Below, in pieces: positions 1 through 64,000 of a DNA stretch of 64,000 nucleotides (position 1 is its first letter; each line of letters begins with the position of its first letter). The notes below the pieces were generated by a model. That model was given only the letters and a program-made list of their open reading frames with translations. It was not told the DNA's origin and did no database searches. The stretch comes from Octopus vulgaris (taxonomy: Eukaryota). The stretch is taken from positions 55,118,001 to 55,182,000 of the forward strand of contig OX597817.1 of the NCBI GenBank assembly GCA_951406725.2. Reading direction: 5' to 3'. The translations under genes were made by a program, and so were the position numbers.

Positions 1-369
1 TGGTAGTGGTGGTAGTAGTAGTAGTGGCTGTGGGGTTGGTAGAAGTAGTAGTAGTGGTAATAGTAATAATAGTAGTGGTGGTGGTGGTGGTGTTGCTGGT
101 GGTGGCAAAAGTAGTAGTTGTGGTAATAGTAGTTGTAGTTATAGAGTGGTGGTGGTGGAAGTAATAGTAGTGGTAATATAGTTGTATAGTTTAGTGGTAG
201 TAGTAGTGGTGGTGGTGGTGGTGGTAGTGGTGTTGCTGGTGGTGGTAGAAGTAGTAGTTGTGGTAATAGTAGTTGTAGTAATAGTGTGGTGGTGGTGGTG
301 GTGGTGGAAGTAGTAGTAGTGGTAATAGTAGTAGTAGTAGCAGTGGTGGCAGTACAAGTAGTAGTAATA

Positions 370-427
<58 letters not shown>
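1..427. repeat. (GTA)n/(GGT)n compound trinucleotide microsatellite
   Basis: Direct reading: GTA/GGT triplet runs, with a pure (TAG)n run at about 378-426. Confidence 0.95.
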
Positions 428-428
<1 letters not shown>

Positions 429-489
429 AGAAGGCGCGTGGCTTAGTGATTATGGGTATTTGGCCCACGATCGCAATATCATGAGTTCG
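428..489 (+). mobile_element. tRNA-derived SINE head only (truncated), inverted copy of 1444-1505
   Basis: GGCGCGTGGCTTAGTG (A-box-like) ... GAGTTCG (start of B-box), then abrupt end; reverse complement of 1444-1505 with 2 mismatches. Confidence 0.75.
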
Positions 490-864
490 CTTTTCTAGAA
501 AATTCCTTTCGCTCTGGGAGGCCTATTTCAGTTTTTATTTACAAGTTTTGTTGTGGTGTGAAACGAGCCTGTTATGGAAGCTGTATGTTGTTTTTTGTTT
601 TTCTAGCAATATCACCTTCCTAGTTATAGAATCATTCGTACAGGTGCATCTTTGACGAACAGGTGAGTTAGGACGAGAGGTGTAGGCTTATTTGGCAGAA
701 AGCCGGAAACTAACGTCGCATCGTTGTATGTCGTGTCCGAGAGAAGAGTTTTCTCAACTGAGAGGTCACGGGTGGTGTTAGAGTATTTGTCCAAAAATAC
801 ATTATATTCCACATCATATTCCACACTACAAACAGCAACACTCCAACTGCTGCTGCTGTTGCTG

Positions 865-904
<40 letters not shown>

Positions 905-1037
905 GACGACGACGACGACGACGACGACGAAGACGACGACTACTACTACTACTACTACTACTAGTACTACTACTACTATTTCTACTTCTTTTCTTCTTCT
1001 TCTTCTTCTTCTACTACTACTACTGCTGCTGCTGCTG

Positions 1038-1080
<43 letters not shown>

Positions 1081-1210
1081 GGCTTCTACTTCTTTTCTTC
1101 TTCTACTTCTACTGCTGCTGCTGCTGCTACTACTACTACTACTACTACTAATAATAATAATACTACTACTACCACTACTGCTGCTGCTGATGTTTCTACT
1201 TCTTTCAATT

Positions 1211-1503
1211 GATACGATCAACGGAACAGCCATCTCGTGAAATTAACGTGCAAGTGGCTGAGTATTCCACAGACACGTTGTAACCTTAACGCAATTCTCA
1301 GGGAGATTCAGCGTGACACAGAACGTGACGAAGCTGGCCCCTCCTTTAAATTACAGGTACCATACTCATTTGTGCCACCTGAGTGGACTGAAGCAATGTG
1401 AAATAAAGTGTCTTGCTCAAGGACACAACACGACGCTGGGAATCGAACTCATGACATTGCGATCGTGGGCCAAATAGCCATAATCACTAAGCCACGCGCC
1501 TTC
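1211..1503 (-). mobile_element. tRNA-derived SINE (family A-like)
   Basis: Minus strand: A/B-box-like head (GGCGCGTGGCTTAGTG ... GAGTTCGATTCC) and the shared body CACTTGCACGTTAATTTCACGAG also seen at about 3182-3204 and 13221-13242. Confidence 0.85.
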
Positions 1504-1989
1504 TCACTACTACTACTTCTACCACCCACTCCCAGTACTACTACTACAACCACCACCATACAATTACTACTACCATTACCACCATACTACTACTACTTGT
1601 ACTGCCAACATCACCACCACCACTACTACTACTACTAACGCCACCACTACCACAAACACTATACTATTATTACCACTACTACTACTGCTACCACCACCAC
1701 CACCACCACCACCACTACCACTACTACTACTACTAAATTTTATTGCCATGAAATGAGAATTTAAATGAAGGTTTGCTTCTGCTGTGACCCCTACACCGCT
1801 CCGTCACCAACCGCCCCCACCCTCTTCAACCCCGTCCAATCCGTCCCTCCTCCCTCATATATTTAGCAGCCGGGAATATATTTCATATGTGTGTGTTTTA
1901 TTGATTTCAGTTCAATTTATTTATTTAGGGGACAGCGTCCATGTTTTAATCAGAATGGAAAACATGCGCCGAAAGATGAGTGAAGTCAG

Positions 1990-2649
1990 CAGTGTGAAGA
2001 GAGGGAGAGGGAGAGGGAGAGGCAGGTGAGAGAGAGATCGACAGAGGGTAAAAGACAGATGGTAACAGAGGTAGAGGAGGGAGAGTAACAAAGAGAGAGA
2101 TAGACGAGAGAGTAACAAAGGCAGAGAGGGAAGGAGAGAGGGGGAGAGTAACGAAGAGAGAGGGGAGGAAGAGAGAGCAACAGACAGATTAACAGAGAGT
2201 TAGTAACCGTAGCAGAGAGAGGGGGCGTAACAGAGAGAGAGAGAGATAGCAACAAAGCGAGAAAGAGATAGGTAGAGAGAGTGATAAAGACAGAGTAACA
2301 AAGAGAGAAGAGGGAGGAAGAGAGTAACACAGAGGGAAACAGGGTAAAAGAGAGAGAGAGAAAGAGGGAGAAACACTGGGAGGAAATATTAGACAAGATA
2401 ACGAAAGTGGGGAAAGAAATAGATAATACGAGTGGAAAAGACAGAGAGAGAGATATTGTAAGAGAGAGATAGAAAAGAGAACAAGACAGAGGGAAAGAGG
2501 ACATTGCTAAGGAAAGGCAGGTAGGCGTAAGGTAAAAGAAGAGAAAGAAATTCAGAGAGAGAGAGAGAGAGAGATGGGGTGAAGCAAGGGGATAGAGAAC
2601 GACATAGAGAATCGAGTATAGCGTCAGAGAAGCGAAAGAGATATGGAGT

Positions 2650-2680
<31 letters not shown>

Positions 2681-2730
2681 GGGAAGAAGTGAAGAAAAAA
2701 AAGAGGAAGGAGCGAAGTAATAAGAAGGGA
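1990..2730. repeat. AG-rich polypurine low-complexity tract with degenerate GAGTAACA(A/C)AGAGAG subunits
   Basis: Direct reading: (AG)n runs plus repeated GTAAC motifs. Confidence 0.8.
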
Positions 2731-2907
2731 GTGGTAGGTGTTAATTGGTGCAGTTGTGATGTGAATTTATAAATGAAAATGGAGAAATTTTACATATAGA
2801 ATTGTGTAAAATTATGTAAAAGAACAATCACGGAGATAGGCAGAAACATACTTCTATACTTGCATGCAGAAACACATGCTTCGATAAACGAATACATATA
2901 TACATGT

Positions 2908-3268
2908 GGAGGTACAATGGCTCAGTGGTTAAAGCAGCGCACTCGCGGTCAGAAGTTCGCGGTTTCGATTCCCAGACCAGGTATTGTGAGAGTTTATTGA
3001 GCGAAAATACCTAAATCTCAACGAGCGCGTGGTGGAAAAACCCTGCTGTATTCTTTCTCTCTCTTTCTTCCTGTTTCTGTTGTACCTGTATTTTAAAAGG
3101 GCCAGGCTTGTCACGTTCTGTGTCACACTGAATCTCCCGGACTACCACGTTAAGGGCACTCGTGTCTGTGGAATGCTCAGTCACTTGCATGTTAATTTCA
3201 CGAGCAGGTTCTTCCGCTGATCGGAGGATCAACTGGAACCCTCGTCGTCGTAACCGACGCAGTGCCAC
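2908..3268 (+). mobile_element. tRNA-derived SINE, family A, near full length
   Basis: TGGCTCAGTGGTTA A-box-like and GGTTTCGATTCCC B-box-like motifs; body colinear with 12954-13303, ending GGAACCCTCGTCGTCGTAACC...GTGCCAC. Confidence 0.9.
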
Positions 3269-3383
3269 GAGTGTATATACATACACAAACATAAGTTAGG
3301 ACGAGAGATGTAGACTTATAATAATAATTATAACAACAACAATAATAATAATAATAATAATAATAATTATTATTATTATTATA

Positions 3384-3423
3384 TATATATGCACATATAT
3401 ATATATGTGTGTGTATATATATA

Positions 3424-3483
<60 letters not shown>

Positions 3484-3495
3484 TATATACATACG

Positions 3496-3576
<81 letters not shown>

Positions 3577-3605
3577 TTACATCTATACGTATATACATAT
3601 ATACG
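3384..3605. repeat. (TA)n microsatellite
   Basis: Direct reading. Confidence 0.95.
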
Positions 3606-3859
3606 CATATGTGGATACTGGGCTTCACGAAACGGACAACAAAGAAAAAATACGAAGCACGAGTACATGGAACATAAACTATTCTTTCGCACAACGAAAG
3701 ACACAAATGGAGACAATACAAACAGCGTAAAGAACGACCCTTCATCAGTTGTTGGCTGTTTTTCTAGTCTCGTATTTTTTAAGCACAAAAAATTGGTAAT
3801 AAAATCTATATTCCTTCTACAAATCTATTGAAACATATCATACATGCTCTTTATAACAT

Positions 3860-4644
3860 GGGAAAATGAACGTAAATCTTCGTATTTCAACCTAAGCACC
3901 GGTAGCGTCGACCAGTTTTATCAAACGACCAGGGATGTAATGAATAACCTTCAGAAGAATGCTGTCTGGGATATCATTGTGTGCTTCCTGAATCCGTGTC
4001 TAGAATCCTCCAGTGAGCGAGGTTCTGTCTTGTACACCTCCTCTTTTGTGTAACTCCACATGTAAAAATCACATGGACTGAGATCTGAACTTCTTGGAGT
4101 TCTGGATTTCTGGACTTCTGCGGTCAGACTCTTCAGGTGTTTTAGCCCCTGCACGTAATTGAGTTTCCACGAAGAAAAATCCAATTCTTTAGGCAACACC
4201 ATACGTACTGTGTGTCTTGTTATTCCACTTTCACGAGCTGTTTGACGTTGGTATTTGCGGGCTGTGGATGGACATTTTCTGCACTGTTGCTGCGTTCTCC
4301 GCTGGTTGAACGGCCACTTCTACTTGCATCGTTCACGGAGCACGAAGTCATCAGCTTTGCATGAAAACATTTCATTGTCTCCGGATGTAATGCTGAATGT
4401 TTACCTTTCGATGCACGCCACCATCTCTGAACCAAAGCAATGGAATTCCACACTTCATAATGCGCTGCTATCTTAGCTCGATCCTGAACAGTCAAGCAAC
4501 CGGCCAACTGGAAAAATAAGAAACAAGAAATAAGATAATGATTAAAATAACATTAGTGTTGCCTGTTTAATAAATGTTTCCGTTATGACTTCAGTGATAC
4601 TAAGAATTCTATAAGCAATGCCTAGTTACTTTCCATCCACCCTG
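3860..4644 (-). mobile_element. Degenerate Tc1/mariner-superfamily transposon (DUF4817-type N-terminus, DDE remnant), one TIR retained
   Basis: ORF 4220..4507 (LTVQDRAKIAAHYEVWNSIALVQRWWR) and ORF 3951..4202 (PRSSDLSPCDFYMWSYTKEEVYKTEPRSLED, matching the PRSPDLxPxDF motif); 5' end CAGGGTGGATGGAAAGTAAC on the minus strand at 4644-4625. Frameshifted and internally deleted. Confidence 0.85.
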
Positions 4645-4787
4645 CCTGTCTGTGTTTGCCTTTCAAGTGCTGCGGTTTTACTGAGATCTCCTTTTAGTAG
4701 AAAGAATAGCTATAACTCTTTGACTGCTATTTCTAAATTCGGTGTGTGGTGAGGCAAATCGTTGCTAAACCCTTAATTACTTAGTAT
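4645..4787 (+). mobile_element. Diverged partial copy (terminal ~145 bp) of the 589-bp hammerhead-bearing unit
   Basis: CCTGTCTGTGTTTGCC...AAACCCTTAATTACTTAGTAT aligns to 4848-4992 with several substitutions and indels; followed by a TA-rich tract. Confidence 0.9.
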
Positions 4788-5294
4788 ATATCTATATATC
4801 TATATATATATATATACATATATATCTATATATCTCTATCTTTCTTACCTGTCTGTGTTTGCCTTTTAAGTGCTGTGTTTTTACTGAGATCCCCCTTTTA
4901 GTAGAAGGAATAGCTATATCTCTTTGACTGCTATTTCTAAATTCGGTGTGTTGGTGAGGCAATTCGTTGCTAAACCCTTAATTACTTAGTATTACTTAAA
5001 TTTTCCTCGAATGGGGCTTTTACATACCGAAATCTACTTGGTGTAATTGATAATTATCCCTAATTAATTAATTTCACCCTTTTATTATTACTGATAACCA
5101 TATTTTATCCCAGTAAATGACCACAGCATTTTGTCTTGGCTGCACGCGGGTGGAAGGGGGCTGGTGACACAAACTTTCATTCAAACTTTGAATTTCGTGG
5201 TACTGGTCATGCTTTGGCTCGCTCTGACACTGAGTTGAGATGACGCATTCTAGTATCTCAAAATTTAATATACAATTATTCACAATTGTAGTAT

Positions 5295-5386
5295 CCTGCG
5301 CCGATGAGAGAAGAAGTCTGGGTAAAGTAGAATTTTCTAATTCTTATGATATCCTAAAACTTGATCTCGAAACGTACGTCCGTAGG
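5295..5386 (+). ncRNA. Type I hammerhead ribozyme motif (core variant CCGAUGA), copy 1
   Basis: Stem I CCTGCG/CGTAGG (one G-U); core CCGATGA; stem II GAGA...TCTC closing a long insert; GAAA; stem III C-GTAC-G; GTC cleavage triplet, predicted cut after 5380. Confidence 0.75.
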
Positions 5387-5883
5387 TAACTTAAAATTGC
5401 ATGATGGATTGCCGTCATTTCATTCTTTCTTTCTTACCTGTCTGTGTTTGCCTTTTAAGTGCTGTGTTTTTACTGAGATCCCCCTTTTAGTAGAAGGAAT
5501 AGCTATATCTCTTTGACTGCTATTTCTAAATTCGGTGTGTTGGTGAGGCAATTCGTTGCTAAACCCTTAATTACTTAGTATTACTTAAATTTTCCTCGAA
5601 TGGGGCTTTTACATACCGAAATCTACTTGGTGTAATTGATAATTATCCCTAATTAATTAATTTCACCCTTTTATTATTACTGATAACCATATTTTATCCC
5701 AGTAAATGACCACAGCATTTTGTCTTGGCTGCACGCGGGTGGAAGGGGGCTGGTGACACAAACTTTCATTCAAACTTTGAATTTCGTGGTACTGGTCATG
5801 CTTTGGCTCGCTCTGACACTGAGTTGAGATGACGCATTCTAGTATCTCAAAATTTAATATACAATTATTCACGATTGTAGTAT

Positions 5884-5975
5884 CCTGCGCCGATGAGAGA
5901 AGAAGTCTGGGTAAAGTAGAATTTTCTAATTCTTATGATATCCTAAAACTTGATCTCGAAACGTACGTCCGTAGG
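5884..5975 (+). ncRNA. Type I hammerhead ribozyme motif (core variant CCGAUGA), copy 2
   Basis: Identical to 5295-5386, offset 589; predicted cut after 5969. Confidence 0.75.
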
Positions 5976-6170
5976 TAACTTAAAATTGCATGATGGATTG
6001 CCGTCATTTCATTCTTTCTTTCTTACCTGTCTGTGTTTGCCTTTTAAGTGCTGTGTTTTTACTGAGATTCCCCTTTTAGTAGAAGGAATAGCTATATCTC
6101 TTTGACTGCTATTTCTAAATTCGGTGTGTTGGTGAGGCAATTCGTTGCTAAACCCTTAATTACTTAGTAT

Positions 6171-6318
<148 letters not shown>

Positions 6319-7406
6319 TGCAACAGAACCCAGAAAATGTTAAAATGGCCATGTTATAAGAAGGAAAACAGAGACGTAATTGAAATAATCGAAAGCTATT
6401 ATCAAAGACCATGAAGAAAAGAATGGTTTGTCTTCATAGTAATATCAGTTGCAACAACAGGTGATAACGCACTAAAAATCGAATATTTATTTTATAATTA
6501 ACTTTTTGGGGGAATATCTTGAAAGAGAGCTAGCAAAAATTTAGGGAACTTCCATTCAAATTTCTCTAATTGCAATTAAATTGAGAAAGATAAAAAAAAA
6601 AATACAGTAGAACTTATATATATACTCAAGGTACGAAGATTAGCATAACTAGGTCAATATCAAAACCAACAGAAAAATATTGCTCATGCACAAGGCACAG
6701 ACGAGGTTGATCTGTTGTACAGTTAAAGCGCGAAATAAAATTTGGTTTATTAGAAAATAACATAATGATAATAACGGTTGTTGATGTCTGCTGTCTTCTA
6801 ACTACATGATGCATGTTCTGTTGTAAAATATTTAACAGGAATGATGTATGGATTGAGGGTGTGACGAAATCATCAATCCAAAAGTAGCTCGATGTGCCAC
6901 TCTAGCCATGGAACATATTGGTGCGTAACTGCATTAGCAGATATGACAAGTAATTTAGGCCACAGCTGCACCAAAAAAATTGTGAAAATATCTCATACAA
7001 TTGTAGAAAATTAAAGTGTTATGATTTTCTAGAATAGTCACCTATATGCATACAGGTAAGGAAATAAGCACCACCTGATCCGATATCCTCGTACAGGACA
7101 GGATCTCCAGTTCCCGTAGAGTAATTGGTGTGGTATTTCTAACTCAAACAACACTAGCATTTTGGTATATATATATATATAGGATGTAGAAAAACTCCCC
7201 TAGTAGAAACACTTGAGTTGAAATAGCAAGGGTCTGGATATGAAAACAATTTCAGATATTGTTGAAGTTCTTGGAATTGTGACGCGGTGTTGGTAAAAAA
7301 AAATCACTGATTTGTTATGAAGAACTATTAAAGGGAAGAGAAGAAAAAGTGGAATGAGCTCTTATTCTGCGAAAATTATTATCTTCAATTACTAACCACT
7401 TATGAA

Positions 7407-7696
7407 TGCGTATGACTTAGGGGTTTAGCATATTCGGCTCACGATCAAGAATTCAGTTCTTGGCCACTCATTGCGTCCTTCAGCTAAACCTTTTTAATTT
7501 ACGTTGCCCCAGTTCCTTCAGCTGTGAAAAAATGAGTTGTGGCTGTATTTGGAAGGACCAGCCTTCTCCCTAAGAACTGAGTTAAGTGAACGCGTGTCGG
7601 TAGGGTGGTCAACCACCTGCACGTTAATTTCAAGAGCAGGCTTTTCCGTCGACCGGATCAACTGGAAAAGTCGTCGTTATAAACGACGAGGAGCCA
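7407..7696 (+). mobile_element. Diverged tRNA-derived SINE (family A-like)
   Basis: Degenerate head, then CACCTGCACGTTAATTTCAAGAGCAGGC...GGATCAACTGGAA...GTCGTCGT shared with the family A copies. Confidence 0.7.
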
Positions 7697-8332
7697 GGAT
7701 ACTAACCACATCTACTAATATTTACGACTTCAGATTGCCTCTGGAACAATTCTTTACATTAATTCGTGAATGGTGAAATAGAATTGGTATTTTTATAGTT
7801 TTATTTGTTATTCGCACTGGAAATAATTTTTCTTATCAAAATTAATATTTTCCTTACCAAACTTTTTATTTTATTTTACTTGTGTTTCCATTTTGTAAGT
7901 TGACACAATGTCTGTACGTTTAATTTTCATATTGTCAGCTTTTTAAAAAAAATCTATTTTCGTGTATGAAAATAGTCGTAAACGTGTTTGTTTCCTTATT
8001 AACTTTCTTACGACGACCACTATAGCCAGCATTTCTCCCTGCTGCTTCCAAGACGGCCATCATGCAATGGAAAAGAAACGATGTAAATTGTTATTCTCCA
8101 AAGATTTATAGTTAGTCTGAAATACCTAAGGAAAAAAAAAAGAAAAAATCCTTTCTTCCTCGTCAGGTGATGTGGTGGACCCTTAAATAATCCAAAACAC
8201 TTCTGTTAGTAAAACTCAATTAAAAAAAAAAAGCCTGTTTCCCTTCGGGTAATCTCGTTAAAATTTACTTTGTCACGAGATCTTTGGCATAGATGTCCGT
8301 TCTCTTGAACAATCAACTACAACAGCAGCAGA

Positions 8333-8339
8333 AATAATG

Positions 8340-8409
<70 letters not shown>

Positions 8410-8557
8410 CAACAACAACAATAATAATAATAACAATAATAATAATAATAATAATAACAATAATAATAACAACAACAACAACAATAATAATAATAATAAT
8501 AATAACAATAATAATAATAATAATAATGACAACCACAACAACAACAACAACAACAAC

Positions 8558-8627
<70 letters not shown>

Positions 8628-8645
8628 GTAATAATAATAATGATA
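8333..8645. repeat. (TAA)n/(CAA)n microsatellite
   Basis: Direct reading. Confidence 0.95.
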
Positions 8646-10856
8646 TCAACAACAACAGCAGCAATGATGATGCTGATAATAAACGCAAGAGAAGAAGGTA
8701 GTAGGAGTGTAATGAAAGAGGAGAAGTCGATATGAAAATAAATGGGAAGAAAACGATAAGCAAGAAAAACAAGTTGATGATGTGACAGAAGTTGGAGATA
8801 ACAATTTAAGGTAGAAAAAAAAACAAAGAAATATGTGAGAATAAAAAAGTCAAAGCCAGGAAGGTAGGAAGGAAGAGGCTTTCGATAGGAAAAGGCAGGA
8901 GAGAGGCTAAGTTGAGGAATTTGATAGTGATGAGAATGCGAAGGGAGAATCCGGTGGTATAGGGGTTAGAGTAGGAGAGCTAATGCTGTAAGTGATGACC
9001 ATGTTAGTGGTGATGATGGCGAAAAAAAAGGAACAAAAAACTTCGAAAACAAAAGGGAAAATGCTACAAGGCACAGCATCTGATATCATTAAGGGTAGAA
9101 TATAAAAACAATTATGAAAAGTAGAAGAAAAATATGGCGAACATTAAATAAGAAGTCGAACGTCGCAACAAACTTCTCCAAATTGAAACAGGCAATTGTC
9201 ACTGATGTTTCGTTTGAAAGGAGCAGACGTTAATGTGCGACAATAAACGGTAGGGAGTGATGGGTAAGGTGTAGGTGAGAGCAGGGATAAGTCGGGTGGA
9301 TAGAGATATTTTAAAGATTATCACTGAAAGACGGATGGGAGGAACGACGGTGGACAGGGATATTTGTGGCGGGGTGGGAGCTGGGTGGTATGTGAGATGT
9401 TTGATTTAGGGGGTGCGTTGAGAATTTGGGAGTTGCAGATTGTCTTCGTGATTGGAATGTGTTACGTGTTTGTTTTGGAGGATGGACGAATGAAGAGGGG
9501 GGGGGTTTAATGCAATAGAATGGAAAGAAAACAGTAAATGTTGAAGGAATAAAAAAAATTAAAGAAGAAAAAGAAGAGGAGAAAGAAGTAGATGAGAAGG
9601 AAGGGGAGGGAAAAGACGAAAGAGAGGAAGGCGATAAGGGGGTAAGAAGAAGGAGGAGAGGAGGAGAAAGAGGAAGAGGATGATGAAGAAGGGGATGAAG
9701 TGGAGGAGGAAGAAAAGAAGGACGAGGAGGAGGAAGAGGAGGAGTGCAAAGAAGATGAAGAAGATGAAGAAATTAAAAATAAAGGACAGGAAGGAGAAGA
9801 AAAGAAGGAAAAGAACAAATGATAAAATGGAGGGTTATGAGAAAGAGATGAAGGACAATGAAAGAAATGATGAAAGAAAACGAGGTGAGAAGAGAGAAAG
9901 GCGAGAATAAAGAGAGGAAAAGAAAGAAAGTAAAGGTGACTGTCACAAGTAGATTATGGCGAAAGAATGATATTTACCAATGAAAGTAGCAGGGAATGAT
10001 GCGATGAAGGAAAAGAAGAAAAGGTGATTGAAAATACTGACAGAGAATTTATAGCGTTAATATAAAGATATGTCTGCGATGATCTGTATCAGAAAAAAAA
10101 AAACAGGAATCAATAAAGTTTCGTAGAAACAAGATGGCGAAAACAAGATATTATTTACAATAGGGAAAGAATTATGAAGAATGTGATAGTCATTGAATAT
10201 GAAAACGGAAAAAGGATGAATGATGGGAAGAAAAAAAATGAAAACGTTTGGATGAAATTTAAACACAGGAAGAATACAAGTGAGAGAGAATATTGAAAAA
10301 TAAAAGTTAGACAAAGTGGCATTTAAATAAATAAACGAAAAAATTCATAAAGAATATAGAAATGAAGGAAGTCATCAATTAAATATGGAAGTTTAAATCA
10401 GGAAAGTTAAGTGAATGTAATGAGCCCAGAAGAATTTTTATTCCCTTGAAATTAAATTTGTTACGTGAAGGAAATTTATTGTGGTTATAACTTTAATTCG
10501 TTGCGAAATCTTCAGCTCTATCTCAATGTAAATAGGTAAGGTTGCTGAAAAAAGTTTGGTTTAAAGCCCCACCAAATATCAATTTGATTTTAAATCTATT
10601 CTCTATTTTTCGAGTGGGATCTCCATAATTGTTTGCATTATTTCCAAAGTATTCCCTAGTATCAAAGTTCTCCCTCATATTGTATGTGCGTGTATGCATG
10701 TATAATTGTATGTATATATGTTTGTATTAATGTATGTATATATGTGTGTATTTAATGTATGTATGTATGTATGTATGTATGTATGTATGTATGTATGTAT
10801 GTATGTATGTATGTGTGTATCTATCTATCTATATATCTCTGCACACTCACACACAT

Positions 10857-10903
<47 letters not shown>

Positions 10904-11010
10904 CGTGTGCGTGTGTTATCCTTTATCATTTACTGGTTTCAGCGTGAGGCTGTGTCCATGCTATAGTATCGCCCATCAGTGTTTCGGGTTCTCCTTTCGG
11001 TACTGCTTAC

Positions 11011-11120
<110 letters not shown>

Positions 11121-11177
11121 GATAACATTTTTCGAAAAAATTCTATCAATGGCCAGCATATTAAAAAGTACCTTTAA

Positions 11178-11214
<37 letters not shown>

Positions 11215-11238
11215 GTATTTCAAAATAGAAAATTACCC

Positions 11239-11273
<35 letters not shown>

Positions 11274-11829
11274 TATGTGGTTAGCTATGGTAGGGGCTGG
11301 CACAGGTCTGACACTCAAAACGTGCATAATTATGGGCCTTGCTAGATGAATATTCTGGATATTTCACGAATGATCATTCCCAAGATACCCGCTGTTTCTA
11401 AACCGTGATTCTAACTGGGTAATTCGTTGATTCAATTACCAATCTTGCTGCAGAATGGGCGTGGCGCTTATATCTCTGCACCGGTTAGCTTTGATGCCTA
11501 TTACCATGTTTCATTTAGGTATTTCCTTCCAATGTCATTACTATATTCCATACCTGTTGTCCTGTGTCTAGTTCATAATTTCTCAATTATGCCTACGTTT
11601 TTGTTTGATATCATGATATTATGTATTTTTCTTTATCTAACATATCAATGGCTTTTATTAATTAATTTTTCGCTCATAAAGTCTGTATTACGGCGCTTTC
11701 CTGAACCAAATTCTTTATCAATTCCAATAATTGATCATAGTACACTGTATGTAATAATGATGTCTGTATTTTGCCATCTGTATTATGTATTATGTGGCCA
11801 TTATTATCATTCATCTTTTATCTTTCACT

Positions 11830-12420
11830 GGTTTAAGCCAGGGGCTGAGGCCATGCTGCTGCACCACCTATCAGTGTGTTTGGTTTTCGTTTCTGTACTG
11901 TTTCTGGTGACGTAACGAGTTGGACGGAACCGTTCTTTATTGTCTCCCTACAATGTAGGTTCATCTGGTATCTCAGATAAAAGTTTGTACACGCACTGTT
12001 TGAAGGCTTCCACATCTACAGAATGGTTGGCAGAACGTTGAGCAGTTGTGAACCCTTCAAAATACATGCTGTTACAGTACTGGCTCCTTGTTATTGATGT
12101 AGAAAACGAGATCTTTTACACTATGCCGTGTTGTCTAGTTCGGCGATCGGTATAGCATTCAATTCGAAAGTAAGGAGCTAAACTTTCCAGGATTTTCCCT
12201 ATGCGTATCACAGCATATAGTGGACACCTTCTCTCTAGGGAGCAGATCCTCACTTCCCTTAGCATCCCTTGGTGATCCATCTGATTTACGGAGTCAATCT
12301 TTGTATAGAGGCACTGGATTGACTTAGGTTCAGCCATCGGCTTGACGTTCTGCGGTGACCACATTTGGGAGCAGTAATCCATACAACTGAGAAGGAAAAT
12401 CGTCTATAGGAATAGCATGG
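11830..12420 (-). mobile_element. CR1/L2-group LINE 3' fragment (RT C-terminal region), degenerate
   Basis: ORF 12116..12382 DYCSQMWSP...KSIQCLYTKI...SLERR resembles the CR1-group C-terminal motif L(E/D)YCxxVWSP...LExVQRRxTK...SLERRR. Boundaries approximate. Confidence 0.7.
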
Positions 12421-12953
12421 TATCCTTTTTCCTGGTTCCGAATGAACCCAGAGATTTGTAAATATTTTTATTGTCTTCCTTTAGCATTCGTACTTGCCCT
12501 TTGCTTTTTTTAACAACTTGTTTAAATACGTTAACACAATATAAAAATAAGAACAGTAAGACGCAATCTCTTTGGAATTTTCCCCTTCTAGTATGGCTGA
12601 GATTCGTTCTCATAATTCCTCGTTTTATTGGGCTCTGGGACACTATTTGCCGTTTATTCATAAAATGATTCACGTACCTACTCGCTATTCGTATTACATT
12701 ATTCATCGATAATATTTCCACAACCTATTAGGGGAAGACCCTACTATCAAGCACCTAATTGTTAATCCATGTCCTGCGCATTTTACGCTTTTCGTCCGTT
12801 GTTTACTGTGGTCTCTTATGGATTTGCTGAATAATAATTAATTGTTAAAACCGTATCTGCCTTTTGAATTACCTCTGTTTTACGCGAAATTGGGATCATT
12901 TTTCTGGGTGAACATTTAATTGTTGTAATATTATAGTACTACAAGCTGGTGTC

Positions 12954-13303
12954 GAGGTGCAATGGCCCGGTGGTTAGGGCAGCGGACTCGCGGTCACAGG
13001 ATCGCGGTTTCCGGCGCTATGAGGGCTTATTGAGCGAAAACACTTAAAGTTCCACGAGGCGCCAGCAGGAGGTGGTGGAGAACCTTGCTGTATTCTTTCA
13101 CCACAACTTTCTCTCACTCTTTCTTCCTGTTTCTGTTGTACCTGTATTTCAAAAGAGGCCAGCCTTTTCACACTCTGTGTCACGCTGAATCTCCCTGACG
13201 TGTCTGTGGAGTACTCAGCCACTTGCACGTTAATTTCACGAGCAGGCTGTTCCATTGATCAGATCAACTGGAACCCTCGTCGTCGTAACCCACGGAATGC
13301 CAC
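12954..13303 (+). mobile_element. tRNA-derived SINE, family A
   Basis: TGGCCCGGTGGTTAGGGCAGCGGACTCGCGG head; colinear with 2908-3268. Confidence 0.9.
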
Positions 13304-14192
13304 GTCAATAAGCTCGTAGATTTTGCTGTTTGATACTCTTTTAAAACTTTATAAACGCAATTATTCCTGCGAGGATTCAGTGGTCATTATATAATTTCCC
13401 TAACATTAGAAATTCCTCGTTAAATACTTCAATGAAAACTCTGTATCTTCATCATTTACTGTTTTGTTGCTGCTTATGTTTTTTTTCTGGTATTATCTAA
13501 GTTATGGCCTTCCACCTTCCATCGTATCTTACGCTTAATCATAACATTCTCAGCTTTGATCGCCTTGCTATGTATACTCTCCAAACTTTATCCCTCACGT
13601 GTTATAGAGACCACTCCCTATTCTTTCTATTACTGCTACAGTGCCACTTTTCTCTTTGGAGTTACCTGGGCAGTTGCTATCACCTCGATTCGGATACATC
13701 CGACTGATATCTTTCCTTCTTTACTTTCATTGGTATTATTCACCAGAATTCCCATTTTCTTCGTTTACCAATCCTTCCTTCTTACAACATAATGTATTGG
13801 AACTGTTACCTCAACTAGGGGACATTATATTTCTTGGTCGTCCTTCCTAAAAGCATCGCTTCGGTCAGCCCTTTCTTCCGTATCTGTGTGTAGTGACATA
13901 TTACAAAACAAGATTGATTTCTCAATTTCTCAGACTTTTCTCTTCTATGCCTATACCGGTTTTCTGTTGGCATTCCATAATGCCTTTTTTTCTGGTTGAA
14001 TTTATTGCTGTGGTTGTTGTTGTTGTTGTTGTTGTGGATGCTGTTGTGTTGTTGTTGTTGTTGTTGTTCTTCTTCTTCTTCTTCTTCTTCTTCTTCTTCT
14101 GCTTCTTCTTCTTCTTCTCCTTCTTATTCTTATTCTTCTTCTTATTATTATTAGGACAGCTTCTGCTATATTGACAAAAAGTAGACAACATA

Positions 14193-14193
<1 letters not shown>

Positions 14194-14223
<30 letters not shown>

Positions 14224-14268
14224 AAGAAGAAGAAGAAGAAGAAGAAGAAGAAGAAGAAGAAGAAGAAG

Positions 14269-14298
<30 letters not shown>
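14194..14298. repeat. (GAA)n microsatellite
   Basis: Pure AAG run of about 35 units. Confidence 0.95.
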
Positions 14299-14299
<1 letters not shown>

Positions 14300-14689
14300 G
14301 AACAGAAAAATAGAAGAAGAATGTGTTAGAATTAGCATAGTACGTTTTGTTAATGTGTGAATGAAAGAATGAAATTGATACAGAAATTTGAAATATCACA
14401 TTGTAAGAAAAGAAAGAAAACTCAAAAAAAAGAGAAAAAATGGCGACATTTCGGTGAGTGACAACGAAATTGTCGTGAAACAGAAGTTGGGAGGACGCCA
14501 TCTTTGTTTTATTTATATTTGATTTCATTCCGTTTTAAGAATAATATTCTGTTTGTTTACCATTTAGACAGATTCTTTTTTGTTGTTGCTGTTGTTTATT
14601 GATTAACTTTATTAGGTAGCTCATTTATTGTGCCACACCTCTACCTACATACCTACCGTGCACCCTTAATCAGCATACTGTCGTAATAT

Positions 14690-17030
<2,341 letters not shown>

Positions 17031-17099
17031 AACAGCAATTGTGCCTATCACAATTATAACACTAGTAACACCGTGCGGTCATAAGATCTGCCAGAAATA

Positions 17100-17388
17100 G
17101 GAGTCAAGTCGCTTGCATATTACACCCTGGAAATGTACAAGATTGCTCCAACAATCGTGAACTTTTTAAAAGTAATCATGAATTCATGGAGAACCACCCT
17201 CATTTTAAATCATACATAAAGACATCAATATCGTCTGTGATATCTTTCAAGGTGACTCATTATCACCATTACTATTCTTCCACGCTCTGCTCCCATTATC
17301 CATACAACTGAATAATGCTAAGAGAGGGTATAAGATCTTGACCAGAAAATTAATCATCTACTCTATATTAATGATCTAAACCTGTTTG
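17100..17388 (+). mobile_element. R4/Dong-like reverse transcriptase fragment (old)
   Basis: Manual translation: LEMYKIAPTIVNFLK...IFQGDSLSPLLF...INHLLYINDLNLF, homologous to ORFs 30264..30914 and 29948..30271. Confidence 0.8.
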
Positions 17389-18288
17389 TTATATCCTGCC
17401 TTTCTTGATATTTGAGTGGGGCATTGGCGTCTTATATGTCCCTGACCCAATGTGCTTTCTGATTAAACTCTTTCGGATTACTCCAAATGTTTTTCCAAAA
17501 ATGTACAGTTTGCTGCTAAGGAGGAGATGTTTTCACAGTAATGGGGTTTTCCCCAGTTCCCTGTAAAAAAATTTTTGTGTTCTCCTTGAATTGCATGCTT
17601 TGTCTATGGAATGCTGAGCGTTTTTTTTTCTATCTTGCCATTCGTCTGCTTCTTAATTGTAGTTTTTGCTTGAGGATTTCAAACTGGGTATCCTTTGTTT
17701 TCATGTAAAGGTCATGTTTAGCAATGATTCTTATTAGTTTGTTGGGTTTATTAATTTTCTCTTTGCTTGCTTCAAGTAGAAAAGATACATCTGCTCTTAG
17801 TTGCATTATTTGCCGGTTTGTTCTTTTCATCCATGCAGGCTGTTTGTGTACATTGTACTTGTTTTTTTCTATCTCTAATTTCAATGCCGCATTTCTTAGT
17901 TCCAACATAAGCAGCTGAGTAAATATGTTGATCAATCACTCCGAGGGTATTTTCTCTACTATTCTCAAGGGGTCGTGGTATCAGCTTTCCAAGTGTTCGA
18001 TCAACTTCCTTGATTATTTTTCTCTTCTTATCAGTAATAATAATTTTAGGAAGTGGGGCACTTTCGTGGAAAGGTTGGTGTAGTTCTATTAGATATTGTT
18101 CTAGTATTCCATCTAACAGTTCATTGCTGACGTGATCATTTATACTGTTTTTAGTATCAACAGATAGTCCACCTTCATAGTGTTCTGTGTACCTAGCTTG
18201 CCGGTTTCAATTAGTGATTTCAGAGCTTTTTACCTGAGGGTTATTAGTGAGTGTGTGTTATACTGAATTGAGTTTTGACTGATCTAAC
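17389..18288 (-). mobile_element. R4/Dong-like N-terminal ORF fragment (old), opposite orientation to the adjacent RT piece
   Basis: ORF 17630..17935 (PAWMKRTNRQIMQLRADVS...LKQKLQLRSRRMAR) aligns with ORF 31007..31459 (LWINNIQNKIQKMRKDLS...LKQDILAKAQRIRRY); 5' side abuts (TTA)n at 18289. Confidence 0.75.
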
Positions 18289-18503
<215 letters not shown>

Positions 18504-18519
18504 TTAAAACAGTGAGATG

Positions 18520-18712
18520 ACGTTAGCGCATCAGGCAAAAAAGCTTAGTGCCGTTTCTACCAGCTCTTTACCTTCAGAGTTAAAATCCCGACGAAATCAC
18601 CTTCAACCTTCATCCTTCCAGTTTCTACGCATTAAATAACTTGCAGGTACTGAGGTAGATGTAATCACCTGAGACCCTCCTCTGAAAGGGCTGGAGCTGT
18701 GTCAAAATTTGA
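18520..18712 (+). mobile_element. Diverged SINE, family C
   Basis: CGTTAGC...GCTTAG...GAGTTAAAATCCCGACGA...CTTCATCCTTCC resembles 35012-35200. Confidence 0.55.
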
Positions 18713-19513
18713 AACTGTTAGTATAGTTCGCTTTTAGTGCACGAATGAGAACACCTCTGTCTCTTGGGTATGCGCCGTCTTTTGTTTCGGTTTCGTTAAT
18801 TCCTTGTATTAAAAGTACAACAGACACATACACGTCGAACGTAATCCTCGGGCAGATAATATAATTCGATTTGGGGATCACAAAATACATAAATGCAAAC
18901 GGCAAGATCAAGTATTTGAACTTTGGTATAATCAATTAGGATTCATATATGATTAAACACGGCCAACGTCAGTCTTAACCCAGTAACATATTTAGTAATT
19001 GGTTAATGTTTTTGGTGAGTCACGTTTTGGAATACCCTATCATGTTCTTGCTGTTATTTGCAGGAGTAAGTGGGGAGCACTGATTGGGTACAATACTATT
19101 TTCAACTATAGCCTTTCAGACAATATTATTTTCAAACATAGCCTTTCTAGGAATACATTACAAAATGTGAACTTCATGATGTTGCCTGGAGAAGATAAGG
19201 ATATTATTTATAGCATATAGTGTTACCACACAAAACGATTTCAAATCATTCTATGAATACTAACCGATCTCTATTAATACTTGTAAAAATGCGTCAGCCC
19301 CACGATATTGTTAGTCTCGCATATAGCGTAACTTAAATTCCTCTCTCTCACTCACTGTTGTGCTTTTTCTTGTGTGAGTGTTCGTGCGCGTATCTGTGTC
19401 TGCATGTGTACGAGGTTCTAGGCTGAGCAACTCAAAGGTACTCTCTCTTTTCTCATTCTCTATTTTCTCTCTCACTCTCTGAATATATATAAATATATTT
19501 ATTATTTTATTGA

Positions 19514-20417
19514 TTTCTTTGTTTCAGTCATTTGACTGCAGCCACCCTGGAGCACCGTCTCTGGTCGAACAAACTGACCCCAGGACTTATTCGTTGTAAG
19601 TCTAGTACTTATTTGCCGAAGCGCTAGATCTCGTGGACATAAACACACAAATATCGGTTGTCAAGCGATGGTGGGAGACAAACACAGAGACACAAATGCT
19701 CGCGCGCACACACACACATATGTATGTATATATATATATATACTAGCAGTATCGCCCGGCGTTGCTCGGGTTTGTAAGGGAAATAACTATATAAGCATTT
19801 TTAGAGAGTTACTTCCCTTATAAATTCGGGCTTTCTTAGCCATTTTTGTTTTGGTGTCTTCAAGCCATTAAGTCGTTGTTCTAAAAGAACGCTGGTTTCC
19901 TTCACAACGCATTACGACGTTGATTTCTTTACACTCCCTTCCCCACAGCTTCACGAGGGAGGGAAGGGGGAGAAGCAAACAGGTGCAGCTGTGAGCGTGG
20001 ACGCCAACTCCGCCGCCATCGACATACGATGCATTTTATGCATTAAAATGGAATAAAAAATGATGTTAAATTATTTTAAAAATCGTAGACTCATCGTTGA
20101 CGCGCGCTAATAGTCAGACGGGCTCGATATGAATCACGACTATAAGATACCCGAATTTGGTTAAACTGCACCGCAAAATGTGGGAGGAGTTAGGAATCTA
20201 AATCGAAGGGGACAGACACTCACACAACTAGAGTTTTATATATATAGATATATATATATATATATGACGGTCTTCTTTCAGTTTCCATCTACGAAATCCA
20301 CTCACAAGGCTTTGGTCAGCGCGAGGGTATAGTAGAAGACACTTTACCTAGGTGCCACACAGTGCGACTGAACCCGGAACCATATGTTTGGTAAGCAAGC
20401 TATTTACCACACAGCCT
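19514..20417 (-). mobile_element. tRNA-derived SINE family B, interrupted in its internal microsatellite by a Helitron
   Basis: Minus-strand head GGCTGTGTGGTAA...GGTTCCGGGTTCAGTC; body CTTCTACTATA...CCAAAGCCTTGTGAGTGGATTT...GAAACTGAAAGAAG; same family at 41.7, 47.5, 47.8, 56.1 and 59.9 kb. Confidence 0.85.
19743..20248 (-). mobile_element. Non-autonomous Helitron, copy 1
   Basis: Minus strand begins TC(TATATATATAAAA) and ends with a GC-rich hairpin CCCGAGCAACGCCGGG 8 nt before CTAG; inserted between A and T with no TSD; homologous to 24933-25317. Confidence 0.85.
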
Positions 20418-20490
20418 CACACACACACACACGCACGCACACACACACAGACACACACACACAGACACACACACACAGACACACACACAA

Positions 20491-20538
<48 letters not shown>

Positions 20539-21107
20539 TTAAGCCGTTTTCGTTACACCGACGATGATTAAACTTGACAGAATTTCGAAGTCACTGTCAA
20601 CGATGTTCTTTTTTAAAAGTAAACTTACACCCTACAAAGCATAGGGTAATCCCTCTGATTAATGTATTTCTTTTAATTATAACTAAACATAAGAACAAAC
20701 ATTAACATACATATAAATTGAAAAATTATTATTTCTAAATCTCTCAAAGAGAGACATTCACTAACAGTTCTTTTAAGTAAAGGCTATTTGCCAACATAAT
20801 GTGGCTGTCTTTTAAGGGACGATGTTACTGTTGTTTTAGGCCCAAGAATCACCGTTTCTAGCTGGCTGTACGTCATAATATCTATGTCCTTATATTTTGG
20901 AACAGGGAGTTTTACACCCCCACCTAGCGCAAAACATCAGTGGAATATTTTCTGTGTCGTTGCCCTTTATCAACACAGAGTATCGGCTTGGCTAGATGGC
21001 GTTGCTGAATTCACCGTCATATATACATACATATTCATATATGTATATGTATGTATATACATATATGTGTATGTGTATATTTTTATACGTACATACACAC
21101 ACACGCA

Positions 21108-21160
<53 letters not shown>

Positions 21161-21182
21161 ATATATATACGCACATAAAAAA

Positions 21183-21437
21183 AATAATAAATCTGCCCTT
21201 TTTTAAAGCCTAGCCAGGCTCATGGGCCCCCTTTCCCGGTTTCTACGGCATATATGTTCCCCAGCTGGACGGGACGCCAGTTCATCGCAGCGTTAATCAT
21301 TTTTGTCAGCTGAGTGGATTTGAGCAACGTGAAATGAAGTGTTTTGCTCAAGAACACAACGCGTCACCTGGTCCAGGAATCGAAACCATAATCTTACGAT
21401 CATGGTGCAGACACCCTAACCGCTAAGCCACGCGCCC
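21183..21437 (-). mobile_element. tRNA-derived SINE (family A-type head, different tail)
   Basis: Minus strand GGCGCGTGGCTTAGCGGTTAGGGTG...GGTTTCGATTCCTGGACC, then TTCTTGAGCAAAACACTTCATTTCACGTTGCTC. Confidence 0.8.
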
Positions 21438-21667
21438 CCACATATATACATGCACACACAGTCAAAAGGTTAGAGCTAGAGATGCCAAGTGTAGATAACA
21501 TGGAATAGTGCGCAAATGGCTGGAATTTTAACTCCGAAAAACTTTATCGAGGACTAGGTCAACGGTTTAAAGGCTGGCTATAGAGAAATCCAAGTGATAT
21601 GGAGATAGCGATGCCGGATAATTTTGGGTTGTATGTAAAAAAATTACAGTAGGATCAGTCAATTATT

Positions 21668-21800
21668 ATTTTATTCAACACATTCCTTTCTTAGATTCAC
21701 ACACGTATTGCAGACAGCGGTCCTTCAAATTTTCTAGGCTCTGTAGAAGAACTCGGAAGTTTGGGGCTCGAACCAGTCCTTTCGCGTTACCGTTCCAGCC
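21668..21800 (-). mobile_element. Mariner transposase C-terminal fragment
   Basis: Homologous to 29430-29560; LENLKDRC...CESK reading. Confidence 0.55.
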
Positions 21801-21892
21801 ATGACTTTTCAGCGCCCTCTCGTTTATACGTATATATTTAAATACACACACACTCATACACATACACACACGCACACACACACACACACACG

Positions 21893-21928
<36 letters not shown>

Positions 21929-22140
21929 CCTATGTATGTCTATATGTGCACATGTATATACGTATGTTTATATATATCTTATGTAATGTAATCATGTTTA
22001 TATCTAAATATTAAATAGTTTCATACTCCCACACACGCGCACAGAGAGATACACACACACAAACATTATCCATCTATCTATCTATCTATCTATCTATCTA
22101 TTTCTATCTATCTATCTATTTCTATCTATCTATCTATGTA

Positions 22141-22201
<61 letters not shown>

Positions 22202-22679
22202 GTAAATACATACATATATATACACACATCTGCATACACATGTATATTTACACGCTCGCACAGACATACATAGATTCGCACACATGTGTATATATCGATG
22301 TATTATGTATGTCTGTGTTCAAGCACGAGGCCATATTACGTGTTCCTCGAAGTATAATTCATTAAATCTTCCGTATTTGATCAAGGTGAATCTATTCAAT
22401 TTTCCCTTCTATATAATTAAATGTTTTAACAATATTCTAAGACATCATGCATGGAACACAAACATTCATTATTCCATACAAACAGAACTTTCCGAAAGTG
22501 AGGAATCCATGAAAGGCTGAGTACAATTAACTTGGTTCGAAACTTACTTCTTTTATTATCGAGTTGTTAGCTGATGTGAGATAACATTCTTCAGATAAGA
22601 CGCTTGCTTACTTCTTCATACACTCACACACACGGGTAGACACACCTGCTGGAGAGCACGCACACATGAGCATAATACT

Positions 22680-22732
<53 letters not shown>

Positions 22733-22964
22733 CTGTGTTTTTATATACATATATGTATACATATATATGTATACATATACATACACATACAAACATATAT
22801 ATATATATATATGGATACATATATACAAACATATGTACGTATATACACATACAAAGTTATATATAGATACATGCATATATGTATACACACTCACACACAC
22901 GCGCGTTCAAGCATGTATATATATTTACATAAATGTAATTCACTCTATACAGATGCATGTGTAT

Positions 22965-23019
<55 letters not shown>

Positions 23020-23140
23020 TATATAAATATATATATATATTCATATATATATATATATATATATACGAACATATGTATATATATATATATGCGCACATGC
23101 ACATGTGTGTGTGCGTATGTGAGTGTTTGTATGTATATGT

Positions 23141-23220
<80 letters not shown>

Positions 23221-23584
23221 ATATACTCACATTCATATACTCACCCATATGGACAATTGCATGCATATCGATAAGTGGATCTCCGCATATGTGCGTGTTT
23301 GTATGACTGTATGTGAGTGTGTAACCTCAGAAATCGATACCTATTTTCGGCACACAAAGGCATAATTATTATCCATATCTGCACCACACCCAACCATCCC
23401 CAGCTGACGTCCCCGCCACCTTCATCTTCATCCTCCTCCTCATCCTCATCATTGATATCATCGTAAATTACATGAAATGAACCAGACGTGTTAAAAATTG
23501 AGGCAAAGTCCCAACCCGAACCCCAGCCCACATCCCACACACGTTCACTCACATTGCAATACAACCACACACATCAACGCATGT

Positions 23585-23621
<37 letters not shown>

Positions 23622-23642
23622 CATATATATGTACATACATAC

Positions 23643-23719
<77 letters not shown>

Positions 23720-23901
23720 GTTTCGTATAGGCCAATGCATGAGCATACATCCTGAATGTCGTGACAAATGAACAATTACACGTATAATTAATTAATAGAA
23801 ATTAACAATAATAATACCTATTGCAACAAAAACTCCCCATAAACACCGCAGATGCAACCATCACCACCAGCGCCACTACCAACAACCACAACAGCCTTCA
23901 T

Positions 23902-23952
<51 letters not shown>

Positions 23953-24932
23953 CACTACTACTACTTCTGTAATCGATTGATAATACGTCGTGCCGTATAT
24001 AGGCGAGAGTTTCTGCCGATTATTTGCTTGAAGGTATAGGAAGGACCTCTTTCGTCTTTTGAAAAACACGTGCTACATTCTTCCTTGTCTTTTCTTAGAT
24101 GAATCCATCGGGCTAGTAATTTGTGCCTCTCGTGACGTATCACTCTTCATTTTTCTTTGCTATTTTTTCTTTCATTATTTATTATTCTTCTTTTTTATTG
24201 ACGCAGCGGATTCGTATCCAACGCCTCCCTTTGATTCGCAAAGCTGGCAAAGTTATTTTCTTAAAAATTTATTATTTTTAACTCTATTTTTTTTCCTTTT
24301 TATTTGTTAAAGTGATGTCTCTATCCACAGATGAGCTTCCGTCTTCAATTTTCATCATTTTGGTTTGTTTCTGTTTGGGAAATTCTCAAACTATTTTAGA
24401 AAGTTTGGCGAGTGTATTTAGTGCCAAGAAGAAGGAATTAATACTAAATAAGGTTTTAGCAGAAGCATGAAAATATATAGCAGAGTATTGTAGTTCGCTT
24501 GAAGCATTGTGTATTGTTTGTAAAGAAAAAAAGTTTGAATGGTACAACAATGCACTATAATACAGACAATGGGCTATATACCTGTTGTAATTTAGTCATT
24601 CATAGTCTGATAATATTTTTGAATAAAATTCCTTCTTCAGATATTCTTCGATGGAGTCGCTGCTATAATCGGTTTTCCAACGGTTTGTCTAAAAAGAAAA
24701 TTTTCTCATCCAACGTAATGGGGACAGACAGACAAACTCACTAAATTCTTTGTTGGCAAGATATTAAAAAAATTCAAGCCAAAAATGGTACAATCTAAGA
24801 ATTCTCCGAAGACATGTAACAGAAGGCCACTCGGCATGGATAGATACAAAAGAGCCGCCAATACAAACAACAAGATCAACAACAACGGCCACAATAACAA
24901 TCACAACACCAAGTTATTAGTTTTAGAGTTGA

Positions 24933-25317
24933 CTAGCAGTATCGCCCGGCGTTGCTCGGGTTTGTATGGGAAATAACTATATAAGAATTTTTAGAGAGTT
25001 ATAGCCAAAAAATGCATTAAAAATGGGAAAAAAATTATGGTAAATTTTTTTTTAATCGTTGACTCATCATAGATATTTTTAGAGAGTTACTTCCCTTATA
25101 TAATAGCGAAAAATGCATTAAGATGAAAAAAAATTATGGTAAATTTTATTTTAAATCGTAGACACATCGTAGACGCGCGTTAATACCCAGAAGGGCTCGA
25201 TATGAATCACGACTATAAGATACCCGGTTTTGGTTAAACTGCACCGCAAAATGTGGGAGTAGTTAGGAATCTAAATCGTAGGAGACAGACACACAACTTC
25301 TCTTTTATATATAAAGA
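24933..25317 (-). mobile_element. Non-autonomous Helitron, copy 2
   Basis: Same TC...hairpin-CTAG termini as 19743-20248, A|T target, internal tandem duplication of an ~80-110 bp block. Confidence 0.85.
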
Positions 25318-25790
25318 TTTTCGTAATTTCATTTGTTGCTTCATCACAGTTGAAGATTTCTTTGTGTGTGCGTATGTCTGTTTGTGCCTGTGTGTGTGTG
25401 TGTGTGTGTGACTTTTGTTTCTATGATAGTGGTTGTAGTGACAGTTCTTTAAGGTGTTCTGCCGAATGCTTCCCTGGCATTCTATTAACCTTCGGAGTTT
25501 TAACTTGAGACGAACTTTTAGTACGCAATTTCTCTTTTATTCCCAACAATATCCCATTCAGTCTATTATTGGCCCTGGTCTCTTTCCACCGCGAGTTCTT
25601 GGACTCGAAGATCTCTGAAGCACATCGAAGAGATTTTACTGTGTGTTCGCATTTTGTGTGTATGTTTGTGCAGGGCCTTGCGGGTAGAAGCTCTGGCAGA
25701 AAATTTTCTAGCGTAGTGAATACTCTTGAAGCCATTGTTCTTGTTCTTCTTCTTCTTGTTCTTCTTCTTCTTCTTCTTCTTCTTCTTCTT

Positions 25791-26357
<567 letters not shown>

Positions 26358-26371
26358 TAGTAGTAGTAGTA

Positions 26372-27064
26372 TATATTTGGCTTTTCATTTGTATTTGTAC
26401 AAGTTGACTCCAAGTCTCGCCCAGAGATCTCAAGAGACAACAAGTTAGAAGTTCAAGTTGGTGTTATGAGTAGGGTGCCATATATTTGGTTTTGCACAGA
26501 TTCTAGAGAATCTGTCAAGACATAAGTAAATTAGAAGTTTGATTTTAAAAGTAATTTGATTATAAGATGACAATAAAAGTTGTTTGCTGTTATGGACATT
26601 TAAAAGTATTTTGACACTGTTTACGGATTAAAATATATTTGGGATTACATACGCAATATTTTACGTAGCATATGAGCAGTTCACATGAGCACTATTTTTT
26701 TTTTCTTTAATTTCTTCCATTTTTGGATTTCCTGGTATCTGAGCTAGGTAGCAATCAATCTTTCGTGCGATCATTCGCAGGGCACTTACGACAACAGGTA
26801 TTGTTTTAGACTTGAGGTTCCACATTTTTCCAATTTCTATATCAAGATCTTTATAATTACTCAGTTTTAGTAGGTCTTGACAGTTACATTTATATCGATT
26901 AGGACAATCATATCGATGAGGCAGCATGGCTTTTGTCTGAAATCCTTCACTATAATGTCTGGCCTACTTGCATCTAAATTTTGTCTGAAGTCCTTCAACA
27001 TAACGTCTGGGCTTTATGCATCTATTTCGTCTAAAGTCCTTCAATATAATGTCTAAACTATTTG
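26372..27064 (-). mobile_element. R4/Dong-like 3' fragment (subfamily 2, diverged) with RLE domain remnant
   Basis: ORF 26661..26927 KLSNYKDLDIEIGKMWNLKSKTIPVVVSAL; upstream RPDIIVKD motif; 3' UTR CTCTTGAGATCTCTGGGCGAGACTTGG; flanked by TAG/TTA-type repeats. Confidence 0.8.
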
Positions 27065-27136
27065 AGTCTATTATCATCGTCATCATTATCATTTTTATGA
27101 TTATTATTATTATTATTGTTGTTATTATTATTATGA

Positions 27137-27217
<81 letters not shown>

Positions 27218-27904
27218 TCGCTTTCTTCTGATTTCGGCGCCATATTTCTCTTCCTCCATCTTTTCTGTACCGAAATGAACTCTATTGAAGCATTTGTCGA
27301 TATTTCCTGTCCTGTCGGTACGTCTCCTCCTCCATTTCTACACTTTGTTGTCAATGTTGTTATTGTTGTTGATGGTGATGATGATGATGATGATGATGAT
27401 GATAATAACGCTCGTCATTATTATGACATTTGCATTGTCATATCTTATTATTGTTATTCTTGTTGTACTCGCTGGTATAAGGTTATTGTTGTTGTATTTG
27501 TCACTGCTATTATTGTTGTTATCATTGCTGCTGCTGCTGCTGCTGTTGTTGTTGTTGCTGCCATTTTCCTTGTTTCATTATTGCCTTCTGCACAAAATAG
27601 ATTGTCGCTGATAAGATAAGACAGACGAAGTGGTCTGATCCAAAGTAATTAATATAACTTATACAGACATCCAAACGCACGCAAACGTGCACTCACACAC
27701 ACATACACACACACACAGACACACACACACACATACACACATACACTACGTATTCATATTCACAGGTTGACTTTTACAGAACATAAAAGTACAAACTCAT
27801 TCTCTTACAAGTGTACAGTCATATATGGAAGGTGTATGTGTGTGTCTGTGTGCACGCCCGCGTACATCTGTGTATACATTAATTCCAGCATACATAAATA
27901 CAAC

Positions 27905-27918
27905 ACACACATATACAT

Positions 27919-27952
<34 letters not shown>

Positions 27953-28086
27953 ATATACATATATAAACATATATATACATACATACATATATATTTGTAT
28001 ATACATATGCATACATATGTACGTATTCATATGCATATGTATATATATATATATATATATACATATATACATACACACACACACAT

Positions 28087-28134
<48 letters not shown>

Positions 28135-28282
28135 ATATACATATATAAACATATATATACATACATACATATATATTTGTATATACATATGCATACATAT
28201 GTACGTATTCATATGCATATGTATATATATATATATATATATATACATATATACATACACACACACACATATATATATATAT
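27905..28282. repeat. ~182-bp tandem duplication built from TA/CA microsatellite
   Basis: ATATAAACATATATATACATAC...GTACGTATTCATATGC recurs at about 27961 and 28143. Confidence 0.85.
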
Positions 28283-28731
28283 ACCGCTGTGTGCCTGTGT
28301 GTGTGTATATATATATATATATGTGTGTGTGTGTGAGTGTGAATGTGTGTGTGTGTGTGTGTGTGCCTGTGTGCCTGTGTGTGTACCGAAATAATTGTTT
28401 AAGTGGAACGCGCATGGCGTAATAACGGAAACTATAATTAATAGAAAGGAAAGATTTAAACTACATATATATATATGTGTGTGTGTGTGTATGTGTGTGA
28501 GTGTGTGTGTTTGTGTGTGTGTCTATGTGTGTGCTTGTGTGTGTGCGTGTGAGTGCGTGTGCATGCGTCTGTGTCTGTGTGTATGTGTGCGTGCGGGTAA
28601 ATGTGTGTGTGTGTATGTGTATTTACACCAGTAGACGTCACATATACTTTTGCGTTATCTGAAGCTGTTTCATTAATTCATTTTTAATAAATGCGTGGTA
28701 ATGCTGTCGTTGTTGCTGTAGTTGGTGGTAG

Positions 28732-28784
<53 letters not shown>

Positions 28785-29235
28785 CTGTTGGTGATGATAT
28801 TGATGACATGCATTCCGACAACAAATTCGGTATTGTTAATTATAAGAAATATCATAATGCCGTTCACGTCGATGATGGCAGTTGATATCGCCGATAAAAA
28901 CGGCGTTTGTAATGATGATAATAAAACCGATAACGATGGGCAAAGAGGGACAGGCAAATTTCTATCTCGGCGGGGTTTCAACTTTGCGAACAGTTTTACA
29001 GGAATAAATAGTCTCATATTGACTTTTGTGAAAGTGACCTTTTTTTGTTACTTTTAGCTCTACTAATAATTGAAATTATGCGCGCAGAGGTTTCACAGAT
29101 GGGTTTGGCGGGGCCGTGGGTGGAGTCATGAATCCCTTCTGCGCATACGCTATCATTTTCCGAGTTTTGCTTATACGTGTGCTGAAATGCTCCTGGTTTG
29201 GGGTAAAGGAAGTATAGGAGGGTCAGCTAATTATC

Positions 29236-29560
29236 ATTTTATTCAATATATATTACCCCTCAGATTCGCACACATATTGCAGTGGTCCTTCAGTTTCTAA
29301 GCCCTGTAAAATAACTCGGAAGGTCATCAGGAGAAAATGCGTGCCGTTCCGATACACTTGCTGTCTTCTGGTATTCAGAACTTTCGACCAGTAGTTCCTG
29401 CGTGAGCAAGTTGTTTGCAAAAGCATCTGATTTTATTCAATATATTCCCCTCTTAGATTCACACACTTATTGCAGTGGTCCTTCAGTTTTTCCAAGCCCT
29501 GTAAAAGAACTCAGAGTGTTGGGATTCAAGCCAGGTAGGTTTTTTGCGAAACCCACGCTG
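29236..29560 (-). mobile_element. Two tandem mariner transposase C-terminal fragments
   Basis: 29430-29560 minus reads SSFTGLGKLKDHCNKCVNLRGEYIE* (allowing one frameshift), like the mariner C-terminus (..GI.KL..RW.KC....G.Y.E*); 29236-29325 is a second copy. Confidence 0.65.
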
Positions 29561-29782
29561 TAATTACGTCGGCCAATTGTCGTTAAATGTACGACGGGTC
29601 GAACATGAATCCAATCCTATATTTAAGAGATGAAGAATTATGTTACATTATTTATATTTGTCCTCGTCTTGGTCTTGTTAACACAACGTTTCGGCTGATA
29701 TACCCTCCAGGCATCAGCAAGGTGTTTTGAGGGAAATTTCGAACCTGCGTTCTCATTCCTAAGGTATTTTTCGATGTTACTC

Positions 29783-29850
<68 letters not shown>

Positions 29851-29853
<3 letters not shown>

Positions 29854-32300
29854 TAGTTTTATTTTTATAGCGTGCTTTCACTTCACTACCGAGCGCAGCT
29901 CTGTGTGCCTTGGGTATGTGCTGTGATTTGTTGTGATGCTCTGATGGTTATTGTATGGAAAGTGTTCTGCGTAATCCAAATTTCATATCTATTTCTTTGG
30001 TAAATCCATGAACTGTCTTTAATAGTGTTTCCAGCTGTTTGTCATTTGCAGCGTATAGTTTTAGGTCATCCATGTATAAAAGGTTGCTGATCGTTTTGCC
30101 GTAACATTTATATCCGCAAACAGTTCTATTTAGCATATCAGATAGAGGTGACAGTTCCAAGCAGAAAAGGAGTGGAGAGAGCGTGTCTCCCTGGAATATT
30201 CCTCTTCTAATGGGGATGGCTTTGGTTTTCATTAGTCCCTCTTTTGTTTGGAGCTGTAGCCATTTATTCATAGTGTCCTATGAATTTTATAATTGTTGGT
30301 GCTACTTTGTTAATGGCTAGTGTTTCGAGGATCCATGTGTGGGGGATGCTATCAAACGCCTTTTTGTAGTCGATCCAGGCCATACTGAGGCCTTTCTTCT
30401 TTCTGTGGCTGTCTTCAGTTATGGCTTTATTAATCATTAGTTGATCTTTACAGCCATATGAGCCTTTGCGGCATCCTTTCTGCTCTTCTGGAAACAGGTT
30501 GTTTTCGTCCAGGTGCTTGTTCAACCTTTGCGATATCACTGCAGTAAATGCCTTGTGCATTGTAGGGAGACGGGTTATTGGTCTGTAGTTTTCTGGTTTT
30601 GCTGTCTCATTTGATTTTGGAATTAAGATGGTTTTCCCCTTCGTGAGCCATTCAGGCATTGTCTCTGGCTCTGCTAGTATGTTGTTAAAGTTTTTAGCCA
30701 GCGTTTTGTGCATTCCTGTTAGATATTTCAACCAGAAGTTGGGGATCTTGTCATGCCCAGGTGGCTTCCAGTTGCTTAGTCTTTGCAGTGCCTGGGTGAC
30801 CTCTTCAGTTGTTATGGGAGTCCAAAGTTGCTCAGATGCTGAGTTTGTTGTTTTAATACTCCTTATTTTTGGTTGTTCGTTCGCCGACCATATTTCTCTC
30901 CAGAATTCTTCCACTTCTTCTGCCGTTGGTACTGCAGTGATTTCTATTTTATTTTTGCCAAGTTCTTGGTAGAACCTTTTGGGGTTGGAGTTGAATTTTT
31001 GTTTTGTTAAAAGAAGGACTGGCGTTTCTCGTACCGGCGGATCCTTTGTGCTTTGGCAAGGATATCTTGCTTTAGCTTTTCTTTTATCTCAGGTAAATCT
31101 TTCTCTGTGATGTATTTGCGGAGTATTTTTGTTTTCTTTTTGTTGCTCAGTAGCGTTGATTGTCTACTGATTTCATTAAGAATCGACAGATCTTTTCTCA
31201 TTTTTTGTATTTTGTTTTGGATGTTATTTATCCACAGGGTTTGTTTGGGTGGTGGTACTCCTGTTTGGATGGGTTTGAGTGAGTATCCAGCTTCTTTTGT
31301 GGCTGCAGTGGCTGCTGCGTATACTAAGTCATTTAGCTCAGTGATATCGCTTTTTGTTTCAGTGGCTATTAGTTCCGTGACGGCTAGGTTTATGCTGTTT
31401 ATAATTGGTGTTGTTGTTTCGTCTATTTTGATTTTTGGGAGGTATGGTCGGTGGTCCATTTTGAGATCTGTGGTTTTTAGTTCTTTGATTATTCTACTTT
31501 TTATATTATCATAATCATTAGGCTCCCCTTCGTTGTTTCCAGGTTTTAGATTTGTGTCGCTTTCGTTCTCATTTGTATGTTCGTTTGTCGTGTTTTGGCT
31601 TGCTGTTTGTCATGTATTATTATGCATCCCTACGGTCTGGGTTTGTCGTTTTTTGCTTACATCGTGTTTGTTGGGAATGTTACGTTTGTCTTCGTGTTTT
31701 ACTGTTTCAGTGTTTATATTGTTGGGCATTGTTGTGTGGCTTCTATCTACATTTTCCTGATGTATTTTTTTCTTTTAGATGTTCTATTTCTATTTCAGAT
31801 ATATTTTTTTTGCGTTGAGAATGTATCTTCGTACGTTAGCTATTTTATTAGGGTTCATTGCTGTGTCCAAGTCTATATTTATGTTATTTTCCTTCCATAT
31901 TTTATATGTATGTGTTGTTGTGTTTTCATTTTTTGGGTAGAGCACTGCTGTGAAGTAAGCGTGTAGGATAGAAATGTATTCCTCACGTGTCCATTTATGT
32001 CTTTTGGGTTTTATTTGCGGGACATGAGGAACAACGTCCGACCCATTATTTTGACGGTCGTCATTTTCGTAGGGTACCGATCTGTTCCTTTCTGTTGTCA
32101 CATTGTTTTGCACGTGTAGTTTTTCGTACATTTTGTGTAGAAAGTTTAAAGTACGTACTTCCCGATTGTTATTCTTGGGTTGAATAATATCGGTGTTATT
32201 TAATTTCTCCGTAGTTTTTTGTACATGGTGTTTGGGTCGGGGATGGTCTGGTGTTGATGGATGGTAATGTTCCACGCATGTTTACATGTGTTGTGTTAGA
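29851..32300 (-). mobile_element. R4/Dong-like RLE-clade non-LTR retrotransposon, near full length at the 5' side, frameshifted and internally deleted
   Basis: Consecutive ORF pieces: 31790..32275 (KWTREEYISILHAYF N-terminal motif), 31007..31459, 30264..30914 (WKPPGHDKIPNFWLK, NYRPIT, EEQKGC, AWIDYKKAFDSIPH), 29948..30271 (GIFQGDTLSPLLF, LLYMDDLKL); conserved 3' UTR abutting (TTA)n. 5' boundary uncertain. Confidence 0.93.
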
Positions 32301-32641
32301 GGTGGAGATGATATCGAGTTAAAATACATCATTTCGTTTCGAAAATAGTAATAAATATCAATGAGTATTACTTACTCGGATATAGTCCAATCCTTTGTTA
32401 GTAAATTTTTGGCTCCATACGATGTCTTTGTTTCGATGTTTGTGGATAGATTTCGGAGCTCTGTTTTATTGTTCTCACATCTTAAACGTCCCCGGTGTTC
32501 ACCAGTGCCATAACCATTTTTGTCTCCACCCTGACTACCGCTACTTGTACAACGTTCATTTCCCAATATCACTACCTTAGCCACAGTTCGAACTCCTCTG
32601 CAATAACACCTCCACTACCACCGGTACTTCCCTGACCACTG

Positions 32642-32707
<66 letters not shown>

Positions 32708-32724
32708 TCCGCTCTAAGCAGTGA

Positions 32725-32810
<86 letters not shown>

Positions 32811-32850
32811 TGAAGACAAATATCCGTCAAATGTTATACTAGAAATACAC

Positions 32851-33092
32851 TTGCTAGGGGAAACTGAGCAGAGAATCTGCATCAAAGTTTGCCAGAAGCT
32901 TGGCGATACCTGCTCAGAGGCCTATGCAAAGTTTTCTAAAAGCTTTCATCGGTCTCGACACAATCAAAGAGATCTTCTGCAACTGAAACCCGAGTGTCTT
33001 TTTTTATCAACTGAAAGCAGTTTTGGCACAAACTTGGCAGACACGTTTTAGCTTCGTGACTATCGCAACAGTCCGGATACTTATTGATCAGA
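32851..33092. mobile_element. Internally inverted mariner relic with one TIR-like end
   Basis: Plus: EQRICIKVCQKLGDTCSEAY (mariner HTH). Minus 33046-32940: VSAKFVPKLLSVD-KKDTRVSVAEDLFD (mariner WVPxxL linker region). Ends TCCGGATACTTATTGATCAGAC. Confidence 0.75.
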
Positions 33093-33243
33093 CATTTATA
33101 TGATGCATTTGTTTATACGTTGACTTGTATTTCATTCCTTTTCTCGCATTTGAATTTATGTAAACTTTCACATTTCATTACTAGTATCCATTGATAATAT
33201 TTTGTAAATATAAATATCTATATAATAATATATCTTATAATTA

Positions 33244-33372
33244 AGGCAGCGAGCTGGCAGAATCTGTAGTGCGCCGGACAAAATGCTTTCGATAAAATAA
33301 GTACCAGTCGAAAATTGGGGTCGATGTAGCCTTCCCCAAAACTGTTAGCCCTGTGCCAAAATTTGAAACCAA
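33244..33372 (+). mobile_element. Internally deleted SINE family C
   Basis: GGCAGCGAGCTGGCAGAATC...TCGATAAAATAAGTACCAG...GGGGTCGATG. Confidence 0.6.
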
Positions 33373-33898
33373 TATAAGGCCAATTCTTCAGTAGAAATCA
33401 CTTCTAAATTTACCTTTTATTGCATTGGGTTGTATTTTATCAATTTATCTCCTCATCGATGGGTGATTCTGGTCCACGACGAATAAGCGAGAAGGTTATA
33501 TTTATGGTTGTGGTGGTGCTAGCGTTTATAGCGATGCGGGTATTGGAAATGAAGGCTAAAGTTGTGGCTTTGTTGGTGGTCTAAGAAGTACCGGTGGTAG
33601 TGGAGGTGTTATTTTGCAGGGAAGGTAGTGGCTAAGGTAGTGATATTGGGAAATGAACGTTGTACAAGTAGCGGTAAATCAGGGTGGAGACAAAAATGGT
33701 TATGGCACTGGTGATGGTAATGGTGGTGCTTTCACGGCTGTAGTAGTGGCGGTGGTGGTAGTGGTGATGGGCGGTGTTGTATTTATGGTGTTGGCGCTAG
33801 TAGCGATCGCGATGGTCATTGATACTTCTGATGGCCGTGATAGTTACTTTAGTGGTGTTTGTGGTTGTGGTGTTGGCGGCATGGCTCCAATAACATCT

Positions 33899-33959
<61 letters not shown>

Positions 33960-34159
33960 CGGTAGTCGTGCTTGCTACGATAAAATTAGTGCTGTTCTTA
34001 TTAATTCCGCCAGTTCCCAAATAATTTTATATTCATTATTCCGACATTTTGACAAATTGTTTCATTAGCATAGAAATAGGATTTATTTCTCTTGCCGCTA
34101 ACCACATGGTACCACGGCGACTAAACACACTGCTGCTACCACAACACACACACACACAT

Positions 34160-34195
<36 letters not shown>

Positions 34196-34311
34196 GACAC
34201 ACACACACAAACACATTCACTGTTTCTACTCCTCTAACCTCATGGTACCACTCCAACATATACTTCTAATACATCTGTTTAACATAACTACAAATTTAGT
34301 TCACACTTCAG

Positions 34312-34412
<101 letters not shown>

Positions 34413-34420
34413 ACCACTAT

Positions 34421-34485
<65 letters not shown>

Positions 34486-34679
34486 TCACCAATGCTACAA
34501 ACACTATAACGTTATCCCTGCTGCTGCTGTTGTAATTTCACTCCAGGTCAGTTTTGAACCTATGCTCTTCTACGATACGTTACATAAATATCCATCTCGT
34601 CTTTTGTCTATCTTGGACTCCATCGTCCAATGTGTCCCTACGTTTTTCAAACGCTGGTGTTAAGGGACATGAGGAAGAG

Positions 34680-35205
34680 TTCAGTTGAGCCGAGGTTGAC
34701 TTTGCCTTTCATCTTTTCGGAGTCGATTAAATAAGTACCACTTACGCACTGGGATCGATATAATCGACTTAATCCGTTTGTCTGTCCTTGTTTGTCCCTT
34801 CTGTGTTTAGCCCCTTGTGGGCAGTAAATAAATAGGTATTTCGTCTGTCTTTACGTTCTGAGTTCAAATTCCGCCGAGGTCGACTTTGCTTTTCATCCTT
34901 TCGGGGAACGATAATTAAGTACCAGTTGCTCCTCCTCCTTAAGAAATTCGAGCCTTGTGCCGGGAGTAGAAAAGAATATTTCGTCATGTTAACGCGGTGA
35001 CCTGGCAGAAACGTTAGCACACCGATCGATGTGCTTAGCGGTATTTCGTCTGTTTTTCAGTTCTGAGTTCAAATTCCGCCGAGGTACACTTTGGATTTCA
35101 TCCTTTCGGGATCGATAAATTAAGTACTAGTTGCGCACCGAGGTTGATCTAATCGACTGGTCCTCTCCCCGAAATTTCAGGCCTTGTGCCTACAGTAGAA
35201 AATAA
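34680..35205 (+). mobile_element. Tandem cluster of SINE family C (three copies of the central core)
   Basis: GCCGAGG...TTTCATC(C/T)TTTCGG...GAT...AAGTAC(C/T)A at about 34689, 34873 and 35078; tRNA-like head CTGGCAGAAACGTTAGCAC...GAGTTCAAATTCC. Confidence 0.8.
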
Positions 35206-35327
35206 TATTAAGAAGATTTGACTGGTATTTCTGGTGGTGGGGTCGGACATCTACATGCACGTTCCATCGTGAGCTTGTTTCGTTATTTATATGCTAATGT
35301 TTTTGTTGTTGTTGTTGTTGTTGTTGT

Positions 35328-35600
35328 TGAAACTGAAAGAAGCCCTTCATGTATATGCATATATCTTTGTGTATGTGTGTGTCTTTGTGCCTATATTTGT
35401 CTCTCACAGCCGCTTAAAAACTGATGTAGGTGAGCATACGTTCCCGTGACCTAGCGGGTCGGCAAAAGAGAACGATAGAATAAGCACCTCGCTTAAAAAA
35501 ACAAAGCACTGGGGTCGGAGGTTGAAGCATTCAACACAAAACATTCTTCAAATCGATGCCCCAGCATGGCCGCAGTCTAACTGAAACAAATAAAAAAATA
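35328..35600 (+). mobile_element. SINE family B, 3' part
   Basis: GAAACTGAAAGAAGCCC...GGCAAAAGAGAACGATAGAATAAG...GCCCCAGCATGGCCGCAGTC. Confidence 0.7.
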
Positions 35601-35727
35601 AAAGACGACGTTAGTAGTGATAGGGTTGGATATAGTTGTTGTTGTTGTTGGGGATGGCGGGGGTGATTGAGGGAACTTGTTTTGCTATTGCAGATAGTAA
35701 ACGAGACTGTGGTCGGTACTATTATTT

Positions 35728-36329
35728 TTGTTGTTGTTGATGGGCGATGGTGGTTATGGTGAAGGTGGTGGTGGTGGTGATGGTGGTGGTAGTGTTGTTC
35801 TTGGTGGTGGTGTTGGTGGTGGTGGTGGTGGTGGTGGTGGTGCTTGTGGTGATTGTGGTGATGGTGGTAGTGGTGGTGGCGGTAGTGATGGCGGTGGTGG
35901 TGGTGGTGGTGGTGGTGGTGTTCCTGATGGTGGTGGTTTTGGTGGTGGTGGTGGTGGTATTGCTAGTGATGCTGGTGGTGGTGGTGGTTGTGCTACTGCT
36001 GATGATGATGATGTGGCTGCGGTGCTTGTGGTAGTGGTGGTGATGGTAGTGGTGGTGGTGGTGGTAGTGATTTAGGGATTGGTGGGTGATGATATGGTGT
36101 GGTGCGTGTTGTTATTCCTGTCCTAGTTTAGCTGATGGGTGGGGGAATTGTTGGCGTTGGTGATGTTGGTATTGTTAAAATAACTTTAACAAGATAACTT
36201 TGTTGTTGTTGTTGTAACTGTTATGGTCGTTGTTTATCGAATGATGTTAATGCAGAATGCAAACAACCTGGGGGCAATGTTTTGCCATAAAAAAACAACA
36301 AAAGAACATAAAACAATGAAGATGATGAC

Positions 36330-36398
<69 letters not shown>

Positions 36399-36666
36399 AA
36401 TGATGATGATGGCGTTGGTGATGATGATGATGGCGGCAGCGGTGGTAGTGCTGGTGGTAGTGGGAGTGGTGATTGTTGTAGTGGTGGTGCTGATGCTGGT
36501 GGTGATGATGGAGCGGCTGTGGGTGATGGCGGTGACCATGATGCTAGCAACGACGACGAAGACGAACACGACAACGACGTTCACGACGATGACGACGGCG
36601 GCGGTGTTGGTGGTGGTGATGATGATGATAGTGACGATGATGTGAATGATGATGAGAATGATGAGA

Positions 36667-36707
<41 letters not shown>

Positions 36708-36739
36708 AATGACGATGCTGATGCTGATGATGATGATGC

Positions 36740-36792
<53 letters not shown>

Positions 36793-36795
36793 GTG
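35728..36795. repeat. (GGT)n/(GAT)n degenerate trinucleotide region
   Basis: Direct reading. Confidence 0.9.
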
Positions 36796-37025
36796 AACTA
36801 CCACGAAGGAGCAAAACGTGAAGAATGTTAACAAAATCACAAACATAACAACAGCAACCTCAAGAACTACAAATCTAACAACATAGGTCGCAACAGCATA
36901 AAACGTGAGGAAAGAAACCCTGGTACATACAGCACCTGCAGCAGCAGCGCCAACTGAGGCCAACAATAACCACAACAGTCCTAACAAGAGCAAAGAAAAT
37001 AAACCCAATAAAAGCAAGAAAATAA

Positions 37026-37100
<75 letters not shown>

Positions 37101-37103
<3 letters not shown>

Positions 37104-37439
37104 CGTATTTTTGCCATTTCAATATGGCTAACCCCTAAGGGTGGATGCTACTGTAGTTTTTAGCCCCAGGAGGACACACTCCTCCAGCTGGCCATAGACA
37201 CACTATCTGTGTCCTGTCAGTATTTGCAAAGGGAAGTCATCCTTCCCGTCTTCAACTTATGATACACACGGACTCGAGTTTCGAGGCATTGACCTCTCGT
37301 CAGCGTGTGACAGGATAGTGTGACAGGACACAGATAGTGTGTCTATGGCCAGCTGAAGGAGTGTGTCCTCCTGGGGCTAAAAACTACAGTAGCATCCACC
37401 CTTAGGGGTTAGCCATATTGAAATGGCAAAAATACGTCA
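37101..37439 (-). mobile_element. Fold-back element: 119-bp inverted arms around a 101-bp loop containing a hammerhead ribozyme; Penelope-pLTR-like
   Basis: 37101-37219 is the reverse complement of 37321-37439 with one mismatch; the left end abuts (TAA)n at 37021-37100. Confidence 0.88.
37265..37309 (-). ncRNA. Type I minimal hammerhead ribozyme (canonical core)
   Basis: Minus strand: CACACG CTGACGA GAGG TCAATG CCTC GAAA C TCGA G TC CGTGTG; perfect 6-bp stem I, 4-bp stem II, palindromic stem III, GUC triplet; predicted cut between 37271 and 37270. Confidence 0.92.
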
Positions 37440-37595
37440 CGATGTGTTACCGCTACTGTATATAACTCACTTTGATATTTATCATTGTTTGATTTCACTT
37501 TTTCATTATCAGCGACAGTGGACGCTGGAAAAAATATAAGTATTTGTGAAGGAAATCTAATTCTCGGCGACAATAATACCACCTAATAAATATGA

Positions 37596-38550
37596 AGAAG
37601 AAGAAGAAGAAAATGAAGAAACAACAAAAGCTATAAAACAAATGAAATCCAAACTAAAAACAGAACAGCAACGAACCATGATAAAACTATGGCAAGAAAA
37701 GCCCCTTCATGGTAAATACTGGACTAAACTAAACGCAAAAGAAATAGACAAAGAAAAATCCCAGCAATGGTTGAAAAGCTCAGGACTCAAAGCAGAGACA
37801 GGGGGATTTTTAATTGCAGCACAAGACGAAAGCCTCCCCACTAGAAATTTCCCAAAAACATGTAATGAAAAGAAATATAACAAGTAACTGCAGAATATGT
37901 GGAGATGGACAAGAAACAATAAATCATATTATCTCTGGCTGCCCACTCCTAGCTAAGAAGGAATATATTCACAGACATGACAAAGTTGGAACCTACATAC
38001 ATTGGAAGCTATGCCAAGATTATGGAATAACAACAGAAAAAAGATGGTATAGGCACACACCAGAAAAGGTAAGAGAAAACGAAAAAGCAAACCATACTCT
38101 GGGATATGCCGATACACACAGATAGAGAAATTAAGGCCAACAGACCAGATATAGTTGTCAGAGATCATGAAGAAAAAAAATGCTTTCTAATTGATGTATC
38201 AATACCGGAAGATGACAACGTGTCTCTAAAAGAAATGGAGAAACTTTCAAAATACAAAGACCTGGAAATAGAGGTAAACAGAATGTGGAATCTAAAAACA
38301 GAAACAATTCCTATCATAGTAGGTGCATTAGGCATGATAAAAAAATATTCAAATACATAACAAAAACACCAGGACTTACAAACACATATAACATACAGAA
38401 AATTGCACTACTAGGCACTGCACACATCCTACGCAGAATACTTTCCATACAATAACCATCAGAGAATCACAACAAATCACAGCACATACCTAAGGCACAC
38501 AGAGCTGCGCTCGGTAGTGAAGTGAAAGCACGCTATAAAAATAAAACTAC
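37596..38550 (+). mobile_element. 5'-truncated R4/Dong-like retrotransposon (subfamily 1): linker, CCHC zinc knuckle, RLE endonuclease, 3' UTR
   Basis: WQEKPLHGKY, ETGGFLIAAQD, CRICGDGQETINHIISGC, HRHDKV, RPDIVVRDHEEKKCFLIDVSIP...EKLSKY; frameshifted; 3' UTR followed by (TAA)n. Confidence 0.93.
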
Positions 38551-39536
<986 letters not shown>

Positions 39537-39986
39537 TGTTGAGAAGCTCAGGACTCAAAGCAGAAACATAGGGATTTTTAATTGCAGCACAAGACCAAAG
39601 CCTCCCCACCAGAAATTACCAAAAACATGTAATGAAAAGAAATATTACAAGTAACTGCAGAATATGTGGAGATGGTCAAGAAACAATAAATCATATTATC
39701 TCTAGCTGCCCATTCCTGGCTAAGAAGGAATATATTCACAGACATGACAGAGTTGAAACCTACATACATTGGAAGCTATGCCAACATTATGGAATAACAA
39801 CAGAAAAAAGACTTACAAACACATATAACATACAGAAAATTGCACTACTAGGCACTGCACACATCCTACGCAGAACACTTTCCATACAATAACCATCAGA
39901 GCATCACAACAAATCACAGCACATACCCAAGGCACACAGAGCTGCGCTCGGTAGTGAAGTGAAAGCACGCTATAAAAATAAAACTA

Positions 39987-39989
<3 letters not shown>
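39537..39989 (+). mobile_element. 5'-truncated, internally deleted R4/Dong-like copy (subfamily 1)
   Basis: ORF 39632..39892 CRICGDGQETINHIISSC...YGITTEKR|LTNTYNIQKIALLGTAHILRRTLSIQ; same 3' UTR; TAA repeats on both sides. Confidence 0.92.
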
Positions 39990-40036
<47 letters not shown>

Positions 40037-40043
40037 CAACACC

Positions 40044-40117
<74 letters not shown>

Positions 40118-40119
<2 letters not shown>

Positions 40120-40662
40120 GCCCTGATGCAGTACCAGGCAGTGGCTCTCATGGCTTCTGATCTTAACTGATTGGAAGTGTTATCATGTACATTGTTTTGT
40201 CTTGGTACTACAGCAAATATTCTGCTCAATACTACAGATTTGCTTGTCAGTTGTTTGACGTTAACCAGTTGAGCATGTCCCTTAGTGGCTAACAATATGT
40301 GCATCTCTGATCACGAGCGGAAGTAGTGGGGGAGCATCATAGCCATGTGTTGAGAGGGATTCTATGGAGTTTGAATAATTCACCTCTGGAAACATAGGTG
40401 TTTCATTCAACATCCTTAAACAACCCTTATTCAAGAACCTTTTGAGCGGGATGGGTTACTCGACCAGAAGAAAATTCTAACTGGGCCCCACCTGCAAGGT
40501 CATGCGCTGTTTATCTTCATATGAGATCACCATGTCGCGCACATATGGTTGTGATGCATGTGCCTGGTGTACCCTTATCAGACGGGTAGTCATGATGGGT
40601 ATACTGGGCTTCGTATATTTTACCCCAGTGTCACTTTGACGGCATGCACTGCTCTCTCACTC
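40118..40662. mobile_element. Unclassified ~545-bp non-coding insertion inside (TAA)n
   Basis: Higher-complexity, GC-richer block with sharp TAA boundaries on both sides; no ORF homology recognised. Confidence 0.5.
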
Positions 40663-40710
40663 AATAGTAATAATCATAATAATAATAATAATAATGATAA
40701 TAATAATAAT

Positions 40711-40782
<72 letters not shown>

Positions 40783-40784
<2 letters not shown>

Positions 40785-41190
40785 GCCTATGGGATTTTAT
40801 GATTCAGTGTCACCATGAGATAGAGAATAGAAAATCAGACATAATGTTGAGAAAGAAAGCAAACGATGCTTGATCATAGATATAGCATGCCCAGCTGACA
40901 ATAAGGTATGCGATAAGGAAGAAAAGTCGAGAGATATGACAGGTTAGCTTAGGGGGTAAAGCAGTTGTAATGGCTGAAAAGGGTGGTAGTAGTACCAATA
41001 AATGGTGGAACCCTGGTAAAGATGAGTAAAATTCTTGAGAATTACATGGAACAAATAGGTGCTGCAATAAGGGTGGAGGAGCACTTGGAGAAATCAACAC
41101 TGCTTGGAACCGCTCGAATACTCCAGATGGCGCTCGAAAAATAAGAGCTGTTACCTTAGTTCACTTCTAGTGAACAGCTGGCACCCAAAT
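40783..41190 (+). mobile_element. R4/Dong-like RLE domain fragment (subfamily 3, old)
   Basis: Manual translation LWDFMIQCHHEIENRKSDI...CLIIDIACPADNKVCDKEEK...VVVVPI...LLGTARIL; TAA repeats on both sides. Confidence 0.75.
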
Positions 41191-41192
41191 TC

Positions 41193-41228
<36 letters not shown>

Positions 41229-41229
41229 T

Positions 41230-41420
41230 AGCAAAAGCTATCTAACGTTAACCTTGACCAGCAGAATGTCATAAAAGAGTTAGACCCAGCTGGGAGCTAC
41301 AAGTACCTAGAGGTGATTGAATGGGACGGAGTAAGGCATTCAGTGATGAAGGAAATGATCAGGAGAGAATGTTATCGCAGAGTAAGAGCAATACTCAAGA
41401 CAGAGCTGAATGCTCAAGAT
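41230..41420 (+). mobile_element. R4/Dong-like post-RT fragment
   Basis: IKELDPAGSYKYLEVIE...MIRRECYRRVRAILKTELNA resembles the YKYLG..E...R.R.IL.T.LN region after the RT core. Confidence 0.7.
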
Positions 41421-41641
41421 CGCTCTACACTTTAGATTGATGTAATGATTGCATTGTTCAGTTAAATGGAGTTGCATGAAACGATCGTACTGCATCACCT
41501 CTGGATAGACTTGTTGGTTACTTTGATTTTAATCACCACTCTTTGAAATTGTATGGATAATACCGTACTAAATTCTGGTGCCTCAGCTTAAGTAACATAT
41601 TAATCTGAATCTAAATTTTTGCTATATGGGTGCGCGCGTGT

Positions 41642-41685
<44 letters not shown>

Positions 41686-41687
<2 letters not shown>

Positions 41688-41849
41688 AACGGGTTTCTTT
41701 GAGTTTCTGTCTAAGAAATATACTCACAAGACTTTATTCGGCCCAAGGCTACAGTAGAAGACGCTTGCCCAATATGTCACGCAGTGGGACTGAACTGGAA
41801 ACTATAGGATTGGGAAACAAGCTTCTTACCTCACTGCTACTCCTGCGCC

Positions 41850-41850
<1 letters not shown>
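41686..41850 (-). mobile_element. SINE family B, head half
   Basis: ACTCACAAG...AGTAGAAGACGCTTGCCCAA...GCAGTGGGACTGAAC...CTTCTTACC. Confidence 0.75.
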
Positions 41851-41920
<70 letters not shown>

Positions 41921-41927
<7 letters not shown>

Positions 41928-42129
41928 TTAAGGGTAGAAATTGATATTTATCAATTAAAACCAGTGGTCTAGCATATTAAAAAAGAATCCGAAGATTAAA
42001 ATATTTATATATACCAATTAAGGACTGAACACGAAAAGTGGACAGTCAACATGCTAGATATAGACGTCAAATCGCCATTCTCCACAAAAGATTATGTTCT
42101 TAAATCAAACTCAGCACAGTTTGATTTGA

Positions 42130-42132
<3 letters not shown>
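41921..42132 (-). mobile_element. Fragment of a (TA)n-embedded element resembling the 3' portion of the hammerhead-bearing units
   Basis: Minus strand TTTGACGTCTATATCTAGC ... CTACCCTTAATTAATAT resembles TTTGACTGCTATTTCTAA ... AAACCCTTAATTACTTAG of the 589-bp unit; (TA)n on both sides; terminal 14-bp hairpin at 42097-42132. Confidence 0.5.
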
Positions 42133-42185
<53 letters not shown>

Positions 42186-43250
42186 GGGGGAGGGGGCGTT
42201 TGTGCATGCATGTATATGTGTGTGTATATATATATATATATATACATATACATACACACACATATACACATATATATTGAGAGAGAGAGAGAGAGAGAGA
42301 GAGGGGGGAGATGGGGAAGGAAAGAGAGACGGAAGAAGAGAATAATGGCTTGGCTTTGTTCAATGGAATATATTTGTATTTCGAATGGTGTTAACGATGG
42401 AAACGTCATAGTTTCGGGTGTTCGTATGTTTGCACGAACAAACGAACAGAGGGACAGTTCGGTTGGATGCCGCAGTGATTGTCAGAAGGGCGGGGCTTGC
42501 CAATGGAGCTGTCTTCTCTTCTAATTACTAGTGTTCAGTTGAGGTTGAAAACCTCTTTCACAAATAGAAACTGGAGACAAGCCTCGAAATATCTTCACTG
42601 CATCATATTATTGCCGCCATCATTGTAACTATTGCAGCCCCATCTTTTCCTTATTATTAAAAGACTATTGTTCATCTTCATCTTGCCGTTGTTCTCCCCC
42701 ATTTCTTTTATTCCTCTTCCTGATAAAAACATTATTTCGATGATGTCTACATCTTTATTGTTGTGACTCTGTTGCTGTCATTGTTATAATTTTTCATGTT
42801 TGTTTTTGGTGTTTTTTTTTTTTTGTTAATATCGTCCTTATGTTATTTTTATTTTATAATTTATATAACTTCAGAGAATGTTTCGATTTTCTTATTGACG
42901 CCTGTCCGTGTTGTTGCTGTTGTCGTTGTTGGTTTTTTAGGGGTATTTTTGTGTTTCTTTTCTTAAAAACTAGTTTTTTTTATGATTGTTGTTGTTGATG
43001 GTGGTTTAATGATTTAACTACGTTACGCTTGATGTTGTTGGTGTTAACGGCGATCGTGATGATGTTGATGATGATCTTGGTGGTGATGGTGGTGGTGGGA
43101 TTGCTGCTGCTGCTGCTGCTGCTGATGGTGATGATGATGATGATGATGATGATGACCATAGTAACGGTGATGGCAATGGTGATGAGGATGACGTGGATGA
43201 GTAAGAGGATGATGAGAATCATGATGACGACGATGATGATGTAGATGGTA

Positions 43251-43305
<55 letters not shown>

Positions 43306-43332
43306 AAGGAGGTGATGGCGATGATGTGAAAC

Positions 43333-43374
<42 letters not shown>

Positions 43375-43411
43375 GAGGTGATAGCGATGAGGATGATGAT
43401 GTAGATGATCT

Positions 43412-43450
<39 letters not shown>

Positions 43451-43928
43451 GAGGTGATGGCGATGATGATGATGATGGTGGTGATGATGATGATCATGCT
43501 GATCAAGATCATAATGACCATGATGGTGATGACGATGACTACGACGGCGATGAAAATTATGGTGATGATGATGAACGCACAGTTTTGTTTTCATTACTTC
43601 AGTGTTGTGTCATATTTCTTATCGAAATAATTCTAGGTTTTAATTTGAAGTTGTGACATTCAGTGGAGTTTGGATGGTATTCTTTATGATACTGTGGCGT
43701 ATGATGTAGGATAGAACTAGATGGAGGAGTGGTAGTAGTAGTTCTTGCCTAAGATGTTCGTGCAGTTATTTCTGGTATTTTTATAATTATAGTTTCATAC
43801 GGTTTGTAACTTTCCAGCCGCTCTCTCTCCCTACCCACCTGCCATTTTCCTTCTGCCTCCATCCGCCCCTCTTGTATACGTACATACACATACAACTATC
43901 TATGTATCCATATATATATATATGTATG

Positions 43929-44061
<133 letters not shown>

Positions 44062-44109
44062 TATATGACATATATATTATATATATATATATTACATATA
44101 CATATATTA

Positions 44110-44141
<32 letters not shown>

Positions 44142-44341
44142 AGTATATATATACTATATATATATATATATATATATATAGATAACACATGCATATATAT
44201 AAAGCTAAATCTTAATGTATATAGACATAACAATATATACATATATGGATATGTATATAGGTGTCTGTGCGTGTGTAAATGTGTTCTTGCCAACAGATAG
44301 GCATCTTAACTGAACCACATGTGCGTGTGTGTGTATGTGTG

Positions 44342-44378
<37 letters not shown>

Positions 44379-44608
44379 GCATATATATATATCTATATAT
44401 ATATGCATATATTATATATATAAGTATATATAGCTACATACACACATACATATATATAGGTATATATACATATACATGCAAATATATATATATACATGTA
44501 CATACACATTTAACTTATATGTGCACAAACATCTATATTGGGACCTATATATCATAGAATATATATATATATATTACTAGTGTTCAGTTGAGGTTGAAAA
44601 TCTCTTTC

Positions 44609-44657
<49 letters not shown>

Positions 44658-45559
44658 TGTGCGTTTGTGTATAGCTACGAGACTTGGTGTGTGTATGTTC
44701 GTGGCTGTGTGAGTGGCTGTGAGGGTGGGGGTGTCGAAGTCTTTAATGTGTCATAATTGACTGAACCTTGCCTCAATAATAAAACAAAAATTGTTGACTA
44801 AAAAGGCTATCAGTAGAGGTAGGGACGAACAGACAGACAAAGGAATTCATGTTTGCATAGCAATTAAGGAGATTTATATTGCTGCATAATGGACCCAGTG
44901 CATTGTTGTTGTTGTTGTGGTGGTGGTGTTGGTGTTGGTGTTGGTGATGGTGGTGGTGTTATTGAAAGTGGTGATAGTGTTTTTGTTGTATCGGTTTGGT
45001 GTTGATGATGGCGTCGTGTGGGTGTTCTGGGTCATTGTGGTGGTGTTGATTGTAATGATAGCGATAGTATTGGTGAATGGGTTTATCGTAATTGTGACGC
45101 GATTGTTGTCGGTGTATCACTTTTAATGTTGGTGTGGTGGTAAATGTATGTGGTGGTGAGAATGTTTGCTGCAGTTCTAGTGAAAGCGGTGATGGTATAG
45201 TAAAGTTGGGAGCCGGTGTGAAGAGTGGCGGTGCAACGGTGGTCTGTATGGTGTTGGTCTTGGTCGCGTCTGTGGTGCTGAGTCGCGTTTTGTGGTGCGA
45301 CGGTAATTGTGGCTGCGGTTCTGCTGCTGTTGTTGTTGTCGGTGTTGCTGCTGCTGCTGTTTGCACTGGTGCTAATGTTGTGGTTGGAGGAACAGGTGGT
45401 AGTGTTTGTGAGGTTCAGGGGCAAATAAGTATATTGATGATTACACCTAGAACGTTTCAAAGAGAGACAAAGGGGGGATAATTCACGTATAAAGATGCAC
45501 ACATGAACACACGCATACTTAGATGTCATTAAGTGTGAATGGATGTATTGATGGGGACA

Positions 45560-45860
45560 TATCTGTCTTTACACAACAAAACAACGGTTATATGGGAATG
45601 TACCAACTCTTTCGTCAACCTCTCAAGACCGGAGATTGAGGTTTGCTGACCGCTGCTGGAGAAGAATAGAACTTGTGAGTAATGTGTTGGTGTGGACACC
45701 AAACCATGGTACCACAGCGGCTGGAAGACCACGGAAGACGTATATACAACAGCTTGCAGAAGATGTTGGATGCCAGGTTGAAGACATAAAAACACTAATG
45801 GAAGATAGTGAGAAATGGAGAGTGGGTAGTCACGCTGGCCCGGGCAATCAGCCTGGTCGG
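45560..45860 (+). mobile_element. RTE-clade LINE 3' fragment
   Basis: LYGNVPTLS...RRLRFADRCWR...VLVWTPNHG...GRPRKTYIQQLAED...MEDSEKWR matches the RTE C-terminal motif (RLRxAGHxxR...GRP...DR..WR). Confidence 0.8.
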
Positions 45861-46102
45861 ATGATGCCTCGAAAACACACACACACATACACGCACACGT
45901 ATATATATATATATATATATATATGCACAAATTGAGATAGGGGTTGTAAATGCAACCCTCCATGGGATAACAAATATCCAATATACTGCTAGTGAAGTAC
46001 CCAACAAAGTTAATACATAAATGTTAAGGATTGCGATGCAATCGATTCATTTACTGTATTATATGGGCAAAGGTAAAATGATTTGCCACAAATTACTAAT
46101 AC

Positions 46103-46515
<413 letters not shown>

Positions 46516-46523
46516 ATAGATAG

Positions 46524-46554
<31 letters not shown>

Positions 46555-46559
46555 CACAC

Positions 46560-46606
<47 letters not shown>

Positions 46607-46900
46607 AGTGCGAAAAAGAAGATAATGCAGAAATTGACATGAAGACATCAGTTTATTTAAAGATATTCAAATCTATATAATGATATTCCAGTCCTACAGC
46701 CGTTTCTATATCCAATTAGTTCAACTACAGAAACTTTACGATTTCTTTTAAAAGTCTTAGAAAAAGCTGAACGACTGCCATGTGTAACTGGTACATTTTT
46801 AAGGACCACCGAAATGCTGGTAAGAATTTTTTCCAGTGCGCTAACAAACCGGTCACATCACCACCTTGACTGTATATTATATATATGTATATATATATAT

Positions 46901-47331
46901 AATAAATATAAGGGTAGCAAAAAATTCTAGAAAAAATTTTCCGCTACCCTTATATTTATTAATTAATGATTTTTTGGCTAATTTTGAAATTAAATCAGCA
47001 GTTTATATTTGCTGCTGAGTAGACCGCGCGATTGCGGTAAGATTTGAAAATTTAGGGCATATGTGACTGGAGGCTTCTTTACCATAGCCTCGTGGACATA
47101 TACTCGTCCTAGGCTCTCTGCTGACGAGGCACGCCAGATGTAAATGAATTTAATTTAATTTAATTAATTCATTTGGCAAAGTTTTGCCGAAACTATGCAT
47201 AGTCCAGAGATGAAAGGGGTAAACGTTTTTATTTCTCATTCTATTTCAGAATTGCAACTATTTAGCGGTATGAGTTTGGCTGCTCTTTCTAGTGAGTCGA
47301 ATGTCCTACATGGTCATTCCTTATATTGTTG
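46901..47331 (+). mobile_element. ~430-bp hammerhead-bearing element in (TA)n with a 5' fold-back terminus
   Basis: 18-bp inverted repeat 46901-46918/46943-46960; internal hammerhead; 3' TTTGGCTGCTCTTTCTAG motif similar to the 589-bp unit; TA repeats on both sides. Confidence 0.75.
47115..47210 (+). ncRNA. Type I hammerhead ribozyme (canonical core, extended stem II)
   Basis: TCTCTG CTGACGA GGCA [GCCA..AAATGAATT..AATTCATTTGGC insert] TGCC GAAA CTATGCATAG TC CAGAGA; perfect 6-bp stem I, palindromic stem III; predicted cut after 47204. Confidence 0.92.
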
Positions 47332-47485
47332 TATATATATATATATAATATAATATAATATATAGAATATATAATGCTATATGTAATACATATTATGATA
47401 TCTACTCAATGTTTATATATATCATATATATTATATATATATATATATATACAGAATCTGTATTATGTATAATATACAACATATT

Positions 47486-47873
47486 TGGCTGGATGGTAAG
47501 AAACTCAATTCCCAACAACATAGTTCCGAGTTCAGTCCGACTGCGTGACATCTTGGGCAAGTGATATCCCGAGCCGATCAAGCCTTGTGAGTGGATTTCG
47601 TATACGGAAACTGAAAGAATCATATCGTATATATATGTGTGTGTGTATGTGTGCCCTTGTATATCTGTTTTCCTCCAGCGCCGCTTGATAACCGGTGTTG
47701 GGGTGCCCCCATAACTTAGTGTTCGTCAAAATGCATCGATAGAGTCAGAAGCAGGCCCAAAAAATGAACATCGGTGATTCATTCGACTAACCATTCATGG
47801 CAGTGCCTCAGATTGGCCGCGACCAAAGCCTTGTTAGCATATTTGGAAGACAGAAACTGAAAGAAACCCGTCG

Positions 47874-47922
<49 letters not shown>

Positions 47923-48210
47923 ACACATACATATGTTGATATACATAGGTGTTTATATATCTCTGTGTGTGTGTACATGCGTGCGTGTGTGTGTGAGTGT
48001 CTATCTTTGTGTATGCGTCTGTCACCTGCCCCACCGCTTAACAATAACCTAGCGTTTCGGCAAAAGCTACCGATAGAATAAGTACCAGGCTTATAAAAAA
48101 ATATATAAATGTATGTACTGGGGTTCGATACATTCAACTAACAAAAATTTCTTCAAGGTGTTGCCCCATCATGGCCGCAGTCTAATGATTGAAACCAGCA
48201 AAGGATAATA
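47486..48210 (+). mobile_element. Two adjacent SINE family B copies (47486-47800, 47810-48210)
   Basis: GAGTTCAGTCC...CTTGGGCAAGTG...AAGCCTTGTGAGTGGATTT...GAAACTGAAAGAA; second copy ends ATGGCCGCAGTCTAATGATTGAAAC. Confidence 0.75.
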
Positions 48211-48586
48211 GATGCAAAAAAAAAAAAAGAAAAATAGCGCGTGCAAACACACAGAGACACAAAGGAATAATTGCTGAGTTTGGTTATGGTATTATATCAA
48301 CGTAGGGGCTATGAAGAAAGAGTTTGTTTCGAGGTAGGTGAAAGAAAGGAGGGGAGGTGGCCAGCGATGGATGAGAGCGGGGTTAAGAGAGAAAAGGGAA
48401 GAAAGGGAGGAGGGTTGAAGTGGGGAGAAGAGAGAGTAAATGGGTAAACACATTTTAGAGCATCTAGGCGCATGCGTATTTTCGTATGCATGTATATATA
48501 TGTGCGTGTCTGTCTATACATATATATGTATATATGCGTATATATGCGTGTGTGTATGACTACATGAATATATATATGTGTGTATA

Positions 48587-48621
<35 letters not shown>

Positions 48622-48763
48622 GCATATATATGAATATATATGTATAGATATGTATATATACACAACATATATATATTTATATATTATACACACATATATA
48701 TATGCATATATATATGTATATATATACACATATATATGCATATATATATATATGCATACATAG

Positions 48764-48808
<45 letters not shown>

Positions 48809-48874
48809 TAGATATATGTATGTGTATATATATATGTGTGTATATATACACAGAGAGAATAAGGACTGATAGAG

Positions 48875-48937
<63 letters not shown>

Positions 48938-49549
48938 AAAGAGTATATATATATGCACGAATATACACACACATATATTTGCGTGTGTGAATGTTTGTGT
49001 ATGTATTTATATATAAATGTTCATGTGTGTGTGTGCGTGTGTGTGTGTTTGTGTGTATACATTCTTATATACATACACACGTACATTAGTTTCAATAGTG
49101 GCAAGAATGCTTTGATCTGATATTGTTTTGTGCTGAAAGTAGAACAATTACATCGTGATAGAGTCACATCAGTCAATTAGAGATTCACAAATACCCTACT
49201 TTATTCACTTGTGTTTCAAGTAGCAAAAACCTACTACATCCTATAGTCATTCACACTACGTTCCTGGAGACGGAGACAAGCACAGACACACACTCACACA
49301 CACATACATACACACTCTCATTATCACACAATCAAAAGCATAGCTATACGTGTGTATATTATTTATCAGCAATGGTGATTCTGTACGGCGTAGTGCGACA
49401 TTTCGTTCTCAAAGACAGTAAGGGAGAAACCTCTAAATAAACACTCGAAATTGCTAATGAATACTTTTGCGAGTGTATCAGCGTTATAGTACTGAATCTT
49501 TTCAGTCATGGAACATGAAGTAAAAGAAACAACCCAGTAAAAAAAGGGT

Positions 49550-49628
<79 letters not shown>

Positions 49629-49642
49629 GTGTGTGTATACAT

Positions 49643-49776
<134 letters not shown>

Positions 49777-51192
49777 TGTCCAATTCTAAACCCTGCACGA
49801 CTTCTATACACACTGTCTTTCCTACCCGCCATTGCTTCTTCACCAAACTATTTTGGCGCCCTCCGATTCTTCCCCCTCTTCCTCCCATCCTCCTCCCCTC
49901 TTCCTCCCATCCTCCTTGATCCCTTCTTTCTCCTTTTCTCTTGGTCACTGATTCTGTCCCCTGCCTTCCACCCTCTTTGATTCCCTCTCTCTCTGTCTCT
50001 CTTTCTCTCTCTCTCCTGCAACCTGCTTTCTTAACCATTCTGTTGGCCATCGTATCTCGACCAACATGTGTCCCCGCTACCGAAACGGTAATTATTTCTA
50101 CGCCAGCTGCTATGTTGTTGTTTTTGTCTCATTTGGTCTAAAGTCGTATGACAACCACCGTTATATATATTTTGTTTATTCATTACTGTTTTCAATTTCG
50201 TTTTCGTCTCTTGTATTTACATCCGTCTTGTGCGTTCACATTCCTGTCTTCTACCAAGAAATCTAATGCTTACAGCTTAGTTTTTTTTCTTGGGCTGGCC
50301 GAGTTGGAGCAAATATCAGAATTGAACAGCCGAAATTTGCTATGATGATTCGGTGTCTGACTGAAGATTGAAGGCTTCGAATGATTTGTCTGTGTTCCGT
50401 GTTCGTCCCTTCCTGTATTTCACGTTCATTATATATAAAAACATACATTCTTATATATATAATGTATATATATAGCTGGAATTTACAAAAAACAAACAAA
50501 CAAAAGACGAAGTGGGTGTGTAAACAACAAACAGATGTATTAGTTTAACGCTCGGGAAGTAAGGAAGTCTTTTACATTTCGAGCCTACGATCTTCAGCAA
50601 AAAGGAGCACAGAAATAAGCAGAGAGAGAAAATAAAAAAAGTTTAGTGGCTAGCTATCACTCATAGCGAATACCAGACAGAGGTTGTCAGACAGGAGAGC
50701 TAGGAAGGGGGTTTTGTAAGTAAATGCCTAACAGTCAGTCTGGATAAGCTTGGATTTACAGAAAATGAGATCAACCGATTCGCTAATTTGCAAATACAAA
50801 CTGAAAGTGGAACAGTAAAACTATGCAAGACTTCACTCAAATTTAAAATGTGACATGGTTTTCGTTATCTACATTCCAATGACGAAGCTTTGTATCTTTG
50901 TTAGAAGCAAGCTGTTTCTTTAGAGGAAGAATTTAAATGATTAAAAACATTAACAGACATACATAGATGCATATATACGTATACATACATACACACACAC
51001 ACACACCGGTAGTGCAAGTGAGATCAATCGAAAACTCCATATACCAGATGCTAGTAGGTTTCGTGGGTCATCAGGAGAGAATGCGCACAGTTTCAGGGCC
51101 TTTTCTCTTACATACTCAGATACTTATCAATATTTGTGCGTGTATTCATCCATATACTTATATACATACATGCATATGTATAAAAGTCATAT

Positions 51193-51316
<124 letters not shown>

Positions 51317-51817
51317 CAGCTTGCGTAGCATCTCACTTGACTATTGCCCAATTCTTCATGTAACTATATCAATGCCTACAAATCAATTCCGTACAGAAAC
51401 TGATAAAATTTCCACATGCCCGCTTCGTGAATTTATTCGCTAAGGCTCAAGCTGATACCGATTCACAATTGACAGCTCTTTAAGTACATCTGTCTCCTAA
51501 CACTTCGTATTACACATGGATACAAAACGCATGGATGTTCGTACACACTCAAGCATGTGTAGATTCATGTGCGTACGTCATATGTGTGCGAGCGTGTGCA
51601 GTGTTGTGTGTGAGTAGACGCTCGTGTTTAGCCACACATGTTTATTCACATACACATATGTTGACATTTATGCATACGCATATATATTTGCCTATATGTA
51701 TAATACATATGTATTTATGCATATATATATATATACATGTATATATATATATTTATGTATATACATGTATAAATATATTTATATATATACATGTATATAT
51801 ATATATGTGTGTAGATA

Positions 51818-51859
<42 letters not shown>

Positions 51860-52703
51860 CACATATATAAATATATATGTATATACATATATAAATATAT
51901 ATATGCATATATATTTATATATCTATGTATGTATATATGCATATATATATATACACACATACATATATATCTATATATATATACATACATACATATATAT
52001 GTGTATGTATATATATGCATATATATATATACATATATATATGTGTATGTATGTATGTATGTATGTATATACCATACATATATACATAAACGCATATAAT
52101 ATGCAGTCACACGTACACATGTTTGGATGTATTAAACACACAGTGTAGAAATTCATTCCGCCACAAACCAGCAGTGTTTAATATTAGTTCACATCCAGAT
52201 ACAGAAAACGAAGCCAGAATTATACAACCGCAACTGCATACAAATACACACACAAATACACTCTATACATGCACAAACATACACCTACAGATATTCCTTT
52301 AAAACAGACTTGGATGCACAGATACAAGGATACACGCCTAATTGCTGGCACCATACATGTAATTACTATAGTTCGCTACACCTCACACTGATGTTGCAAT
52401 CCTGGAAACTGCTGGTATGGTTTGGAATTCACAATTTCCAGATGCGCCTTGCAAATAATACAATTATATTCACCCGTTTAGAAAAACACTAGTTTGACAC
52501 ATTGGGACGAAGTTAAATACAAGTCTCAATTGTACACACGGAAATATACACTGACACACATATGTATATACCCAAATGCACATATATACGCCTTCATATA
52601 TATATATATACACATGCACGCGCGCGCACACACACACACACAAACACATATGTATATATATATATATATATATACTTATATATGTATATATATATATATA
52701 TAC

Positions 52704-52778
<75 letters not shown>

Positions 52779-52869
52779 ATATATATACATATATATATGC
52801 ATATATAGACTGGCACAAATATATACATGTACATATGTACGCCTGCACATATATACACATGCACACATT

Positions 52870-52905
<36 letters not shown>

Positions 52906-52997
52906 CAAACACACATGTTTAAATACACACACAAACATGAATACGATGAATCATCTATGTGTATAAACATATGTATATGTATGTGTATAATATATAT

Positions 52998-53042
<45 letters not shown>

Positions 53043-53502
53043 TGTGTGTGTATTTAGCCACGTTTATACACTTGTAGAGATATTACACGTCCACATATAT
53101 TCACAGACAAAGCTATATCGAAACGCATACAATGGGTCTGCAACCAGCTTCGAAGTTTTGTTATAAGCATCATAAATTGTGAAGTCATTTCGTACGCTGA
53201 TACGGGGTGGGAGAATGGTTTTAAAAGCCCCCGTTTAGTAACTTGTATGCTGCCATTGTAATCACAAATTCGCTCATATACATAAACATACAGACAATGA
53301 GGTTTATACACATGCATAGATGCAACGAGACATATTCACATACAAACACATACACACATACAAGCATAAATGTATATGTGTGTATGCATACGTATGTGTA
53401 TATGTAACAAATTGGAAGTATATATATATGCATGCATATACAAAGCCACATGTGTGTATACTCGTATTCATGAGTCTGTATGAATTTAAATACGTGTGCT
53501 TG

Positions 53503-53534
<32 letters not shown>

Positions 53535-55039
53535 AATGTGTGTGTGTTTGTGTCTACGTGTGTATGCACGTTTATATTCACACTCGCATTCATACAGTTG
53601 AATATACATTTATATGCTAGTCTGTGTCAATGAATATATATCGATCTATCTATCCATACTTACATACATGCCCACAGACACATACACGCACGCATACACA
53701 TGTATTTATATATGTATTGTAGACACATTTTAACACCATCGCATTCATGCTTTTAGCTTCCCACACGTTAAACATCCCAAAGTTTTGGGTTTTCGTTCCG
53801 CAGATACCACGTCTATTTGCCAAATCATCTACATACACGCACGCATCCCCCCACACAGACACACACACTCAGAGGTATGCGTAGTGTTGTGTTATACATG
53901 AGCATGCACATACATTTGGATATATAATCTCGGAATTACATACACGTCCTTTCCTCGCAGAAATACACCACATTCGATGTTTTAACACTGGCGCACACGC
54001 CAATGCCCTCCCACCCTACACTTGCCTCACTCACTCCTGTCACTTGAACCCCGCCGCTTTAGCGCACCATAAATTACAGGTGCAGCCCCATCTGATATAT
54101 CGCTATATTAGTTTACGGGTCGCTAAAGCTGAGAGAACGACTTTAGCGAGTCGGTTTATGGCATGCAAGATGTACTTACGGCGCTGATATAACGACGTTT
54201 CGCCAGTCACATGATTCATTTTAGGCGCCATCTTGTGAACGTGTAATCTTCGATCGATTTTTTTTTCGCTTCGTTTTTAAACGTTCATTTTCTGAAAGCT
54301 TGCTTATGGCTGTTCTTGTTAGTGTTGGTGACGCTGAGCGTGGTGTCAGAATTGGTGTTGCAAGTGAAACTGTTGTTATATGTAGTTGTTGCGTAGTGGT
54401 GTTAGTTCTTTTGGTGGTGGTGAAGGCGGTGGATTATGATCTGGTTGAAGATGTCAGTATTATATTTACCGTTGCTGGAGCTGTTATAAATGTCGGTTAC
54501 AACGTTATTTATGTTCGCTATAAATGTTCGTATTTGATGGTGGTTTTCTGCCGTGTTAGTATTATAGCCTGTTTTAGTATCTGAGACATGGTAGTCGCAT
54601 TTGTTGTTGTCGTTGTTGTTATAAATTCCCAAGTGAGCCATGACCATCGCCACAATTTCCAACATTATGTATCGCAAACTACGCTACCATTTTGTATAGA
54701 AAAAAAATCTAAGATTTGATTCGAAAGAAAATATCTATGGATGTGTGGCTGGTAAACTCTTAAAGTCGGCATTGGTGGCGACGTATAAAACATTGGAAGA
54801 GCTTACGTAGTGTTGTTTAGAGGTAGTACAATTCTCATATCCAGAACGTTCCATCCTTGACAATCCACACATTAAACGAAATATTTTAACGCATTGTTCC
54901 ATTTCTTAAATAATTTGCTTAGATTTTTGTAATATTGGTCTGTTCTTTATTGTTATAGTTATTATTGCTGTAGCCGTGATGATGTGATGTTGACATTGAT
55001 GGTGAGCGAAGCAGTCTTCTGTAGTGAGAGAAGTCCGAA

Positions 55040-55358
55040 ACATGGTCCTTTGCTATTCGTAAGACCCGCAGAAGAGAAATCAGGTCAACCCCCAACACCG
55101 AGAGCATCGACGGATGGATGAATGCGCGTCCAGGCTCAGTGGTTGCGTAGGAAGTCGGGGACAAGAAACAGGAAGAAAGAGTGTGAGAAAGTTGGAGCGA
55201 AAGAGTAGAACAGGGGTCGCCACCACCCCCTGCCGGAGCATCATGAAGCTTTAGGTGTTTTCGCTCAATAAACACACACAACGCCCGGTCTGGGAATCGA
55301 AACCGCGATATTCCGGCCGCGAGTCCGCTGCCCTAACCACTAAGCCATTGCGCCTCCA
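55040..55358 (-). mobile_element. tRNA-derived SINE, family A head and body with an alternative 3' tail
   Basis: Minus strand GGAGGCGCAATGGCTTAGTGGTTAGGGCAGCGGACTCGCGG...GGTTTCGATTCCCAGACC; matches 12954-13130, then diverges. Confidence 0.85.
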
Positions 55359-55768
55359 CTGCTGTAGCCTTTGTGCTCATTGCTGTTATTTTTGTTGCTA
55401 AATGCAATTTTTGATGTTGTCCACAATGAGTTTATGATAATGTTGCTGGTGTTGTTTTGTCCAACAACATGCCTCCGCAACACTAGAAACCAAAACACAA
55501 GTTTAACCACTTTATCAACACTGTACTAACAACACTTACAATCCGAGAACACGGTTGTCGCAACAACAAAACTGACACAGTAACAAAGCCACTACTTCGA
55601 AATTCCCATTGTAATAAGAGCAACGCCAACCCAACAACGCGAATTCCACATCAATAATAATGTCCTGCACCTAACAATAATAACAATCCGACAATTTTGG
55701 TATAACCTAACTACATGATGATCACGGGGAATAACCAGCATCCGACAAGAATCCTTTTAACAGACAGC

Positions 55769-56099
55769 TGGCACTCCGTCAGTTACGACGACGACGAGTA
55801 TTCCTCATGATTCCATCAACGGAACAGTTTGCTACAGAAATTATTGTGCAAGTTCCTGAAACACTTCGAAAACACGCGTAACATTAAGGTAGTTTTCAGG
55901 AACATTCAGAGTGACACAGAATGTGACAAGGTCGGCCGTTTTGAACTGCAGGTAGAACTCATCATTTTTGCCACTTGAGTGAACTGCAAAAAAGGGAACG
56001 TGGGCAATATGAAATAAAGTAGCTTGCACGAGGATAAAGCGCGCTAGCGGGAATCGAACTCACGTGAGCCGGATACGCTAACCATTACGCCATGCGCCA
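55769..56099 (-). mobile_element. Diverged SINE (family A-like, same type as 1211-1503)
   Basis: TGGCACTCCGTC...ACGACGACGAG...TCAACGGAACAG...GTGACACAGAATGTGAC...GGAATCGAACTCAC. Confidence 0.75.
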
Positions 56100-56107
56100 T
56101 CAATGCA

Positions 56108-56198
56108 TACGTAAACGCTAAGTTACGGGGATTCAAACCCACCAAAACCGATTGTTATGCGGTGGTGGGAGACAACCACAGACATAACACACACATAC

Positions 56199-56238
<40 letters not shown>

Positions 56239-56410
56239 TAGCTATAGATATATAAGGGGCTGCTTTTAGTTTCTGTCTACCAAATCAACTCACAAAGATT
56301 TCGTCAGCTTGAAGCTGTAGTAGAAAACACTTGTCCCAGGTGCCACGCAGTGGGACTGAAACCGGCGCCATGCAGTTGGGAAGCATACTTCTTATCACAC
56401 AAGTCATCAC
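56108..56410 (-). mobile_element. SINE family B
   Basis: CGCTAAGTTACGGGG...ACTCACAAAG...TGCCACGCAGTGGGACTGAA. Confidence 0.75.
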
Positions 56411-56448
56411 TGCGACTAGGCTAGTATCATTTAAATTATACCTTACGG

Positions 56449-56667
56449 CAGTGGTTTTCAACCAGGATTCCGCGGGACCTTAGGGTTCCGCTAGTACAGT
56501 CCAGGGGTTCCGCAAGAAGTTACAAAACTGCTAAAATCGGCAGTAATTTTTAATTCTCCTGTGCAGATATGTGTACATAAGACTATTAAATTATTGCACA
56601 GGGGTTCCCCGAGCCAGTGGAATTTTGCCTTGGGGTTCCGCTCCAGCAAAAAGTTTGAAAAGCACTG
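56449..56667. mobile_element. hAT (Charlie-like) MITE
   Basis: TIRs CAGTGGTTTTCAACC / GTTTGAAAAGCACTG; 8-bp TSD CCTTACGG (56441-56448) / CCATACGG (56668-56675); internal GGGGTTCC subterminal repeats. Confidence 0.85.
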
Positions 56668-57255
56668 CCATACGGTTTTAAAGATTTCATGTACCATAAT
56701 TCAAATTTGGGTTCCAAATCGTAGGGAAAAGATGGGGTAGTCAAGTGAGGTATGCCTTCCATCATTTATTTGCAACGTCAGCACTGAACAGGAGATAAAT
56801 GACACCACCAGCAGCAGCGGTAGCGACGGTGATGGCAGCGACAGCGGGCGTGGCGGTAGCGGCGGCGGCGGGAGCAGCGACAACGGGGGTAGCGGCAGCA
56901 ACAGAAGCGGCGGCGACAGCAGCAATCAACCGTTAATTCCAGTCCCTTCTTTAGCGACATGGTTTTAATCTTTAAGATGTATTGAACAAATCCAGGAATC
57001 AGTCCCAGACAAGCAGAGAAGAGAATAAATCGATTTTTACATATCGACCTCATCCTCTCCCGCCTCATTATGTATAAATTTTATTTATATTTTTATTAAT
57101 GTTGGCTTTCTTGTTTTGCTTGTATAGTTTGTTTCATTTGTATGTATTTAATCATCTTTTATATTCTCTTGCGGTTGCGTGGAGATTTCTGCGTTTTATG
57201 GCGTGTCTTTCACATGCGCACGGAGAGACAGGCAGGCAGATAGACAGAGACAGAC

Positions 57256-57304
<49 letters not shown>

Positions 57305-57464
57305 TGAATGCTTGCAGACATATCACAAATTATCTTTCAGAAGATCAAGTTAACATTTGCGAGGGCGAGCCATTGGATAGGGCTGAAAAGGAATGACGAA
57401 ACCAGGCTGCAGAGGTGATCATCCTGAAATGGACCACAAGTCCATTTTACGTACAACTCCTAAT

Positions 57465-57599
57465 TTTTGTCAGTTGAGTGAACTGCAAAAATGGAACGTG
57501 AGCAATATGAAATAAAGCAACTTGCACAAGGATAAAACGCGCTAGCGGGAATCGAACTCACGTGAGCCAGATACGCTAACCACTATGCCATGCGCCACC
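57465..57599 (-). mobile_element. SINE head fragment, duplicate of 55965-56099
   Basis: Shares GCTAGCGGGAATCGAACTCACGTGAGCC and other unusual features with 55965-56099. Confidence 0.75.
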
Positions 57600-58721
57600 A
57601 GAAGTGGAAAAAAAAAATATATATATTTTGAAATACAATTTGAAATGGTTGCTATTGGAGATTTGCTGATTCTAGTTTTACCGGATCAAGGATTATCTAT
57701 ACGATAATCCCATTAAAACCCCAGGTAATAAGGAAACTAATTCGTGATGACTCGAATCGCCAAAAGTAGTATGTTTTATATTTTACTTGTTGCAGTTATT
57801 AGACTGTGGCCAAACTGGGGCACTGAAACAGTACGTTGGTGCGCTTTAGAACCGTCAAGCGGAAGGCCCCGAAACAGTGCGCATCCTCTCCTGATTGCCC
57901 CAGGAACCCACTGGCATCTGGTATGGTAGAGGGTTCGAATGACTGTACTTGCAATAGCAAGCTATTTCCAAGTTTCTATAAAACAAAAGAGCTATGATCC
58001 AAGGACCCTTCCGAGAAATAAACTCATAAGGCCGGTGTCCCGAACTTTGTGGTGCATGTATTCTCCAACTCCCTGGAACGTATGCCCCTGTCGTTACAGG
58101 AATACTCATCGTGTGACAGTTCGGTAGTTAGAACAAGGTGAAATGAAAAAAATTTTCGCTCAAGAATGCAACGCACCGCCCAGCCTAGAGAACGAAACCA
58201 CAATCTTGTGATCATGAATGCAGCACTCTTACCACGAAGACATGCGCCTCCACACCTCCAGTTCACAGCCTCACTTACACTACAACAACCATTTTACAGA
58301 CTGCAGGAAGAGATGTATAGGTTTCGAAAGCATTTGTATGCAAAGATGTAGATTAGTTCTTTTTCGGTAAAAACATACTTTGTATCTAGAGTCCTAGTGC
58401 AGGGCATTTTCTCGCTTTTAAAAGCTTCAGATGTGGTCAACATTTGTATCTGTTATTTTAATAACTGTGATACATTTTATATACAATGGACAGTCGTAAC
58501 TGAAAAAAAGCAAAACAGTCAATGAAAAATATTTCAAAATACAATGAAAGCATGTGTCAGTGTGTTTGTGATCAGTTTCCTGAACACCTGTTGCAAGAGC
58601 CAGCCATCATTTCTACATCTTTGTAGGTCACTAGCAAGATTGAAAAGCCAGAATCCTACAGCTTTAAGAGAACAATGAAACGATAATGTTGTTCGAAAGT
58701 CATTCTCAAAATTTCATGTAT

Positions 58722-58760
<39 letters not shown>

Positions 58761-58937
58761 TGTATGTATGTATGTATGTATGTATGTATGTATGTATGTA
58801 TGTATGTATGTATGTATGTATGTATGTATGTAGGTATGTATGTGCATATATATGTCTGTGTGTATACGTATACGCATATATGTGTGCATATATGTTCACA
58901 TGCATATACATACGTTTATAGATATATATGTGTGCAC

Positions 58938-58987
<50 letters not shown>

Positions 58988-59148
58988 AAATGTATGTAAA
59001 CGTATAAATGTATATATATATATATATATATATATGCACAAACAAATTAAGTGATAGTGCTAGAGCGAGAAAGCATAGCCAATTAGTTATGGTAATGCAT
59101 ATATATTTATACATACATATATACATACATATATATATACATACATGC

Positions 59149-59179
<31 letters not shown>

Positions 59180-59683
59180 TACATATATGCGTCCGGGTGT
59201 GTTTGCGATTGCGTACACATGTATAAATATAAATACACATATGTATGTATACACTAACATACGTACATATACACATATGCATGAATATTTTAGAAACATG
59301 CCTACATAAGAGAAATGCATATATATAAATATATAAATATATATATATATATATACATTCATATATGTGTGTGTGTGTGTGCGTATGTGTGTGTGTTTGC
59401 ATATTGTGAGTGATATATATTAATACGTCAGAATGCAAATAGTTTGAGGAAATCATTAAAAATATATATGTATCTTTACTTAAGAAAACAGATCATTTTC
59501 AACACATTTATCTCTATCTGCTCTGACGTATCAAATATACAAATATTTGCGCTCCTTTTGCGAAGCTATACAAAGATTGAAACGAAGTAGATTGCATATA
59601 AAGTCATTTTACGTGAATATAATTTACTGTTATCTAGATTCTCTATCGTTTCAATTCTCTTACTCTGTCTCTGTCTCTCTCTT

Positions 59684-59717
<34 letters not shown>

Positions 59718-59741
59718 CACACATACACACACACAGACGCG

Positions 59742-59914
<173 letters not shown>

Positions 59915-60104
59915 TTTCTCTTACTTGTTTCACTCATTTGACAGCGGCCAATCTGGTGCAACGCCTTTAGACGAACAAATCGACGCCAGAAGTTATTTTT
60001 TTTGTAAGCCTAGCACTTATTCTATCGTCACTTTTTGCCAAACCACCAAGTTACAGGGATGTAAACACACTAGCATCGGTGTTCAAGCGATGGGCGGCGA
60101 CACA

Positions 60105-60110
<6 letters not shown>
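59915..60110 (-). mobile_element. SINE family B, tail half
   Basis: TTGTTTCACTCATTTGACAGCGGCC...AAGCCTAGCACTTATTCTATCG...CATCGGTGTTCAAGCGATGG. Confidence 0.75.
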
Positions 60111-60176
<66 letters not shown>

Positions 60177-61764
60177 CATATATATGTCTTGGCACCCTTT
60201 ATGTTCTTATACCTTAAAAATCCTAAGGAATTATACGAATGGCATCTCACCTTCTATTTCTTTCTTCCTCTATTTCTCCCACGGCGCAAATAACATGAAA
60301 TACGTAAACAACGAGGAAAAATGGAAAACAGGACAAGTAAACACAGATAAGTACCCTTCATCAGTTGTCGGCTGTTTATCTAATCATCATTTTGAGCATT
60401 CGACGACAATATGAGTCTTCAAAGACAGTCGCCTCTATAAATTCTGAAATAAAGTTTAGGAATTATGAAGGGTGAAATTTGTGAACAAAAGCATGACAGT
60501 GGAGACATACAAGGAAACCAAACGAGAACAAGCATGGAGGGTCATTTGACCAGAAAAAGAGGAAAACAGTGTACGCTGGGAGAAACATATTTGTTTTGAA
60601 AAGAGAAAAGATAGAAGAGAAAGAAGGAAAACACGTCCGTTCTTTTGAATGTCCATGCAAGAAAAGAAAGATGGACGATGGTCACGTGTGAGCAACGAGA
60701 GAGAGAGGAAGAGAGAGATAGAGAAGAAGAAGAGAATATATATATTACCTAACAGTAGATGGCGTTTCTGAGTAATTAATCTTAGTGATTCCTTTTTTAA
60801 AATCTTATACATGCAAATATTTCACATGCACTTATGAACAATATGGTGCATCTGCTAGTGCAGTGAAAACTATTGTCCACTGAGAAGGTGGAATAAATCC
60901 GAAACTTATGAAGTACTGTATTTACTTATAAAATATAAAATATTTACAAAATATAAAACATTTAAAATGTGTTTAAAGTATCACACAATCATTCTAGATT
61001 TGACCACACGAAAAACGCTAACATTAATTTAACCTCAAAATGCATTCTCCACACTTTATTATAATCTGTTTACTTGCTCCGTTCAGTGCTTTTACAAACA
61101 TTTCAGTGTAGATTCCCACTTACTAGAGAACTAGTAATTTATCATTGGTGACGGTTATATTCCCACTAAATAAACCATCCCTACTTGTTTCCCTTGCTTG
61201 CTCAACCAGACAATAATGTTAGCTCTACCATTAAATGCTTCTCTTATCACTGTAGTTAACACTCCACACACGGAGTTCCTTTTTTCGTCTTTAAATATTA
61301 AAGATAATCAAACCCGCATTCTCCATATTATTACCTTCTCGTTTCACGTTTCCGCTTTTAATTTAAATTCTTTATTTTATTCAGTATTTTCTTTTATGTA
61401 TTTTTTCCCTTGTTGTATTTTTCCTATTTTTCTTTTCTTTTCATTTCACATCTTTAAATTTGCACTCCTCTTTTAGTTCGCTTCTTCGTACATTTCTTTC
61501 TTGCTTCATTTCTTGATTACTGTATTTCTTTCCTCCTTTCGGTTTTTCTTCATCTTAGTTAACTCTTTCGATGTTTTGTGTTCTTTCTGTTTTTTCAATT
61601 TAATGTTTCTTCAATTTACTTTTCTCTCATTCACATTTTTCAAAATTTTATTTCATTCTTTTCCTCATACGTCATTTTCGTTTTCTTCCCCACTTCTCTC
61701 GCTTTCTCACTATTTACCTATCTATCAATCTATCTATCTTTGTTTCTCCTTGTCTCTCGATCTC

Positions 61765-61845
<81 letters not shown>

Positions 61846-62547
61846 ATTCAGGAATTCAATTTTTCGTTTTTCTCAGGTTCAAACTCTCAACCTTATTTTC
61901 TTTTTACTTATTTATTCCTTCCTTCCTTCCTTCCCCTTTCCTTCCTTTCTTTTTTACTTTCTTTCTTTCTTTCTTGCAGAGATTAATTCTTTTCTTCTCC
62001 CATTATTCTTTTTATTTCATACTTTCTTTCTTCCATCCTTCCTTTCTGTCGCCAGTTCTTTTTCACTTCATTTCAATTCTTTCTCACAGGATTCTTTAAA
62101 TTCTGCTGTTTGCGTGCCTTTTTTTTCTTTAAATGCTGTTTACATACATTGCAGTGTGTTTATGTATCCATTTCAAGAAATATGTGTATATTTGTACGTT
62201 CAGCGATGAGTGCGTCACCAAGGACGTATGCGCATGAGCATGCGTGTTTCATTCAACATGTTTTCGGGTGCTTTTAAATATTCGTGCATCATTTGTTTCT
62301 ACGTGTGTGCGTATATAAATATATGTATGTGTATGTATATGTGAGAGTGTGTGTCTGTGTGTGTTGACATGTCCATTGATGTATGTATATCTGACTTAGA
62401 ATGTATGTGGATGTGTGAATGTCGAAAATGGGGATTTCGAGGCGAATTTGTTGTGCTTTTTTTTTATTATTCAAGATTGAGCTAACATATACATGTTTTT
62501 TGCAATTATTTATTATACAGATATAAAGCTATTACGACCATTTGCAG

Positions 62548-62594
<47 letters not shown>

Positions 62595-63732
62595 CGTATG
62601 CGTCTCGATACCTGTATATACACACACATATATATATATGCGTGTGTGTGTGTGTCTACATACGGAGATATAAATATCATAGATATATATATTTATGTAC
62701 ATATATGCATATGTATATATATATATGCATTTGTGTATGTGTGTGTATGTGTTCATACAATATCTGTATTTATATACTTATATGTTGGAATATGCATACA
62801 TGTTTATACATACACACACACACACATAAATACACATACATATACATATGATTGTGAGAGGGAGTCAATGTAATCCTTAGTTTTATATGTCCATATAAAT
62901 ACATGCATATTTGTGTACGTATATATATATATGTGTGTGTATGTGTGTGTGTCTGTGTGTGTATATGTGTCTGTCTGTGTGTAGCTTTTGAAATGGTGCA
63001 CACACACCTACGTACACGTCGTGTAATCCGAGTAGAAAATTATTCGCTGATCTCTAAAGCTGTTTAGAAAGTGATGAAGTTTTTAATGCCGCAGTCTATT
63101 CATACAAGTTATCGTGTTATCTGACAAGCTGTGATGTGTGAAATCGCTGTAAAAATGGTAAAATAAGGAGTCGAAACGTAATCCATCATTGCTACAACTT
63201 GTCAGGATTCGTTCTTATGATTAGAACAAAATTTACTTATTTTACAACATTTATTTTCTTTCTTCGTAAAAAGACAAATCAGAGAATAAGTGAAAACAAG
63301 CAGAAGCGAAAAACATAATGAAAAAAATCCTGAAGCTTTCGTCTGCTTCACCAAGTAACAAATAATAAGAAAGGGAATACACATACAAGACACACACACG
63401 CGCTCGCGCACCCGCGAACATACTTACATATACACACACATGTAAACTTGCGGTTGAAACGTGAAAAGTGCACCTTAATCTTCTGGTTAGTCAGCACTTC
63501 CTGCTGCGCATGCCCAGTGAAATAAGAATATAGAAAACCATGACGTGATCGAATAGGATCAGACAAGTTATCCTTGAAAACTAAACGATTGGCATTCTAT
63601 ATGTTTGGGTAGTGTCAATCATGCATACATACATTCATACATAAACTTATGACATATATGCTTATATTTTATTTTTATAATTGGGGATGATCATTTTAAC
63701 TATTATATACATGTGAATACATACATAGAGGC

Positions 63733-63792
<60 letters not shown>

Positions 63793-63819
63793 ATCTGTAT
63801 ATGTGTGTTTGTATTTATG

Positions 63820-63850
<31 letters not shown>

Positions 63851-63858
63851 GTATATAA

Positions 63859-63935
<77 letters not shown>

Positions 63936-64000
63936 TACACTATATACATACATACATAATTACATACATACATACATTTATGTGTGTGTGTGTGGGTGTT

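What the first reader, a model, noticed from the sequence alone, without database searches (positions are those of the whole stretch)
46901..47331. Monomeric TA-embedded element with a canonical hammerhead, long stem II and 10-nt palindromic stem III
All core nucleotides are intact. Stem III CTATGCATAG can form either an intramolecular hairpin or an intermolecular duplex, so it may cleave as a monomer. Stem II carries an inner hairpin with a (TTAAT)-type loop. Motif order parallels the 589-bp unit despite little identity, which suggests a diverged sister family.
Basis: partly seen in the sequence, partly recalled or inferred. Interest (0 to 1): 0.75.

Follow-up and report, generated by a model that had tools for sequence, protein, structure and literature searches.

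The report
Two-armed Penelope-type hammerhead retrozyme copy
This stretch is one incomplete copy of a dispersed 470-base non-coding repeat that carries a predicted self-cutting RNA motif and was likely pasted into TA microsatellites by a Penelope-type jumping-gene enzyme; it is a new family of a known kind (animal retrozymes), and cutting is untested.

Summary
The hammerhead is real: a canonical type I motif at 47115-47210, cut predicted after 47204, with compensatory changes in stems I and II across 50 relatives. 'Monomeric element' is wrong. The family unit is 470 bp, with at least 134-273 motif copies genome-wide, some in tandem. The window copy is a two-armed insertion: a 49-bp inverted arm joined through GCTACC to a 389-bp forward arm that lacks 74 bases of the unit. 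Family 3' ends fall at two fixed TA-flanked sites, about 143 and 229 nt past the cut, never at the cut. Two-armed insertions use one site per arm (16 of 16 classifiable pairs). The 589-bp family (13 of 13) and an intact Neptune-like Penelope element in this genome (3 of 3) follow the same rule. Verdict: a non-LTR retrozyme, that is, a non-autonomous Penelope-like element. This copy is probably a dead end: it has one ribozyme, and a private base change is predicted to disturb stem II. Kinship with the 589-bp family is weakly supported. Cleavage, expression and circles are untested. This scan has already reported similar families, with the same two-armed pattern, elsewhere in this genome.

The parts
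46873..46899 (.). left TA-rich target tract
   Evidence: sequence
46900..46948 (-). short inverted arm (unit positions 178-227 counted from the cut site) whose 3' end is family end-site B, running into TA
   Evidence: alignment to a full unit
46943..46948 (.). 6-bp microhomology GCTACC at the junction of the two arms
   Evidence: the two arm alignments overlap here
46943..47331 (+). forward arm, 389 bp, about 98% identical to a full 470-bp unit; lacks unit positions 135-208
47115..47210 (+). canonical type I hammerhead: stem I 47115-47120/47205-47210, core CTGACGA 47121-47127 and GAAA 47189-47192
47128..47188 (+). extended stem II: 4-bp base, conserved GCCAG internal loop, inner hairpin 47140-47176 with (TTTAA)n loop; private G at 47176
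47192..47203 (+). stem III: 12-nt palindrome (10 nt plus A15.1/U16.1), hairpin with UGCA loop or intermolecular duplex
47204..47205 (+). predicted self-cleavage between 47204 and 47205 (GUC)
   Evidence: hammerhead consensus; cleavage not tested
47319..47331 (+). family end-site A, 3' end of the forward arm
47332..47451 (.). right degenerate (TA)n target tract

Best explanation
The stretch is a 5'-truncated, two-armed insertion of a 470-bp non-coding hammerhead repeat (a non-LTR retrozyme) that was likely copied into a (TA)n tract by the reverse transcriptase and GIY-YIG endonuclease of an autonomous Penelope-like element. Shown here: the unit, its tandem and head-to-head copies, two fixed 3' ends in TA, one end-site per arm, read-through of the cut site, conservation and covariation of the ribozyme, and intact Neptune-like elements with the same two-end rule. 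Inferred: tandem copies are transcribed; the hammerhead cuts out unit-length RNA that is religated to a circle (about 55% likely; otherwise an uncut multimer is the template); the enzyme nicks both strands of a TA tract and primes reverse transcription internally at site A on one strand and site B on the other; the two cDNAs join, here through GCTACC. This copy has one ribozyme and lacks most of the A-to-B segment, so it probably cannot yield a circle or a new copy.
For: Dispersed family: 134 and 273 exact motif hits against 3 and 2 for reversed controls. Seamless 470-bp tandem. Of 83 arms in 52 loci, 37 end at site A and 32 at site B, and 54 of these 69 run into TA; 5' ends scatter; 65 cross the cut site, 28 exceed one unit, none begins or ends within 8 nt of the cut. 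27 of 52 loci are head-to-head; pairs are AB 16, AA 0, BB 0, with 11 pairs unclassifiable; the window copy is AB too. 589-bp family: 13 of 15 pairs use one site each, 2 unclassifiable; Neptune-like element: 3 of 3 two-armed loci among 19 examined end at +113 and +73. RT plus C-terminal GIY-YIG ORFs of up to 781 aa. Core 5/408 and stem III 1/340 differences against 512/14746 elsewhere, in copies found by DNA similarity alone. 7 of 27 base pairs show two-sided changes; 96% of cells pair against 35-43% when slid. No ATG ORF of 50 aa or more inside a tandem locus. Architecture matches PMC8557442 (passages) and PMC11167929 (parts 1-2 of 4).
Against: No autonomous element sharing DNA sequence with the 470-bp unit was found, so the partner enzyme is inferred from architecture only. 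Cleavage and circles are untested; only 1 of 9 predicted Xenopus retrozymes cleaved in vitro (bioRxiv 10.64898/2026.07.22.740005, part 3 of 5). In the Anolis element uncut RNA was the dominant substrate and ribozyme mutants inserted normally, which weakens the need for a circle. The two arms of a locus are closer to each other than to typical copies (median 3.6% against 6.25%), but the sister arm is the nearest sequence in only 7 of 22 pairs. The hammerhead fold is not the predicted minimum-energy fold (2-5.5 kcal/mol above it). Covariation counts sequences, not independent events, and part of the alignment was found with core-containing patterns. Junction microhomology was checked only for this copy.
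Confidence: 0.8

Rival explanations
1. Same enzyme, but the template is an uncut linear multimeric transcript (or template jumping). The hammerhead is a passenger or acts at another step, and no circle is needed.
For: In vitro the Anolis Penelope-like element used unprocessed RNA, and ribozyme mutants did not change insertion (PMC11167929). Read-through of the cut site (65 of 83 arms) fits uncut RNA equally well. Tandem parents exist.
Against: Core and stem III vary about four times less than the rest of the unit, which suggests that copies that spread needed a working ribozyme. With 5' truncation, linear-only copying would shorten arrays each generation, yet 28 of 83 arms exceed one unit and one arm is two units long; this argument is inference.
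Confidence: 0.35
2. The unit is the detached pseudo-LTR of an autonomous Penelope-like element that I did not sample, so these copies are ordinary 5'-truncated insertions.
For: Same ends, target and inverted arms as autonomous elements; Xenopus retrozymes resemble pseudo-LTRs. Only 150 of 6136 GIY-YIG candidates were scored and 30 fetched.
Against: Units repeat head to tail with no coding sequence between them. The autonomous elements I read have minimal hammerheads with 4-nt palindromes, unlike this one.
Confidence: 0.1
3. A satellite or DNA-level repeat spread by recombination among TA tracts, or a miniature inverted-repeat DNA transposon; the hammerhead is incidental.
For: The window copy starts with a hairpin and has short inverted ends; TA tracts are recombination-prone.
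Against: Fixed 3' ends with scattered 5' ends, the strict A/B rule and the variable arm lengths are signs of reverse transcription. The 'inverted ends' are the two arms' similar end-sites. The ribozyme is conserved and covaries.
Confidence: 0.04

Closest known systems
Metazoan non-LTR retrozymes (coral Acropora, mussel Mytilus, axolotl; Cervera and de la Pena 2020, PMC7229834; parts 2-4 of 6 read)
   Same: Non-coding, AT-rich repeat with one type I hammerhead per unit, in monomers and tandems; stable helix III as in invertebrate examples; well-paired predicted circle (z -4.7); co-occurs with Penelope-like elements.
   Different: Unit slightly longer (470 against 150-450 bp); 61-nt stem II extension; 10-nt palindrome in helix III; mostly one to two units per arm; two-armed insertions with two fixed ends, which I did not see described for retrozymes in the parts read. 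Circles and expression are not shown here.
EN+ Penelope-like elements, Neptune-type (Craig et al. 2021, PMC8557442, passages; Frangieh et al. 2024, PMC11167929, parts 1-2 of 4)
   Same: Partial tandems, inverted 5'-truncated copy, a 'tail' at one end only, microsatellite targets, two internal RT start sites, extension of both target strands, a hammerhead upstream of the ends.
   Different: No ORF; the tail is about 86 nt rather than 30-40; full-size hammerhead rather than a minimal one; no DNA similarity to the autonomous elements sampled.
Xenopus non-LTR retrozymes as non-autonomous PLE derivatives (Li, Clavereau and Pollet 2026, bioRxiv 10.64898/2026.07.22.740005; parts 1-3 of 5 read)
   Same: Proposes the same dependence on Penelope-like elements; solo monomers are common.
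   Different: Their link rests on sequence similarity to pseudo-LTRs and they discuss local tandem growth. Here the link is the insertion footprint, and no sequence similarity to a pseudo-LTR was found.

Membership tests
Type I hammerhead ribozyme | CUGANGA...GAAA...UH core with three helices, helix I open | tested here: met
Type I hammerhead ribozyme | Self-cleavage at the predicted site | not testable with these tools
   needs a transcription assay; folding predicts competing structures, more so in this copy
Type I hammerhead ribozyme | Loop 1-loop 2 tertiary contact | tested here: inconclusive
   a distal stem I (85% paired, no two-sided change) and a conserved GCCAG internal loop in stem II exist; no contact was shown
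Non-LTR retrozyme | Short non-coding, low-GC unit with one type I hammerhead per unit | tested here: met
Non-LTR retrozyme | Tandem copies, each with a complete hammerhead | tested here: met
   met for the family (tandems at L070); not met by the window copy, which has one hammerhead
Non-LTR retrozyme | Expressed as unit-length linear and circular RNA | not testable with these tools
   only contigs of runs guessed to be RNA were available
Non-LTR retrozyme | Autonomous Penelope-like elements in the same genome | tested here: met
Penelope-like insertion pattern | Fixed 3' ends, 5' truncation, inverted truncated copy, tail at one end, microsatellite target | tested here: met
Autonomous Penelope-like element | RT and GIY-YIG ORF attached to the terminal repeat | tested here: not met
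   limited to the loci fetched
Sister family of the 589-bp unit | Sequence homology above chance in the same register | tested here: inconclusive
   z 2.9 whole unit, 3.9 from cut to 3' end, 0 of 300 shuffles each; shared motif pair also in a third family; end-sites out of register

The most novel reading that the evidence does not exclude
The family's insertions record a Penelope-type enzyme copying one ribozyme-generated RNA circle from two fixed internal sites at once, one per nicked target strand. The same rule governs the autonomous element and several retrozyme families in this genome, and a small shared RNA signal (the CTTTGACT...GCTA..CCCTT segment) recruits the enzyme. This would be genomic evidence for the proposed but unshown retrozyme life cycle, with a compact substrate for testing it. 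The 12-nt palindrome would let this ribozyme work both alone and as a dimer.
Probability: 0.4. Interest if true: 0.62.

Novelty: new member of a known kind. Interest (0 to 1): 0.35.

Why it matters
How animal retrozymes get into DNA, and what hammerheads do for Penelope-like elements, are open questions in the papers read. This family gives a 470-nt test substrate with two mapped start sites, a candidate enzyme class with intact ORFs in the same genome, and a clear prediction: one arm per site and read-through of the ligated cut. The class itself is known, the one-sided tail is known for Penelope-like elements, and this scan has noted the two-armed pattern in other families of this genome. The window copy itself is an ordinary, probably inactive insertion.

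Tried and rejected
Rfam at gathering thresholds: no match in the window. The direct-repeat finder was swamped by microsatellites. Sequencing runs: no RNA holder listed on record. Contigs of four runs guessed to be RNA cover most of the unit in short pieces, but they cannot show strand, ends, level or circles, and I laid no silent control, so I draw nothing from them. Search for the autonomous partner: 30 GIY-YIG loci and 4 longer coding regions showed no DNA match to the unit's terminal part apart from unlinked fragments; translated search of 103 records found no ORF joined to the unit. RNAalifold gave only stem I plus a GAC/GUC mispairing, not the full hammerhead. Covariation cannot tell hairpin from duplex in stem III: no two-sided change in 50 copies. 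Same-template test of the two arms was only weakly positive. No covariance model of the two families was built; pairwise alignment against shuffles was used instead. The miniature inverted-repeat transposon reading was rejected because the inverted ends are the 3' ends of two arms. Look-ups of earlier findings by sequence and by nearby place returned nothing. Paper searches for retrozymes or hammerheads in octopus or cephalopods listed no description of this family; I saw only listings for most hits and opened no supplements, where such families could be tabulated (for example those of PMC7229834 and PMC8557442); Repbase and Dfam are not available here.

Full report
Observation. The window comes from a 2.8-Gb, microsatellite-rich genome; earlier scan notes call it octopus-like, which I did not test. 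At 47115-47210 there is a canonical type I hammerhead: 6-bp stem I, CTGACGA, a 61-nt stem II region closed by a 4-bp base, GAAA, the palindrome CTATGCATAG, and TC with the predicted cut after 47204. A strict descriptor finds two such motifs in the window (this one and 37265-37309 on the minus strand) and none in 300 shuffled windows. Rfam reports nothing at its thresholds.

The family. A DNA search gave 121 matches from 40 scored of 1977 candidates, the top 43 at 88-100% identity. Exact patterns gave 134 and 273 hits against 3 and 2 for reversed controls; both are lower bounds, and the wider pattern includes a few unrelated hits. A tandem locus defines a seamless 470-bp unit, with no ATG ORF of 50 aa or more inside it. 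Folded as a circle, the unit is 67% paired, z -4.7 against 40 shuffles.

The ribozyme is under constraint. In 41 arms found by DNA similarity alone, the 12 core positions differ in 5 of 408 cells and the 10-nt palindrome in 1 of 340, against 512 of 14746 elsewhere; of 34 arms covering the motif, 30 have an intact core and 33 the exact palindrome. On 50 aligned copies (of 57 motif hits; I left out 4 that looked like other families and 3 close copies), 96% of cells pair against 35-43% for slid controls, and 7 of 27 pairs change on both sides: 3 in stem I, 1 in the stem II base (G-C to A-U in 8 copies) and 3 in the inner hairpin. These counts include shared ancestry, and part of the set was found with core-containing patterns. 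The inner hairpin is variable in length and largely missing in a few copies. Stem III shows no two-sided change, so hairpin and duplex cannot be told apart. The computed hairpin costs +0.4 kcal/mol and the duplex gives -15.9. Invertebrate retrozyme hammerheads with stable helix III are reported to cleave as monomers (PMC7761336, passages; PMC7229834).

The window copy is not a monomer. It is a 49-bp inverted arm (46900-46948) joined through GCTACC to a 389-bp forward arm (46943-47331), about 98% identical to a full unit and lacking 74 bases. It has one hammerhead, so it could not release a unit-length RNA. It also carries G at 47176 where 43 of 50 copies have C and no other has G. This creates a competing hairpin: the hammerhead fold lies 5.5 kcal/mol above the minimum against 2.1-3.1 in two relatives, and the stem II base has predicted probability 0.01 against 0.5-0.6. 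These are predictions only.

Insertion footprint. I mapped 83 arms in 52 loci, after dropping 8 overlapping loci. 37 end at site A (about 143 nt past the cut) and 32 at site B (about 229 nt); 54 of these 69 run into TA. The other 14 end elsewhere, some probably because alignments break in diverged copies. 5' ends scatter. 65 arms cross the cut site, 28 exceed one unit, and none starts or ends within 8 nt of the cut (about 3 starts expected by chance, so this shows no pile-up rather than avoidance). 27 loci have head-to-head arms. Earlier scan notes on other families prompted a test of arm pairing: AB 16, AA 0, BB 0, with 11 pairs having an unclassifiable end. The window copy is also AB. The 589-bp family follows the rule in 13 of 15 pairs, 2 unclassifiable. 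An intact Penelope-like element does so in 3 of 3 two-armed loci among 19 examined, with ends 73 and 113 nt past its own minimal hammerhead; most of those loci I picked for long open frames. Sister arms are more alike than typical copies (3.6% against 6.25%) but are nearest neighbours in only 7 of 22 pairs.

Likely enzyme. The genome holds many GIY-YIG frames (150 scored of 6136 candidates), including 781-aa ORFs with RT and C-terminal GIY-YIG domains (the RT match is just under Pfam's cut-off) and a Cys motif before the nuclease, as described for Neptune and Nematis. They end in TA. None of those sampled shares DNA with the 470-bp unit, so the partner is inferred. Partial tandems, an inverted truncated copy and a tail at only one end are described for Penelope-like elements (PMC8557442, passages). 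The Anolis enzyme nicks and extends both target strands and starts at two internal RNA sites that bound the tail (PMC11167929, parts 1-2 of 4).

Mechanism, committed. Tandem copies are transcribed (inferred). The hammerhead cuts out unit RNA, which is ligated to a circle (inferred by analogy with PMC7229834; about 55%). A Penelope-type enzyme nicks both strands of a TA tract and primes at A and B (inferred from the ends). The cDNAs run through the cut site (shown) and join head to head (shown). The main rival is an uncut linear template, which the Anolis data favour in vitro.

Relation to the 589-bp unit (window 4842-6170). It has its own type I hammerhead with a long stem II and a 6-nt palindrome. 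Alignment scores exceed shuffles modestly: z 2.9 over the unit and 3.9 from the cut to the 3' end, 0 of 300 each. A motif pair drawn from both families gives 2813 hits against 22 controls; the first 100 listed are mostly 589-family, with 4 from this family and 5 from a third. The shared segment lies between sites A and B here but before the first site in the 589-bp family, so 'sister family' is plausible, not established.

Verdict. A real hammerhead in a new family of a known class, the animal non-LTR retrozymes, whose dependence on Penelope-like elements has been proposed in print. My searches listed no paper on this family, but supplements and repeat databases were not seen. The scan has reported similar families here before. 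Interest 0.35.

Noticed in passing
window 4645-6170: 589-bp tandem hammerhead repeat with a CCGATGA core variant and CGTACG palindrome; young (98-100% identical copies), with arrays of about 11 units at G000:C9:34.22-34.23 Mb, two fixed ends and the same one-site-per-arm rule.
   Followed up: partly
window 37102-37438: Inverted pair (118 bp, 99%) beside an (AAT)n tract, holding a second canonical type I hammerhead at 37265-37309 on the minus strand with palindrome CTCGAG; probably another two-armed retrozyme-like insertion.
   Followed up: no
window 46099-46319: Inverted pair (83% identical) ending in a TA tract just upstream of the finding; possibly an older two-armed insertion of another family.
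   Followed up: no
window 37500-39990, 25893-26219, 29851-29973: Repeated 3' ends of a non-LTR retrotransposon-like sequence, each followed by long (TAA)n tracts; family not identified.
   Followed up: no
L065:406-5172: Apparently intact, high-copy Neptune-like element with an upstream ORF, a 781-aa RT/GIY-YIG ORF, a minimal hammerhead with a TTGATAA core variant and 4-nt palindrome, and a 40-nt tail.
   Followed up: partly
L152 and L153 (G000:C1:43.24 Mb and 93.34 Mb): Third tandem family, period about 547 bp, sharing the terminal motif pair with the 470- and 589-bp families; hammerhead-like cores present but not resolved.
   Followed up: partly
L038, L042, L043, L046, L069: Further type I hammerhead candidates with 4- to 10-nt palindromic stem III, several with long stem II, suggesting many such families in this genome.
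   Followed up: no
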